A stretch of DNA of 64,000 bases. Source: an uncultured Candidatus Saccharibacteria bacterium (GTDB taxonomy: Bacteria; Patescibacteriota; Minisyncoccia; Phycocordibacterales; UBA9973). Location of the stretch: NCBI GenBank assembly GCA_964646765.1, contig CAZYIA010000001.1, positions 341,621 through 405,620 of the forward strand. Direction: 5' to 3'. Below the pieces are notes generated by a model, which made no database searches, was not told where the DNA came from, and worked only from the letters and a program-made list of their open reading frames with translations. Below are positions 1 to 64,000 of this stretch, in pieces (position 1 is the first letter of the stretch; each line of letters opens with the position of its first letter). The position numbers and the translations under genes were made by a program.

Positions 1-466
1 ATATGGTGTGGCTGCTCACTTTGCGTACAAGGAACGAATTAAAATCGACAAAAAATCTGACCAGTACGCCTGGATCGAACAACTTAAAAACACTCAGGAA
101 GGAATTATTGATACCGAAGAATTTTTCAGCTCACTCAAGATGGATTTTTTTAAAAACCGAGTATTCGTGTTTACCCCACTTGGAGACGTTATCGACCTTC
201 CTGAAGGTGCTTCGGTGCTCGACTTTGCCTACAGCGTTCACTCTGATATCGGCAACCACGCAAATGGGGCAAAAGTGAACGGAAAATTTGTTGCTCTCGA
301 CACCAAACTTCATAATGGCGATATTTGTGAAATCACAGTCCAAAAAACCGCCAAGCCTTCTTCAAAATGGCTCGATTTCGTAAAAACCTCTATTGCTCGA
401 AACCGCATAAAACAAGCACTTAAGGGTAAGTCACTTGCTGATAAATTTCGCGACTTTCTTCGTTAA
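1..466 (+). CDS. (p)ppGpp synthetase/hydrolase RelA/SpoT family, C-terminal part with TGS domain. The 5' end is truncated by the window edge.
   Basis: ORF 8..466 contains a TGS-like segment, VFVFTPLGDVIDLPEGASVLDFAYSVHSDIGNHANGAKVNGKFV. The reading frame continues to the window start with no upstream start codon. Confidence 0.6.
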   Translation, partial: YGVAAHFAYKERIKIDKKSDQYAWIEQLKNTQEGIIDTEEFFSSLKMDFFKNRVFVFTPLGDVIDLPEGASVLDFAYSVHSDIGNHANGAKVNGKFVALDTKLHNGDICEITVQKTAKPSSKWLDFVKTSIARNRIKQALKGKSLADKFRDFLR

Positions 467-1500
467 AGAGAAAAGTTCTTAATGTTGTAGAGATCGGTGT
501 CTTCTTCTGACTGTTTCTTTTCTTCAGCTGAACGATCATCGAGTGCCACTTCCGAAATAGCCTCTGCTACTGGTAGCGATGCCGACTGTTCACCAATAGT
601 TTCTTCCTTTTGAGGTGCCGCTGGTGTAACTGTAGCTTCATATTTTGCCATCAAGTTGACATCACCCACTTTCTCACGATTAGCCTCCATAAGCGTCACG
701 AGAGTTGAAAGATCGTCGTTTGAGAAGAAGTCGATAGTAATTGAACCACCAGTTTCGCGCTTTTCTACATGTACTCGTGTACCAAGCGTTTCTTGCAATT
801 TACGTTCTACTTCCAGAACTTCTGGATCAACGACATATTCTTTCTTACGTACTTTATCAGTAGCAATGCGACGAGAAATGCGTTCTGCTTCACGAACACT
901 AATCTTCTTATAGAGAATTTCTTTAAACAAAACTAGTTGCTCTTCTGGTCGATCCCCAAGCATCATAAGAGGACGAGTGTGACCTTCAGTGATTTTTCCT
1001 TCAGATAGAGCATTGAGAATTTCTTCTGGAAGTTGCAGTAAGCGAAGTGTGTTTGCCACATACTCACGACTCTTCCCTACTTTTTTACCAATTTCAGCAT
1101 GAGTGAAATGAAACTCATCAACGAAGCGAAGAAATGCTCGAGCACGTTCAACAGGATTAAGGTCTTCACGTTGGAGGTTTTCAATAATGGCGAGCTCAAG
1201 TTTAGCCATTGCATCATCACCGGTTCGTATGATAACTGGAACTTGAACGAGCCCTGCAAGTTTTGAAGCACGCAAACGACGTTCACCAGCAATCAATTCA
1301 TATTCAGTAACAAGACCACCATCTTCTTTGACTCGCTCAACACGAGAAACAACCAGTGGCTGAAGCACCCCATACTGACGAATTGATTCTGCAAGATCAC
1401 GAAGTGGGCCTTCTTGGAATTCGCGGCGTGGCTGGTAAGGATTTGCCTTGATTTTGTCGGTTTCGACAAAGAAAATTGAGTTGGAGTACAGATTCGACAT
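463..1500 (-). CDS. parB: Chromosome partitioning protein ParB/Spo0J
   Basis: ParB N-terminal box ELIAGERRLRA plus an HTH region. The protein is 345 aa. Confidence 0.85.
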   Translation of the reverse strand: MSNLYSNSIFFVETDKIKANPYQPRREFQEGPLRDLAESIRQYGVLQPLVVSRVERVKEDGGLVTEYELIAGERRLRASKLAGLVQVPVIIRTGDDAMAKLELAIIENLQREDLNPVERARAFLRFVDEFHFTHAEIGKKVGKSREYVANTLRLLQLPEEILNALSEGKITEGHTRPLMMLGDRPEEQLVLFKEILYKKISVREAERISRRIATDKVRKKEYVVDPEVLEVERKLQETLGTRVHVEKRETGGSITIDFFSNDDLSTLVTLMEANREKVGDVNLMAKYEATVTPAAPQKEETIGEQSASLPVAEAISEVALDDRSAEEKKQSEEDTDLYNIKNFSL

Positions 1501-1573
1501 GGGGCGATTGTAGCATATTTATCAAATGAGAAAAATTGTTATTTTTTCTATTTTCAGTAGAATAATGCTACTT

Positions 1574-1656
1574 GCCCAGGTGGCGGAATGGTAGACGCGA
1601 TGGACTCAAAATCCATTGATGGCAACATCATGAGAGTTCGAGTCTCTCCCTGGGCA
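1574..1656 (+). tRNA. tRNA-Leu(CAA), type II with a long variable arm
   Basis: Acceptor stem GCCCAGG/CCTGGGC. Anticodon loop CTCAAAA. T-arm GAGAG-TTCGAGT-CTCTC. The cloverleaf was folded by eye. Confidence 0.85.
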
Positions 1657-1659
1657 CAT

Positions 1660-2091
1660 ATGGAAAAGGATACTAATGTGCATTCCCACCTGGGAGTATA
1701 TGCTCGTATTTTTCGAGATGGAGATAAAAATGAACTCTTGGTTATAAAAAAAATAAGAGGTCCATATACAGGATTGTACGACTTGCCAGGTGGTAGTTTA
1801 GAGCCCGAGGAACTAATTGAAGAAGCTTTAAGACGAGAAATTTACGAAGAAACTGGCTGCGAGATTTTAACTCAGGAACAATTAGGTAGTGGGAGTATTC
1901 GCTACAAATACAAAAATAACGACACTCAATCAGTACTGAGACATATCGGTATATTTTTTGAGGTAAAAATAAAAGGTACTCCTAAAGAAGATACAGACAA
2001 CCAAGATAGCGGTGGTTGTATTTGGATTCCAATAGAGAGACTCACAAAAGAAACCGCCACACCGTTCGTACTTGAAATACTTACTAAATGA
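1660..2091 (+). CDS. NUDIX hydrolase
   Basis: Nudix box GSLEPEELIEEALRREIYEETG. The start was moved to ATG 1660 so that the gene does not overlap tRNA-Leu. Confidence 0.75.
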   Translation: MEKDTNVHSHLGVYARIFRDGDKNELLVIKKIRGPYTGLYDLPGGSLEPEELIEEALRREIYEETGCEILTQEQLGSGSIRYKYKNNDTQSVLRHIGIFFEVKIKGTPKEDTDNQDSGGCIWIPIERLTKETATPFVLEILTK

Positions 2092-2999
2092 ATTTAGCTA
2101 GAAAACCAAAACTCATCGCCATTGTTGGCCAAACGGCAACAGGCAAAACAGCTCTTGCAATAAAGCTTGCAAAAAAAATTAATGGCGAGATTATTTCGGC
2201 TGACTCACGCCAACTATATAAAGGTTTAAGACTGCTATCGGGCCAACCAACCAAAAAAGAAATGAGTGATATTCCCCATCATCTTCTGGGTACTGAAAAC
2301 CCAAAGAGGATTTTTTCGGTCGCCTTGTATCAAAAGAAAGCGTACAAAATAATCGACGATATTATTGCTCGCGGCAAAGTTCCAATCCTCGTTGGCGGAA
2401 CAGGCCTTTATATTGATGCAATTGTGAAAGGCACCGTACTTCCAGACGTTCCTCCGAATCCTAGACTTCGTCAAAAACTCCAAAATAAATCTAATTCTGA
2501 ACTTTTCTCTATTTTACAAAAACTTGACCCGCGACGAGCAAATGAAATTGACCATCATAACCCCGTTCGTTTACTGCGAGCGATTGAAATAGCGCAAGCT
2601 ATCGGCAAGGTACCTGAAGAAAAGTATGAACCGAGATATAACGTACTCAGTGTTGGTGTCACCATTCCTGAAAAAATACTTTCGGCAAAAATAAAAAAAC
2701 GTATTAGCGAACGACTACAGAAAGGTATGCTTCGAGAAGGAGCGAGACTACACAAAAATGGACTTTCGTATAAACGACTTGAAGCCCTTGGTTTAGAGTG
2801 TCGCTTTACCTCACTATTCCTACAGAAGAAAATAACTAGGAGCGAGTTTGAGAAAGAACTTTTTACAGCAACTCTCCAATACGCCAAACGCCAAAAAACT
2901 TGGTTTAAAAAAGGAACAACTATCTGGATTCCACCAAAAACCTCAGTTCTTCTTCCGATGGTACTTAATTTTCTCTTCAAAAATCTTTCTGTCTTCTAG
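2088..2999 (+). CDS. miaA: tRNA dimethylallyltransferase MiaA
   Basis: P-loop IVGQTATGKT followed by ISADSRQLYKGL, which is the typical IPT-family N-terminus. Confidence 0.85.
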   Translation: MNLARKPKLIAIVGQTATGKTALAIKLAKKINGEIISADSRQLYKGLRLLSGQPTKKEMSDIPHHLLGTENPKRIFSVALYQKKAYKIIDDIIARGKVPILVGGTGLYIDAIVKGTVLPDVPPNPRLRQKLQNKSNSELFSILQKLDPRRANEIDHHNPVRLLRAIEIAQAIGKVPEEKYEPRYNVLSVGVTIPEKILSAKIKKRISERLQKGMLREGARLHKNGLSYKRLEALGLECRFTSLFLQKKITRSEFEKELFTATLQYAKRQKTWFKKGTTIWIPPKTSVLLPMVLNFLFKNLSVF

Positions 3000-3680
3000 A
3001 TCGGCGCGAGCACGAGTAAGCATTTCGCTTACGGTATTTGGCTTCACCCGCGCGAGAACGATAGGATACGCAAGAAAAATAACTTTTCCAAACTGCGCGA
3101 TTCGATTTGAGAGAAAATTATCTTCGAGCCAGTAAGTTAACCCGGAAGATTCTTTTAGTCGAAAGAGTTCTTCGAAACCACCAACTTTTTCGTATGCACT
3201 TCGGCGTACAGCAAAACTGGGACCCCAAAATTCCGGATCACGTTTGATACAATTTTTATTCCAAAGGAGAATTTGCGCGATAGTTGATGCAGGCACAATA
3301 AGCGCATTACCAGTGTAGATAACCGGAGAACCTACACCAACAACTTCTTGGTCTTCAAACTCCTTAGTTAGAGCTTCTACCCAATTTGAAGGCACAACAG
3401 CGTCACCATCGGTTGAAAGAATGATATCGCCCGTAACCCGAAGAAACCCTTCGGCTCGGGCATAGGCGGTACCTTTCGGACCATTATATTCATCAAGAGT
3501 AAGCCAAGGAAACTTTTTAGCGATCTCCACGGTTTTATCGGTACAGTTATGAGCTACCAGCACAACTTCGTTAGGTTTTTGTGTTTGCTGTTCAATTGAC
3601 CGCAGACACCGCTCAATCAGCTTTTCTTCATTGTGGGCAATCAGAAATACAGATACCTTTGGTATAGTTGGCGTTACCAT
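2943..3680 (-). CDS. Family 2 glycosyltransferase
   Basis: GT2-like segments VSVFLIAHNEEKLIERCLRSI and DGD. The start was trimmed to an internal Met to avoid overlap with tRNA-Trp. Confidence 0.65.
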   Translation of the reverse strand: MVTPTIPKVSVFLIAHNEEKLIERCLRSIEQQTQKPNEVVLVAHNCTDKTVEIAKKFPWLTLDEYNGPKGTAYARAEGFLRVTGDIILSTDGDAVVPSNWVEALTKEFEDQEVVGVGSPVIYTGNALIVPASTIAQILLWNKNCIKRDPEFWGPSFAVRRSAYEKVGGFEELFRLKESSGLTYWLEDNFLSNRIAQFGKVIFLAYPIVLARVKPNTVSEMLTRARADLEDRKIFEEKIKYHRKKN

Positions 3681-3709
3681 CACAATAGTATATACTCTCG
3701 ACGACATTT

Positions 3710-3780
3710 GGGCGATTAGTTTAGTGGTAGAACAACGGTCTCCAAAACCGTTGGCGGAAGTTCGATTCTTCCATCGCCCG
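3710..3780 (+). tRNA. tRNA-Trp(CCA)
   Basis: Acceptor stem GGGCGAT/ATCGCCC. Anticodon stem ACGGT/ACCGT with loop CTCCAAA. T-arm GGAAG-TTCGATT-CTTCC. Confidence 0.8.
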
Positions 3781-3935
3781 CGATAGTGAGCCAACTGCTT
3801 GGCTCACGTGGAAGGATCGAAAGGCTTTTCCATACGAGGCTCTGCGAGGCGGAAAAGCACCTGCTGGTGTAATCGACGATTCTCCTCGCCCGCACAAAAT
3901 AGAAAAAGCCCCTCTCAGGGCTCTTTCTTGTAGCT

Positions 3936-4097
3936 TTATTTTGATTGCTTGAAAACCACGTGCTTGCGGAGCTTTGGAGAGTACTTTTTGAGTTCAAGCT
4001 TGCGCTGAATACCTTTCTTACTCTTCTTTGGCTTCTTAGTATAGAGGGTTTCCTTGCTCTCTTTACTGGTGATTTTGATGACGTTATCTTGAGACAT
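3936..4097 (-). CDS. rpmG: 50S ribosomal protein L33. This is a short ORF that is absent from the supplied ORF track.
   Basis: Manual translation gives MSQDNVIKITSKESKETLYTKKPKKSKKGIQRKLELKKYSPKLRKHVVFKQSK. The motif KLELKKY.PK.RKH is L33-like. The Cys4 zinc ribbon is absent. Confidence 0.65.
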   Translation of the reverse strand: MSQDNVIKITSKESKETLYTKKPKKSKKGIQRKLELKKYSPKLRKHVVFKQSK

Positions 4098-4117
4098 GGA
4101 AGGAATGTAACACACTT

Positions 4118-5140
4118 TTAGAGCCTTCGCAAGCGATTACGAACGTACTCGATAATAAAGTTTTTCACATATGCGAGCGGGCGAATCACCAAGTCGTGCG
4201 CATGAAGATACGCAAAGTCTTTTCCGCCAAATCCTCGTTTAAAAATCGAAATTGGGTAAAAACGATGCTTGATTTGCCCAAGAGGAGCGACACCCCAGAA
4301 GTTGTGCACTTTGATTCCACGACGCTTTGCCTCTCGTATTGCTTCCCATTGGATCATGTACGCTCCTGGATGCTTACGGCCCGCCTCGGTACTTGCACCA
4401 TAATGATATGCAGATTCAGTGCCATAAAAAATAATAAAAGCGTAAGCTAAAACATCACTTCCAAGTGTTGCTGTATAGAGCACTGCATGGCCACTCTCGG
4501 TAAAAATTTTGAATTGCTCATGTAAAAATTCGTAGCTAAACGGCACAAAGCCTTGGCGTTTTGCCGTCTCACATTGCACATCATAAAACGGACGAATAGC
4601 ATTAGGGTCAGTTGTTTGCGATACGGTAATTCCCTCTTTGATACCTTTTCTAATTTCTGCTCGAGTTTGCTTACGCATGTTCGCCATCAAAGCCTCTTCA
4701 TCAAGCGTAATATCGAGCTGTGAAGTAAGTTCAGCGTGTAAATGCGATGGAGCTCCTCGGAAACCAAGACGAGAGAAGAGTGCTCTCGTTTCTGACGTAT
4801 CTTCAATTTGTGGTCTGACGCGAACAAATGCGGCCTGCTCTTTGTGAGCGACCTCTTTCATAGTCGCAAGAATAGCAGCAACAACCTGATCATTATGCCA
4901 ATCAATAATTGGCCCCGCGGGAACCGTTACATAGATTGCCCGACGGGACTTCTCAACCACAAGAAGCATGACACCCACAAGCTTTTCGTTATCATAAAAA
5001 CCAAATCGATGAATGGATTTTTTTAGTGCCTTATGAAACTCACCCCAGTACCACGAATGCAAGAAGTTGGCTTCAGGCCGCGTAGTAAGAAATGTTTCCC
5101 ATTCTGCCTTATTGATTATTTCTTTTGAGAGGATTGCCAT
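4118..5140 (-). CDS. FemAB-family peptidoglycan interpeptide bridge aminoacyltransferase
   Basis: FemAB/FemX-like sequence over the full 340 aa. It lies next to other cell-wall genes. Confidence 0.7.
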   Translation of the reverse strand: MAILSKEIINKAEWETFLTTRPEANFLHSWYWGEFHKALKKSIHRFGFYDNEKLVGVMLLVVEKSRRAIYVTVPAGPIIDWHNDQVVAAILATMKEVAHKEQAAFVRVRPQIEDTSETRALFSRLGFRGAPSHLHAELTSQLDITLDEEALMANMRKQTRAEIRKGIKEGITVSQTTDPNAIRPFYDVQCETAKRQGFVPFSYEFLHEQFKIFTESGHAVLYTATLGSDVLAYAFIIFYGTESAYHYGASTEAGRKHPGAYMIQWEAIREAKRRGIKVHNFWGVAPLGQIKHRFYPISIFKRGFGGKDFAYLHAHDLVIRPLAYVKNFIIEYVRNRLRRL

Positions 5141-6294
5141 GTCGTTACGTATTTGCTGATATACTCTGCGATTTCTGGAGTAATTCCTATGTGCGTCGGC
5201 AGGTTCATGCTCTTTGTCGCTAACTGCCGCGCCCCAAGGGCTGTGTGGCCTTGATCAAACGCGGCCCAGAATCGTTTCGGCGAAACAGGGACATCATACC
5301 AGATATCAGAAAGATAGATGTTTTGTGAATGAAGATAAGCAACGAGAGCACCACGGTTGTCAATGACAAGCGGAAAACGTAGGCACGTAGAAAATGGAGT
5401 GAGAGGATTAGAACCAAAATACTTTTCATATACACCAGCAATTGTTCGACGATGTTTAAGCTGTGCCTGTAGCTCATTGAATCGCAATAAAACTAATCCC
5501 GCATACCAACCTGGCAACCCTTGGACTGGAGATTTTTCTAGTGTCGCAACCGGTTTTGGAAATAAACCGATGAGTGCAAAAAAACGGTGAAGTATTTTAC
5601 CGAGACCAAATGAATATGTTTGACGAACTAAAAGCGTAACTAGAGGATATAAACGGTCACGCAATTGTTGCTTAAAGGATACAGAAGTAAAAACAGGAGG
5701 TTCTAGGGTGAACTTTGTATTTCGAATAACTAGCGCTCCCCCGGAAACCGCATCGAGAATTTTATCTTGAGAAAATGAAAATACGACGCAGTCGCCAACC
5801 GTACCCATGACTTTTCCATTTACATATGTTCCCCCAACACTGTGAGCAATATCCTCAATGAGCACAAGATTTTTCTCAGCGCAGATTTTCTGAATTGGCT
5901 CAATATCGGCAGGATATCCCAACGTATTTTGGATAATAACAGCTTTGGCATCTGGATGAACTACGAGAACGTTAGCAAGTTCTTGAGCGGAAAAGTTAAC
6001 GTTTGGAGCGGTAATATCAACATACACTGGCACAAGCCCTGCATGCGAAACAGCAATAACTACTGCGGCACAAGTATACCCGGAGACAATAACTTTTGAC
6101 TGCGGCGGCAACTTTGCCGCAAGGAGTGCGAGCGTTAGAGCTTCACGGCCTTTATAGGTAAGATACGCTCTACCCCCATACTCTCGCTCTAAATATGCAC
6201 TAAGCATTTCCTTATTATTTTCAGCACGCGCAAAAAACGTTTGCCAGGCAAACTGCCACGTATAATTTGATCCAATTGAATTAAAAACCACCAT
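5116..6294 (-). CDS. DegT/DnrJ/EryC1/StrS family PLP-dependent sugar aminotransferase
   Basis: The family-typical layout is present, including FSFSQDKIL, which carries the putative Lys that binds PLP. Confidence 0.7.
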   Translation of the reverse strand: MVVFNSIGSNYTWQFAWQTFFARAENNKEMLSAYLEREYGGRAYLTYKGREALTLALLAAKLPPQSKVIVSGYTCAAVVIAVSHAGLVPVYVDITAPNVNFSAQELANVLVVHPDAKAVIIQNTLGYPADIEPIQKICAEKNLVLIEDIAHSVGGTYVNGKVMGTVGDCVVFSFSQDKILDAVSGGALVIRNTKFTLEPPVFTSVSFKQQLRDRLYPLVTLLVRQTYSFGLGKILHRFFALIGLFPKPVATLEKSPVQGLPGWYAGLVLLRFNELQAQLKHRRTIAGVYEKYFGSNPLTPFSTCLRFPLVIDNRGALVAYLHSQNIYLSDIWYDVPVSPKRFWAAFDQGHTALGARQLATKSMNLPTHIGITPEIAEYISKYVTTWQSSQKK

Positions 6295-7000
6295 GACTGA
6301 GAAATGATTGTACCTGATTAAAAACTTCTTGTGGATGCGTTACATGCGGAGAATGTCGTGCACCGTCAATAATTACAAGTTGGGAGTTCGCAATTCCCTC
6401 CTTAAAACGGTATCCATCGGAAAGTGGAGTGGAACCGTCATTCTTACCCCAAATAAGTAACGTGGGTGCTGTAATGGCTTGAAACACCGGAGCGAGGTCA
6501 ACACTGATCAGATTCGCCATGGTTTTACGCATTACTGGCGTAGCTTTTTCGTAATCGTGCTCGCGAGCCAGTTTATAGAGAATACGGCGCAAAAATTCGA
6601 TGCTGCCCAACAGCTTGCCGACACTCGCCAGAGTGCCAAAGATTGCACGCTTCAGACGAATGCGGAAGTCGTTGTGATATATACCCGCCGCTCCAATCAG
6701 TATAAGCGCGCGAACTTTTTCGGGATATCGGCTGGCAAACAATGTACTAATTCTTCCTCCGTTGGAGTGTCCCAACAGAATCACTGGTTCCGTTTCGTCT
6801 TTCAACGTATCTTTGAGCCACACAACATAATCATCGAGCGTCCACGGCCGATCAATTGGTGCGGTAAGTCCGGGCACCGAAAGAAGTACTGGCGTATACC
6901 CCGCTTTCGTAAGAAGTTCATAAAACTCTTTCCAGCCACTCGTGTCATAAAGCCAGCCATGTACGATATAGATTTTTTTTGTTTTTTCTAAAGCCCCCAT
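6281..7000 (-). CDS. Alpha/beta hydrolase
   Basis: Nucleophile elbow GHSNGG. The overall length and pattern fit the alpha/beta hydrolase fold. Confidence 0.6.
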   Translation of the reverse strand: MGALEKTKKIYIVHGWLYDTSGWKEFYELLTKAGYTPVLLSVPGLTAPIDRPWTLDDYVVWLKDTLKDETEPVILLGHSNGGRISTLFASRYPEKVRALILIGAAGIYHNDFRIRLKRAIFGTLASVGKLLGSIEFLRRILYKLAREHDYEKATPVMRKTMANLISVDLAPVFQAITAPTLLIWGKNDGSTPLSDGYRFKEGIANSQLVIIDGARHSPHVTHPQEVFNQVQSFLSHGGF

Positions 7001-8253
7001 TGTGCTCGACGATCATCCCAAATCTTTCCGCGACGGCAGAGAAGATTTCGATCGTTTGTATTATACAAAAGATGTTCGATCACACCTTCAAGAAACCGGG
7101 CTCCTTTAAATAAAAGTGCTTCACCTCCCTGAATGTTTTTTTTGAGATACTCTAACGCTTCTTTTGGCGTTTCAAATGAGACTATATCTTTCGCGAAATC
7201 TGATTTAAAAAGTATTGGGTAGGTATACTCATGCAGCCGTGGTCCAACGAGCACAACGCGCTCAGGTGCAAAAGCAATGATATGCTGGGCGAGTTTTTCA
7301 TGCTCTTCGCGCTCATAGGCACCGAGCTCAATCATGTCGCCCAACACCAGCCACTTATGTTCGGCTGGATACTCTTTAAACAGAGTAAGCATGGCAACCA
7401 TACTCTTAAGCGACGCATTGTATGAACTATCGATAATGGTAAGGCCGTTAATTCCTTGTAGAATTGTCCCTCGAGACGGCGGCAAGTGGAAACCTGGAAA
7501 TGACGGATTGAAAATAATTCCTAACTCGCTGCAAAGTAATTTCGTCATACAAACAGCTACTGCGACTTCTTTCGGTACCAGCGCCGGAACTTGTATTGTT
7601 TCCCCATCTTTAAATATGAAATGAGTTTCAGATTTTGTGAGCTGATAGGAAGAAAGTTCTTCGCTTGGTCGCATCTCAATAACTTTTTTTGCTTTGGTCC
7701 GAGAAAGTTCTCCAATGATTTCTGGAACATCCCCATTCACCAACACTAGATCTTGTGTTTTTTCTATAAAATATCCAAACTCATGCGCAGTTGCTTGCTC
7801 GATAGTCTCACCTTGTTTTGATACAAAATTGCGACTATGTGTTCTACTCAAACTTCCCCACAAAGTTATGTGTGGACGAAGCAGCTCTGCAAGAAATTGA
7901 CCTTCTCGCGGTCGCTCACAGTCAGCTTCAACAACATATATTTTTTCTTCAGGAAGTTTTGTAAAAAGTTGGAAAGGTGCACGAATGAAAAAAATCGGCC
8001 ATTCGATGAGGCTAAATGATTTTCGTTCCAATCCTAAAATATGAAATGGAATGCCAAAAGCGCTATTGGCATGATGAGAATAGATCGCCTTACCGCCAAA
8101 TTGCGTTTCCACCATATGGAGCAAGGTTGTTTTGCCAGAAGAGCCAGTAATGACAATGATTTTGGGCTGCCAATGGCGAAGTCGAATTGCAGCAAAAAAA
8201 CGGAAATATCCGGCAACAAAAAAATAGAAAAACCGCTTTAGCCTCGAAACCAT
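6988..8253 (-). CDS. Mur ligase family protein (MurF-like)
   Basis: P-loop IIVITGSSGKTT plus Mur ligase middle and C-terminal-like regions. Confidence 0.7.
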   Translation of the reverse strand: MVSRLKRFFYFFVAGYFRFFAAIRLRHWQPKIIVITGSSGKTTLLHMVETQFGGKAIYSHHANSAFGIPFHILGLERKSFSLIEWPIFFIRAPFQLFTKLPEEKIYVVEADCERPREGQFLAELLRPHITLWGSLSRTHSRNFVSKQGETIEQATAHEFGYFIEKTQDLVLVNGDVPEIIGELSRTKAKKVIEMRPSEELSSYQLTKSETHFIFKDGETIQVPALVPKEVAVAVCMTKLLCSELGIIFNPSFPGFHLPPSRGTILQGINGLTIIDSSYNASLKSMVAMLTLFKEYPAEHKWLVLGDMIELGAYEREEHEKLAQHIIAFAPERVVLVGPRLHEYTYPILFKSDFAKDIVSFETPKEALEYLKKNIQGGEALLFKGARFLEGVIEHLLYNTNDRNLLCRRGKIWDDRRAQWGL

Positions 8254-8295
8254 AGAGACATCCTAGCATGAAATGCTATACAATGATGCGCACTG

Positions 8296-8367
8296 GCTTC
8301 CGTAGTTGAATGGATACAATATCTCCCTCCGAAGGAGGAGGTCCCGGTTCGATTCCGGGCGGAAGCA
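8296..8367 (+). tRNA. tRNA-Arg(CCG)
   Basis: Acceptor stem GCTTCCG/CGGAAGC. Anticodon stem TCTCC/GGAGG with loop CTCCGAA. T-arm CCCGG-TTCGATT-CCGGG. Confidence 0.75.
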
Positions 8368-8374
8368 CTCGGAT

Positions 8375-11300
8375 CTACTGTCCTTCTAACACTGCATTCA
8401 CCTGTGTACGTGTAACCGGACCAAAGTAGCCTTTAGCTGGAGAAATACGGTGAGCTTTTTGATAAGCAGCTAGGGCGCGCGTTGTTTTGCGGCCAAAGAA
8501 TTTCGTTTCGTGGCCAGGAGAACCTCCACCAGTTGTTGCTATCGAGAAATTATTATCATTGAGATACTTTTGAAGCAGCAGCACGTCTTGGTCAGTCATT
8601 CCCTCTTTCAAATTCTTTAAGAAGAGATGTGGCTGTTTTTTTTCAGGCTGCGGTGATTGAGTATCTGTTTTTACCGAACCAATAGTTCCCCCAATTGGAG
8701 AAAGTGGGCTGCTAACTAAAGTAACAATACCTCCACCAGAACTACCAGAACTTAATCGGAACGAGTAGCTACTATCATTACCAACTTCAACCCAGCCAAG
8801 CGCTGACTCACTATCACCTTCATTACTTACCGTGCTTACAATCCAATAATAGGTTCCGGGTAAAAGTGTTTGCCCTGGATTGCCTTGATAGTAAGTTCCA
8901 CCAAGAGCTTGCTGGCCAACCCTAAAGGAACTTGGGCCTGCTTCACCTAAAGCAGATTCGTACGTGATGAGTGTGTTGTTATCCATCAATGGATACGTAT
9001 TTCCAAGTGCAAACATATAGCCAACATGGGCAAGAGGATCGGTATGAGATGTCGTAAAGGTAAATGTTGGCTGAGTATCGTGGGTACTACCATTATTTAT
9101 TAGTGTTGCTGGACCAAGATTCGTTGGCACTCCTGGTGTACCAGCACAAGTAACATGAATAGTTACCATACCAATATCGGTGCCGCCGTGTTGGTCATCA
9201 ATGTTGTAGGTAAAACTGTCTGTGCCACAAAAATCAGAATCTGGAGTGTAGAATCCCACTCCAGTTCCTGGCGAAATAGAAGCTTCACCATGAGCTGCCT
9301 GGGTTTCTAAGCCATCTCCCAAAGAGTCGCCATCAGGATCAGTGTCGTTATCAAGAACTGCAATCATTACGCCTTCACGCTGTGGTGTGGTAACTTCATC
9401 ATCAACAGCAACTGGATTTTGATTCGGACAAGTAACAGTCACATGTACCGTAGCGTTAGCTGTCGCGTTTGAGGTATCAGAAATTGTATACGTAAATGAG
9501 TCAGAACCACAGAAATCTTCTTGGGGAGTATACAGAATGCTGCCATCAGAATATTCTGTATTAGCGTGACCAGAAAAACCAACGCCAGTGAGGGTAATTG
9601 CATCAAGGTCAGGATCAGAGTCATTTGCCCGAACATCGAATAGTGTTGGTGTGTTTATAGCAATAGTAAACGAATCATCAACGGCAAGTGGAGAATCATT
9701 AACCGGCGGTGGAGGCGGTGCAATATCACAGTGAACAGTAATCGTCACTGTCGCAGTAGCTGTATCAGTTCCATCAGATACCGTGTACTCAATCGTATCG
9801 TCACCGCAGAAATCTGTGTTAGGCGTATAGCTAAATCCCGAACCCGTACTCGTAGCATCGCCATGATGGGTAGTAAAATCAGTTATAGAAAGAGAATCAT
9901 CATCCGCGTCGGAGTCATTTACCAGAGCATCAAGTGCGTTCAATGAGGAATTTTGTTCTACAGTATATGCGTCATCAACAGCAACTGGTGCAGTATTTCC
10001 CCCACCACCTCCACCACCAAGTGCATCAACAGTGAGGCTCGCAGTATCAGTATCGATAGAAAATGCTGTGGTGCCGCCATTGGTAGTTGTATCTACGCTG
10101 GCTCCATGGCTACCGCTTGTTTGATCCCAAGCTCGGAAAGTAATAATGTCGCTAATAGTACCGCTATACCCTGGGTTTGGCTCACAATAAATGCGATCAG
10201 TCGTTGAAAGTAGCTGCGCAGAATCGTCAGCTACAGCGCCAAATAAATTCCACGTACTACCAGAATCAGTCGAGTAACGACAGGTTGTGTTAACGGAATC
10301 TATTCCAGTCACAGCGATACCGTACAATGCTCCTGAATCAACATCGGTAACATTATCCAATCCACCAATAATAGTAGCCGAGTCTACTAAATTAGAAACT
10401 AATGTTCCTACCGCACCACTAGGTGCGCCATCACCTTCAGTAACCGAATTAAAGACTGGGCTTTTTGAGTTGTCTAGCACGGGCGCATCGTTTACTGGAG
10501 TTACAAAAAGACCAATAGTATCCGTAGTATTTGAAAACGCAGTCGTCCCGCCGTTAATAGAAGGATTAGCTGTCCCCCCGTCACTACCGCTTGTTTGATC
10601 CCAAGCCCTGAAAGTTAATGCTGTGAATGATCCACTAGCATCGGCATTCGGTTGGCAGTAGATGCGGTTATCTGCATCCGCGGTAAGCAATCGAGCTACT
10701 GTAGCCGACACGGAGCCGAACAAAGACCATGTGGTTCCACCGTTTAGTGAATAGTAACAAGTTAGGCTGGAATCCTGCGCAATAACTGCGATACCAAGCT
10801 GGGCGCTACTATCACTATCTGTTACGTTATCAACTTGCCCAACAGGAGAAGCGAAGTCAACCAAAGATGCCACAAGCGTGCCAACTGCACCGCTTGGAGC
10901 TGAAGCATCTTCACTTACTGATGAGAGAGTTGGGCTCTTGGAAGCGTCGAGAACTGGTGCATCGTTTACTGAAGTACCTGTCATAGCCTTACTACCTGAT
11001 ATAGACAAAGCGCCGTCGCTAACGTTTGTTGTAATAGTAAAGTTGCTGCTGAAATTTGCCGACGGAGTAAACGTAAGGGCCGCAAGCAGTGTATTCACAT
11101 CCGCAATTGCACCACTGGCAGTCCAAACGCCAGTACCGGCGTTATACGTTGAGGTGACGGCGTTTGAAGTGGCGGTATTAAAACTTCCAGCTGCTGCATT
11201 TGAAAGAGTGAGTGTAGCGGTAACGTTTGCACTATCTACATCGCTTACAATAATATCGGTCAAATTCTGAGCCACATCTTCAGTGTATGTTTCAGCAGCA

Positions 11301-13141
11301 CTTAAGTTTGTAGCTGTCGGTGCATCATTAACCGCAGTACCGGTCACAGCTTTTGCTCCTGTCACCGCAGCAGCAACGCCATCACTTACTGATGTACTGA
11401 TAACAAAATTACTATTGAAGTTTGCCGTTGGAGTAAAGGTAACACTTGCAAGTAAAGTATTCACATTGGCAATTGCACCACTGGCAGTCCAGACACCAGT
11501 ACTAAACGTTGAGGTCACTGCTCCGGAAGTCCCTGTTGAGAGTGAACCGGCCGAAAGATTTGAAAGAGTCAACGTGGCAGTAACCGAGGAACTATCAACA
11601 TCTGTTGCCACAATATCTATGAGATTGAGTGGTGTATCTTCTGTGTATGTTTCAGCGGCGCTCAAGTTAGTTGCAGTCGGAGCATCGTTAACAGCTACTC
11701 CCGTCATTGCTTTCGAGCCAGTTACGCTTAGTGAACCATCACTTACGCTCGTGGTAATTGTAAAAGGACTATTGAAGTTAGCTGCGGGAGTAAACGTAAG
11801 TGCTGCAAGTAATATATTTACATTCGCAATTGCACCACTGGCAGTCCAAACACCGGTGCCGGCATTGTATGTAGATGTTACGGCCCCAGAAGTAGCAGTA
11901 TTAAAACTTCCGGCTGCAGTATTAGAGAGAGTGAGCGTCGCGGTAACGTTTGCACTATCTACATCACTCACAACAATATCGGTAAGATTAAGCGAAGTAT
12001 CTTCAGTATAGGTTTCTCCGGCACTAAGATTAGTTGCTGTCGGAGCGTCGTTAACCGCTACTCCTATCATTGTCTTTGAACCAGTTGCACTCAACGAACC
12101 ATCGCTCACGCTTGTCGTAATAGTAAAAGAGCTATTAAAATTCGTTGCCGGAGTAAATGTCAGCGCTGCTAACAACACATTCACATCCGCAATCGCACCA
12201 CTCGCAGTCCAAACACCAGTACCGGCGTTATACGTTGAGGTGACGGCGTTTGAAGTTCCGGTGTTGAGACTTCCAGCTGCAGTATTAGAGAGTGTGAGCG
12301 TGGCGGTTATATTTCCCCCATCAACGTCACTCGCAACAATATCAGTTAGATTAAGTGGTGTATCTTCCGTATACGTTTCAGCAGCGCTTAAGTTGGTTGC
12401 AGTTGGAGCACTATTGGCTGGTTTTAAAATCACAGTAAGGACAGCTCCGTAACCAGCGTTTGTGTTAGCTGTTGCCGTCAAACTTCCAGTAGCTGTTGCA
12501 CTTGTTTGAAGAAGGTAATCACTTTCCATTGAGATACCTGAAGTATTTGGCGTAGTAAGAGAGGAAAGATCGGATGACTCTGTCATGCCCGCAGGTGGTG
12601 TCCATGTACTAGAATGTTCATACTCAAAAAAACTCAACACCATAGCTCCATTTACGCTTGGAGTAACACTACCAACGGTGTGTGAGAGACTAGACGCAGT
12701 ATCTGTTCCCAAGTACGTATCTATCGGGCTACTCGTATCCCCTCCGGAAAATGCCATTGTGCTGCCGACAACACCAGTGTTCGTGCTTACTGTCCAAGTA
12801 TAGGAACTCGGCTCTGATCCAGTTGCAACCTTGTAATACACAGAGAGCCTTGTTGAAGTATTATTTGTATTAAGTACCGTTTGTATAGTCGTCCAGCCGG
12901 AAGGAGCAGTTATAGTTGCAGTTGATGAACGCACTGAAACTGCCGTAATAAGTATGTCGCCAGACGTTGTGCCAGTTGGTTTAGCTATTGAAAGACTCCC
13001 ACTTGTTCCGGTATCTGTGCTTACTGAACGATAACTGAGAGCCGCAAAAGCATTACTTGGCTTAAAAACAAATACGCAAAATGCAATGACAAGAAAGATA
13101 AATGGTGAGATTCTTTTCATGATTAAACTACTGTCGAGCAA
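8375..13141 (-). CDS. Giant secreted cell-surface protein of about 1580 aa. It carries tandem NDAP/cadherin-like repeats, sialidase-like (BNR-like) regions and a C-terminal peptidoglycan-binding domain.
   Basis: The N-terminal signal peptide is MKRISPFIFLVIAFCVFVFKPSNAFA. There are four tandem units of about 122 aa. The C-terminus has a PG_binding_1-like motif, LLLQKYLNDNNF...[11 protein letters not shown]. The true start may be the second Met. Confidence 0.8.
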   Translation of the reverse strand: MLDSSLIMKRISPFIFLVIAFCVFVFKPSNAFAALSYRSVSTDTGTSGSLSIAKPTGTTSGDILITAVSVRSSTATITAPSGWTTIQTVLNTNNTSTRLSVYYKVATGSEPSSYTWTVSTNTGVVGSTMAFSGGDTSSPIDTYLGTDTASSLSHTVGSVTPSVNGAMVLSFFEYEHSSTWTPPAGMTESSDLSSLTTPNTSGISMESDYLLQTSATATGSLTATANTNAGYGAVLTVILKPANSAPTATNLSAAETYTEDTPLNLTDIVASDVDGGNITATLTLSNTAAGSLNTGTSNAVTSTYNAGTGVWTASGAIADVNVLLAALTFTPATNFNSSFTITTSVSDGSLSATGSKTMIGVAVNDAPTATNLSAGETYTEDTSLNLTDIVVSDVDSANVTATLTLSNTAAGSFNTATSGAVTSTYNAGTGVWTASGAIANVNILLAALTFTPAANFNSPFTITTSVSDGSLSVTGSKAMTGVAVNDAPTATNLSAAETYTEDTPLNLIDIVATDVDSSSVTATLTLSNLSAGSLSTGTSGAVTSTFSTGVWTASGAIANVNTLLASVTFTPTANFNSNFVISTSVSDGVAAAVTGAKAVTGTAVNDAPTATNLSAAETYTEDVAQNLTDIIVSDVDSANVTATLTLSNAAAGSFNTATSNAVTSTYNAGTGVWTASGAIADVNTLLAALTFTPSANFSSNFTITTNVSDGALSISGSKAMTGTSVNDAPVLDASKSPTLSSVSEDASAPSGAVGTLVASLVDFASPVGQVDNVTDSDSSAQLGIAVIAQDSSLTCYYSLNGGTTWSLFGSVSATVARLLTADADNRIYCQPNADASGSFTALTFRAWDQTSGSDGGTANPSINGGTTAFSNTTDTIGLFVTPVNDAPVLDNSKSPVFNSVTEGDGAPSGAVGTLVSNLVDSATIIGGLDNVTDVDSGALYGIAVTGIDSVNTTCRYSTDSGSTWNLFGAVADDSAQLLSTTDRIYCEPNPGYSGTISDIITFRAWDQTSGSHGASVDTTTNGGTTAFSIDTDTASLTVDALGGGGGGGNTAPVAVDDAYTVEQNSSLNALDALVNDSDADDDSLSITDFTTHHGDATSTGSGFSYTPNTDFCGDDTIEYTVSDGTDTATATVTITVHCDIAPPPPPVNDSPLAVDDSFTIAINTPTLFDVRANDSDPDLDAITLTGVGFSGHANTEYSDGSILYTPQEDFCGSDSFTYTISDTSNATANATVHVTVTCPNQNPVAVDDEVTTPQREGVMIAVLDNDTDPDGDSLGDGLETQAAHGEASISPGTGVGFYTPDSDFCGTDSFTYNIDDQHGGTDIGMVTIHVTCAGTPGVPTNLGPATLINNGSTHDTQPTFTFTTSHTDPLAHVGYMFALGNTYPLMDNNTLITYESALGEAGPSSFRVGQQALGGTYYQGNPGQTLLPGTYYWIVSTVSNEGDSESALGWVEVGNDSSYSFRLSSGSSGGGIVTLVSSPLSPIGGTIGSVKTDTQSPQPEKKQPHLFLKNLKEGMTDQDVLLLQKYLNDNNFSIATTGGGSPGHETKFFGRKTTRALAAYQKAHRISPAKGYFGPVTRTQVNAVLEGQ
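10980..12445 (-). repeat. Four near-identical tandem repeats of about 366 bp inside the giant gene's coding sequence
   Basis: The DNA motif ...gcagtccaaac.ccagtaccggcgttatacgttgaggtgacggc... recurs at about 11120, 11480, 11840 and 12210. The encoded protein repeats begin NDAPTATNLSA(A/G)ETYTED. Confidence 0.75.
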
Positions 13142-13226
13142 CTAAAAAACCAGCGGGATAAAAAACCTTCAAAAATTTCATACCGGAATTGTACTAAATG
13201 GAGAGTGAAATGACTATGGAAAAGTG

Positions 13227-13345
13227 ACGGGAAGAATTTTCCCTCGCCTCTTGCTGTGCCGTCGCACAGCTCGGGCTGGGCACCGCCTCGCGGTTTGCTT
13301 TGCTAAGCAAACAACGCTCCGGCGTTCGAATCCTTACGGAAGCAA
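13227..13345 (+). other. Copy 1 of a duplicated structured element of about 100 nt. It is a candidate ncRNA of unknown class.
   Basis: It is about 85% identical to 26871..26990. Its hairpins are CTGTGCCGTCGCACAG and TTTGCTTTGCTAAGCAAA. A TTCGAATCC T-loop-like motif follows. Confidence 0.4.
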
Positions 13346-13364
13346 TTCAAATTGCTTCCTCCCA

Positions 13365-13396
13365 GCGCACAGAAGAAAAAAGCTGTCCTAAAAGAC
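13365..13396. terminator. Bidirectional intrinsic terminator hairpin
   Basis: Sequence AAAAAAGCTGTC-CTAAAA-GACAGCTCTTTTT. U-tracts are present on both strands. Confidence 0.5.
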
Positions 13397-13520
13397 AGCT
13401 CTTTTTCAACGTGTGCAGCGTAGTAAAGGATATTAGAACTGAACTTATGAAAGTTAGCCCTAGTCTTTATGTGCCAAATTTGAGTGTTTGGTCGGAGTAG
13501 TAAGCAATAATTTACTTTGT

Positions 13521-14495
13521 TCAGCAATTTTCAATCAAATACTTCCTTACCATTGCCATTTCCTTATCCCTACCAGTCATATGCCAATATCGGAATTTCA
13601 TATAAGCGCTTAGAACGACGGCCGCGTGCAATGCTGATTTGTCATATGATGTATTGTCTGAGAAATAGCCTTCTTTTAATTTTTCAACATGGTCATAGTT
13701 GCCTAGTGCACTCAATATCTGAAGACTACGTCCGATGTCTATAATCGGATTATTGAACATTGGGTCTGGATCGATGATCGTGGGAGGGACAGATGCCATA
13801 ATATCGTCTACACAAAAATCCATATGACAATAAGAACTCTTTGGATTGCGTTCATCATAAGCAATAAGAGTGTCAATCACATTTGAGACTGGCCAAAGTT
13901 TCGTATCTAACAAACCAGCCTCCTCAACGTATTTGATTTTATTTTGCACTTTTTCACTCCTAATCCAATCCTTAAATGTCTTGTATTCTGCCTTACCATC
14001 CACAAGGTAGCCGTAACCTTCAGCGCTGGGCTTGTGCATAGTAAAAAGAATCTTTCCTAGATCGACCCATATATCACTCTTCACGAGGCCACTATTTATT
14101 GCTTCTGAAAGAACGGGTGCATCGATAAAGCTCATGAGTATGTAGGAGTAGTCTCCTAGTTTTCCCTCCTTATATATATGTGGCACAGTTACTCCAACAT
14201 CTTCCCATTTCTTTAAGAACAGAGCTTCTCCTTCGGCGTCAGGTTTCAAGGGAATTTTAAGAACATACTTATTAGTGCCTGCTTCAATAAATGCCACTAA
14301 GGCTGAGACACCTTGGTGGGAAAATTCCACGGAGATATCCTTACCAACGAACATTTCATCAGAAGAGAAAAAAGATTCTATAAGCGGAACAAGTGCTACG
14401 CGCCGATCATTGAATGTCTTATCAAACTCATGCTCTGAAAACCTTGGCTTATTTTTGTAATGTATCTGGGACATTAGGAAATTATAACGGAACAA
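13521..14495 (-). CDS. Phosphotransferase of the APH/choline-kinase fold
   Basis: Brenner-type catalytic motif HMDFCVDDIM and a downstream IIDPDPMF (DxD). Confidence 0.65.
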   Translation of the reverse strand: MFRYNFLMSQIHYKNKPRFSEHEFDKTFNDRRVALVPLIESFFSSDEMFVGKDISVEFSHQGVSALVAFIEAGTNKYVLKIPLKPDAEGEALFLKKWEDVGVTVPHIYKEGKLGDYSYILMSFIDAPVLSEAINSGLVKSDIWVDLGKILFTMHKPSAEGYGYLVDGKAEYKTFKDWIRSEKVQNKIKYVEEAGLLDTKLWPVSNVIDTLIAYDERNPKSSYCHMDFCVDDIMASVPPTIIDPDPMFNNPIIDIGRSLQILSALGNYDHVEKLKEGYFSDNTSYDKSALHAAVVLSAYMKFRYWHMTGRDKEMAMVRKYLIENC

Positions 14496-14542
14496 GAAAC
14501 CTGAGTGAAATTATGGAAAATAGTTTTGTGCGCCGGGAAGGA

Positions 14543-14557
14543 ATTTCTCGGCTTACA
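14543..14557. repeat. 15-bp direct repeat of the tRNA-Tyr 3' region. It is a putative attL/attR core.
   Basis: GTGCGCCGGGAAGGA is identical at 14543..14557 and 18876..18890. Confidence 0.5.
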
Positions 14558-14663
14558 GCCGCAGTACACCTTTTCGGCGAATTCAAAACAAGTTTCTCAT
14601 TTGCAGCGAAAAGCTCTTAGAATCCTTCCCGCGACTGAAGCAGTTCAGTCGCTCCGGCCACGT

Positions 14664-14689
14664 AAAAAACGGCCTTGAAGCCGTTTTTT
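14664..14689. terminator. Bidirectional terminator hairpin
   Basis: AAAAAACGGC-CTTGAA-GCCGTTTTTT. Confidence 0.55.
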
Positions 14690-14692
14690 AGT

Positions 14693-14890
14693 GTGTCTCT
14701 ATTGTACCAAGTTAGAACCTATTTCCAAAATAAATAAAGCGGACGAATTTTTGCGAAACAATTTTTCTGGGGAAAAGGATTCGCAAAAATTCGGCTGATT
14801 TTTTTTGAAATTCGGACTCGCCCGCGCGGAGGAGGGGTCTGGGGAGGAATCCGCGCGGGCTTCGGCTTTTTGTTTTTTGGCGGGGCGGGC
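14693..14890. repeat. IR1-L, a 198-bp perfect inverted repeat whose partner is 16809..17006
   Basis: Comparing the two arms by eye, they are exact reverse complements. Each arm contains a GC-rich hairpin, GCCCGCGCGGA...TCCGCGCGGGC, followed by a T-tract. Confidence 0.9.
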
Positions 14891-14928
14891 AAATAGAAAA
14901 AACAGCGAAAAAATGATAAAATGAATTT

Positions 14929-15423
14929 ATGGAAAATCCAGAGTTAAATCACGAAAAACCTCCTATTGCTGTTGAGAAAATATCTCACATTTTTTCGTCT
15001 AATGCCGAAAAGCGTATTTGTGTTGTTGGTGCAAGCTGTGTAGGAAAATCTACTTTACTTCGGTTTTTGCCAGAAGCTGTTGATATGGACGATTTGCTTT
15101 TCGGCAACAAACAAAAAGGAATTGAGCCATTACTTACACAACAAGAAAGAGATTATGTCTGTGGGCCTTGGACACCAGAAGTCGGTCAATTTATGACCAA
15201 GAAAGCCCACGAACTTATAAAAATTGAAGCAGGTCATCCAGTTTTCGGCACAATCGTTTTTCCATCAGATTTAGTAATTGAAGTGTCTGTTCCCGACGAT
15301 ATTTTACGAGAAAGGATTAGGCGAAGAAACTCAAATGAGCAAGATGTTTTTAACATGAAAGCACAAATTGAATCTGAAATTGAAAAGTCGGGTATAGAGA
15401 AAATTGTTATTGAAAATATATGA
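14929..15423 (+). CDS. Small P-loop NTPase (kinase-like)
   Basis: Walker A motif VVGASCVGKST. The protein is 164 aa. Confidence 0.45.
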   Translation: MENPELNHEKPPIAVEKISHIFSSNAEKRICVVGASCVGKSTLLRFLPEAVDMDDLLFGNKQKGIEPLLTQQERDYVCGPWTPEVGQFMTKKAHELIKIEAGHPVFGTIVFPSDLVIEVSVPDDILRERIRRRNSNEQDVFNMKAQIESEIEKSGIEKIVIENI

Positions 15424-16043
15424 AAATAATTCTCGCCTCAGATTTAAGTTTTCTTTTGAAATACGGTTATGATTTAACTGGCATTCCAAAGTCCGAAATG
15501 AAAATCGGATATATTACAACCGCTTCAAAAGGATCAAGAGATACGGCATTTCTTGAAAAAGTTAAAAATGCGATGAAAGAAAACGGTATTGATTTTGAGG
15601 AAATTGATATTGAGGGTAAAAGCAAAGATGAAATACTTAACTTTTTCAAGAACAAAAACATTATTCATGTTGAGGGCGGAAATACTTTTTATTTGCTAAA
15701 AGCAATTAGAGAAAGTGGTTTTGCAGAGGCACTGAAAGAATTATTGAACGAGGGGAAAATTTATATCGGCACAAGTGCGGGAGCGTATGTTATGTGTCCA
15801 ACTATTGAAGTAGCAAACTGGAATGAAACTGGTAGAGATAGATTTGGTTTAACTGATTTTTCAGCGTTAAATTATGTACCTTTTGTTTTGAAAGTCCATT
15901 ACAAAGACGAAATGGAAAATACAGTGAAAGAAAAAATGAGAACTCTAAAATATCCGCTTAGAATTTTGCGAGACGGACAAGGGATTTTGGTCGAAAATGG
16001 TGAATATGAATTTGTCGGAGATAATCCCGAAGTAATTTTTTAA
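15420..16043 (+). CDS. Peptidase family S51 (dipeptidase E / cyanophycinase-like)
   Basis: The family-typical HVEGGNTFYLL motif and IGTSAGA (Ser nucleophile region) are present. Confidence 0.6.
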   Translation: MKIILASDLSFLLKYGYDLTGIPKSEMKIGYITTASKGSRDTAFLEKVKNAMKENGIDFEEIDIEGKSKDEILNFFKNKNIIHVEGGNTFYLLKAIRESGFAEALKELLNEGKIYIGTSAGAYVMCPTIEVANWNETGRDRFGLTDFSALNYVPFVLKVHYKDEMENTVKEKMRTLKYPLRILRDGQGILVENGEYEFVGDNPEVIF

Positions 16044-16047
16044 ATTT

Positions 16048-16788
16048 ATGATTAAGCCCATTATTCTTGCAAAAGGAAATTTTAAGCCAGAAGATTTAAT
16101 GACAACAGTCAGTGAATCTAATAGGAAAATTGATCCGAACAGAGAAAATCAATTAAACACTCTTTGGGCGGAAAAAGAGAAGAATGCCAAAGAAAAGGGC
16201 AAATTAATATATAACGGACTTTCTTATCGCTTAAATAGCTTAAAAGCTGAAAATGGTAAATTGTTTTTAGATTTTGGAATTTTTGATTTTAAAACTAGAG
16301 AATGTTTACCGGAAACTCCCGGATTTTACGAAACGACGGAAGAATATTGGCGTAAAGGATGCCATACTATTGCTACAGTTAAAACCTCTGACGATAGGTA
16401 TTTAATGGTGGAACTTTCTGGAAAATCAATGAATAAAAACACAATTGAATTTTTGGGTGGCATAATGGAAACAGAACCACCAATAAAATTAGGTAAGGAC
16501 ATTTTCCATTCGTTATATAAAGAATTGGAAGAGGAAGCGTTTATTACTGAATCAGATATTGCCGATTCTAATTTAAAAATGGTTTATATAAATTGGAATA
16601 CAAATGTTGGTTTTTATTTTGAGATTTTATTAAAACTTACTTCAGAACAATTACAAGAAAGATTTAATGAACAAACAAAAGAAATTGATATTAAATCTCT
16701 AAAAATTATGTCTCGCCCAGAATATATCAATGTGTTAGAGAATCATAACCCTAATAAACAATTTTTAGCGAAGCAAATAGAGATTTAA
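16048..16788 (+). CDS. Hypothetical protein with a weak Nudix-like KELEEEAF segment that is not convincing
   Basis: The ORF is 246 aa. It is the third gene of the IR1-flanked cassette. Confidence 0.35.
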   Translation: MIKPIILAKGNFKPEDLMTTVSESNRKIDPNRENQLNTLWAEKEKNAKEKGKLIYNGLSYRLNSLKAENGKLFLDFGIFDFKTRECLPETPGFYETTEEYWRKGCHTIATVKTSDDRYLMVELSGKSMNKNTIEFLGGIMETEPPIKLGKDIFHSLYKELEEEAFITESDIADSNLKMVYINWNTNVGFYFEILLKLTSEQLQERFNEQTKEIDIKSLKIMSRPEYINVLENHNPNKQFLAKQIEI

Positions 16789-16808
16789 TAACCCCTTTTA
16801 GATTTTAA

Positions 16809-17006
16809 GCCCGCCCCGCCAAAAAACAAAAAGCCGAAGCCCGCGCGGATTCCTCCCCAGACCCCTCCTCCGCGCGGGCGAGTCCGAATTTCAAAAAAAA
16901 TCAGCCGAATTTTTGCGAATCCTTTTCCCCAGAAAAATTGTTTCGCAAAAATTCGTCCGCTTTATTTATTTTGGAAATAGGTTCTAACTTGGTACAATAG
17001 AGACAC
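16809..17006. repeat. IR1-R, a 198-bp perfect inverted repeat
   Basis: It is the reverse complement of 14693..14890. Confidence 0.9.
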
Positions 17007-17148
17007 CAGAATTTTACTAATCGGTTTTTTGGAAGCCCCAATGCGGGACGCGCGAAGCGCGTCCCAAGGATTCCCGCCGATTTTTCCTAATGAATTTGGA
17101 GCGTCGCCTTCGGCGACGCGCACTGTTTTCTCGCCAAGAAGCAGGTTC
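17004..17148. repeat. IR2-L, a 145-bp perfect inverted repeat whose partner is 18733..18877
   Basis: It is the exact reverse complement of IR2-R. It contains hairpins GGGACGCGC-GAA-GCGCGTCCC and GCGTCGCC-TTCG-GCGACGC. It overlaps IR1-R by 3 bp. Confidence 0.9.
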
Positions 17149-17344
17149 AAAATCAGAAGCAATTTTGACTCAGAGTATTTGCTTTGATACAAAAAGAATT
17201 TTTGCCTTTTTTCTAAAAGTAGTATAATGACCTTGCGCAAACTTACGGAAGGTCTATTTTAATGGCCGTCTTGGACTTATCTAGATCTTCTAGGTTTGCG
17301 CACCAGGGCGGCCATTTAAGTTTTATCAATTAATTTTTATTTCT

Positions 17345-18919
17345 ATGCAAAAATTCTTTTTGTATGCTCGCAAGTCAACCGATGTTGAAGATAAACAAGT
17401 GTTATCAATAGACGCTCAACTCACCGAATTGCGGGAGTTCGCCAAGAGAGAAAATTTAGTCATCGCCCGTGAGTTTATAGAAAAACAATCTGCTAAAATT
17501 CCAGGTCGTCCCGTTTTTAATGAAATGATGAAGTGTATTGAAAAGGGCGATGCAGATTGTATTCTCTCTTGGCATCCAGATCGTCTTGCCCGCAATTCAG
17601 TTGATGGTGGCAAGATTATTTACTTTTTAGACATCGGATTGCTTGCGAGCCTCAAATTCCCACAGTTTTGGTTTGAAAGTACGCCACAGGGCAAATTTAC
17701 GCTTTCTATGGCATTTGTACAAAGCAAATACTATGTAGATTCTCTTTCCGATAACACGAAAAGAGGACTTCGCCAAAAAGTACGCATGGGAATATTCCCA
17801 AGCCAAGCGCCAATCGGTTATATAAACGACAGTCGCACCAAAACGATTGTGGTAGAAAAGAAGAAAGCAAAAATCTTGCGCTTGGCTTTTGAACGATATG
17901 TGAAAGGAAATCAAAGGTTAGAGGATATCGCAACTTTTTTGGCAAAGAACGGAATATCTACGCGTTCCGGAAAGAGAATCTCAAAAACGAGAGTGGCTTT
18001 CATTTTGTCCAATCTGTTCTATGTCGGACTTTTTAACTATGCCGGTGAACTTCACGAGGGTAAGCACGAGCCAATCATTTCAAAGAAACTTTTTGATGAA
18101 GCACAGGAAATGCTGAAACTTCGTGGACAACCAGAGCGTAAACCACAAAATGAACCCCAATCTTTCTGCGGACTCATTTCCTGTGCCTCATGCGGGATGA
18201 TGATAACTGGCGAATACAAGGTGAAGAAACAGAAAAATGGCAATGTCCACAATTACACCTACTACCACTGCACGAAAAAACGCAAAGATATGAAATGTCC
18301 CGAACCTTGTATTCGGGAAGAAGAATTAGATCGCCAGTTATCATCTCTAATCAAAAAAGTTTCTTTGCCCAAAGACTGGGCGGAGGAATTGTTAAAAATG
18401 GCAGAAAACGAACATGGAAATTCCGCCCAGTCTTTGACTGCTTGTGTGAAAGAGAACGAAACAAAAATATCGGTCATTTCACAAAAGTTGGAGCGACTTC
18501 TTAATGGATATTTAGAGCAAGATATTGAAAAAGAAGTTTATCGCATAGAAAAAGCAAAACTTGTGTTGCAAAAGAAGTCGCTTGAAGAAGAAATGACCTC
18601 TCTTTCACACAAGCAGAATGATTGGCTCGAACCCTTTACCGAATGGGTGAAAGCCGCTCAATCATTGGACAAAATTGCTTCTGATGATGACCTTTTTGCA
18701 AAAAAGGTCAAAGCCAAAGAAATCTTTGGCTCGAACCTGCTTCTTGGCGAGAAAACAGTGCGCGTCGCCGAAGGCGACGCTCCAAATTCATTAGGAAAAA
18801 TCGGCGGGAATCCTTGGGACGCGCTTCGCGCGTCCCGCATTGGGGCTTCCAAAAAACCGATTAGTAAAATTCTGGTGCGCCGGGAAGGATTCGAACCTTC
18901 GCAGCCCGAAGGCGCTTGA
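17345..18919 (+). CDS. Large serine recombinase (resolvase/invertase catalytic domain, recombinase domain and zinc ribbon)
   Basis: Catalytic region YARKSTDVEDKQ..SIDAQ and W.PDRLARN. There is a Cys-rich zinc ribbon, CGLISCASCG...YYHCTKKRKDMKCPEPC. The 3' tail is encoded by IR2-R and runs antisense into tRNA-Tyr. Confidence 0.85.
   Translation: MQKFFLYARKSTDVEDKQVLSIDAQLTELREFAKRENLVIAREFIEKQSAKIPGRPVFNEMMKCIEKGDADCILSWHPDRLARNSVDGGKIIYFLDIGLLASLKFPQFWFESTPQGKFTLSMAFVQSKYYVDSLSDNTKRGLRQKVRMGIFPSQAPIGYINDSRTKTIVVEKKKAKILRLAFERYVKGNQRLEDIATFLAKNGISTRSGKRISKTRVAFILSNLFYVGLFNYAGELHEGKHEPIISKKLFDEAQEMLKLRGQPERKPQNEPQSFCGLISCASCGMMITGEYKVKKQKNGNVHNYTYYHCTKKRKDMKCPEPCIREEELDRQLSSLIKKVSLPKDWAEELLKMAENEHGNSAQSLTACVKENETKISVISQKLERLLNGYLEQDIEKEVYRIEKAKLVLQKKSLEEEMTSLSHKQNDWLEPFTEWVKAAQSLDKIASDDDLFAKKVKAKEIFGSNLLLGEKTVRVAEGDAPNSLGKIGGNPWDALRASRIGASKKPISKILVRREGFEPSQPEGA
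18733..18877. repeat. IR2-R, a 145-bp perfect inverted repeat
   Basis: It is the reverse complement of 17004..17148. It ends within the CACCA 3' end of tRNA-Tyr. Confidence 0.9.
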
Positions 18920-18958
18920 TTTACAGTCAAGTGCGATTGACCACTCCGCCACCGACGC
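18873..18958 (-). tRNA. tRNA-Tyr(GTA), type II, with CCA encoded
   Basis: Acceptor stem GCGTCGG/CCGGCGC. Anticodon stem CTTGA/TCAAG with loop CTGTAAA. There is a long variable arm. T-arm GAAGG-TTCGAAT-CCTTC. The 3' end is ACCA. Confidence 0.8.
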
Positions 18959-19120
18959 AACTTTGCGACATAAGGTCGCAATCCTCTCTAATGCTCGCCA
19001 CGCTGCGTCGGTGTCGGCCACCTTCGCTACGCTTCGGATAAAAACTGAAGCAGTCCAGTTTTTATCCACCGACGCAATAGAAAACTCTACTAGTATAGTC
19101 AAAAATCGCTTTTTGTCACG

Positions 19121-20314
19121 CTATCGAATGGTTCTTTGACTTTGGCTACTGCGTTGGTTAACTGAATACTTATACGGAATAAGAGTAACTGTTTTAGCGA
19201 TATCAGCCGTTAACTCGTCAACAAGTTGTCTGCCACCTGGAATATATGGATTAACTATATTTGAAGTAAAAATTGCAAAATATAGTGAACCATTCGTGGT
19301 ATTCATCACTCCTGCGGCTGTTTGCGCATGAAAAACATAGCCGGTTTTAACTACTAATGATGGTCCAATTCCCAAGAAACGGTTATGGACTGTTCCTGAG
19401 TCAATGGTTGGCACAACTAATACGTCTGGCAATGTTTTACCGAGAGCGACTAACTTTTTCTCTATATGCTTGAGCACTGAAAGCGTTAACCTGCATGACG
19501 TCGTCGTATCATGCGTTCCTGAACCAGTATCGAATGAAGCATCGTTTCCCATAGATCCGTATGTAGTTAGAAGATATTTGTGTAACGCCTCCTTACCACC
19601 CAACTTTGCAAACAGCGTATCAGCAATAACATTATTTGAGTAGTTATTCATTTCTTTAAGTAAGGTAAGTAGCGGAGATGATGAAAGCGTAAGACGAACC
19701 TTGGAAAGAGGGACAACAAGTGGACGATAACGGACTTTAATCGTGCGTTTAAAATACGCCTTAGCGTTGGTAGCAATCGTTGTTCCAATTAAGGTAGGAG
19801 AAGTTTGCCAATTAACAATCACATTACGATCAAAGACAATAGTCGTAAGAGATGACTTCTCAGTTTTTGTTAATCGAGAAAAAATAACCTTAAGATCAGC
19901 TTCAGAAAGTTCAGGATCACTTCCTCCCATAATACTCAGGACGCCCTTTGAGTAATACACCTTTGTTGTAAAACGATACTCTGGTGAATACATCGAAAGT
20001 GCCCAATCTGTAACGTAGAGTTTAGCAACTGAGGCAGGAATAGCGGGTAGAGCATCTTGAAATGAAGCAAGCAACACACCGTTTTGCTCAGCACAAAATA
20101 CCTGAGACGGTGGTGAAAAACCATACTCAGATATTGTGTTGAACATCTCGTGCTCAAGAGTATTTTCGGCAAACACGGAATGCGGAATGAGAAAAGTAAC
20201 TAGAAAAACAAGAACGAGGGAAAATCGAATACTAGCTATGAGCCATACTCTTATGGCTGATCTGGCTTGCGCCTTTTCGGCCACGGGCTTTTTTAAGTTC
20301 AATAAATAGCTCAT
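19121..20314 (-). CDS. Serine-type D-Ala-D-Ala carboxypeptidase / PBP4-like (S13/S11-like)
   Basis: An SxxK motif (PASVAKLY) follows an N-terminal membrane anchor. The annotated start overlaps the clpB 3' end, so the true start is uncertain. Confidence 0.45.
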
Positions 20315-22922
20315 GGTTTTTCATGGTTACCTGCACCATATCCCCTTTGCTAACACCCTTAGAGATAATGAAGGAAGCAACCGGATTCAAAATTTTATTT
20401 TGAATCAAACGATTGAGCGGTCGCGCACCATAATGAGGGTTGTATCCTTCTTTTGCGAGGTAATCGAGAGCTTCAGGAGAAAGTTCAAGTGTAATTCCCT
20501 TTCCAAGTAATCGTTCCCGAACTTGGGCAACACGAAGATCAACAATAGTACGAATAACAGTAGGCGTAAGAACATCGAAGGTAATGATTTCGTCGATACG
20601 GTTCAAAAATTCTGGGCGGAAGTGTTCTTTTAGGCTTTCAGATACTTTTTCTTTCACTCGAGCATAATCCTGTTCTGGGCTCTGGTTATTAGTGAATCCC
20701 ATTGCCTCCATTTTCTCAATAAATTGAGAACCAAGATTTGAAGTCATAATGATAACGGTATTCTTAAAGTTCACCACGCGGCCTTTGCCGTCAGTTAGCC
20801 GACCATCATCAAGAACCTGAAGTAACAGATTAAATACTTCTGGATGTGCCTTTTCAATTTCATCAAAGAGTACAACTGAATATGGACGATGGCGGATTGC
20901 TTCAGAGAGCTGACCACTTTCATCGTAACCAACATAGCCTGGCGGTGAGCCAACTAATTTGGAAACACTATGACGTTCCATGTATTCACTCATATCAACA
21001 CGCACGAGTGCTTTGTCATCATTAAACAAGAACTCAGCGAGGGCTTTGGTGAGCTCAGTTTTACCTACACCGGTTGGACCCAAGAAAATAAATGAACCAA
21101 TTGGACGATTTGGATCTGAAATTCCAGCTCGTGAGCGACGAATCACATCAGCCACTTTTTTAATAGCCTCATCCTGACCAACGACGCGCTTATTAAGCTC
21201 ATCTTCCATACGCTCAAGCTTAGCGCGTTCTTCTTCCATCATTCTCGTAAGAGGGATACCAGTCCAACGAGCAACAACAGAGGCAATATCTTCAGCGGTA
21301 ATTTCCTCTTTCAAAATGCGGCGAGACTTCTGGAGTTTTGAGAGTCGAGCAAGTTTCTGGTCGAGATCTTTCTGGAGTCCTGGAATTTTTCCGTAACGAA
21401 TTTCTGCCGCTCGCGCGAGATCAACGCGCATTTCTGCACTCTCTGCCTCAAGACGAGCTGCTTCGAGATCTTTCTTGATTTTACGAATATCCTCAACGAG
21501 AACTTTTTCATTTTGCCACTTGAGTTCAAGTTCTTTTGTTTTTTCGTGAAGGTTAGCAATTTCAGCATCGAGCTCTTTGATGCGCTCTTTGGTTTCCTTA
21601 TCGTTGTGGTGCGCTTCAAGATCTTTTTTCAGCGCCTGCTTTTCAATTTCAAAGCGCATAATCTTTCGGTGTGCTTCTTCAAGGGGCTGTGGTTTATTCT
21701 CGAGGTTAATACGAAGTGCTGAAGCTGCTTCATCAATGAGATCAACCGCCTTATCCGGTAAGAAGCGATTAGTGATGTACCGAGTTGAAAGATTTACAGC
21801 AGCAACAATAGCATCGTCAGTAATGCGAACACCGTGATAGAGCTCGTACTTTTCTTTGAGTCCTCGCAGTACAGCAATAGCGTCTTCTATTCCTGGTTCA
21901 TCAACATACACTGGCTGAAAACGACGTGCCAGCGCAGGATCTTTTTCAATATGCTTTTGGTATTCCTTGAGCGTGGTTGCACCAATTGCTCGAAGTTCTC
22001 CACGAGCAAGAGCTGGCTTTAACATATTGGAAGCATCAAGCGAACCTTCGGAAGCACCTGCCCCAACAAGAGTATGAATTTCGTCAACGAAGAGAATAAC
22101 TTTGTTATCTGAGCGCTCAATTTCTTTCATAATAGCTTTCAAGCGCTCTTCAAATTCACCACGATACTTTGTCCCCGCAACCAAGAGACCAAGGTCAAGA
22201 GAAACGATTTCTTTATCTTTGAGCGATTCTGGAACATCTGCTTTTGCGATGCGCTGAGCCAGTCCTTCAACAACCGCCGTTTTCCCCGTTCCCGCTTCTC
22301 CGATGAGAATTGGATTGTTTTTTGTACGACGAGAAAGAATTTGCATGATGCGCATAATCTCACTATCGCGGCCAATAACCGGATCGAGTTTATCTTCACG
22401 AGCGAGGGCAGTGAGATTACGAGTATACTTTGAAAGGTTGCGAGTCTTTTTCACTGAGCTCGTATCGGAAATATTCTGACTACGGAATTCTTCAATAACT
22501 TTTACTACAGCATCACGAGTGATGCGGAATCGAGTAAGGAGTTCACGAGCTTCTGACGGCACTTCTAACAACGCCACAAAGAGGTGTTCGGTCGAAACAA
22601 ACTCATCTTTCATATGAGCTGTAATTTTGCTCGAAAGTTCAATAACCTGTGCCAAGTCAGGTGTCAGGTAAATCTGATACGATGGCGACATCGTTGATTT
22701 AGCTTCGGGAGCTTCAATAACCTCTAAAATACCGTCAGTTAAAAGTGCAGTATCAATTTCAAGGTTATCGAGAATTGAAACAACCATCGATTCTTCCTGG
22801 AGAACCAAGGCGGCTAAGAGATGTACCGAATTCACGTGGTTTTGGCCGCGCTCGATAGCAAGCTCGTGGCTTTTACGAATAGCTTCTTTGGCTTTAGTTG
22901 TGAAATTGCTGAATTGAGGCAT
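20232..22922 (-). CDS. clpB: ATP-dependent chaperone ClpB
   Basis: A Clp_N domain, two AAA+ modules (GEAGTGKT and GPTGVGKT) and a long coiled-coil middle domain. The start was set at MPQFSNF. Confidence 0.85.
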
Positions 22923-22936
22923 ATGTATAGTATACA

Positions 22937-24148
22937 CTACCGTGCAAGTCCTTCTTCATGAAGAAGAGCACGTATATCTTCTAGAGCTTTGAGAGTACCT
23001 ATAATGTCGTTTTTTGTTGTTGTTCGTCCGAGAGAAAATCGAATGCCGCCACTTCTCCCGCCATCTTTTTTTCCTAAAGCTCCTATAACATGAGACGGTT
23101 CCTCACTCTCGCTCTTACAAGCACTTTTTTCGGAAACGGAAATTCCACGAGCATCAAGGTAGAGCATGAGCGTTTCACTTTCTAATCCAGGAAAGGTCAC
23201 ATGCACGTTATTGGGTAGTCGCTCATCCTGTGAACCATTTATTTCAATATCAGGAAATAGTGCTTTTAATTTTGTAAAGAAAAATGTTTGCAGTTTACGT
23301 AAACGTTGTACTTCTTTCTCTTTCATTTTTTGGGTAATCGTTAGTGCTTCAGAAAACGCCACACTTCCAGCAACATTTTCGGTGCCAGGCCGACGATTCC
23401 CTTCTTGTAGTCCTCCATGAAAGAGTGAACCGAAAGCCACAGACTTAGAAACAAAAAGTGCTCCGGTTCCTTTGGGGCCATATATTTTTGAACCGTTGAG
23501 TGTCATGAGATCTACTCCTAGTGACGGCACGCGAAGTGAGAGATAATTTGCCGCCTGTGTTGCGTCAGTATGAAAATATGGCCACAACGGGTGCACTTTC
23601 TCTGTGTGCATCTTTCTAAAGTGGCGAATACTTTTTGCAAGTTCGCGAATTGGCTGCACGGTACCAATCTCATTGTTAGCATACATAATAGAAACTAAAA
23701 CAGTTTCTGGGCGAAGTAATTTTTTAAATGCGTCTATATCTATAATGCCTTGAGAAGTTACTGGCGCATAGGAAACCGTAGCTATACCTTCTTTTTCGAG
23801 TGCTTTCGCTGTCTCAATAATAGCTGCATGTTCAATGGCCGAAACAATGATGTGCGGTTTTGCCCCCTTTAGGTAACTTTGAACACTTGGATCTCGGAGC
23901 ACTCCAAGTACCGCTAAGTTATCACCTTCAGTACCTCCTGAAGTAAAAACAATTTCATGCGGCAATACTTCAAGTACCTGAGCTACTCTAATCCGAGCTT
24001 CTTCGAGAGCTTGCTTTGCGACAACTCCCCCCTTATGTAGTGCACTCGGATTGGCCCAATAGACCTTAGCGGTTTTGGTATATACGGTAAGCACTCTCGG
24101 ATCAATCGGGGTAGCGGAAGCAAAATCTAAATAAATCGATTTTCTCAT
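22937..24148 (-). CDS. Cysteine desulfurase (NifS/IscS class V aminotransferase)
   Basis: SGGTEGDN, and an [17 protein letters not shown] segment containing the putative Lys that binds PLP. Confidence 0.8.
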
Positions 24149-24231
24149 AAGTTCTTACGTTATAACTTGATTACCGAAATAACGCAAAAGCCGTGCAAAA
24201 TAGGGCTTTTTAGTGTATACTCGCCTCCTGT

Positions 24232-24684
24232 ATGGATACTACTCTTATCATCGAAATTGTTTTGGCCATTCTCATTCTTGTCGCCCTTATTTGGCTGATT
24301 CGTGTTGAGCAACGTCTTTCTCGTCTCTTCCGTGGAAGTAAAGCCGAAAGTCTTGAGGGACATTTTTCAGCACTTACGGAACAAGTGGAGAAACTAACTG
24401 ATGCTGAACGTGAACTCTTTGACCGACTCAACAAAACAGATGCTCGATTAAAGAAAAGTATCCGCAACATCGAAACCATTCGTTTCAATCCATTTCCGGG
24501 TGAAGGCAGTAACCAAAGTTTTGCTGCTGCATTAGTAAACGATGAAGGAAACGGTATTGTGTTCTCCAGCTTATATTCTCGGGAGCGTATGAGTGTATTT
24601 GCCAAGCCAATCCAAGGTGGAAAATCAGAGCACGAATTAACCGAAGAAGAACTTGAGGTTCTTTCTCGCGCACAAAATGTATGA
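24232..24684 (+). CDS. Membrane-anchored hypothetical protein (DUF4446-like)
   Basis: N-terminal TM helix followed by a coiled-coil. Its stop overlaps the infB start. Confidence 0.4.
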   Translation: MDTTLIIEIVLAILILVALIWLIRVEQRLSRLFRGSKAESLEGHFSALTEQVEKLTDAERELFDRLNKTDARLKKSIRNIETIRFNPFPGEGSNQSFAAALVNDEGNGIVFSSLYSRERMSVFAKPIQGGKSEHELTEEELEVLSRAQNV

Positions 24685-26186
24685 CCGACAAAAAACACAA
24701 CAAAATACCAAGACCGCCGGTAGTGGTTGTGATGGGTCATATCGACCATGGTAAAAGCACACTCTTAGACTATATCCGTAAAACAAACGTCGTTGCCGGT
24801 GAAGCTGGCGGCATTACGCAGCATATTGCTGCCTATGAAGTGCCTCATAAAGACGAGCATGGTGAACTTCGAAAAATAACTTTCCTTGATACTCCTGGGC
24901 ACGAAGCATTTTCAAAAATGCGAGCTCGTGGCGCAAATGCTGGCGACATCGCTATTTTGGTTGTCTCCGCTGAAGACTCAGTAAAAGCTCAAACTATTGA
25001 AGCTTGGGAAACTATCCAAAAAGCAAAACTACCAGTTGTTGTTGCTATCAATAAAATTGATAAGCCAAACGCAAACGTAGAAAAGACAAAGATTGATCTT
25101 GCCGAAAAAGGAATCTACCTCGAAGGCTACGGCGGGGATATTCCTTTTGCTCCAATTTCTGCCAAAGCGGGTACTGGGGTTGATGAACTGCTCTCGCTCA
25201 TTCTCTTGGTAGCTGAACTCAACGAATTTACTGGTGATCCAACTATGGCAGCAGAAGGTTTCGTCATCGAAAGTAAACTTGATCCAAAGCGTGGTATTTC
25301 TGCCACACTTATTATCAAAAATGGAACGCTTTCGAAAGGTGACTATATTGTTGCGGAAAATGCCATGGTTGGTACCCGCATTTTAGAAAACTTCCTTGGA
25401 AAAGCAATCGAGAGCGCAACGTTCTCTTCTCCAATTCAAGTTGTCGGATTTGATAAAGAACCCACTGTCGGTAGTATTTTTGTTAGTTGTGGAACCAAGA
25501 AAGAAGCGGAAGCTTCATGTCGTGCAAATCTCGCTGAATCGCGCCAAAAGGAAATGAGTGAAGAAAGTATTGATGCGAGCGCCGCGGTTGTTCCCCTTGT
25601 TATTAAAACTGATGTTGCTGGAAGTGGTGAAGCGATTGTTTCAGAAATCAAAAAATTAGAACTGCCAACACTTAAGTGGAAAGTGATTAGTACTGGAGTT
25701 GGTGCCATTTCTGAGGCTGACATGAAACTCGCTCAAGCCGACCCAAACACCATCATCATTGCTTTTAACGTAGGCCAAGATGCTCGTGCTCGTGATATTG
25801 CTGAAAAGAGTGCGATTCCTATTAATACGTTTAATATTATCTACAAGCTCTCAGATTTTCTTAAAGAAGAAGCTGAGAAGCGTCGCCCTCGAGTTACCAC
25901 CCTTGAAACAACTGGTATAGCTAAAGTGCTAAAAATTTTCGCTGTCACGCGAGATCGCCAAGTGGCTGGTGGTAAAGTAACCACGGGATCAATGACACAA
26001 GGAGCCATCGTTCATATTAAACGTGGCGAAACAGAAATGGGTAAAGGAAAACTTATTGAAGTGCAGCAGAATAAGGAAAAGGTAAAAAGTGTTGAATCCG
26101 GGAAAGAATTCGGTTTCGCCCTTGAATCATCTATCGAAATTACCCCTGGAGACACATTAGAAATAATTACCGAAACGGTACGTTAA
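24681..26186 (+). CDS. infB: Translation initiation factor IF-2, short form
   Basis: G-domain motifs [20 protein letters not shown] and NKID, plus the C-terminal IF-2 fold. It is only 501 aa. Confidence 0.85.
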
Positions 26187-26189
26187 ACC

Positions 26190-26513
26190 ATGATAGACAA
26201 TGAAAGAAATGAAAAAATGACCGAGATTATTAAACGAGGCGCAGCTAGTTTTTTTGAACGCGAAAGCAATCGCGATGCTCTTGTTTCAGTAACCAACGTG
26301 ATGCTTACTCCCGACGGTAAGCGAGCTATGATTTACCTCTCTGTAATGCCAGAAACAAAAGAGGCAGGAGTGTTGGATTTTGCCAAGCGAAAACGAGGCG
26401 AGCTGCGAGAATATTTATTCAAACAAGTCCGTGCGCGTTCCCTTCCCTTCCTTGACGTTGCGATAGATCTTGGTGAAAAAAATAGACAGCAATTAGATAG
26501 CATATTAAGATAG
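26190..26513 (+). CDS. rbfA: Ribosome-binding factor A
   Basis: It has the size and position of rbfA, lying directly downstream of infB, and the sequence is RbfA-like. Confidence 0.6.
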   Translation: MIDNERNEKMTEIIKRGAASFFERESNRDALVSVTNVMLTPDGKRAMIYLSVMPETKEAGVLDFAKRKRGELREYLFKQVRARSLPFLDVAIDLGEKNRQQLDSILR

Positions 26514-26541
26514 CTGGAGTTCGAGAAAGTTAAATTAATAC

Positions 26542-26613
26542 GGCCTAGTCGCCAAGTGGTAAGGCAAGGGTCTGCAAAACCCTTATACGGCGGTTCGATT
26601 CCGCCCTAGGCCT
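26542..26613 (+). tRNA. tRNA-Cys(GCA)
   Basis: Acceptor stem GGCCTAG/CTAGGCC. Anticodon stem AGGGT/ACCCT with loop CTGCAAA. T-arm GGCGG-TTCGATT-CCGCC. Confidence 0.8.
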
Positions 26614-26620
26614 CAACAAC

Positions 26621-26655
26621 AAAAAACAACTAGAGAATACCTCTAGTTGTTTTTT
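26621..26655. terminator. Bidirectional intrinsic terminator between convergent tRNA genes
   Basis: AAAAAACAACTAGAG-AATAC-CTCTAGTTGTTTTTT. Confidence 0.65.
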
Positions 26656-26659
26656 GTTG

Positions 26660-26741
26660 TGCCGGGGAGAGGACTTGAACCTCCATGCCTTGCGGCGCTT
26701 GCTCCTAAGGCAAGTGCGTCTGCCAATTTCGCCACCCCGGC
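26660..26741 (-). tRNA. tRNA-Leu(TAG), type II
   Basis: Acceptor stem GCCGGGG/CCCCGGC. Anticodon stem CTTGC/GCAAG with loop CTTAGGA. There is a long variable arm. T-arm GGAGG-TTCAAGT-CCTCT. Confidence 0.8.
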
Positions 26742-26761
26742 AAATTCTATTTAGTTTTGTG

Positions 26762-26842
26762 CCCAGGGCGGGAGTCGAACCCGCACGGCATTGCTGCCTG
26801 GGGATTTTAAGTCCCCTATGTCTACCAATTCCATCACCCGGG
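26762..26842 (-). tRNA. tRNA-Leu(TAA), type II
   Basis: Acceptor stem GCCCGGG/CCTGGGC. Anticodon stem GGGGA/TCCCC with loop CTTAAAA. T-arm GCGGG-TTCGACT-CCCGC. Confidence 0.8.
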
Positions 26843-26870
26843 CAAGAAGTTTTATTCTAGCAAAAAAATA

Positions 26871-27035
26871 AAATGCGAGGGATCTCCCTCGCCTCTCACT
26901 GTGCCGTCGCACAGTTCGGGCTGGACACCGCCTCACGATTTGCTCTGCTGAGCAAATATCGCTCCGGCGTTCGATCCCTACTCGCACGCCACGCAGGTGG
27001 CGTGCTTGGGCAGGACAAAGAGCGCTTCGCGATTT
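26871..27035 (+). other. Copy 2 of the duplicated structured element. It extends into a hairpin-rich segment that abuts tRNA-Lys.
   Basis: It is about 85% identical to 13227..13345 over roughly 95 nt. There are compensatory changes in two hairpins. The motif GTTCGATCCCTAC is identical to the T-loop and stem of the adjacent tRNA-Lys but in inverted orientation. Read on the minus strand, it ends in GCGAGGGA-GATC-TCCCTCGC followed by a T-tract. Confidence 0.4.
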
Positions 27036-27108
27036 GTCCGCCCAGTAGGGATCGAACCTACGACCGTACGCTTAAGAGGCGTCTGCTCTACCAACTGAGC
27101 TATGGGCG
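27036..27108 (-). tRNA. tRNA-Lys(CTT)
   Basis: D-arm GCTC-AGTTGGTA-GAGC. Anticodon loop CTCTTAA. T-arm GTAGG-TTCGATC-CCTAC. Acceptor stem CCGCCCA/TGGGCGG, with C1:G72 and a G27.A43 mismatch. Confidence 0.7.
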
Positions 27109-27170
27109 GATGTATCTAAATACAGGAGAGACTCTAACAAAAATACCCTTATTTTTCAATACTTATTTAC

Positions 27171-27199
27171 TTGACTTTAGTCAAATTTTAGGGTATAAT
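27171..27199 (+). promoter_or_regulatory. Consensus sigma-70-type promoter
   Basis: TTGACT, then a 17-nt spacer, then TATAAT. It lies about 120 bp upstream of the ORF at 27321. Confidence 0.5.
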
Positions 27200-27320
27200 T
27201 TTATAGATTTCCTTGAAAAAGGAGTATTTCCTCCGCTCCCTTCAAAAACTCAGTTTTTGGGAAGAGTGGAGGCAATACAACTCTATAAACTTAAATTACT
27301 AACCAAAACAAATAATTGTT

Positions 27321-27755
27321 ATGTTCAAAAAAGGCTTAATCGCAATTTGCACCCTTGTTGTAATAATTGCACTTTTCATCTTTTGTCGTGTACTTTTCGG
27401 CCATTCAGACTTGCTTAAAAAAGCAAAGAATAATGGCGGCTGTTACACAACCACTATTAGTGGATCACCCACCCGATTGGAGTGGAAAAACACCGATTGG
27501 AACTTCCAAGTTCCTCCTGGAGTTACTTGTATCGTTGATTATCGGGAACCATATCCGGTGCTTGAAATCTGCGGTATCTGGATAGTGCGCAGTTCTATAA
27601 CTGGAACTGCAAGTTTTAATTCCAATCGTTGGATTACTCCCTTACCTTGTGGTTTAGGAAAAGACTACCCGGTTTACTGTAAATTCCGGACAAAAAATGG
27701 ACAGAAGGTGCCGCTCACTTGCACGATTCTAAAAGAGTGGGAAGAAGAAAACTAA
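27321..27755 (+). CDS. Small Cys-rich secreted/membrane hypothetical protein
   Basis: N-terminal TM helix and eight Cys residues. Confidence 0.4.
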   Translation: MFKKGLIAICTLVVIIALFIFCRVLFGHSDLLKKAKNNGGCYTTTISGSPTRLEWKNTDWNFQVPPGVTCIVDYREPYPVLEICGIWIVRSSITGTASFNSNRWITPLPCGLGKDYPVYCKFRTKNGQKVPLTCTILKEWEEEN

Positions 27756-27780
27756 ATCTCAAACGCAAAAAAAAATTAAA

Positions 27781-28890
27781 ATGGAAACTCAAGAAACCGT
27801 ATTAATCACCAAACAAGGTACTAACTGGATACAGAGGTTATTATTTCCTTTAGCCAACAAAGTACTTTTTCATTCGCCAGAAGAAAGCTTGATTAACAAA
27901 AAAATCTTCAACGTTATCGTAAGCATACTTCTTGGTTTAATTCTCTCAACTGTTATAACCTTACTACTGACGTTACTTCCTGAAGTGGAGGGATACGCCT
28001 GGTATATCTTTGCAGGCACTTTCTTTTTACTGTTTATTCTTTTTGTTTTTTCAATGGGAGTAGACGATGAAAAAAGACTGGTGGTCATTGGATATAACGA
28101 GGCAGTGCCCTTAGCACTGTTCGGAGTAAAAACCGGAGCCTGGCTGTTTATGGGAAAATATTACATGTGGTTATGGTTTTCTGCTGATGAAAGTGAGAAA
28201 GTTAATCTTGAAAAACAAGAACTGAAAATCACTATTAGCGAAAAACTTTCTGCTGACGGTGAACCCATGTTTATGGACGCGACATACGTGTACATGAAAG
28301 ACCCGACCCGTCTTCCGATATGGGCAAAAACAAACCAGGCAGATTTTGAAAGAACTGCTGAACCCACAATCAGTAATGAACTTTTGAAAGTGATAGGAAA
28401 AGGTAACTACAACACTGACGAACTTACAGGTGATACTTCCTGGATTGCTACCAGTATCATTGGTAAGCGTGGCCCTAAAGGCGAGCTTTCTAAAGAAACT
28501 GATGGTACCGGCAAGTTGATTAACCAGCCTAATGAGCAAATCAAGGCTTTAGAGGCCTTCGGTGTACTTTCGATTGCACTTGTCATTAACGAATTCGAAA
28601 GCGTTAATGTTAAGAACGGTACAAGCACCAAGGCGATGCTGAAACAGATTGGGGAAATCCTGATGCAGTTGGTTGTTAAAAATCCTACTCTTTCAGGGAA
28701 GGCTTTGCATGAAGCTTACCAACTCGCCTTGAGCAGCAACAAGTATTCTGACGAACAATTACAACAACTAAGCGAAAGAGCTGAAACCCAGTGGAATCGC
28801 TTAAACGGTAAAACTACAGAACAACGGATATTTACCGCAGGCGGTGATAATCAGGTTCTGAAATTTTTGAATCTCGACAAAAAACAGTAA
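27781..28890 (+). CDS. Membrane hypothetical protein, possibly SPFH/band-7-like
   Basis: Two N-terminal TM helices followed by a soluble domain. Any homology is weak. Confidence 0.35.
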   Translation: METQETVLITKQGTNWIQRLLFPLANKVLFHSPEESLINKKIFNVIVSILLGLILSTVITLLLTLLPEVEGYAWYIFAGTFFLLFILFVFSMGVDDEKRLVVIGYNEAVPLALFGVKTGAWLFMGKYYMWLWFSADESEKVNLEKQELKITISEKLSADGEPMFMDATYVYMKDPTRLPIWAKTNQADFERTAEPTISNELLKVIGKGNYNTDELTGDTSWIATSIIGKRGPKGELSKETDGTGKLINQPNEQIKALEAFGVLSIALVINEFESVNVKNGTSTKAMLKQIGEILMQLVVKNPTLSGKALHEAYQLALSSNKYSDEQLQQLSERAETQWNRLNGKTTEQRIFTAGGDNQVLKFLNLDKKQ

Positions 28891-28909
28891 CGAGTAATCG
28901 TTACCAAAC

Positions 28910-28945
28910 AAAAATGCCTCTGCAGCTAAGCAGAGGCATTTTCTT
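28910..28945 (+). terminator. Intrinsic terminator
   Basis: AAAAATGCCTCTGC-AGCTAA-GCAGAGGCATTTTCTT. Confidence 0.6.
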
Positions 28946-28955
28946 ATCTCTAGAG

Positions 28956-29345
28956 TTAGAGTTGTCTTCCGAAGTTCTGTGATTTTGGAATTTGATTTTC
29001 GATTTTCTGGTTTTGACTATTCTTCAAATCAAACGTTCGAGAAATGAGAGCCATCAAACCGTATACCGAAACCATAATCACCAAACCAACAATTCCCCAA
29101 ATCATGTGCCGCTTTCCATCGGCAATTTTCGCCTCTTCCCCATTATTTTGGTTTACCAAAAACTGGATAACTCCCCAAATAAAGAGCACGAGAGCAAGTG
29201 TCATGAGGAGCGCTATCAAAGGATCAATAATGTAAGAACCAATCCTACAAATGATAGTATCGATGCGCGTCGTCGGAGGATTACAGTAAGAAAGTCCAAC
29301 TACGGCCGCATGTGCCACTTGTGCTGTGGGAAAAAGAAAAAACAT
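28956..29345 (-). CDS. VirB2/TrbC-like (T4SS-type) pilin family protein
   Basis: C-terminal two-TM module with the loop GEEAKIADGKRH. It is one of five tandem paralogs. Confidence 0.55.
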   Translation of the reverse strand: MFFLFPTAQVAHAAVVGLSYCNPPTTRIDTIICRIGSYIIDPLIALLMTLALVLFIWGVIQFLVNQNNGEEAKIADGKRHMIWGIVGLVIMVSVYGLMALISRTFDLKNSQNQKIENQIPKSQNFGRQL

Positions 29346-29364
29346 GAAACCGATTTAGAAAGTT

Positions 29365-29775
29365 TTAGTAACTTTGACAACCGTTAAGTGGATCGTTATC
29401 AGTATCAACAACACAAGGGATCACTGTCTGACCACCCTGACCAATTCCGAGAGCCTGACCAAGAAGGGCGATAATACCCCAGATAGACATCATCACGAAG
29501 AGACCGATAATGATGTAGATCATGAGACTTTTCGCACCAGCACGTTCCTCTTCATTTTTGTTCGTAACGAACTGGATGATAGTCCAAGCAAGGAGAATAA
29601 AGCCGATAGTAATAACAATCGGAACAACGTAGTTCAGGATGTTCTGAACGAACTTAATGATACCAATGATCTGGTCTTGACCAGCGTTAGCAGCAAACGC
29701 AAAAAGCGGTAAGCTGAGAGCACCGACTGAACCAAGAGAAATAATAACTTTTTTCATACTAACGTATAAATGCAA
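29365..29775 (-). CDS. VirB2/TrbC-like pilin family protein
   Basis: Signal peptide plus a C-terminal two-TM module with the loop NEEERAGAKS. Confidence 0.55.
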   Translation of the reverse strand: MHLYVSMKKVIISLGSVGALSLPLFAFAANAGQDQIIGIIKFVQNILNYVVPIVITIGFILLAWTIIQFVTNKNEEERAGAKSLMIYIIIGLFVMMSIWGIIALLGQALGIGQGGQTVIPCVVDTDNDPLNGCQSY

Positions 29776-29871
29776 CTTCTAATAAAGACCTACTAATACC
29801 TCAAGTATACAGGATTTTAGGGCGCGAGCTACCCCCTTGGGGAAAACGGAGCCTTTAATATAAGGCTATTT

Positions 29872-30762
29872 TTATAGACCAAGAGCAAGTTTGAAGAGTC
29901 TTACGAGACCCCAGACACAGACGATAACGAAAAGGGCGATTAGGCCGTAAATGATGATATTACGAGCTTTTTTCCGCTCCTCAGCATTTCCTGTTGCCAC
30001 AACATACTGGCTAACTCCCCAAGCAAAGTAAATGAAGGCAAGAGTAATAAGCAACTGGATAATAAACGTATTAATGATACAAACAATGTAGTAAATAATA
30101 TCGCTAAATGTTTTGAGCGTGCGGCTACATGTTCCAGGAGAAGAAGAGAGGTGAACCCCGTTACTAAACAGATCAGACGTTCCAAACTTAAATTGCTTCA
30201 GTTGGCTTGCTTTTGTCTTATCGAACGTATCGTTAAGAGTTGCTGTGTAATCCGTCCCATTTGGATCGTTATAATCTCCTGACCATGATTGAAAGGTGGA
30301 ATTATTAAAAAGCCCTTGCTGCCATGGGTCGTACTGGTTATGACCTAACCCAATAAACGGATTAAAGTTATCGTAAGAAACATTATATTGATCGTTTAAA
30401 AAGTACCCATAATTTGCATTTGGATCAGTAAGATTTTGGGCAGTATTAACATTCTGCTGATCATTCACATAATTCTGCTCCGCTAGATTTTGATCTTGAG
30501 AATTAGCATTTATCTGATCATTTGCATTTGTATTTTCATTAACATTAGTTTCCTCGTTAACATTCGCATTCTCGTTAGGATTCTGATTCTGGTTAACGTT
30601 TGCGTCGGTATTGGGATTATTTTGATCATTAACTTGTCCTCCCGTAAACGGATTTGCTTCCGTATTTACATAGGTACCAGTATTTGGATCCTGCTGAGCG
30701 AAAGCCACTCCAGAGAGAACAAGGAGGCTCGCGATACTAAGAGTGATAAAAAATGTTCGCAT
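29872..30762 (-). CDS. VirB2/TrbC-like pilin family protein with an N/Q-rich low-complexity ectodomain
   Basis: A signal peptide, then long N/Q/D-rich repeats, then the C-terminal two-TM module (GNAEERKKARN). Confidence 0.55.
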   Translation of the reverse strand: MRTFFITLSIASLLVLSGVAFAQQDPNTGTYVNTEANPFTGGQVNDQNNPNTDANVNQNQNPNENANVNEETNVNENTNANDQINANSQDQNLAEQNYVNDQQNVNTAQNLTDPNANYGYFLNDQYNVSYDNFNPFIGLGHNQYDPWQQGLFNNSTFQSWSGDYNDPNGTDYTATLNDTFDKTKASQLKQFKFGTSDLFSNGVHLSSSPGTCSRTLKTFSDIIYYIVCIINTFIIQLLITLAFIYFAWGVSQYVVATGNAEERKKARNIIIYGLIALFVIVCVWGLVRLFKLALGL

Positions 30763-30764
30763 AC

Positions 30765-31196
30765 TTATTTTGCAATTGCAGAGATGGTATCACTCACAAT
30801 CTGAGTTAATGCCCACGCACCAAGTAAAATTGCTGCTCCCAAGAGAGTATAAATAAATGTTCGTTTAGCTGCTTCAAGTTTTTCGGTACTACCACGAGCG
30901 CTAACAAAGAGGAAGCCAGAATAAATAATCGCAAGAGCAATAATAGGAATTGCGATCTTAATAACGGTATCTACAACAGACTTAATAAAATCTGTCAGAC
31001 TTGTAACTTTTAAAGGATTTTCTAAGTATTCAACAGTTGGAGCACTTGAAGGTGTTGGGGGACAATTTGTAGAAGTACTAACACCACCATTTGCTTGTCC
31101 GGGACAGGTTGCCTGTACTTTAGTTGCTCCTCCAATAAGTGCAAAAACAAAGAAACTTAGAATCAACAAATATTGGACAAAATATATTTTCTTCAT
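30765..31196 (-). CDS. VirB2/TrbC-like pilin family protein
   Basis: A signal peptide, a Cys pair, and the C-terminal two-TM module (GSTEKLEAAKR). Confidence 0.55.
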   Translation of the reverse strand: MKKIYFVQYLLILSFFVFALIGGATKVQATCPGQANGGVSTSTNCPPTPSSAPTVEYLENPLKVTSLTDFIKSVVDTVIKIAIPIIALAIIYSGFLFVSARGSTEKLEAAKRTFIYTLLGAAILLGAWALTQIVSDTISAIAK

Positions 31197-31198
31197 AC

Positions 31199-32815
31199 CT
31201 ACTGCTGTAATAACTTATAAGAAGCGGCACTATCTGCTTTCAAGAGAGTATCCAAAATAAGATTCACGATAAGCCATGCACACAAAATACAGATAAGACC
31301 AATGAGCATATTGATAATAACATGCTTCGCGCGGCTGCGAGCTTCTTCGCTGCCTCCTTTGGCAATGAAGAGGAAGCCAATATATACAAAACCAATAGCC
31401 ATAATTGGAATCGCAATAACAATGAGCCATTTGATCACATTATTTACGAGCTGTATCAGATAAGCAAACGTACACGGCTGCCATCGAGATCCATCACAGG
31501 GCACCAAGTTACCCGGAGCAACTAAAGGCGCTGACGGCCCGACTCCAGAATTAGTCCCTCCACTCGTACTGGAAGCTCCTCCGGTTGTACTACCAGCAGG
31601 AGTAAGAGTTGCCGTAAACGTTTTCGGCGACATATATGCTTTTGCCGGGTCATCGAAATTTACGAAGGTATAGTAGTAGGTATGGTTAGGTAAAAGCGAG
31701 TGCATGACAAATGGAAAAGTATCCGTATCACCCGCATTCATAATTCGGAAAAATACAGGATTTTCCCATAACTTATTCATAGAACTTGGAGAATCTCCCC
31801 AAACAAGACCAACTGAATAAGAATCCCCTTTGTAAATTTTAACTGACGCAGTACCACTTGCTTGACGATCGGTACCCGACGCATCCATAGCAACGGTAAT
31901 TGCGTTATCAGTAGTTACATCAATACATCGTCCGGTTATGGCTGGCGGTGGAATTGGTTGACCGTTTAGGCCTATAAGCGGCTGAGCATTACAGTTTGGA
32001 TCAAGTGAGAGTAGCTGAGTACCGTACGGGCCTCCAATAATAATGTGATCTGATACTGAAGCTTGATCAGTATCAATTGATTCAGACCACAACGCTGTAC
32101 TTTGACCTGAGAGATAAACCTCTACTTGATATGTTGAGGAAGGATCGAGGCCTGAAAGGGTAACATTAAACGGATACTCCTGCCCATACGTTACCATCTG
32201 TGAAAAAACCCCTGGTCCAGAAACTGTCTGGGGTTGTCCCCCACTTTTCGTATAATGAACTTCAAGATTAACTTGCGTTGAAAGACTTGAGCGCAACATA
32301 CCCGCAAGCACAATTGAAGTACTTGATTGAGTGTAATCTACCTCTGGAGTACTTCCATACGCTCCGGAAGGTTTTCGTATCTCAATTTCTGGAATGTCAC
32401 TCAACGTTTGAACTGCTGGTGGTGTTGCAATAAGATCTGCTGAATCACTTGTATCAAAAAAAGCAAAATCGTATGAAGTATTCGGAGTTAAGCTACCAAT
32501 CGTTACGGTAAATGGAACTGGTGTATTGAGTGCAACGCTTGATTGGCTGACAATATCATTTGAGACAACATAGGTATACTGTCCTCCAGTAACTCCCCAC
32601 TTTACTCGTAGATGTATTGGTGCATGCTGCCCAGGTGGATTGATGATGCTATGAATCGTAACAGTGCCAGCAAAATCCACTGAATTGATATGTGGGGTAA
32701 TTGAAGAAAAAGCAATATCTCTTTGGACATACGCAAAGGTATGTTGGGGTACCGACAAAAAGAGACCGAGTGCTAGGGTGAGAAGTGCGGCAAAACGAAA
32801 CGTTCGTTTGAGCAT
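31199..32815 (-). CDS. Large secreted protein (538 aa) whose C-terminus is a VirB2/TrbC-like pilin module
   Basis: A signal peptide and a large ectodomain of about 430 aa. The C-terminal two-TM module (GGSEEARSRAKH) is homologous to the four downstream genes. Confidence 0.55.
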   Translation of the reverse strand: MLKRTFRFAALLTLALGLFLSVPQHTFAYVQRDIAFSSITPHINSVDFAGTVTIHSIINPPGQHAPIHLRVKWGVTGGQYTYVVSNDIVSQSSVALNTPVPFTVTIGSLTPNTSYDFAFFDTSDSADLIATPPAVQTLSDIPEIEIRKPSGAYGSTPEVDYTQSSTSIVLAGMLRSSLSTQVNLEVHYTKSGGQPQTVSGPGVFSQMVTYGQEYPFNVTLSGLDPSSTYQVEVYLSGQSTALWSESIDTDQASVSDHIIIGGPYGTQLLSLDPNCNAQPLIGLNGQPIPPPAITGRCIDVTTDNAITVAMDASGTDRQASGTASVKIYKGDSYSVGLVWGDSPSSMNKLWENPVFFRIMNAGDTDTFPFVMHSLLPNHTYYYTFVNFDDPAKAYMSPKTFTATLTPAGSTTGGASSTSGGTNSGVGPSAPLVAPGNLVPCDGSRWQPCTFAYLIQLVNNVIKWLIVIAIPIMAIGFVYIGFLFIAKGGSEEARSRAKHVIINMLIGLICILCAWLIVNLILDTLLKADSAASYKLLQQ

Positions 32816-32848
32816 AACCTTTAGAAGTATAGCATGGCTCTATCTTTT

Positions 32849-34168
32849 TTACAGAGCGAGTTGTAATTGGCTTCGAGCTTTAGAAAGTGCTTCAGAAGGA
32901 GTTGCCGCCCCTCGGACAATGTCATCAATCAATCCACTCATGATTGGATCAGAAAAATAGTCTCCTGGGTCGTACCAACCACGTGCCATTAACCCGGAAG
33001 CATAAATAGTAGTAGCGTACGCTGGTGTTTCCGGTGGAGTACCAATAAGATCACGCCGGGCTGGCGCAAGTGGTGCTGCTTCAGAAAGAGTACTTACCAA
33101 TGTTTGAGAATTTTCTGGACTAGAAATAAGCGTTGCTAAAGAAAGTGCTTGCTGCGGATTCTTCCCTGCTTTAATGACCCCAAGCGCATATACTTTACCA
33201 AAAGTTAGATTCAACTTACCTTGTGGTAACTGAGGAACTTTTATTATGTCGAAGTTCAGATTCGGGTTCTTTTCTGAAATTGCAGGAAGTTCACTAGCAT
33301 ACCCAAAATAGAATACGAGAGATTCTCGGATAAAGGCATCACGCGCTGGTACTTGTGCTTTATTCCATGTATAGGCTTTTGAAACAGGGTCAGAAAATTG
33401 GGTAAAAAATTGAAGAACAGCTTGAGCTGGTGAAACATCGGTACCATTATCAAATCCAAGTGTTGCACTAAATCCTTCATTTTGTTTAGCAACAATAGGC
33501 TCACCTACTTGAATAAAAAGCATTGAAAGGATGTCCTTGGCATTGTTTAGATTACTATAGACTCCAAATGGAACGGCACTTTGGTTAATAGTGAGGTCTC
33601 CTTGCTTTTTAGTCAGTGACGGCGTAATGCCAGTAAGCACATCCCAGGTTTTTGGTGGTACTGAATACCCTGCATTTTCAAGCAAGTTCTTGTTGTAGTA
33701 CATCACTATTGGATCAACCGCGACTGGCAAACCTACAATACCGTCTGGAAGCATGAACAAACTTCCTTCCTCAATGTACGTATTTCGAAATGTTTGTTCT
33801 GGCAAACTACTATACGGAATGTGAACGAGTTTCGCTTGATTCTGAAGAATATCTTCTTGCGACATAAGAATAAGATCAGGACCTACACCAGAAGCAATTG
33901 CTTCAGCTAGTTCAAGTGAAAACGTTCGTGGATCTTTAGCAAGATAATTTATTTTGAGACCAGTATTAGAAACACTTAGACTATCAAAAAAGTCTCGCAG
34001 ACCATCTGCTTTAGCTGTGCCCCAAATTACAAAATTACCAGATAGCTTTCCACCATCAGAACTTCCTTTTCCTATAGGAATAATGCCAGAAAAAATAAGT
34101 ACGGCGAAAGCAATAACAACAATAGAGAAGATGAGGATCCCGATTTGAAAAGCGGAGACGTTTTTCAT
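32849..34168 (-). CDS. Extracellular solute-binding protein (ABC transporter SBP-like)
   Basis: An N-terminal anchor, and size and composition consistent with an SBP_bac_1-like domain. This is a weak assignment. Confidence 0.35.
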   Translation of the reverse strand: MKNVSAFQIGILIFSIVVIAFAVLIFSGIIPIGKGSSDGGKLSGNFVIWGTAKADGLRDFFDSLSVSNTGLKINYLAKDPRTFSLELAEAIASGVGPDLILMSQEDILQNQAKLVHIPYSSLPEQTFRNTYIEEGSLFMLPDGIVGLPVAVDPIVMYYNKNLLENAGYSVPPKTWDVLTGITPSLTKKQGDLTINQSAVPFGVYSNLNNAKDILSMLFIQVGEPIVAKQNEGFSATLGFDNGTDVSPAQAVLQFFTQFSDPVSKAYTWNKAQVPARDAFIRESLVFYFGYASELPAISEKNPNLNFDIIKVPQLPQGKLNLTFGKVYALGVIKAGKNPQQALSLATLISSPENSQTLVSTLSEAAPLAPARRDLIGTPPETPAYATTIYASGLMARGWYDPGDYFSDPIMSGLIDDIVRGAATPSEALSKARSQLQLAL

Positions 34169-34189
34169 TCTATATAGTGTAGCGTGTTT

Positions 34190-34717
34190 TTACTTCTTTT
34201 TAAAGATGAAGCCATAGTGGTGAGTTCCTCCGTCGAGTTCGCGCTCTTTTAAGAATCCATGCTGCGAAAATATCAAGAGGGCTTTCTCTGGAGATACCAA
34301 CCGATCTGCTTTTGGTCCAATTGGGTCTAGAGTATCCGCCCAATCAATAAAATATACATGACCTCCCGGCTTTACCACTCGAGCAAGCTCTCGTAAAAAG
34401 GCTTCTCGATCACTTGTTTGAAATAACACATTCGCAACAATTGTTCCATCAAGTGTAGCATCAGCAAGTTTGGTTCCACCTTTTCGTTCAGCATCAGCCC
34501 AAATACAAGAAAAATTCGTCAGCGACCGAGCCTCAGCTTCTTTTCGTAGACGTTCAACTAAACCACGCTGCACATCACAGGCATAAACTTTTCCTTTGGG
34601 TCCAACCATTTGAGCTGCGGCAAGTGCAAAGGTGCCACTGCCAGCACCAATGTCAGCAACATGCATTCCAGGTGTGATACCAAATTGTTTTACAAGAGTA
34701 ACAGGATCAATGAACAT
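34190..34717 (-). CDS. Class I SAM-dependent methyltransferase
   Basis: Motif I VADIGAGSG and an acidic motif after a beta-strand. Confidence 0.65.
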   Translation of the reverse strand: MFIDPVTLVKQFGITPGMHVADIGAGSGTFALAAAQMVGPKGKVYACDVQRGLVERLRKEAEARSLTNFSCIWADAERKGGTKLADATLDGTIVANVLFQTSDREAFLRELARVVKPGGHVYFIDWADTLDPIGPKADRLVSPEKALLIFSQHGFLKERELDGGTHHYGFIFKKK

Positions 34718-34770
34718 ATACGTACCAAAAATGGTGTACTTAATTGTACACCATTTTGTCTAGTTCCCTA

Positions 34771-37245
34771 CTATATTGTGGTGATAGAGGCTGCGGCATC
34801 ACCTGGACGAAGTTTCATAATTGAAACCCCTTGTGTTTGTCGGCCAAGTGATGGTACGGCAGAAAGTGCTGTGCGAATCACCTGCCCTTTTTTACTCATC
34901 GCAATAAGCTCAGTTTCTTCGGCGGTAATTACCTTTCCGATAATAAGTTCACCAGTCTTGGGAGTAACTTTTGCGGTTTTAATTCCAGAACCTCCACGTT
35001 TTTGTACCTTATACTCACTAACTTTGGTTTTCTTTCCCATGCCGGTTGCAGAAACAACAAGAAGTTCGGCTTCTTTTACTTGTTCTTTAGTAACTACATC
35101 AACACCAACAAGACGATCGCTTTTACCAAGCTTCATGGCGCGAACTCCGCCAGCCGTGCGGCCCATTTCACGAATATCACTTTCTTTGAAACGAACACTC
35201 TGGCCTTTTGCGGTTACGAGCATGAGTTCATCAGTTTTTTCAACCAACAAGGCCGCTTTAAGTGAGTCATTTTTATCGAGACGAATAGCAATGAGACCAC
35301 TTCGGCGCACATCCTTAAATTGGGAATAGGCCATTTTCTTTGCTGTACCATTTTCAGTAACAAGCATCAGGTAATGATCTTTCTGTTTTGCTTCTTTTGA
35401 AACCGGCAAAATAGACATCACCTTTTCTTCACCTTGTAGGGAAAGGAAATTCATGACCGACTTTCCCTTGGTTGCCCGTTTACCTTCTGGAATATCAAAC
35501 ATGCGCAACTGGTAGGCCTTTCCAAGGTTCGTGAAGAAAAGAAGATCATCATGTGTATTTGCCCCAACGAGCATTGTGATGAAATCTTCTTCTTTGGTTT
35601 CAAGATCGATAACACCAACACCGCCGCGCTTCTGAGCACGATATTCGGCAGGATCGGTACGCTTTACATAACCACCAGAAGTGTATACGAGAACACTTTC
35701 CTTCTCAGGAATAAGATCTTCTTCTTTAATTTCTTTGACGCCACCTTTTATAACGCGAGTTCTGCGAGTGTCACCATACTTTTCTTTTACTTCTATAAGT
35801 TCTTTAGAGACGACGCCGCGAATTTTTTTCTTGCTTCCCAGAAGATCTTTCAGTTCAGCAATAATTTTTTGCTTTTCTTTCAGCTCATCTTCTACAGCTT
35901 TGCGCTCAAGACCAGCAAGTTTCTGAAGGCGCATTTCCAAAATAGCGGTAGCCTGAAGGTCAGAGAATCTAAATTCTTTAATGAGGTTTAATTTTGCAAG
36001 CGCTGCATCTTTTGATCCACGAATGATCGTGATAACCCGATCAATATGATCAAGGGCCTTCTTTAAACCAAGCAAAATATGTTCACGCTCTTCGGCTTTC
36101 GTCAGATCAAACTGTGTACGGCGACGAATCACTACTTCACGGTGAGCAATAAATGCCTCGAGCATGCTCTTGAGCGAAAGTGTTTGCGGGATACCATCAA
36201 CGAGCGCCACGAGGTTATAGTGGAACGTAGTTTCAAGTTGTGTGTGCTTGTATAGATAGTTCAATACTTTCTGAGGGAAGACACCACTCTTAAGATCAAT
36301 AACAATGCGGATATCTTTTGTTGATTCGTCCCGAAGTCCTTTAATACCTTCAATTTTCTTTTCTTGTGCAAGCTCAGCAATCGATGTAATAAGATCGGCT
36401 TTGTTAACACGGTACGGGATTGAAGTAATGATAATTTGCCCATGGCCGGCCTTCTCCTCAACAATCTCGGCTTCACCTCGAGTAACAACTCCTCCGCGGC
36501 CCGTGGTATACGCATACTTCATATCAGAAGAGCCATACACGATGCCACCAGTTGGGAAATCAGGACCAGAAATAAATTTCAACAAATCTTCAGTTGTTGA
36601 TTCTGGTTCATCAATAAGTGCGAGTGTTGCATCTACCACCTCAGTTAAGTTGTGTGGCGGAATGTTAGTTGCCATACCAACAGCAATACCAAGCGTTCCG
36701 TTTAAAAGAAGATTTGGCACCGCTGCCGGAAGGACTGATGGCTCTTTACGGGTAGCATCATAGTTAGGACGAAAATCAACCGTGTCTTTTTCAAGGTCAC
36801 GGAGCATTTCGCCAGCGAGTTTAGACATTTTCGCTTCGGTATAACGCATCGCAGCTGCTGGATCACCATCAATAGAACCGAAGTTACCTTGGCCAATGAT
36901 AAGCGGATAGCGATACGAAAATTCTTGAGCCATACCAACCATCGAATCGTATACGGCAACATCACCGTGCGGATGATATTTACCAAGCACGTCACCAACC
37001 ACCGTTGCACTTTTGCGAGTTTTTGCTGAAGCGGTAAGACCGATATCGTGCATGGCATAAAGAATACGGCGATGCACCGGCTTTAAACCATCTCGAACGT
37101 CAGGAAGCGCACGACTGGTAATAACCGACATCGCGTAGCTGATATAGCTCTCTTGCATTTCCTGAGTGATATCAATTGGAACAACACTTACTCGTTCCGT
37201 GCCACTCTGGTTGCTATTTTCTTTTTCGTCTTTCTTTTTTGCCAT
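34771..37245 (-). CDS. gyrA: DNA gyrase subunit A
   Basis: [29 protein letters not shown]. The conserved segment in the quinolone-resistance region is present, and there are C-terminal beta-pinwheel repeats. Confidence 0.9.
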
Positions 37246-37254
37246 ATGTATTTC

Positions 37255-37527
37255 TTAGTTAGTACTCATTGTATTTGCAGTGCTTTCGAATAACCCGCTG
37301 AAGTTATCTCCAATGATGGAAAAAGGAGAGTCGCTTTTGTTACCTTCCGCTAGAGTAGCCGTACTACTATTTTTGAATATTCCAATAGTAAGCGTAACGA
37401 GAACAAGCACAACCGTAATTCCGAGAGCAATTCCAATCTGAATCATCTTCCGTACTGCAAACGGTTTTGCTCGGAGTCTCTCTTCCATTTTTGGTTGTAC
37501 CGGCTCCCCTTCCATACTATCCTTCAA
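37255..37527 (-). CDS. Small membrane protein, hypothetical
   Basis: One TM helix. The ORF is 90 aa. Confidence 0.3.
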   Translation of the reverse strand: MKDSMEGEPVQPKMEERLRAKPFAVRKMIQIGIALGITVVLVLVTLTIGIFKNSSTATLAEGNKSDSPFSIIGDNFSGLFESTANTMSTN

Positions 37528-38128
37528 TCAGAACCATTACTTCTCCTTCTTTACCAGCAAGGTCTTTTTTCTTCACTACCAATTTTTCAGTTCGTTCATT
37601 TTTCTCACCTCCAGCTTCTTTCAAAAATGCTTTCAGAGTGGTTTCATCATAATCGATAGGAATAATAACCCCCGGCTCAAGAGATACTGCGAGTTTATAC
37701 GCTGCTGCGGCACTTAAACCTGAAAGTGGCACAAATAAAATATCAGCCTGTTCTAGTCCTTCACGATCTTTAGCTTCAGGCGCCTCGGTAATTGGACCAA
37801 TAATCGCAAGCTGTAACCCATCCATCTCAACACTGTAGAGCGATGCGATGTATGGTTTTTTATCGAGTTCAGTTTTTACTCCTGTGCCATGAATAAAAAT
37901 TCCCTGCACTTCATAATCGCCAGGACCAGAAATAACTACTGGCTCTCGCTCGCCATACGTAACTGCTTCTACTCCATTATAGTCAGGATGATTAGCAGTG
38001 ATGAGCGCAAGATCAGCACCAAAACGAGTTTGTTTGGCTTTGCTTTCTTTTGAAATTGGATTAACAGCAATAACTGTTTCGCCTTGGGTAAGCTTTAAAA
38101 AACCCTTACCGTGGTAAGTGATAACCAT
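37517..38128 (-). CDS. Metallo-beta-lactamase-fold metal-dependent hydrolase (UPF0173-like)
   Basis: An H.DH-type motif (ITANHPDYNG) and a fold-typical length. Confidence 0.55.
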   Translation of the reverse strand: MVITYHGKGFLKLTQGETVIAVNPISKESKAKQTRFGADLALITANHPDYNGVEAVTYGEREPVVISGPGDYEVQGIFIHGTGVKTELDKKPYIASLYSVEMDGLQLAIIGPITEAPEAKDREGLEQADILFVPLSGLSAAAAYKLAVSLEPGVIIPIDYDETTLKAFLKEAGGEKNERTEKLVVKKKDLAGKEGEVMVLIEG

Positions 38129-38348
38129 GCGCCAATGGTAGCATAAAAAGCTTGAAAAATGAACTTGTTTTTCTCTTTTTGTGTGCTCAAAAATACTTGC
38201 GTGATTCCCTTTTCTATGGTATCTTCACTCCATTACCAGTCGGACTTCGGGCAACCGAAGAAACCTTACGGAGAATAATCCCTTGGGCATACTCGAGGAG
38301 CTCCGAAAGACACAATCCGCACATGGCGGATTTTTTTATACCCATTTT

Positions 38349-39446
38349 ATGTCTACAGCTACTACAGCAGAACCACAGGCTCCAGTGAGCGCACTTCGTC
38401 TCTTGATTGATAAGGGACCGCAACCACTCTCACTCGACATGCTCGTGGAAGGACCAGTAATCGATATCGCGAAGAGCTCTGTATATATTGACCTTCGCCC
38501 ATTCGGTACCGGTATCATCTACGGCCGCGAATTTATCGCTGCCCGCGATATCATCAAGAAAATTAACATCGGTGATTTAGTAAAAGCTAAAATCGTTGAC
38601 GTTGAAAACGAAGACGGTTACATCGAACTTTCTCTTAAGGAAGCCAAGCAAGCTCTTATTTGGAGCGAAGCTGAAAAAGCTCAGAAAGGAAAAGTGCAGC
38701 TTGAAATTGCTGTTAAGGACGCAAACAAAGGTGGCCTTATTCTTGATTGGCAAGGTATCCCAGGATTCCTTCCAGCATCACAGCTTAAGAGTGAGCACTA
38801 CCCTCGCGTAGAAGATTCTGATAAGGAAAAAATCTTAAAGGAACTCCGTAAGATCGTTGGGAAGAAACTTACTGTTACCATCATTACCGCAAATCCGAAG
38901 GATGGAAAACTCATCTTCTCAGAAAAGGACTCAAATCCAGATGAGAAGAAGGAAATGATTTCAAAGTACGCCGTTGGTGACGAAGTTGAAACAGCTGTTT
39001 CTGGCCTCGTTGACTTCGGAATCTTCTTGAAACTTGAAGAAGGTCTTGAAGGTCTCGTGCACATTTCTGAAATCGACTGGGGTCTTGTTGAAGATCCAAA
39101 GGGAATGTTCCGCCTCGGTGACAAAGTGAAAGCTAAAATCATCGAAATCAAGGACGGCAAGGTTTCTCTCTCAATCAAGGCTCTCAAGGAAAACCCTTGG
39201 ACCGAATTTGAAGGAAAACTCAAGAAGGGCGACATTGTGAAAGGTGCAGTTATCAAGTTCAACAAGCACGGCGCGCTCGTTTCTATTAAGGAAGGTGTTG
39301 CTGGTCTTGTTCATAACTCAAACTTCGGCGGTGAAAACAAACTCCGCGAAAAGCTTGAGCTCGGTAAGATCTACAACTTCCAGATTACCCTCTTTGAACC
39401 AAAGGAGCATCGCATGACGCTCGCACACGTTGAAGAGAAGAAATAA
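38349..39446 (+). CDS. rpsA: 30S ribosomal protein S1
   Basis: Four S1 RNA-binding repeats, for example GDLVKAKIVDVENEDGYIELSLKEA. Confidence 0.75.
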   Translation: MSTATTAEPQAPVSALRLLIDKGPQPLSLDMLVEGPVIDIAKSSVYIDLRPFGTGIIYGREFIAARDIIKKINIGDLVKAKIVDVENEDGYIELSLKEAKQALIWSEAEKAQKGKVQLEIAVKDANKGGLILDWQGIPGFLPASQLKSEHYPRVEDSDKEKILKELRKIVGKKLTVTIITANPKDGKLIFSEKDSNPDEKKEMISKYAVGDEVETAVSGLVDFGIFLKLEEGLEGLVHISEIDWGLVEDPKGMFRLGDKVKAKIIEIKDGKVSLSIKALKENPWTEFEGKLKKGDIVKGAVIKFNKHGALVSIKEGVAGLVHNSNFGGENKLREKLELGKIYNFQITLFEPKEHRMTLAHVEEKK

Positions 39447-39462
39447 ATTTCTGATCGTAACT

Positions 39463-39490
39463 AAAAAATCCGCCGTACGGCGGATTTTTT
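39463..39490. terminator. Bidirectional intrinsic terminator
   Basis: AAAAAATCCGCCGTACGGCGGATTTTTT. Confidence 0.65.
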
Positions 39491-39506
39491 AGTTGGTAAC
39501 ATAAAC

Positions 39507-40277
39507 TTACTTTTTGTTTTGTTCTACTAATTCCTTTGCAACTTCACGAGTTAAAGAAAGACGGGTTATGAGATCCTTGAAAAAAAGATCTTTCTTTTCT
39601 TCCACTGAAAGAGACTGAGCATGATGTGAGGAAAAGTATTCATCTAATTCAGAGAGGTTAGAATCAGGAAACGCCTTTTGGAAAGCAGCATCTAATAAAG
39701 ATTTGTCTTTAAAATTATTCTCAAGAAATTGATCAACTTTCTTAGCAAGAACGGTGGCAATACTATGAATTGCAGTCTGAGAATCCTTTTCTGTAAGTAA
39801 AGAGGCGTCTTCAGTAAGCCATTTCTTAATGCTTTCTTTAAACTCTTCGCCATCAGTAGTAAGTACATTAAAATAACTTTTTGCTCCTTCAAATGCATCA
39901 ACATCAAAAATTGAATACCGCTTCATGTCTTTATCGAAAACGACATTCTTAAACTCAAGAGTTTTATTCTTTCTTTTTGGGTCATCATGAAGCCCATGAT
40001 CACTATCCTGGAAAACGTGATGGAGGATAAGACCGTCGGCAATAAATTGAGCTGGCGCATCATCATGAGGTGGAAGTGTCTCAAGTCGCTGTTTGTGAGA
40101 AAAATAACGATCCCCCTCTTGTACAATTTGGGAAACATTCATAACCCCACGAGCAAGCATAGATGCAAGATACTGTGAACGAGGAAAACTAGTGACTTCG
40201 AAAAACTTCTCACCTTTCTCTTTTGAGAGCATCGAAGTTTGTTCAGGATTAAGCTGAGACATAGGAAATTTTTCCAT
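39507..40277 (-). CDS. Hypothetical protein
   Basis: The ORF is 256 aa. No motif was recognised. Confidence 0.35.
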   Translation of the reverse strand: MEKFPMSQLNPEQTSMLSKEKGEKFFEVTSFPRSQYLASMLARGVMNVSQIVQEGDRYFSHKQRLETLPPHDDAPAQFIADGLILHHVFQDSDHGLHDDPKRKNKTLEFKNVVFDKDMKRYSIFDVDAFEGAKSYFNVLTTDGEEFKESIKKWLTEDASLLTEKDSQTAIHSIATVLAKKVDQFLENNFKDKSLLDAAFQKAFPDSNLSELDEYFSSHHAQSLSVEEKKDLFFKDLITRLSLTREVAKELVEQNKK

Positions 40278-40284
40278 ACTATTT

Positions 40285-40881
40285 TTACAGCGAATTACCT
40301 ATACTCATCGCTTTTGGTAGTCCGTCTGTAACCCAAATTTCAACCGCTTCTGCTATTCGTTTAGTTATTTTTTTAAGCTCGGCAACTTCACTCTCTCGAA
40401 ACTCTTTCATCAGAAAATCAATCACTGCTTCTTCGCCATGTGGCTTTTTTTGTTTACCGGTGGGTGTAGCTGGACAAATACCAACACGTACACGAGCAAA
40501 TTCTTGTGAACGTACTTTGCGAATGATTGACTCGAGCCCGTTATGGCCACCAGAACTGCGATCAAAGGATATTTTTATTCGGCCAAGAGAAAGATCAATG
40601 TCATCGTATACAACGAGCAGCTTCGCTAAGTCTTTTTTCTCTGCTAGAAGCGGCGCAACACTGCTGCCAGAGTTATTCATGAAATTATTTGGCAACAGAA
40701 ATGTCACACTCTTTCCTTCAATCTTCCCTTTTGAAACGAGTGCTTTTATTTTTTGATCTTCCTTCCAATCAGAAAAATCATACTTCTTTGCAAGCACTTG
40801 AAGTACGAAACGCCCAACGTTGTGGCGTGTACCAGCGTACTCAGGTTCTGGATTTCCTAAACCAACAATGAGGTATGACAT
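40285..40881 (-). CDS. pth: Peptidyl-tRNA hydrolase
   Basis: LIVGLGNPEPEYAGTRHNVG is the typical Pth N-terminus. Confidence 0.8.
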   Translation of the reverse strand: MSYLIVGLGNPEPEYAGTRHNVGRFVLQVLAKKYDFSDWKEDQKIKALVSKGKIEGKSVTFLLPNNFMNNSGSSVAPLLAEKKDLAKLLVVYDDIDLSLGRIKISFDRSSGGHNGLESIIRKVRSQEFARVRVGICPATPTGKQKKPHGEEAVIDFLMKEFRESEVAELKKITKRIAEAVEIWVTDGLPKAMSIGNSL

Positions 40882-40981
40882 AGGTGCGCATAGTGTAGCA
40901 TACGAGACAATAATGAAGAGAAACCGAACAACAACATAATTAAAGTGGTGTCAAGTTAGTTTCCGTATTATACTAACCACC

Positions 40982-41566
40982 ATGGAAAATAACGTGGATC
41001 TTCCGAAAAACGGAGATGTACAGAAAGAGGAATCGTGGTGGGAACTTATACGATTTGCCATCATTGTTCTTATTATTGCTATTGGTGTTCGAGTGTTTGT
41101 TGCTCAGCCATTCATTGTTTCAGGTGCATCAATGGTGCCAACGTTTCAAGACCATAACTATCTGATTGTTGACGAAATCTCCTACCGATTTGAGAAACCA
41201 CAACGTGGTGATGTCATCATTTTTCATCCACCCGGCCAACCAACCGGCATCTACTATATTAAGCGTATCATTGGTCTTCCAGGAGAAACAATAAAAATTA
41301 CTGCAGGAAAGGTAAGCATTATTAACAGTGAGCATCCAGACGGTTTTGTTTTAGACGAACCTTATCTGAAAAATATTTCGTACGAAACGATGAGTAAAAC
41401 ATTGGGTACCAGCGAATATTTTGTTATGGGAGATAATCGTCCGGAAAGTTCTGACTCTCGTGTCTGGGGTACTCTTCCAGCACAAAATATTGTTGGCCGA
41501 GCATTCCTTCGACTTTTGCCATTTACTGATGTTGGAGTTTTTCCTGGCACCTATCATTCGTACTAA
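40982..41566 (+). CDS. lepB: Signal peptidase I
   Basis: S26 motifs GASMVPT, RGDVIIF and GDNR. Confidence 0.8.
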   Translation: MENNVDLPKNGDVQKEESWWELIRFAIIVLIIAIGVRVFVAQPFIVSGASMVPTFQDHNYLIVDEISYRFEKPQRGDVIIFHPPGQPTGIYYIKRIIGLPGETIKITAGKVSIINSEHPDGFVLDEPYLKNISYETMSKTLGTSEYFVMGDNRPESSDSRVWGTLPAQNIVGRAFLRLLPFTDVGVFPGTYHSY

Positions 41567-41605
41567 CAGTTTCCTTATTAGTTTAAAAATTTAAAGCAAG
41601 AAGTT

Positions 41606-42907
41606 ATGGCAGACAAACCAAAGAAAGGCGGGGCCGCTCCCCTTGCCGCACCGAAAGGAATGCGCGATATCCGCGGAGATGAGTATTATCTCTTTCAGGG
41701 ATTTTTTGAAAAAGCCCAAGAAGTTGCTCTCTACTATGGATTCTCACCAATAGAAACACCAATTCTTGAACACGAAGGAGTATTTACTTCGGCAATTGGC
41801 ATTGGCACCGATGTTGTTGATAAGGAAATGTATACCTTAAAAACCAAAGGTGGTGACCACCTCGCCATGCGTCCTGAACATACCGCAGCATTAATGCGTG
41901 CGTATATTGAACAAGGCATGCAGAGTGAACCACAGCCAGTACTGTTTTATCAGTATGGTCCAGTGTTCCGTCACGACAAACCACAACGCGGTCGTTATCG
42001 CCAATTTTGGCAGTTTGATGTCGATGCACTAGGATCAGAAAAAAGTATCGTTGACGCGTTGGTGCTAAAAACGGTCTACACCATTCTCGAAGACGCTGGT
42101 GCGACAAACCTCTCAGTTGAAATAAATTCAATTGGCGACAAAGAGTGCCGTCCTCAGTATATTCGTGAACTCACGAACTACTATAAAAAACACATTTCCT
42201 CTCTTCCGCCAGTTGACCGCGAACGATTAAAAACAAATCCACTTCGCATTCTTGATTCAAAGGAAGAAAAAACAAAAGAGATTAACGAAGGCGCTCCAGA
42301 TTCTATCTCCTACCTCTGCCCTGCATGTAAAAAACACTTTAAAGAAGTACTTGAGTACTTAGAAGAGATCGGTATTCCGTACACCATCAACAAAAATCTT
42401 GTTCGTGGTCTTTCCTACTACACCCGCACCGTATTTGAAATTATTGAAAACACCGCGGGAGAAGACGGTGCGCCACTTACTATTGCTGCTGGCGGGCGCT
42501 ACGACTATCTTGGTAAGCAACTAGGTTCTAAAAAAGATGTACCAGCTATTGGTATTTCAATGGGTGTTGATCGTATCTTAACTATGCCATGGTACAAGAA
42601 GCACACACCACGAATCATGAAGAAGCCAAAAATTTACTTCATCCAGCTTGGTGCAGATGCGAAACTCAAGAGTTTAAATGTTATCGAAGTACTCCGCAAA
42701 GCTCATATTCCAATCATGCAAGCCCTTTCAAAGGATAGTTTGGGTTCACAGCTTGCGGTAGCGGAAAAACTTGGTGTCCCCTACACAATTATTTTCGGCC
42801 AGAAAGAAGCTATCGAAAATTCTGTTATTGTTCGCAATATGCAGAGTCGCTCACAAGAAACCGTAAAACTTCCAAAACTTCTTGAATATTTGAAAGAACT
42901 AAAATAG
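41606..42907 (+). CDS. hisS: Histidine--tRNA ligase
   Basis: Class II aaRS motifs and the HisRS-specific segment FRHDKPQRGRYRQFWQFDVD. Confidence 0.85.
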   Translation: MADKPKKGGAAPLAAPKGMRDIRGDEYYLFQGFFEKAQEVALYYGFSPIETPILEHEGVFTSAIGIGTDVVDKEMYTLKTKGGDHLAMRPEHTAALMRAYIEQGMQSEPQPVLFYQYGPVFRHDKPQRGRYRQFWQFDVDALGSEKSIVDALVLKTVYTILEDAGATNLSVEINSIGDKECRPQYIRELTNYYKKHISSLPPVDRERLKTNPLRILDSKEEKTKEINEGAPDSISYLCPACKKHFKEVLEYLEEIGIPYTINKNLVRGLSYYTRTVFEIIENTAGEDGAPLTIAAGGRYDYLGKQLGSKKDVPAIGISMGVDRILTMPWYKKHTPRIMKKPKIYFIQLGADAKLKSLNVIEVLRKAHIPIMQALSKDSLGSQLAVAEKLGVPYTIIFGQKEAIENSVIVRNMQSRSQETVKLPKLLEYLKELK

Positions 42908-42990
42908 AACTAAGACATAAGTAGTAAGACGTAAGACAAGGCATCGGATTCACTTTATTACTACTTACGTCTTACTACTTACTACTTTGT

Positions 42991-43542
42991 ATGTCTTCTC
43001 TTACCATTATTCAATCGGGGCACCCAGCGTTACGAAAAAAATCAGCGCCGGTACCGATTAAAGAAATATCTTCGCCTAAGATTCAAGATATCATTCGGCG
43101 AATGAAAGATGCCCTCGCTACCCAGGCTGATGGTGTGGCTATTGCTGCTCCCCAAATTGCCGAAAATGTACGCATTTTTGTGGTATCTGGCAAAGTGTTT
43201 GATGATCGTTTTAAACGCGGTAAAGGTATACCGGCTGGCGAAAAGCCAAATCACCCTGATCAGGTATACATCAACCCTGAGTTTGTAAAAATTTCAAAGA
43301 AAACATTGTGGCTCGAAGAAGGTTGTCTCTCAGTACGCCCACTCTATGGTTTAGTAAAACGATCCACCAACGCCACCGTAAAAGCGTACGATGAACATGG
43401 AAAAAAATTTGAACGTGGTGGTGGTGGACTTCTCGCCCATATTTTCCAGCATGAAATTGATCACCTTGATGGCACACTCTTTATCGACAAAGCAAAAGAC
43501 ATTCACGAGAATGGAGTAGATAAAACTGCTGATCCCGCGTAA
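42991..43542 (+). CDS. def: Peptide deformylase
   Basis: EGCLS and QHEIDHLDG motifs. Confidence 0.8.
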   Translation: MSSLTIIQSGHPALRKKSAPVPIKEISSPKIQDIIRRMKDALATQADGVAIAAPQIAENVRIFVVSGKVFDDRFKRGKGIPAGEKPNHPDQVYINPEFVKISKKTLWLEEGCLSVRPLYGLVKRSTNATVKAYDEHGKKFERGGGGLLAHIFQHEIDHLDGTLFIDKAKDIHENGVDKTADPA

Positions 43543-43557
43543 AATGGGCGTATCTCT

Positions 43558-44397
43558 ATGAAGATCGCTTTCTGGGGTACTCCCCCGCTTACCATCACTA
43601 TTTTAGATGCACTCAAAGATGCTGGTTACACTCCGGTAGTTATTGTTACTGGCCCTGACAAAAAAGTTGGCCGTGGCCTCACTCTTACATCCCCTGAACC
43701 AAAACTATGGGCAGAAAAAAACAATATTCCCGTTCTTCAGCCTGAGAAACTGGATGAAACTTTTTTTGAGGAACTAAAAAAATACAACCTCGATCTTTCT
43801 ATCGTTGTTGCCTATGGAAAAATACTACCGAAAAAAACTATCGATCTCCCAAAACATGGTACATGGAATATTCACTATTCTCTTCTTCCTCGCTGGCGTG
43901 GTGCTACTCCAGTTGAAGCAGCAATTTTAGCCGGTGATAGCGAGACCGGAGTTTCAATTCAACAAATGGCACCAAAACTCGATAGTGGTGATGTTTTAAA
44001 TGAAACACGCATGACACTCTGGGGAAACGAAAAAGCTCCTCTACTTCGCGAAGAACTGAATAAGCAAGCTGCCTCATTACTTATTGAAACCATTACCAAA
44101 CTTACTAACGGTTCGCTTGTTCAAAATCCTCAAGACGAAGAATTTGCTACACACTGCGGCAAAATGAGTAAAGCTGACGGTGAAATAAATCCTGATGGTA
44201 ATCCTATAGAAAACGATCGCAAGTTTCGTGCCTACTTTGCTTGGCCAGGTACTTACTTTTTTGTAGACCGTGGTGGCAAGAAAGTTCGTGTCATTGTTAA
44301 AGACGCCGTTTTTGAAAACGGGAAATTTAGCATCAAACGAGTCTTACCTGAAGGCAAGAAAGAAATTTCGTACGAAGAGTTTCTTCGCTCGCTTTAA
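43558..44397 (+). CDS. fmt: Methionyl-tRNA formyltransferase
   Basis: A formyltransferase fold with the HYSLLPRWRGA motif. It lies downstream of def. Confidence 0.8.
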   Translation: MKIAFWGTPPLTITILDALKDAGYTPVVIVTGPDKKVGRGLTLTSPEPKLWAEKNNIPVLQPEKLDETFFEELKKYNLDLSIVVAYGKILPKKTIDLPKHGTWNIHYSLLPRWRGATPVEAAILAGDSETGVSIQQMAPKLDSGDVLNETRMTLWGNEKAPLLREELNKQAASLLIETITKLTNGSLVQNPQDEEFATHCGKMSKADGEINPDGNPIENDRKFRAYFAWPGTYFFVDRGGKKVRVIVKDAVFENGKFSIKRVLPEGKKEISYEEFLRSL

Positions 44398-44398
44398 G

Positions 44399-44800
44399 CT
44401 ACTCCATCTCTACTTTCGAGGTAAAGGGATTTCGTTTTGAAATACCTTTAAGCATCTTTTTAATACTACGTGCACCGCGAATAATGAGTGTACGTGCGCG
44501 ATCGCGCTTGCCAGTAAGTTCTCGGATGAGTTCTTCTCGAACTTCATCAATTGCTGCGTAGATATGATCTTTTTCAGCTCGAGCAAAAAATTGGCGGCCA
44601 TTTACTGAAAGAGTCACTTCTGCCCGAAAAATATCGCCTTGTTTGTGGTGGTTAGTTGTTTTTGCAAGAAGAAGTTGAAGGGTATGAATATTTTCACGTT
44701 CATGAAGATATTTTTCGATACCGGATAAACGCTTCTCGGCATACTCCGTAAGTGCCTGAGTTTCATCAACACCTTGAGTTTGAATAGAGATGGTAGCCAT
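44399..44800 (-). CDS. hpf: Ribosome hibernation promoting factor (HPF/RaiA family)
   Basis: MATISIQTQGVDETQALTEYAEKRLSGIEKYL.., which is an S30AE-family pattern. Confidence 0.7.
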   Translation of the reverse strand: MATISIQTQGVDETQALTEYAEKRLSGIEKYLHERENIHTLQLLLAKTTNHHKQGDIFRAEVTLSVNGRQFFARAEKDHIYAAIDEVREELIRELTGKRDRARTLIIRGARSIKKMLKGISKRNPFTSKVEME

Positions 44801-44842
44801 ACAATTTACGATTATTCGTCATACTGACGACATACTACTAAC

Positions 44843-45064
44843 TTAACGCAATTTAAATAATTTTTGAGAGTGATGATGACCTTTTATCAACATCAGATCT
44901 GCAGGTTTCTTTTTATAAAATGCTGCAACAAGTTCCATAACTCTCGCATTTGCTCTGTTTTCTTCTCTCGGTTCCCGAACAGAAACCAGGAGGACACCAT
45001 TTTTCTCCTGAACCACTTCAGTTTTTGCAGAAGCGGTTACTTTTACCCGAATGAATTCTGGCAT
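44843..45064 (-). CDS. DUF167 (YggU-like) small protein
   Basis: A VKVTASAK...LLVSVREPREENRAN-like pattern. The start was set at MPEF. Confidence 0.4.
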   Translation of the reverse strand: MPEFIRVKVTASAKTEVVQEKNGVLLVSVREPREENRANARVMELVAAFYKKKPADLMLIKGHHHSQKLFKLR

Positions 45065-45216
45065 CCCTTTACAGTATACTACTTTTTTTGGTAGGATGGC
45101 CGCTGTACGTTCTTTTCGCAAGTTTACCCTTGAGAAATCAGTGGGTAGACACACTTCGAAAGTATGTTCTCATTTTGGCTTCGGCTACTGTGCGAATGTG
45201 CGCTCGAAGTGCACAT

Positions 45217-45288
45217 TCCGCGGTAGCTCAGCGGTAGAGCGTCCCGCTGTTAACGGGAGGGTCCCTGGTTCGAATCCAGGCCGCGGAG
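45217..45288 (+). tRNA. tRNA-Asn(GTT)
   Basis: Acceptor stem TCCGCGG/CCGCGGA. Anticodon stem TCCCG/CGGGA with loop CTGTTAA. T-arm CCTGG-TTCGAAT-CCAGG. Confidence 0.85.
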
Positions 45289-46995
45289 CATAGTAGAAAA
45301 AACTGGCGAAAACTCGCTGGTTTTTTCGTTTAAGCTTTTCATATCAAGCCAATTCTTAGGTTCGGACTTTTGAAATTCGCTTTCCATCAAAGAAACTACT
45401 TCAAAGAGCTTCTCAACTGATTTTTGCTTGATAACACTAACTTTTTCTTCATCCCACACTAGGTTCGTACCAAGTCTATGAAGTAGTGATTTTTTAGCTT
45501 TTAATTGACCATTCTGCATTACATCAAAGAACTCTTGAGACAGGTCAATAATCTCATTTGCTCTCTTGGTCCAGTCAAAGGTATTAGTTGGCTTATTAGA
45601 GGTCTTAAAACGCTCCTCAAGGTCTCTTAAATCGCTTTTGTATTCATCTTCGGTGATAAGCTCATTAGCCAATATTTTACGCATCTTCCTCTTCATATCC
45701 TCATATTCATCCGATTGCTTTAAGGCTATTTCTTCCTTAAGAAGATTTTCATTAATCTCATTGTCTCTAAGCTCGCTTATGAACTTTCTAGCCCAATCAG
45801 CTACTTTCTGAGACATAGGTATTTTACCTTTTGCATCAGCAAGTAAGGCGGTCATTATTTTGTCAGAATTAATAGACTTAACTCCTAGTTTTTTCTTCTT
45901 ACGAGTTATGTTGTAGTAGTAAGAGTAATCTAAATACTTTGGTTTTTCCATTTTATCTATCTCAATACCACACTGAGGGCATTGAGTTTTGTCTCTGTAA
46001 GGAAATTTGTTTTTGCAATCACAGATAACCTGATACTTCTTATCAAGCCCAATGTATTCACCATTTGGAGAAGATACAAAACCTACAAAAACATCATCGT
46101 GTGTTTGTGTCTTTGGGATATTTCTCCTTTGTAAGATTGCTTTTATTTTATTGTGTTCATCTTCCGTGATTAAGCGAGGCAACTCTTTATCTAGTTCATA
46201 TCTTTCACCTCCATAGAAAAAGAAACCAGCGTAAATTGGGTCTGTAAGTATTTCATATATTCTTGATAGTTGAATGAGTTCACCTCCAATTCTTTTTCTT
46301 CTAACAGTAGTGAGCTTAAGGTCTTTTGTTGCATATCCGTGTAGCTTGCCAGCGGACCATTCACCAGTTAAAAAAGTTTTCAGTATCTGTTGTATTTTGG
46401 GAAGTCTTTCCTTATCAACTAACCATTTTCTATTTCCTTTTTCTTCTGTTTTGTCGTTTAGAAAACCGAGAGAAGCAACTCCGTGAGGTATACCCAGTGT
46501 TGCTTTCTTGGTCTGACCACGTTTAACATTTATAGATAAATCTTTTACAAACTGTTTACCTTGCCCAAATTCAACAGACATAAGTAAAACATTGTCAGTT
46601 GGATAATAAACCTTATCGTGAGTAATAATTGCTTTTAGAACACCAGAGCTTAGTAAATCAATCAACATTCCTCCCTCGGTCATATTTCGTGCCAATCGGT
46701 CAAGTTTCCAACACACAATGGCATCAATTACACCGCTTTTTATCATAGCTATCATCTCGCCAAATTGAGGTCTAACAAACTCTTTTTTGGCTGATTTCGC
46801 TTCTTGAAATATTTGTATAAACTTTGGGAGCTTATAGTACTCAGCAATCCTTTGAGCTTCTTCAATTTGCGAAACCACTGAAAGCATTTGCTTATCTTCA
46901 CTCTCAGAAGACTTTCTGTTGTAATTTACTGGCTTTAATTTTGTGAAATCAAGTTGTATATAATTATTCATAAATAAAAATGAGGTAACGACCAT
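45250..46995 (-). CDS. Large serine recombinase/integrase, paralogous to the one at 17345..18919
   Basis: Catalytic segment NRKSSESEDKQ and W.LDRLARN, a recombinase domain, and a zinc ribbon CDCKNKF...CPQCG. The last 13 codons overlap the tRNA-Asn 3' half. Confidence 0.85.
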   Translation of the reverse strand: MVVTSFLFMNNYIQLDFTKLKPVNYNRKSSESEDKQMLSVVSQIEEAQRIAEYYKLPKFIQIFQEAKSAKKEFVRPQFGEMIAMIKSGVIDAIVCWKLDRLARNMTEGGMLIDLLSSGVLKAIITHDKVYYPTDNVLLMSVEFGQGKQFVKDLSINVKRGQTKKATLGIPHGVASLGFLNDKTEEKGNRKWLVDKERLPKIQQILKTFLTGEWSAGKLHGYATKDLKLTTVRRKRIGGELIQLSRIYEILTDPIYAGFFFYGGERYELDKELPRLITEDEHNKIKAILQRRNIPKTQTHDDVFVGFVSSPNGEYIGLDKKYQVICDCKNKFPYRDKTQCPQCGIEIDKMEKPKYLDYSYYYNITRKKKKLGVKSINSDKIMTALLADAKGKIPMSQKVADWARKFISELRDNEINENLLKEEIALKQSDEYEDMKRKMRKILANELITEDEYKSDLRDLEERFKTSNKPTNTFDWTKRANEIIDLSQEFFDVMQNGQLKAKKSLLHRLGTNLVWDEEKVSVIKQKSVEKLFEVVSLMESEFQKSEPKNWLDMKSLNEKTSEFSPVFSTMLRGLDSNQGPSR

Positions 46996-47425
46996 TACTT
47001 AAGTTGCTACACCAAGTGGGTCATTACCTCGTTTTTATCCACAAAAATACTTAATTATAGTAAAAGTATTTTTATGATATTCACCTGGTGTAGCACTTAC
47101 ATTTTATCACAGTTGTAAGTATCTGTTTATCTTTACTCTATCCAAAAAGATAGTTAAAAGCCCTATATAATAGATGCTTTACTTAACCGTTTGATGATTA
47201 TTTTTATTCTCATCTCAAGTACGGAAACTATATTTTCCTTATTCAGTATTGCTATTACCACAATACAACTTAGACCTTATGTAGTTCTTAGTATCGGGTA
47301 GGATTATAGTTTTACATTGTTCCTATTTATCCCGCTTTTCTTTACTCCCTCCAACTAGGATTGCTGTCCCAGACATCAGTTATAAAGTCCTTATATTTTT
47401 ACAGCTATAAGGTCCGCCCACCGTT

Positions 47426-47471
47426 AGAGTCATTACTGACTCTGTACTGTCTACTGCAATAGACAGTACAG
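47426..47471. repeat. Twin perfect palindromes inside the AT-rich noncoding block
   Basis: AGAGTCA-TTAC-TGACTCT is directly followed by CTGTACTGTCTA-CTGCAA-TAGACAGTACAG. Confidence 0.6.
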
Positions 47472-47660
47472 AATTAGCAATTATTTTCTATTCTTAACTT
47501 CAAACCTTGAGCCATAATTTCAAGAAACAACTGACCTAAATGGTCCAGTTCTTCTTCTGATAAAGAATTAACAAAAACCTCTCCATATTCTTTCTGGAGA
47601 ACTTCTTTAAGTTCAGTTAATGCTTTGTTACTAAGACTCATAGTTTGAGTCCTCTCGTAT

Positions 47661-47686
47661 GCAAAAAGCAGTCTAGAGGACTGCTT
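47661..47686 (-). terminator. Intrinsic terminator for the minus-strand gene ending at 47724
   Basis: The minus strand reads AAGCAGTCCTCTAGACTGCTTTTTGC. Confidence 0.5.
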
Positions 47687-47723
47687 ATATTGTCGTATTT
47701 ATCTCTATTTACCTCAGCCCCTT

Positions 47724-48557
47724 TTAAGGGATTTGCTTAAATAATCCAATTTTAATTTGAGTCTTATTTTTCTTTGCTTTTTCTATAATTGCCTTAACAT
47801 AGTCAGCCTTATAAGGTCCATTTTTAGGTGATTTTAGATTAAATCTGTGGAAAAGATAATGTGCTATTAATTCGTATTTTGCTCTATACAAGGCAATTCT
47901 TTTACCGTTTGGTGAAAAATGTGATTTGTATTCTGTGGGAAATTTTAAAGCAAAAGCATCTCTTATTTCTTCAGAGCTAAATGTATCTAAAACACGGACC
48001 CATAAATCAAAATTATAACTTTCTTCTTTTCTAGCACGATTTTTTTGTCTTTTAATGCTAACTCCAATTTCCTTGAACTTATTTATTAGGTTATTTTCTT
48101 TTTTATTTAAAAAATCTGCAATTTGTTTTTTGTCTCCTCCTGGAAGTATTTTTAGATAAAGTGCCTTTTCTTTGTCGTTACTAACAAACCAAGAGATATT
48201 CTCAAAGGGTACTTCTGTATCGTATTGAATACCACCAAATAAAAGAATTTCTTGCACTACAAAATTCCAATCCTCTCTCATAATCAGGTATTGGTATTCA
48301 GGATATTTTTTTGCTAAAGCCTTACGAAAATTTACAAAAGCTTTTTCAAGCTTAGAATTTGTGTTGATTATATTACTAACAAAATCTTTTCTATACAAAA
48401 AAGAAGTCCATTCATATTTATCAATCAAAAAATCAAATTGATGACCATCTATACCACCAATTTTTCTGTACTTTTCAGCGATAACTTCAGTTTCTAAACT
48501 GTCTATTTTTTCTAGAGCTAATCTTTTTCTTTTGTCACTTGGTGTAGCATTTTTCAT
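47724..48557 (-). CDS. Hypothetical protein encoded immediately downstream of res
   Basis: The ORF is 277 aa and lysine-rich. No motif was recognised. Confidence 0.4.
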   Translation of the reverse strand: MKNATPSDKRKRLALEKIDSLETEVIAEKYRKIGGIDGHQFDFLIDKYEWTSFLYRKDFVSNIINTNSKLEKAFVNFRKALAKKYPEYQYLIMREDWNFVVQEILLFGGIQYDTEVPFENISWFVSNDKEKALYLKILPGGDKKQIADFLNKKENNLINKFKEIGVSIKRQKNRARKEESYNFDLWVRVLDTFSSEEIRDAFALKFPTEYKSHFSPNGKRIALYRAKYELIAHYLFHRFNLKSPKNGPYKADYVKAIIEKAKKNKTQIKIGLFKQIP

Positions 48558-48565
48558 AAACGAGT

Positions 48566-51214
48566 TTATAATAATTCTTTTTCAAAAGTTTCTCCAAAAA
48601 GATTTTCATCTCCATTGTTGTAAAAAGGCATACCCCAGACAGTGTATTTTCTATCCTCCCAAAGCTGTTCAATTTTATGTTCTTTTTTAAGGGATACCAA
48701 GAAGTTTTGCTTCCAAGCATCTGCTTGTTTTAAGTGATTTCCTTTTGGTTCTACAAACACCTGATAGTGAAGACTCTTTGGTTTTGCTTTTTGATATAGG
48801 AATAGTACGAAATCCGGTTCCAGTGGTCTTCCATCATCAAAGTTATAGAGTTTGAAAAATCTTTCGTTACGAACCAAGTAAACTTCATCATATTTTTCAC
48901 GAAGTTGGTTATAGATTTTATCTATATATTTTATGAAATACTTTTCTTCTGAAGTACCAAAGCAGTCATTGAATACATACCAAGATTTATTACTGAGGTC
49001 CAAATAAATACTAGTTTCCTGAGCATTATTAATTGATTTACCAAACTCCTTATCCTCACTTTCATTTTCAGCAAAATTAAGGACCTTTTCTGAAATTTTA
49101 TCCTTAATCATATAAGGTTTAAATTCCTTGCTTCCTTTATACTCTAGTTTTTCACTAGATACGCTCTTAGAAACCTGTTCTAGAACCTGTAAAACAGCGT
49201 CTAGGACATCATCAGGGCTTAAGGCTTCTAGTTGGCTAGATAAGCCTGAAATAGTCATCTTAAGGCTTCCTAGGTAGTTTTTATCAGTTATAAACTCATC
49301 TAAACTCTCAAGGTTCGGGAAATAAGTTTTAAGGTTTGAGAATGAGTAAAACTCAAGCTTATAGATAGCTTTTTTAACTACTGTTTTATTAAAATCTTTG
49401 ATAGAAAAATCTTTCTCCGCCTTGTTTACGCCTTTCTTTGTTTGTTCTTCAAATAGTCCGCTAGAGAGGTTAAATCCGGTTCTAAGAGAAACTCGGTAGA
49501 GAGTGTCTCTTACTGAAGACGGTAATCCGAAAACATCTTCTCTGGTATATTTTTGTTGTTCATTTAAGAAAAGCATACCGGATTTATAGAATTTACTTTC
49601 TTTAAAATCATCTTTAATTTTAAAATCTCTTTTGACTGTCTTATCAGCAACAATACCGGTTTTTACTAGAGCAGAATTAAGCTCTTGAATGTATTTGGGG
49701 TTATAAGTACTGTGATAGTAAAGCTCCTCACAAATTCTCATTTCATTTGTTACATCTCCGTCAAATTTTCTCTTTGATGCTTGGTCAGTCTCATTAAGTT
49801 TAAATGGACAGTATCTAGCACCACGCCCAATAAGTTGAGCTTCTTTTATAGTTGTTTCTCCTGGTTTATTGTTTTTTGCATCACGAGTATCATAAAGACG
49901 AACAATATCAAAAAGATTAAGGACATCCCAACCCTCATTAAGTTTATCTACAGCGAAAACAGCTCTATACTCATTGTTGGGAGCTTCTAGGGTATTAATA
50001 GCTAATTGTTTCTCTTCACTTTCTTCCTTACTGTTTACTGAGATAGTTTTTTCAGCGGAAAAATCTTCCTTTAGTTCAGCTACTAAGTTCTCAAGTGTAA
50101 TTTTCTGAGTATCAAAATACTCAAACATTTTAACTAGGACCTCGTCTTTTGCATTAGCTTTAATACTACTTAATTTTTTAACAGTAAGTGCTTCTATTCC
50201 CTTAATAAACTCTTCTTGAAAGTCTTTACTATCAGCAATAGTCTTTGATTTGAATAACAGGACCGGTTTAATAACTTGTTTATTTCTCTCAAAAATCTTT
50301 CTACGATACTGACTGAGTAAGATAGCTTGTAATGCACGGTCAAAAAGGTCCGCATCAGCCTGAAGAACTTTTACATCTTTAGAATATCCATCTATACGAA
50401 ACTGCTTCAAAGGATAATCAAATACAAGTCTTTCAGCGTACTTCTTGGCTATGTTTGTATTAGTAAAATCAACAGTAGCGGTAAATTCTAAAAGTACATT
50501 CTGAGGGTTAGCATTAAAAATTCTGTTTACTGTACTTTCCCAAGAGATAATCTCTTCAGCTTCTTCTTTAGACACCTGACCGTTAATAGCCACACCACCA
50601 AACACATCGGTACGGAGACCAGCTTTTGTCTCAACATTTATATGGTGAGCTTCATCAGAAATAAGTACTATTTTCTTATCTTGAAAATCATCATAAGTTA
50701 GACTATTTTCCTGAGGATTTGTGAGTCTTGTATGAAGTCCTTGAATAGTAGAGAAGCAGATATTAATACAGTCATCATTACCGGCTTGGAAATTAGTTAC
50801 TTCTTTGAGAGTTATTTTCTTATCTCCCAAAGAAACATTCTTATTAAAAAGATATTTGATTGATGAGTCGTTGAAAAAATTATCTCGTGTTTTATCTATA
50901 ATATTTGTACTGTTTACGAAAAAGAGAAAGTTTCTATATCCTTGTTCATACAGATAGAGAATAAGACCAGCCATAATAAGTGTCTTACCGCTACCAGTAG
51001 CCATATGGAAAAGGAGTTGAGATTTGGCTGGTTTACCATCAAATTTTTCATTCCAGTAATTTAGGAAATACTGAAAAGCCCTCTCTTGATAAGGTCTAAT
51101 TTCAAAGTTCTGATTGAGGTTTTTAGTTATAAATTCAGGGACTGGAGTAGCTTCTATTCCACGCTTACCAAACTCAGACTCAAGTATTTTGTTTAATGTC
51201 TTAATCTCGTCCAT
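48566..51214 (-). CDS. res: Type III restriction enzyme Res subunit
   Basis: Helicase motifs I (HMATGSGKT) and II (LISDEAHH), a long C-terminal region, and 14-nt overlap coupling with the mod gene. Confidence 0.8.
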   Translation of the reverse strand: MDEIKTLNKILESEFGKRGIEATPVPEFITKNLNQNFEIRPYQERAFQYFLNYWNEKFDGKPAKSQLLFHMATGSGKTLIMAGLILYLYEQGYRNFLFFVNSTNIIDKTRDNFFNDSSIKYLFNKNVSLGDKKITLKEVTNFQAGNDDCINICFSTIQGLHTRLTNPQENSLTYDDFQDKKIVLISDEAHHINVETKAGLRTDVFGGVAINGQVSKEEAEEIISWESTVNRIFNANPQNVLLEFTATVDFTNTNIAKKYAERLVFDYPLKQFRIDGYSKDVKVLQADADLFDRALQAILLSQYRRKIFERNKQVIKPVLLFKSKTIADSKDFQEEFIKGIEALTVKKLSSIKANAKDEVLVKMFEYFDTQKITLENLVAELKEDFSAEKTISVNSKEESEEKQLAINTLEAPNNEYRAVFAVDKLNEGWDVLNLFDIVRLYDTRDAKNNKPGETTIKEAQLIGRGARYCPFKLNETDQASKRKFDGDVTNEMRICEELYYHSTYNPKYIQELNSALVKTGIVADKTVKRDFKIKDDFKESKFYKSGMLFLNEQQKYTREDVFGLPSSVRDTLYRVSLRTGFNLSSGLFEEQTKKGVNKAEKDFSIKDFNKTVVKKAIYKLEFYSFSNLKTYFPNLESLDEFITDKNYLGSLKMTISGLSSQLEALSPDDVLDAVLQVLEQVSKSVSSEKLEYKGSKEFKPYMIKDKISEKVLNFAENESEDKEFGKSINNAQETSIYLDLSNKSWYVFNDCFGTSEEKYFIKYIDKIYNQLREKYDEVYLVRNERFFKLYNFDDGRPLEPDFVLFLYQKAKPKSLHYQVFVEPKGNHLKQADAWKQNFLVSLKKEHKIEQLWEDRKYTVWGMPFYNNGDENLFGETFEKELL

Positions 51215-53108
51215 AGAATTTTTTATTCAAAGCTATGTCTTCTTTAGAGATTTTATATGTCTTATCTTCAATTTCAGAATAAGGTACATAGAGCATATTT
51301 TTGTCTAGGGTAGAGATTAAGAATTTTTGTTGGTCCTCAAATGAAAGACTCTCAAAATCTTTCTTAGTGGCATCAATTTCTTCAGGCTTTACTTTATAAC
51401 TCAAAAAAGCAGTCTTCTTCATTTCATCCCATACCTTAAGAAGTTCTTTTGTGTTTTTTGAGTCTTGGATTTTATCTACAAAAAGCTGGTTAGCTTGTGT
51501 TAGTTCAGCATAAACAAAACTACCTTTCTTTGCCTCTTTTATTACTCTGTATACTCTTTCTCTAGTAACTTTTTCTATGTAGTCCATTTGTTCACAGATA
51601 ATAAATTTTCTATTACCTTTATCTTCATCATTCAAGGCAAGTACAGCGTGTGCTGTTGTACCACTTCCACCAAAAAAGTCTAAAACAATGTCATCATCAG
51701 AAGTCATTATCTTTAAAGTATCAAGAACGGTGTATAAAGATTTTGGATAACTAAATAAATTACCCCCTAAGATTTTTTTGAGTAAGTTTGTGCCATTAAA
51801 TTCAGACTGATATTTTTTGTCTGTCCACACATTCTTATAAACCTGCTGTTCTCTTAGTTTGTGATAAATTACTATTTTATTATTTTCCTCTTTAGCAATG
51901 AAATAATCATCGTGATTTAATTCATCAAATGATTGCTTGATATTTTTCCAAGCCATTTCTTTACCGTTATTGGTAATAGGAAAAATCTCGTGATAACCTG
52001 ATTTCTTTTCAGAAGTTATTGTTTTTAAATCTTTGCTTACATAAATCGGATACCAGTTATTTGGCTTATTTTGTCTAGACCAAACTGTTCTGGCTCTTAG
52101 GAATGGCTCATATCTAAAACTACCATCATCATCACTTTCTGAGAAAGACTCTTTAACAGCCTCATCAATAGCAACTTGGTTAAATTCTGCTTGTTCAACA
52201 TTCTTTGCGTATACAAGCATAAATTCACTATTTGGAGAGAAAAATTTAGAAAGATTTCTACCTTTTGGATTATGTAAGACAGTTACAACTCCCACACGGT
52301 TTTCTCTACCAAAAATTTCATCGGCTAAAGCACCTAAATAAAATAATTCGGCGTGGTCAATGGCAATAGCAATAAATCCATCCTCAGTAATAAAATCTTT
52401 AGCAACTTCAAGCCTATTTTTCATAAAAGTAAGCCAGGTTGAATGTTTAAATGTATTGTTATATGCGAAAGTATCACCATCAGAACCTGTGTTGTATGGC
52501 GGGTCAATATAAACAAGTTTAACTTTTTGCTTATATTTATTTCTTAGAGAATATAGACTTAACAAATTATTTCCCTTAATAATCAAATTATCCTGAAGAC
52601 TTATTTCATTGACTGTTTTTGCTCCTTTTTCATCAAATTTTTTAAAGTTTGTAAGAACTTTTGGTTCAAGAAGTTTATCAATTTCGTCCGGTGCAAGTGT
52701 CTCATTCCAGAATATCTCCTCGCGATTTGCATCTTCCTGATTTTGTCCACCCTCAAGAATAGCGTCTTTATATGGAAAAGCTAAAACAACCTCATCGTTG
52801 TCTGTGAGATATTGCTTATCAGAAGTAAGACCTACTTTATTTTTGTACTCAGTAAAACTATCCGGCAAAAATTGTTTATTAGAAACAAAACTTTGAAATT
52901 TCGCTTTATCAAAAATAAGGACACCATCTACTTCCTGAAAGAAAGTTTTATTTAGGTCCTTTGAGGAACGGAGTATTTTAAGCAAATCAACATCAAGTTG
53001 AAGAGCAAGTTCAATAACTTTGTTTTTAGCAAGTTTACCGTCAATAACAAGACGGTCATCTTTTGAGAGTTTTTCTATAAGTTCTTGGTGTAGCTTCATA
53101 TAAAGCAT
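51201..53108 (-). CDS. mod: Type III modification methyltransferase Mod subunit (N6-adenine, beta-class)
   Basis: Motif IV VYIDPPYN precedes motif I DFFGGSGTT. Confidence 0.8.
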   Translation of the reverse strand: MLYMKLHQELIEKLSKDDRLVIDGKLAKNKVIELALQLDVDLLKILRSSKDLNKTFFQEVDGVLIFDKAKFQSFVSNKQFLPDSFTEYKNKVGLTSDKQYLTDNDEVVLAFPYKDAILEGGQNQEDANREEIFWNETLAPDEIDKLLEPKVLTNFKKFDEKGAKTVNEISLQDNLIIKGNNLLSLYSLRNKYKQKVKLVYIDPPYNTGSDGDTFAYNNTFKHSTWLTFMKNRLEVAKDFITEDGFIAIAIDHAELFYLGALADEIFGRENRVGVVTVLHNPKGRNLSKFFSPNSEFMLVYAKNVEQAEFNQVAIDEAVKESFSESDDDGSFRYEPFLRARTVWSRQNKPNNWYPIYVSKDLKTITSEKKSGYHEIFPITNNGKEMAWKNIKQSFDELNHDDYFIAKEENNKIVIYHKLREQQVYKNVWTDKKYQSEFNGTNLLKKILGGNLFSYPKSLYTVLDTLKIMTSDDDIVLDFFGGSGTTAHAVLALNDEDKGNRKFIICEQMDYIEKVTRERVYRVIKEAKKGSFVYAELTQANQLFVDKIQDSKNTKELLKVWDEMKKTAFLSYKVKPEEIDATKKDFESLSFEDQQKFLISTLDKNMLYVPYSEIEDKTYKISKEDIALNKKFYGRD

Positions 53109-53263
53109 TTTACCAAAAATTCTTTAATTAAGAAAGAAAATTTGCTATACTGAAAAAACAATTTAATAGACGACCTAACCCGATAGGAATTTCCTAGCGA
53201 TATGGTCATAAACACCGCAAAAGTATAAAAACCCCTTAGTCTAGGGTCACTTTTGCGGTCACA

Positions 53264-53620
53264 TTGGGAAACTGGTGTGGGTGGGTAATACCATCGTCCT
53301 GGCTAAGGGATTTTTGTATGGAAAATTCTATGTCAGGCTATAAATCCGCAAAAGTTTTTATGACAAAATATGATATTGGTTTAATGTTGATTATCTTTGC
53401 AATAGGTTTTGATTTAGTTTCTTTAAGAAAAGAGGTTCGTAGATTAAGTATCAAACTTATGAATAAATTAGATAAGCCAACAGAATTAGAAAAGCAAATT
53501 GAAGAGAGAAAAAAGAAACCTTATTTAACAAAAGAGGAATTAGATAAGGTTATGACTCCTGAGGAAAAAGAAATAAGAAAGAAATTATTCGGCAGTGAAT
53601 ATCCAAAAGAAATTGATTAA
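53264..53620 (+). CDS. Small membrane or coiled-coil hypothetical protein
   Basis: One TM helix and a K/E-rich C-terminus. Confidence 0.3.
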   Translation: MGNWCGWVIPSSWLRDFCMENSMSGYKSAKVFMTKYDIGLMLIIFAIGFDLVSLRKEVRRLSIKLMNKLDKPTELEKQIEERKKKPYLTKEELDKVMTPEEKEIRKKLFGSEYPKEID

Positions 53621-53621
53621 A

Positions 53622-54023
53622 TTAGAGGTTGTCTTTAAATTTATTTACAATTCTGTCAGAAAGAACATCATAATCTAATCCTCTAGTGAACATAGGTGGA
53701 AAATCGTAGAGGTCCGAAGTATCAAACCTAGCATTTGAACTCCAATCATTTTTAAACTTCCTTTCAAGTATCCAGGCTGTTGCTTTCCAATCTTTTTCTC
53801 CAGCTTTTTCAATGCGTTTGAGTAGTTTTTGTTTGTACTCAATCATTTTTTGACCCATTTGTTCTGAAAATTCTGAATTGTGTCTTTTCCATAAACAGAT
53901 GGTATCTTCAGAAATACCAGCAAGTAAGGCACAGTCACGCTGTGTCATTCCATTAGCTAAACCATCAAGAATTATTGCAACTCTTTCAGGTGTCATCTTA
54001 TAAGGTTTGTTAGTTTTCGCCAT
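53622..54023 (-). CDS. HTH protein resembling the N-terminus of phage terminase small subunits
   Basis: MTPERVAIILDGLANGMTQRDCALLAGISEDTICLWKRHNSEF. Confidence 0.45.
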   Translation of the reverse strand: MAKTNKPYKMTPERVAIILDGLANGMTQRDCALLAGISEDTICLWKRHNSEFSEQMGQKMIEYKQKLLKRIEKAGEKDWKATAWILERKFKNDWSSNARFDTSDLYDFPPMFTRGLDYDVLSDRIVNKFKDNL

Positions 54024-54119
54024 AGCAAATAAGTTTAATTACTTAATAATTGCTATTGCAGTAGCTCTTTACATTATATCAAAAAGTCGTGAAAAATGTT
54101 AAAGTAGACTTACTTTTCA

Positions 54120-55238
54120 ATGCAGAATACAACAGACAACAAAAATATACCTGACATAAACAAAACTCTTGTTGCCCCAAGTGTGGCACTTGTAATTGTT
54201 GGTAAAACTTCATTAAAAAAGAAGCGAAGAAAAAGAAAAAAGGATATAAAAGAGTACTTAAGAAGAAAAGCTGAAAAAGCACTCCGTAGAAAGAGAAGAA
54301 AAAAGTTAAGAGGTAAAAGACAAAGTCTGATACTAACCCCGAAGAAAAAGAACAGTCACACAAAAAAGTCAGTACCTGCTAATTTTTCTTTAGTAAATAA
54401 TACTGAAGAAGTTATTGGGTATTTTAAGGATGTTGGAAAAACTTTTGCTAATAGAGAGCAAGTAGCTTTTGACCTAGAGGGAGTTGAACAACTTTCACCT
54501 GATGCGATTGCTCTTCTTGTTGCAAAGGTTAATGATGTTAATTTTACACGAGGTCTAAATATGATTGGAAACAGTCCTCTAAAAGCGGAAATAAAGAAGA
54601 TATTTGATGACTCTAGATTTCTAGAACACGTGCAAGCCAGATATACTCCTCCACCAAATGAAAGTAATTTATTAATCCACCAAAAAACACAGAAAAAAGT
54701 TCATCCAGAAATTGCTAAACAAGTTGGAGAACTTGCGGTCCGGCATACTTTTAAAGATACAAGAAAGTTTCAGCCAATTTTTAAAATGATGATTGAGTGT
54801 ATGGCAAACACAGACAATCACGCCAACCTAAAATTAGAAGGTTTTTATGACTGGTGGATATTTACTTATTGTGACCCAGATACTAACATAACATCATTTT
54901 CTTTCTTGGACTTGGGTGTAGGTATCTTTAATAGTAATCCTGTTAATAGCTACAAGCAAAAATTTTTGAACACTATTCAATCTGCAACAGGTTTAAATGT
55001 GAGTAATAATTCAAAATTAGTTCCAAAGCTATTCTCTGGAGAAATATATACATCAAGAACTAAGGATAAAACTAGAGGACAAGGACTTCCTAGTCTTAAA
55101 GAATGTGCTGAGAACTCTCATATTAAAAATATGACAATTATCACAAATAATGTTAAAATAAGCTTACCTAGCTTAGTGACAGTTGAATTAAGTAATAAAT
55201 TTAATGGCACTTTTTTGTATTGGGAGTTACACCCTTAA
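54120..55238 (+). CDS. GHKL-family (histidine-kinase-like) ATPase with a highly basic N-terminal tail
   Basis: N-box ECMANTDNHANL, G1 box FLDLGVGIF and G2 box TRGQGLPSL. The N-terminus is KKKRRKRKKD...RRKRRKKLRGKR. Confidence 0.45.
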   Translation: MQNTTDNKNIPDINKTLVAPSVALVIVGKTSLKKKRRKRKKDIKEYLRRKAEKALRRKRRKKLRGKRQSLILTPKKKNSHTKKSVPANFSLVNNTEEVIGYFKDVGKTFANREQVAFDLEGVEQLSPDAIALLVAKVNDVNFTRGLNMIGNSPLKAEIKKIFDDSRFLEHVQARYTPPPNESNLLIHQKTQKKVHPEIAKQVGELAVRHTFKDTRKFQPIFKMMIECMANTDNHANLKLEGFYDWWIFTYCDPDTNITSFSFLDLGVGIFNSNPVNSYKQKFLNTIQSATGLNVSNNSKLVPKLFSGEIYTSRTKDKTRGQGLPSLKECAENSHIKNMTIITNNVKISLPSLVTVELSNKFNGTFLYWELHP

Positions 55239-55576
55239 TTAATATGGAACAGATTAAAATCATAGTTGCGACAGAATTCTCAGATGCACCTGGTGCAAGG
55301 TTTATTTCCGATGGAGAAAATTCAGGGGAACTTTTCTATAATACTTTACTGAAAGATAGGTTTACTGAGGCAAAAAATGCAAATACCAAACTCCTCATAG
55401 ACCTTGATAATACTTGGGGTTATGCTTCTTCTTTTATATCAGGTGCTTTTGGTAGACTAGCTGATGAATTCGGTAAAAATACTGCAATTAAACATCTTGA
55501 TATTAAATCAGATGATGACCCTACTTTGTTCCAAAAAATAAAAGATGAGATTAACAAGTCTAGTAATAATGCTTAA
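55220..55576 (+). CDS. Small partner protein of the GHKL ATPase (possibly STAS/DUF4325-like)
   Basis: It is 118 aa and overlaps the ATPase gene at the 3' end, which suggests translational coupling. It contains IIVATEFSDAPGARF...LLIDLDN. Confidence 0.35.
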   Translation: MGVTPLINMEQIKIIVATEFSDAPGARFISDGENSGELFYNTLLKDRFTEAKNANTKLLIDLDNTWGYASSFISGAFGRLADEFGKNTAIKHLDIKSDDDPTLFQKIKDEINKSSNNA

Positions 55577-56165
55577 ATCTATTGGTAAACATCTCCATAC
55601 AATCATTATCTGGATACTCATTTTTCTAGGTGGATTTGTTGCTGGAAGAATAGTTAAAGATATTCCATATTTAACTCTTGAAACAAAAGTTGGCATAGGC
55701 GATATTGCAAATTTTGTCATTGCGACTGTGGTTGCTGTGCTTATCCCTGTATCGCTAAGTCCTATTCTTAAAAACAAAAGAGTTATTAAAGACTTTCTTA
55801 TTGATGAGGTAAAAGACTGTATTGATTTCCTAACCTCAATTAAAGCATCTGTAGATGATATGGCTATTAGAGGAAGTAGCGAGGAAAGTGACCGTGTGAA
55901 AATAAATTCAATGATTGCTCAAGACTTAGGAATGAAAATCGGCTCTCTCGCAGAACAGCTTGAGGTATCTTTCAAAAATAAGTGTCCTGAAATCAAAACA
56001 GCTCTTACTGAGAGATATGGCGAATATTGGAGAGAAATGACTGGTGGTGACCTAATGTCACAGAATTTCACATTCAGTCTTGGTTTTCGTGCTACACACG
56101 ATAGAAATTACGCTAAATTACAGGCTTGTCTAAAAAAGACAATACACGAGATAAATAACTTTTAG
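55569..56165 (+). CDS. Membrane hypothetical protein
   Basis: Two to three N-terminal TM helices. The start was set at an internal Met to limit overlap. Confidence 0.35.
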   Translation: MLKSIGKHLHTIIIWILIFLGGFVAGRIVKDIPYLTLETKVGIGDIANFVIATVVAVLIPVSLSPILKNKRVIKDFLIDEVKDCIDFLTSIKASVDDMAIRGSSEESDRVKINSMIAQDLGMKIGSLAEQLEVSFKNKCPEIKTALTERYGEYWREMTGGDLMSQNFTFSLGFRATHDRNYAKLQACLKKTIHEINNF

Positions 56166-56336
56166 TTTATATTTTCCTCTATTATTGCCTTTCGCACTTC
56201 GTCCCAAGTTCGGAGCTCTAATTTGACTAAATATTTTTTCGTGTTAAAGTGCGATTGAGCGCTGTTTTTTGATACATGTTTTATGGTTGCCAGAAGAGGC
56301 AATTCCCTTTTGTGGTAACCATAAAACTATTAGAAG

Positions 56337-56846
56337 ATGAACTTATCAAACCCGATCACCACTGTTGATGCAATGGCAGATTTTATTTGGGATTTCAAAT
56401 TGTTATTAGAAATTGAACTTACGATAACAGAACAAAATCCCCATGAGAAGACAGCGGCTGCTATCCAAACTTTTACTAAGCTACACGAGGAACTTAATGT
56501 TATTTTTTTACCAAAATCTACATCTACTACAGCCGGAGGATTTTTCTTACCTGCAGATATGGAGTTCCCTGCTGAAGCAACTGAAATTCTCTCTCAAATG
56601 CAGAAGACAATTAAAGATGCCGAATTTAAGGGACTAAACGTATTTGCACTTATTAAGAATAAGGGTGTCATGGAAGGATATCAAAGCCCTCCTGGCTGTC
56701 ACCGACACAAGTGCCCAAAATGCAATACCATCTGGGAACACAGCGACTCTCCGTGGCAATTTTGGAAAACTCATAATTGCCCTAACTGCGGCACAAAACA
56801 GTTATATCGATACTTTGGACCAGAACAACCTCATCTGTGGGCGTAA
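56337..56846 (+). CDS. Zinc-ribbon hypothetical protein
   Basis: C-terminal CHRHKCPKC...HNCPNCG. Confidence 0.4.
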   Translation: MNLSNPITTVDAMADFIWDFKLLLEIELTITEQNPHEKTAAAIQTFTKLHEELNVIFLPKSTSTTAGGFFLPADMEFPAEATEILSQMQKTIKDAEFKGLNVFALIKNKGVMEGYQSPPGCHRHKCPKCNTIWEHSDSPWQFWKTHNCPNCGTKQLYRYFGPEQPHLWA

Positions 56847-56863
56847 AGCCAACACTTACCTTA

Positions 56864-56900
56864 CCGGTATGCACCATGTTTATGGAGCATACCGGTTTTT
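56864..56900 (+). terminator. Intrinsic terminator
   Basis: CCGGTATGC-(loop)-GCATACCGG-TTTTT. Confidence 0.55.
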
Positions 56901-56920
56901 CTCTGAGAGAGCTGCTTGAC

Positions 56921-56941
56921 GTATACCCCCTAGGGGTATAC
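56921..56941. promoter_or_regulatory. CsoR-type operator palindrome overlapping the putative csoR promoter
   Basis: GTATACCCCCTAGGGGTATAC lies between a TTGACG -35-like hexamer at 56915 and the csoR start. Confidence 0.5.
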
Positions 56942-56960
56942 GATGTTTCGTATGAAATAC

Positions 56961-57227
56961 ATGGAGGAAAAAACAAAAGCGAAATTAATCAAGCAACTTA
57001 AACGCATCGAGGGTCAAGTGCGCGGGCTACAAAAACTTATTGATAATGACACCTATTGTATCGATATCATCACTCAAACTTCTGCCGTGAAGCAGAGTCT
57101 TTCAAGTGTTGAAGATACCCTTCTTGAAAACCACTTAGGTCATTGTGTACACCACCAAATGTCTTCTGGTCAGGTCGGAAAAGCAAAGGAAGAAGTACTC
57201 AAAGTTTATAAACTTAAACGAAAATAA
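56961..57227 (+). CDS. csoR: Copper-sensing transcriptional repressor of the CsoR/RcnR family
   Basis: LKRIEGQVRGLQKLIDNDTYCIDIITQTSAVKQSLSSVEDTLLENHLGHCV. The start was set at MEEKTK. Confidence 0.75.
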   Translation: MEEKTKAKLIKQLKRIEGQVRGLQKLIDNDTYCIDIITQTSAVKQSLSSVEDTLLENHLGHCVHHQMSSGQVGKAKEEVLKVYKLKRK

Positions 57228-57228
57228 T

Positions 57229-59538
57229 ATGGCGGTACAAAAAATATATAAAGTGAGTGGTATGCACTGTGCAAGCTGTGTCGCCCTCATTGAGGATAAG
57301 GTAAAGAAAGTACCAGGAGTGACGGCAGCTTCGGTAGCACTTACCAATGAAAAGGCAAAAATTGAATTCTCTGGTAGCGAACTGCCACTTGAAACATTGA
57401 ATAATGCCATCTCCCCGTTTGGCTATACGTTTGAAGATACAACAAAGGAAAATATGGATCACGGGCACGATCACGGCAGTATGTCAGAAATGAATCACGG
57501 CGAACCAAACAAGGAAGACGGTTTGGCCCTTGAAATGAAATTTGTTATTCCAATGGTTGCCATTTCATTTATCATGATGCTCTGGACTGTGCTTTCAGAC
57601 AACCACATCATTCCTACAATGTCTGAAACGGTATATGAATTTTTTCACCACTTGATGCCGATTTTTGCATCATTCGTACTTTTTGGCATTGGTCGCCGAT
57701 ACATTAAAGCGACGTGGATATTTCTCAAGACAGGTACAGCGAATATGGACGTACTTGTTGGTATCTCTACTATCGTTGCCTTTCTATATTCGTTCATCAT
57801 AACGGCATTCGAAAAAAATCTTGCGCCCTACCTGAACGTTACCTCAAATTTTTATGATGTGGTCATTATCGTAATCGGTCTTATCGCACTCGGCCAATTT
57901 TTTGAAGCGCGAGCAAAACGCAAGACAAATGAGGCACTTAAGCGCCTTGCTGAGCTTTCAAGTAAATCTGCGCTCGTACTTCGAAACGGAAAAGAAGTTG
58001 AAATTCCAATTGAGAAAGTAACAATGGGAGATGTTGTTATCGTTAAACCAAACGAACGTATTCCCGTTGACGGTATCATTGAAACTGGCTCATCAAGTAT
58101 TGATGAATCAAATCTTACTGGTGAATCTATACCCGTAGACAAAACTATCGGTATGCCTGTCTTTGCCGGAACACAAAATTTTCAGGGGCTGTTGCATATT
58201 AAAGTTACCAAAGATACAAAAGATACCGCGCTGGCACACATTATTTCTATCGTTGAAGAAGCGCAGAACTCCAAAGCGCCTATTGAGCGCACAGCTGATA
58301 AAATCTCCAGCTACTTTGTCTATATTGTTCTTATTCTCGCTGTCGTTACTTTCGCTACATGGATGATCTTTGGTCCGGCAACACTCGGTCTTTCTAAATC
58401 ATTTGCCTTTGCTCTTTCAACAATGATGGCAGTACTCGTTATCGCCTGCCCTTGTTCATTAGGGCTCGCCACTCCGACAGCTATTATCACTGGCGTTGGT
58501 ACTGGTGCCCGCCGTGGCATCCTCATAAAAAATGCCGAGAGCCTCGAGAAACTTGCAAGTGTGCAAGCATTGGTTTTCGACAAGACTGGCACGCTTACTG
58601 AGAACAAGCTTTCGATCGAAGGTATCTTTTGTAAAGACACCGACCACGTGTGCGATGACGAACATAAAGCATTCAAACAGTCTCTCATTTACGCAATGAC
58701 AAAGGCATCGAAGCATCCAATCTCCGCGAGCATCGCACAGTGGCTTACTGATATAAAAGTAAAAGAAGTATCAGTTTCTGCAATTTCGGAGTTGGCAGGT
58801 AAAGGTCTGGTGGGAACTCATGAGGGCACACAATATTATCTTGGTTCAATTACCTACGCAGCAGAGGTAATAAAACGTTCTGAAGAAACTATTCGTAAGG
58901 ATTTTCACAATGAACGTTTTGCAAGTGGCCGAGAGCTCTACTTATTTTCTGAGAAAGAAATTCTCTCGCTGGTAAAAGTGCACGACACCCTAAAGACTGA
59001 AGCGCGAGAAGAGATCGAAAAACTCAAACATCTCGGGCTCACCGTTATCATGGCAACCGGTGATCACCAAAAGACAGCCGAGGTTGTGGCGAAAGGTCTT
59101 GGTATTGATAAAGTATTTGCCAATGTACAGCCTGAAGACAAACTCAATATTGTTAAAGATTTACAAAAGAAAGGCCTCAAGGTTGCTATGATTGGTGACG
59201 GAGTTAACGACTCTCCAGCACTTGCACAAGCAGATGTAGCGATTTCAATGAGTGATGGTTCTGATATTGCTATTGAAAGTTCTGATATTGTCCTTCTTCA
59301 AGGTGATATTGCTAAAGTAGCTGAAGCAGTTACTCTTGCAAAGAAAACAAATCGTATCATTTGGCAAAATCTTATTTGGTCATTTGGATATAATTCTCTT
59401 GGAATTCCAATTGCTGCAGGTATTCTCTACCCTTTCTTTGGATTTCTACTTAATCCCGCTATTGCTGGATCAATCATGGCATTTGAAAGTGTGACAGTTG
59501 TTATGAACTCACTGCGTTTAAAAAAAACAACATTGTAA
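57229..59538 (+). CDS. copA: Copper-translocating P1B-type ATPase
   Basis: HMA domain GMHCASCV, transmembrane CPC, DKTGTLT and GDGVNDSPAL. Confidence 0.9.
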   Translation: MAVQKIYKVSGMHCASCVALIEDKVKKVPGVTAASVALTNEKAKIEFSGSELPLETLNNAISPFGYTFEDTTKENMDHGHDHGSMSEMNHGEPNKEDGLALEMKFVIPMVAISFIMMLWTVLSDNHIIPTMSETVYEFFHHLMPIFASFVLFGIGRRYIKATWIFLKTGTANMDVLVGISTIVAFLYSFIITAFEKNLAPYLNVTSNFYDVVIIVIGLIALGQFFEARAKRKTNEALKRLAELSSKSALVLRNGKEVEIPIEKVTMGDVVIVKPNERIPVDGIIETGSSSIDESNLTGESIPVDKTIGMPVFAGTQNFQGLLHIKVTKDTKDTALAHIISIVEEAQNSKAPIERTADKISSYFVYIVLILAVVTFATWMIFGPATLGLSKSFAFALSTMMAVLVIACPCSLGLATPTAIITGVGTGARRGILIKNAESLEKLASVQALVFDKTGTLTENKLSIEGIFCKDTDHVCDDEHKAFKQSLIYAMTKASKHPISASIAQWLTDIKVKEVSVSAISELAGKGLVGTHEGTQYYLGSITYAAEVIKRSEETIRKDFHNERFASGRELYLFSEKEILSLVKVHDTLKTEAREEIEKLKHLGLTVIMATGDHQKTAEVVAKGLGIDKVFANVQPEDKLNIVKDLQKKGLKVAMIGDGVNDSPALAQADVAISMSDGSDIAIESSDIVLLQGDIAKVAEAVTLAKKTNRIIWQNLIWSFGYNSLGIPIAAGILYPFFGFLLNPAIAGSIMAFESVTVVMNSLRLKKTTL

Positions 59539-59542
59539 ATCT

Positions 59543-60568
59543 ATGAAAAAAACACTCACATTTCATGTTCATGGTATGCACTGCAACTCCTGTGTTCTCC
59601 TAACTGAAAGCAAGATCGGAGATTTGCCGAATGTAAACAAGGCAACGTCGAATTTGAAGAACCATACTATTGAAGTTACGGGAGACTTTGGAGACATGAA
59701 CGAAACTCAGACTGCTGACATGCTTACTGATGTCGTTAAAAGCTATGGCTATACAATTTCCACCGAGAAACTGGTGCAAAATATTACACAATGGTCGGAA
59801 TTTAAAATTGCTGTACCAATCGCGATTGGCTTTGCAATCCTTTTCGTCCTCCTTCAGAAACTCGGCATCGTAAATCTTGTTGGTGGTGGATCAGTAACAT
59901 ATGGCACGGCATTTGTTATCGGTATCATCGCTTCCCTCTCAACATGCATGGCTGTTGTTGGTGGGCTTCTTCTTTCGATGTCTGCAACATTTGCGAAAGA
60001 AGGAGATACAGTCCGTCCACAACTACTCTTCCATGGTGGACGTCTAATTTCGTTCTTTATCTTTGGGGGTATCATCGGTGTACTTGGTTCAGCCTTCACA
60101 TTAAGTACAACCACTACCGTTGTCTTAAGTATCGTTATCGCTTTGGTGATGATTATGCTGGGTATCAATCTTCTCGACGTTTTCCCTTGGGCAAAGCAAT
60201 TGCAACCTGCGATGCCAAAATATATCGCACAACGAGCACACGGTATTTCAAATCTCAATCACACACTGACACCACTTCTCGTCGGTATTGCGACATTCTT
60301 TTTGCCATGCGGATTTACCCAATCAATGCAACTCTACACGCTTACTACCGGAAATTTTCTGCAAGGATCGCTTACGATGTTCTCCTTCGCGCTCGGAACA
60401 CTACCAATCCTTGCTCTCATCTCTTTTAGTTCATTTAGTATTCGAGACAGTAAGTATGCAGGAATATTTTTCAAGAGTGCCGGACTGATCGTTATATTAT
60501 TTGCCTTATTTAATTTTATTAACGCACTGGTGATTATCGGCATCGTTCCACCAGTATTTAACTTCTGA
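59543..60568 (+). CDS. HMA-domain membrane protein with a DsbD/CcdA-like transmembrane region
   Basis: N-terminal GMHCNSCV and a polytopic membrane domain with Cys residues (STCMAVVGG, FLPCGF). Confidence 0.5.
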   Translation: MKKTLTFHVHGMHCNSCVLLTESKIGDLPNVNKATSNLKNHTIEVTGDFGDMNETQTADMLTDVVKSYGYTISTEKLVQNITQWSEFKIAVPIAIGFAILFVLLQKLGIVNLVGGGSVTYGTAFVIGIIASLSTCMAVVGGLLLSMSATFAKEGDTVRPQLLFHGGRLISFFIFGGIIGVLGSAFTLSTTTTVVLSIVIALVMIMLGINLLDVFPWAKQLQPAMPKYIAQRAHGISNLNHTLTPLLVGIATFFLPCGFTQSMQLYTLTTGNFLQGSLTMFSFALGTLPILALISFSSFSIRDSKYAGIFFKSAGLIVILFALFNFINALVIIGIVPPVFNF

Positions 60569-60576
60569 GTATATCT

Positions 60577-60975
60577 ATGAAAATAGCTATCGCGATTCTT
60601 ATAGCAGGTCTACTTATTGCAGGATCAATTGTGCTTACTAAAAATAATTCCATTTCCCAACAACCAAACAAAGTAGCCGAAAATATACCAAACGTCAGTA
60701 TAGTAAACGGAACACAGATTATCGAAATTAGAGCTAAAGGAGGCTACACTCCCCGAATAAGTGTTGCTAGAGCTGGGATTCCAACGACCCTTCGATTTAA
60801 CACTAACGGTACTTTTGATTGCTCTGCTTCCGTGCGTCTTCCAAGCATGGGAATCTCTGAAATACTTCCAAACTCCGGCACAAAGGATATTAGTCTTGGC
60901 AGTCCTAAAGCTGGAACGCTTCAAGGTACTTGTGGAATGGGAATGTATCCATTTGAAATACAATTTCAGAGCTAG
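60577..60975 (+). CDS. Membrane-anchored cupredoxin-like copper-binding protein
   Basis: An N-terminal TM helix and a C-terminal TCGMGMYPFEIQF. A Cys/Met cupredoxin_1-like ligand set is present. Confidence 0.5.
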   Translation: MKIAIAILIAGLLIAGSIVLTKNNSISQQPNKVAENIPNVSIVNGTQIIEIRAKGGYTPRISVARAGIPTTLRFNTNGTFDCSASVRLPSMGISEILPNSGTKDISLGSPKAGTLQGTCGMGMYPFEIQFQS

Positions 60976-61039
60976 AAAACTATACGGTTTGACTTCTCCT
61001 ATCAACAACTGAAAAATCGCCTATGGTATACTTTTAAGT

Positions 61040-61390
61040 GTGAAAAATATACTCATTTATTTCATCACGGGTGGATTATTTACGACCCTTATTGTTACTC
61101 TTGAGCAAAGTGGTCTTCGACTACTATCGGGATTAATGGCTCTCATCCCTGTATTCACTTTGGTTTCATATATTTTTATTGGACAATCACAGGGTGGGTT
61201 GGCAGTAAGTCAACATTCACAATTTGTTCTATGGGGTACAATCGTATCTTGGATACCTTATATGATTGCTGTTGCTTACTTCGCACCAAAAATTGGCGCA
61301 CATAACGCGATTATTGTTGGAATGGTTCTATTCTTTGTTCTCGCAATTACTTTCATTCTCATAACTTCCCACTATCACCTCTTTCAGTAA
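61040..61390 (+). CDS. Small polytopic membrane protein, hypothetical
   Basis: Four predicted TM helices in 116 aa. Confidence 0.35.
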   Translation: MKNILIYFITGGLFTTLIVTLEQSGLRLLSGLMALIPVFTLVSYIFIGQSQGGLAVSQHSQFVLWGTIVSWIPYMIAVAYFAPKIGAHNAIIVGMVLFFVLAITFILITSHYHLFQ

Positions 61391-61425
61391 AAGAATTTTA
61401 GGAGATACTGAAATTCAGAATATAG

Positions 61426-61453
61426 AAAACCACCCGCATTGACGGGTGGTTTT
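61426..61453. terminator. Bidirectional intrinsic terminator
   Basis: AAAACCACCCG-CATTGA-CGGGTGGTTTT. Confidence 0.65.
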
Positions 61454-61476
61454 CTATTATGCACAGAATAGTTTGA

Positions 61477-64000
61477 CTACTTTCCTTTCGCTAGGATGTT
61501 GTTGAAATATTCTCTCGTAACCGGACCAAAGTAACCAATCGCCGGAGAAATATGCACGGAAGCCTGATATTTTGCTAATGCTTTTTTCGTTAATACTCCA
61601 AATCGAGTTGTTTCATTTCCGGGAGAACCGGCACCAGAAACTGCAATGAGAAATCCTTTTCCATTGAGGAATCTTTGCAACTCCCTTACATCTTCACCCG
61701 TCGCCCCAACACTTAAATTTCGAGTAAATACAAAGTTGTCATTTTTTTGTGCTGTAACTCTGAGTGGAGAGGTTAATTGCACGGTTGGTATAAGAAAAAC
61801 TGATCCTGACGAAGTAGGAAGATTGTTAGTGGTTGCATGAACTTCATCAGAAACATCCCCTACACCATTAGTATTAATCGCTGACACGCGATAATTGTAT
61901 TGTGTTCCGGCTGTAAGCCCAGTATCTGAATAGGTTGTTCCTGTTGTTCCTGTGTCTGCGACAAGTGTAGTAAATCCCCCACCTACCGGTGACTCTCGTT
62001 CGATTTTATAACCAGTAATTGCAGACCCGCCATCAGACGTCGGAGCAGTCCAAGAGAGATCGATCTGCGAAGTTGATATTGTTGTAGCGGTAAGCCCGTT
62101 TGGATCACCAGGCGCGGACACAACGGTAATTGTCACTGTTCCAGTATCTGTATCTGTGCCATCCGAAACAGTGTAATCAAATGTTTCTACGCCTAGGAAA
62201 TGCGGAGCTGGAGTATATCCAATATATTGTCCGCCTAAAATAATTTGCGCATCACCGCCATGATTAGGAATACTGACAGCAACAACAGTCAGTGTGTCAT
62301 GATCTGCATCAGTATCATTTGAAAGTACGTCCAAAGAAGATCCACCTCCAGCAGAAGTATTGTGAGTAGACACATCATCAACAGCAACGGGAGCATTGTT
62401 TGCAGGTGGAGTCACTGTAATGCTCGCTGTATCTGTTGCTGATGAAAAAGCTGTCGTGCCACCATTTAAGGCCGTGCTTGCTAGCGCGCCATTCGTTCCA
62501 CTTGTCTGATCCCAGGCCCGAAATGTAACTGAACTCGTTCCAGCAAAGCTTGGATTTGGATAGAAGTAGAGACGATTAACTGGAGAAGTTGTTAAAAGTC
62601 GTGCCGAACTTGATGTGACAGCACCAAGAGGCGACCATGTTGTGCCTCCGTTTGTAGTGTAATACCAAGTACCATTCGTAGTATCCGCATCTGTAATCGC
62701 AACACCTAACTGAGCACTCGAGTCAACATCGATAACGTTATCAAGGCCACCTGCTGGTGGTGTGGAATCCACGATGGTTGCAACTGGAGTTCCTACTACA
62801 CCCACCGGCGCACTCGCGTCGTGCGCTATTGATAATAGAACTGGGGTCTTTGTATTATCTAAAATTGGCGCATCATTGATTGCTGTTATGGTAAGACTCG
62901 CTCCTTCTGTATTTGACGAAAATGCCGTTGAGCCACCGCTTGTTGAGGTGTCTACAGTACTTCCATCTGAACCACTCGTTTGATCCCACGCACGGAAGGT
63001 AAACGCGTCAGTAAATGATCCACTAACGTCAGCTAACCCGCGACAGTACACACGATTATCGGCATCCGCAGTAAGCAACCGCGCTGAAGATGTTGTCGGG
63101 GTACCGAGCGCGTTCCATGAAGTACCACCGTCGAGTGAATAGTAACAACTGAGACTCACATTAGTTCCAACAATCGCTATACCCAATTGAGAACTTGAAT
63201 CAATGTCTGTCACATTGTCTACCTGACCAGAAGGCGCAGCAAAATCGACGATTGCGGAAACAAGGGTACCAACAGCACCAGTAGGAGCTATCGCATCTTC
63301 TGTAATAGTTGAAAGAGATGGGCTCTTGCCTCCATCAAGCACCGGGGCATCGTTGACTGGAAGTACAGTTACATCGGCGGTATCTGAGGCAGTTGAGAAG
63401 GAAAATCCACTACCATTATTGGAGGTGTCAGCAAGATCTCCTTCACCAAACTCGGTTGCATCCCAAGCCCTAAAAGTAAGGGCGACTGTAACTGTCCCGT
63501 TATAGTCAGCGGGTGGCTGACAATAAACTCTACTTTGTGTATCTGCCGTAATTAATCTGGCTGAAGAATCAGAAACAGTGCCAACAGCAGCCCAAGTATC
63601 ACCATTATCAAGAGAATAGTAGCAAGTTAGAGTTGCATCTACTCCAGTTATAGCCATACCAGCAATTGCTCCACCATCAGAATCTGTTACGTTATCAAGT
63701 CCTCCAGGAGGAGAGACAAAATCTACAAGTGATGAAACAAGCGTACCTACTGCTCCACTTGGAGCACCTGAATCTTCGTTGATAGCATTTAGTACTGGCG
63801 TTTTAGTGCTATCCAAAACTGGGGCAGAGTTTCCAGGACTCACTATTATTGAAGCTGTATCTGTTGCTGTTGAAAACGCAGTTGATCCTCCTGAGGTAGA
63901 TGTGTCAACGATACCTCCAACTGTTCCACTTGTTTGATCCCAAGCACGGAAAGTAATGGCATTAGAAACTGTTCCAAAAAATGGAAACGTTGGCTGGAAA
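61477..64000 (-). CDS. Giant cell-surface protein, paralogous to 8375..13141. It has BNR-like/NDAP repeats, an FN3 domain and a C-terminal peptidoglycan-binding domain. The N-terminus lies beyond the window.
   Basis: The repeats [12 protein letters not shown]...[10 protein letters not shown] are shared with the first giant protein. FN3 region: [22 protein letters not shown]-terminal [10 protein letters not shown]...[11 protein letters not shown]. The reading frame is open through to position 64000. Confidence 0.8.

Follow-up and report, generated by a model that had tools for sequence, protein, structure and literature searches.

The C-D-E operon and its genomic setting

The DNA analysed here, a window of 64,000 nucleotides from an uncultured Candidatus Saccharibacteria bacterium, carries at tRNA-Asn a low-GC island of about 11 kb, put there by a large serine recombinase. 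Three genes, here called C, D and E, are part of the cargo of this island and are flanked by ORFs A, B and F (Table 1). A Type III RM system lies on the same island, about 1 kb from C-D-E, and is transcribed divergently. Direct repeats of the attL/attR type flanking the island were searched for and not found, as is expected of an island inserted by a serine recombinase. All six ORFs reported in a first-pass annotation of this DNA are present, and its description of E as a membrane protein and of B as an HTH protein holds (B matches the TerS-like phrog_4102, E 8e-18); the Zn-ribbon motifs that it ascribed to F are there as well, with weak profile matches.

The three genes are tightly packed. 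D probably starts at ATG 55244, which is the choice of gene callers elsewhere, yields a protein of 110 aa and lies 5 nt past the stop codon of C; the alternative start, TTG 55220, is less likely. The start ATG of E in turn overlaps the stop of D (ATGCTTAA). The region between C and the divergent ORF B measures 96 bp and contains a promoter-like site, a weak consensus match of a kind as common in shuffled sequence. Downstream of E, a terminator-like hairpin at 56248-56263, or 56248-56273 with its T run, likely marks the end of the operon.

Table 1. Features of the C-D-E operon, in positions of the window; residues of D are numbered from its ATG.
Feature	Position	Strand	Basis or remark
Promoter-like site (TTTACA-18-AAAAAT)	54068..54097	+	Upstream of C; consensus match 9/12
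Gene C ('K'), 372 aa	54120..55238	+	Polybasic tail, putative STAS-like domain, GHKL domain
Polybasic tail at the N-terminus of C, residues 29-79 or so	54204..54356	+	K/R composition
N-terminal alpha/beta domain of C, about residues 80-195	54357..54704	+	Putatively STAS-like
GHKL (Bergerat-fold) domain of C	54705..55235	+	ATP-binding boxes
N box of C	54795-54824	+	E226-CMA-N230-TD-N233-H234-A235-NL; spacing E-x3-N-x3-H-A
G1 box of C	54909-54923	+	D264-L-G-V-G268
G2 box of C	55074-55085	+	R319-G-Q-G322-L
G3-like box of C	55206-55211	+	G363-T364
Gene D ('S'), 110 aa	55244..55576	+	Pfam PF14213 DUF4325, STAS-like
Codons Ser62-Ser63 of D	55427..55432	+	Motif WGY-A-S-S-F
Gene E, 198 aa	55569..56165	+	Two TM helices and four-helix bundle; start ATG 55569
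TM helices of E, N-terminal	about 55581-55664 and 55686-55775	+	Hydrophobic segments
Terminator-like hairpin with T run	56248..56273	+	About 85 nt past the stop of E

Gene C encodes a predicted GHKL-type protein kinase

The product of gene C is predicted to be a Ser/Thr protein kinase of the GHKL/anti-sigma-kinase type. Judged by its sequence and its model, it has the Bergerat fold and belongs to the GHKL group. Residues E226, N230, H234, D264, G266, G268, R319, G320, G322, G363 and T364 are invariant in an alignment of 59 homologues, which is far beyond chance, and the AF2 model (pLDDT 83.9) has SpoIIAB as its best Foldseek match in the PDB, followed by WalK and CheA P4 (probability 0.97-1.0, E 2e-3 to 2e-2, target-normalised TM 0.57-0.66). 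The first-pass annotation had placed C in this class on the strength of an N box, a G1 box (DLGVG) and a G2 box (GQGL). The class and the three boxes are confirmed, but the N box is spaced E-x3-N-x3-H-A and not 'E..N.NHANL' as then written. This spacing matches the SpoIIAB pattern, E-x3-N-x3-H-[AG].

Pfam returned nothing above threshold for C, the sole match being HATPase_c_5 (14.2 bits where 22 are required, E 0.043). Similarly, no family exceeded its threshold in a scan of the 59 homologues, three of which gave weak HATPase_c-type matches. When C, its N-terminal domain and D were compared by sequence with all PDB chains, only chance matches such as the Trp repressor and the coronavirus spike were obtained.

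Two regions precede the GHKL domain. The poly-K/R tail, rightly pointed out in the first-pass annotation, is a trait of the whole C family, with a median length of 60 aa, 34% K/R and a net charge of +18; residues 32-66 of C form a long helix in the AF2 model. It is followed by a domain of modelled topology beta-alpha-beta-alpha-beta-alpha-beta that contains the conserved motif L-[ST]-P-D-A-I-A-L-L. A weak local alignment with the STAS region of the kinase VapK (E 0.078), together with weak STAS_2 and DUF4325 matches from single C-family members in the Pfam scan, suggests that this domain is STAS-like. It has no significant match among PDB sequences or to the D profile and, since hhalign against the D family gave nothing, its STAS label is one that we infer.

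Gene D encodes a putative STAS antitoxin and gene E a membrane protein

The product of gene D is predicted to be a kinase substrate and an antitoxin-like regulator. It passes the gathering threshold of PF14213 DUF4325 (34.9 bits, cut-off 23, E 1.2e-8), which bears out the earlier view of this small partner as STAS-like, and neighbours of C homologues also carry the DUF4325 annotation in Pfam-annotated neighbourhoods. The protein is composed of a STAS domain together with a short helix, with no DNA-binding domain and no HTH match. Its Ser62 aligns with Ser48, the phospho-acceptor of VapS; across 81 distinct D sequences this column contains Ser in 60, Thr in 20 and Ala in 1, and both the Ser that follows and the next Phe are invariant. 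Additionally, the C-terminal motif F-K-S-D...I-x-x-E-I aligns with the C-terminal region of VapS, which is required for neutralising VapC (PMC13373217).

The product of gene E is predicted to be an effector or toxin. It is modelled as two TM helices, the first of which has a conserved G22-x3-G26, followed by an all-helical four-helix bundle that is probably cytoplasmic. No Pfam, NCBIfam or PADLOC family and no PIN domain was matched by E, and Foldseek searches with its model found generic four-helix bundles only (E above 0.03). Matches of this kind say nothing on mechanism and would fit a toxin and a sensor or scaffold equally well.

Conservation and spread of the trio

The conserved unit at this locus is the set of three genes C-D-E, so far undescribed. 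Wherever sequence was available, in about 90 of about 90 loci from many phyla, the three genes have the same order, lie on one strand and abut or overlap. Among 80 species-level genome loci, D directly follows C in all 77 that have sequence, and E follows D in every locus with sequence, being recognised by iterated HMM in 73 of them and by position, as a 205-aa TM analogue, in one. The trio is also complete in 16 of 16 further loci (L001-L007 and L088-L096). In cellular genomes it amounts to 3,248 clusters at 50% identity, which span Bacteroidota, Patescibacteria, Proteobacteria, Acidobacteriota, Spirochaetota and others.

Existing annotation of the family is limited to 'ATP-binding protein', 'STAS-like domain-containing protein' and 'hypothetical protein'. 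PADLOC-DB v2.0.0 contains no model that matches C, D or E at E up to 0.1, in a search in which the adjacent Type III RM genes, used as a positive control, match strongly. C does match phrog_3364 (E 2e-27). An origin as a phage gene is nevertheless rejected, because no match was obtained when C was compared by tblastn with 50,697 phage genomes, and relatives were present in only 2 of 2.9 million viral contigs.

Genomic context

C-D-E is a self-contained, horizontally mobile operon. Minimal islands exist that consist of a serine recombinase and the trio, a syntenic relative carries the trio at the same tRNA-Asn hotspot, and further copies are found on a Leptospira plasmid and, together with Gabija, AbiEi and a STAND ATPase, on an ICE. 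Kiwa and Gabija lie beside one C-homologue locus, Type I RM and an integrase are near another trio, and the toxin-antitoxin pairs HicAB, RelB/PIN and MNT/HepT are also found beside trios.

PADLOC applied to 109 neighbour proteins returned redundant Type I RM models only, and the neighbours were therefore clustered without bias across 78 loci, the recurrent clusters being those annotated. Raw counts of loci were 10 for HsdM, 7 for HsdR, 6 for HsdS, 8 for large serine recombinases and 4 for tyrosine integrases. In six loci (L020, L029, L070, L077, L081 and L089) the trio lies within or abuts an hsd operon on the same strand; an RM neighbour is not obligatory, however, being absent from many trios. 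Neither a sigma factor nor a PP2C phosphatase was found in the neighbourhood in the window, in the Pfam-annotated neighbourhoods of seven further C homologues or among the recurrent clusters of the 78-locus set, and the earlier proposal of partner switching, in its sigma-factor sense, finds no support in the neighbours covered here and is rejected. The defence role that had been thought plausible is indeed so, given the likeness of C and D to the experimentally characterised VapK and VapS (PMC13373217) and neighbours that include RM, Gabija, Kiwa, integrases and toxin-antitoxin genes.

Relationship to known kinase/STAS systems

In the literature on DUF4325 and STAS proteins in anti-phage, GHKL or partner-switching settings, a single relevant paper was found, which describes CapKS and VapKSC (Chambers et al., EMBO J 2026, PMC13373217). 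VapKSC comprises the kinase VapK, the STAS antitoxin VapS and the PIN toxin VapC; VapK, made of STAS and GHKL domains, phosphorylates the DUF4325 antitoxin VapS, whereupon the PIN toxin is freed, and the system protects against phage Bas42 (PMC13373217). The order of kinase, STAS protein and effector is the same in C-D-E, where E holds the position of the toxin, and both systems occur in defence islands. In both kinases the GHKL domain has an extended ATP lid and is preceded by a further domain, STAS in VapK and putatively STAS-like in C, and hhalign of C with the GHKL domain of VapK aligns the N, G1, G2 and G3 boxes (E 3.9e-4, probability 35%). VapS shares with D the PF14213 domain (VapS E 2.7e-17), Ser/Thr at the position of the VapS phospho-site, a short C-terminal helix and a similar C-terminal motif.

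The two systems also differ. The third gene here encodes a protein with two TM helices and a four-helix bundle instead of a PIN nuclease, and VapK lacks the polybasic tail, which in C is about 60-80 aa long. They are separate families as well, since the C-family profile gives VapK 11 bits, over G1-G3 only, and that of D gives VapS 15 bits. Furthermore, where VapK and CapK have the aromatic residue that stacks on ssDNA (F54, W68), the aligned column of the C family is variable and non-aromatic, so that the trigger of C may differ from theirs.

CapK is an ssDNA-activated kinase and CapS a STAS-wHTH repressor of CBASS, Bub and other operons, and RM systems flank 20% of capKS loci (PMC13373217). 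Here a STAS and GHKL kinase is directly followed by its STAS substrate, whose serine is conserved, an arrangement that C-D probably shares, and RM neighbours are frequent in both. CapK, however, has an N-terminal HTH, where C shows a polybasic tail and gives no HTH match, CapS is a wHTH repressor whereas D has no DNA-binding domain, and CapKS has a downstream immune operon where C-D has E only. A transcriptional regulator of the CapKS type was considered and rejected, neither C nor D, a protein of 110 aa, giving an HTH match.

The classical SpoIIAB/SpoIIAA and RsbW/RsbV pairs have regulatory roles. SpoIIAB resembles C in its kinase fold, and the STAS partners in both pairs, like D, have a serine where helix 2 begins. 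In contrast to these pairs, the trio has neither a sigma factor nor a PP2C phosphatase, its kinase carries a putatively STAS-like domain of its own, and it is mobile, associated with defence genes and linked to a membrane protein. A different parallel is provided by PrrC/EcoprrI-like suicide modules, which follow the same genomic logic in that the trio, too, lies in or abuts Type I RM loci. PrrC, an ABC-ATPase-like anticodon nuclease, is unrelated to C, D and E. Insertion on the same strand within or at hsd operons suggests a second-line module coupled to restriction.

Proposed function and alternatives

By analogy with VapKSC, we propose with moderate confidence that C-D-E is a defence module, akin to toxin-antitoxin systems, in which a kinase gates a membrane effector. 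In an uninfected cell, D would be bound to the cytoplasmic bundle of E and thereby keep E inactive. A nucleic-acid cue arising from phage infection or restriction, sensed through the STAS/GHKL groove of C, its polybasic tail or both, would switch on the kinase, which would then phosphorylate Ser62 of D. Phosphorylated D would release E, and E may then oligomerise in the membrane and cause depolarisation or permeabilisation. Growth would thereby be arrested in the infected cell, which amounts to abortive infection, or in a cell from which the island has been lost. The binding of E by D, the toxicity of E and the trigger of C are steps that we infer by analogy.

Alternatively, the trio could be a signalling (partner-switching) module in which E, without killing, acts as a membrane-anchored sensor or scaffold while C and D relay an envelope or infection signal elsewhere, perhaps to the adjacent RM system or to a host factor that the kinase or its basic tail binds. 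We consider this rather unlikely. The bundle of E does resemble those of sensors and adaptors, among them the Tar ligand-binding domain and the FAT domain, and the classical pairs SpoIIAB/SpoIIAA and RsbW/RsbV are regulatory, but the trio is not accompanied by a sigma factor, a phosphatase or any other conserved output gene. CapK/CapS, flanked by RM in the fraction of loci given above, is a transcriptional switch (PMC13373217); D, at 110 aa and without a DNA-binding domain, is nevertheless like VapS and unlike CapS. The frequent location of the trio inside Type I RM operons would also suit signalling, yet the trio is found alone with just an integrase as well, and must thus be self-sufficient, and its widely varying neighbours argue against a single specific regulated partner.

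The same biochemistry of kinase, STAS antitoxin and membrane toxin could also serve for addiction, stabilising mobile islands and plasmids in place of countering phages, a role that we regard as distinctly improbable. Integrase islands, the ICE and the Leptospira plasmid, the adjoining HicAB, RelB/PIN and MNT/HepT pairs and the shared tRNA-Asn hotspot of the syntenic relative are all in keeping with it. However, the kinase input implies a regulated trigger and not simple differential stability, the recurrent neighbours are RM and other defence genes and not those of replication or partition, and the homologous VapKSC protects against phage (PMC13373217). Addiction and anti-phage roles are not mutually exclusive.

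That the six ORFs A to F form one functional block, as the first-pass annotation had it, is scarcely credible: they are adjacent in one low-GC stretch and B, a divergent HTH protein, could regulate C locally, but homologues of A, B and F are absent from 87 related loci, the syntenic relative L001 among them, E and F have a terminator-like hairpin between them, and F has a host-like GC content (0.40). What survives of that proposal is a kinase of GHKL fold to which the small partner and the membrane protein are always linked, C-D-E alone being conserved together, whereas the inclusion of A, B and F is refuted.

Implications

A broader picture can be offered only tentatively. A STAS-GHKL kinase with a polybasic tail may sense nucleic acids arising from infection or from restriction that is under way or has failed, phosphorylate a STAS antitoxin and so free a small membrane-disrupting protein; the trio would then be an anti-phage system, widespread and unnamed, that serves as a second-line suicide switch, often resides in RM operons with PrrC-like logic and works even in Patescibacteria with their reduced genomes. 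To our knowledge, few defence systems beyond RM are known in Patescibacteria.

Frequent insertion in Type I RM operons makes the trio a testable case of coupling between first-line restriction and second-line abortive infection, and the conserved polybasic tail hints that sensing or targeting proceeds by a mechanism unlike those of VapK and CapK. Should the proposed kinase-gated defence role be correct, C-D-E would be added to the candidate defence systems as a new one, comprising thousands of sequence clusters and matched by no PADLOC v2.0.0 model, and the pairing of a GHKL kinase with a STAS substrate, described in 2026 for CapKS and VapKSC, would be a general modular trigger that gates different effectors, here a membrane protein.

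A conserved three-gene operon

All six ORFs (A to F) that the first-pass annotation had joined into one block beside the Type III restriction-modification (RM) system are present at 53264-56846 of the window. As a unit, however, the block does not hold: only C, D and E are conserved together, a terminator-like hairpin follows E, and the GC content of F (0.40) is host-like. The real feature is a widespread and unnamed three-gene kinase / STAS / membrane-protein operon. The annotation was largely correct as an observation and half right as an interpretation.

Profiles of C, D and E were used to search the ORFs of 80 species-level genome loci and of 16 further contigs. Wherever the sequence continues, C is followed by D in the same orientation, and the two genes abut or overlap (77/77 among the 80 genome loci), and E follows D in all loci with sequence, recognized in 73 by iterated HMM and represented in one more by a positional 205-aa membrane analogue. 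The full trio is also found in 16/16 additional loci. Homologues of C number in the hundreds and are 330-380 aa long; among 1.84 billion cluster representatives, the C profile matches 3,248 at E <= 1e-3 and 1,132 at E <= 1e-30. Viral collections contain hardly any relatives. The gene starts adopted here (see table) are consistent with homologues and with independent gene calls.

A search of 87 related loci found no homologue of A, B or F, nor of the 277-aa ORF of the island, by which a six-gene unit is essentially excluded. In L001, the closest syntenic relative, and likewise in L002 and L003, the gene for a 420-aa protein without Pfam match (6739-8001 in L001) ends exactly at the start of C, its stop overlapping the C start; this form of the operon may thus have a fourth, optional gene.

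Features of the island and adjoining sequence (window coordinates)
Feature	Position	Strand	Remarks
Low-GC island	45217 to about 56300-56330		begins at tRNA-Asn
tRNA-Asn	45217-45289		island start
Large serine recombinase	45250-46995	minus	3' end overlaps tRNA-Asn
728-bp ORF-poor stretch	46996-47723		adjoins 277-aa ORF; perfect hairpin near 47440-47470
277-aa ORF	47724-48557	minus	just downstream of Type III res
Type III res	48566-51214		PADLOC E 3e-130
Type III mod	51201-53108		PADLOC E 6e-140
A	53264-53620		one hydrophobic segment and charged tail; no credible family
B	53622-54023	minus	133-aa HTH protein
C	54120-55238		kinase-like
D	55244-55576		STAS-like, 110 aa; ATG start 5 nt past C stop
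E	55569-56165		membrane protein, 198 aa; ATG start overlaps D stop
Terminator-like hairpin	56248-56263		3' of E
F	56337-56846		weak Zn-ribbon matches only

The surrounding island

GC content is 0.29-0.36 across the region that carries the trio, against ~0.42 in the flanks. Because low GC is combined there with a tRNA-Asn start, a serine recombinase and the Type III RM pair, the region is an integrated island of ~11 kb with defence cargo; a search for long direct repeats flanking it found none. The syntenic relative (HisRS 77% identical) likewise has the trio at this tRNA-Asn, within a different island in which the RM system is absent and the accessory genes differ. Searches of four libraries gave no family for the 277-aa ORF.

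B is similar to small terminase subunits in their DNA-binding N terminus (phrog_4102, E 8e-18), matches an RM control protein weakly and carries the region's best promoter-like match (54102-54073). It is not conserved with the trio, and may be a local regulator or a phage or satellite remnant. A unique 50-bp near-perfect palindrome (56278-56327), made of two abutting 25-nt arms that are 84% complementary, lies between E and F exactly where the GC content changes, and may be either an att site of a serine recombinase or an operator of F.

The kinase-like protein C

No Pfam family scores above threshold for C, the only match being HATPase_c_5 (E 0.043); C also matches phrog_3364 (E 2e-27), which is of unknown function. 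An alignment of 59 homologues shows that all the boxes of a GHKL ATPase are invariant: the N box (E226, N230 and H234, in the pattern E-x3-N-x3-H-A), G1 (D264, G266, G268), G2 (R319, G320, G322) and G3 (G363-T364). The AF2 model (pLDDT 83.9, pTM 0.76) has three parts, namely a long basic helix (residues 32-66), an alpha/beta domain (80-195) of the order beta-alpha-beta-alpha-beta-alpha-beta, and a C-terminal alpha/beta sandwich. In the PDB, this sandwich is closest to the anti-sigma kinase SpoIIAB (five entries, probability ~1.0, target-normalised TM 0.57-0.66), followed by WalK and CheA P4, with modest E-values (2e-3). The GHKL assignment, which agrees with the first-pass annotation, therefore rests on motifs plus fold and not on a database family. 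The poly-K/R N-terminal tail noted there proves to be a compositional trait of the whole family (median 60 aa, 34% K/R, net charge +18).

We infer that the middle domain of C is STAS-like from its predicted topology, from a weak alignment of its segment QVAFDLEGVEQLSPDAIALLVAKV with the VapK STAS segment QITFIFTHCRFLRPNAVAFLGGTI, and from sporadic weak STAS_2 and DUF4325 matches among family members; significant sequence matches were not found for this domain.

The STAS-like protein D and the membrane protein E

D scores above the Pfam cut-off for DUF4325 ('STAS-like'), in agreement with the earlier description of a small STAS-like partner. Across 81 distinct sequences the motif G-Y-x-[ST]-S-F is conserved; its first S/T position is Ser in 60/81, Thr in 20/81 and Ala in 1/81, whereas the next Ser, the Phe, G67, R27, G32 and F39 are invariant (numbering of the ORF starting at TTG 55220). 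That longer ORF (55220-55576) matches only the C-terminal 100 residues of the 441-aa profile phrog_5816 (E 3e-7), a hint that kinase and STAS parts are joined in one protein in some viral or proviral genomes.

E belongs to no family in any library searched. Two hydrophobic segments (residues 5-32 and 40-69), the first with a conserved G-x3-G, are followed by an all-helical bundle (AF2 pLDDT 81), which we read as cytoplasmic from the charge distribution (K/R after TM2). A fold search with E returned generic four-helix bundles only.

Comparison with VapKSC and CapK/CapS

CapK (HTH-STAS-GHKL) is an ssDNA-activated kinase that phosphorylates the STAS-wHTH repressor CapS (Chambers et al., EMBO J 2026, PMC13373217). 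In the related three-gene system VapKSC, VapK (STAS-GHKL) phosphorylates VapS, a STAS domain with a short C-terminal helix, at Ser48; this frees the PIN toxin VapC, and the system shields E. coli from phage Bas42 (PMC13373217). VapS and VapK sequences were taken from the AF3 model file of that paper. VapS also belongs to DUF4325 (E 2.7e-17), the Pfam family of D. By both hhalign and MAFFT, its Ser48 aligns with the conserved S/T of D, and its C-terminal F-K-S-D...K-I-V-D-E-I with I-K-S-D...K-I-K-D-E-I of D. All four GHKL boxes of the C family align with those of VapK (hhalign, E 3.9e-4). Scored with the HMM of the C family, VapK reaches only 11 bits, and with that of the D family VapS reaches only 15; judged from these low scores, C and D are families separate from VapK and VapS. 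In C, the alignment column of the residue whose aromatic ring stacks on ssDNA (F54 in VapK, W68 in CapK) is variable and non-aromatic.

Genomic neighbourhoods

When 707 neighbour ORFs from 78 loci were clustered without bias, the commonest families, as raw locus counts, were HsdM (10), large serine recombinase (8), HsdR (7), HsdS (6) and tyrosine integrase (4). At six loci the trio lies within or is appended to an hsdR/M/S operon on the same strand, with gaps of -10 to ~270 nt: hsdR runs into the start of C, and 269 nt separate the end of E from hsdM (L081); hsdS is 11 nt upstream and hsdR downstream (L029); hsdS is 19 nt (L020) or 1 nt (L070) upstream; hsdM lies 104 nt past E (L077); L089 is the sixth. 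The arrangement is reminiscent of prrC, which lies within the EcoprrI locus. Among the other genes found directly 5' of the trio are those for an Eco57I-type methylase, a REase-ARP nuclease and a Schlafen/AlbA_2 protein.

In Pfam-annotated neighbourhoods, a Flavobacterium trio is adjoined by KwaAB and a Gabija-like pair, and the trio of a further neighbourhood by a helicase pair (256 aa plus 815 aa). One trio begins 76 nt after a Type I RM operon and is followed by an integrase, one is carried on an ICE with Gabija, AbiEi and a STAND ATPase, one lies among HicAB and IS66 copies, and one is bare, with a serine recombinase as its sole companion. An AAA ATPase (~367 aa) and subtilase (Peptidase_S8, ~783 aa) pair occurs <10 kb from the trio in three unrelated genomes (L027, L082, L087) and may be another defence-island module.

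A remote trio (L094) is found on Leptospira interrogans plasmid p4 (NZ_CP043897.1, record 48555-50383), next to an MNT/HepT toxin-antitoxin pair. It comprises a 335-aa kinase with basic tail, a 106-aa STAS-like protein and a 166-aa hydrophobic/helical protein, named in RefSeq 'ATP-binding protein', 'STAS-like domain-containing protein' and 'hypothetical protein'. A comparable set (293 aa, DUF4325, 125-aa transmembrane) is tabulated for Francisella prophage KIRK (PMC7924643).

Proposed mechanism and significance

By analogy with VapKSC and SpoIIAB/SpoIIAA, C would be a Ser/Thr kinase that phosphorylates D at Ser62. As long as it is unphosphorylated, D would keep E inactive through the cytoplasmic bundle; an infection-associated cue would activate C, and phosphorylated D would leave E free to act on the membrane, with growth arrest as the outcome. 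We regard this mechanism, taken as a whole, as having an even chance of being right. A nucleic acid could be the cue, since C is homologous to kinases activated by ssDNA, its tail is polybasic and the trio is associated with RM systems. A signalling role without killing, in which E would be a sensor or scaffold, appears rather unlikely. Mobile-element addiction as the sole role of the trio is still less probable.

None of the three proteins is covered by a model in PADLOC v2.0.0, and a membrane-effector variant is mentioned neither in PMC13373217 nor elsewhere in the literature searched. The C-D-E operon is of the VapKSC kind, with a membrane protein, and this variant is new.
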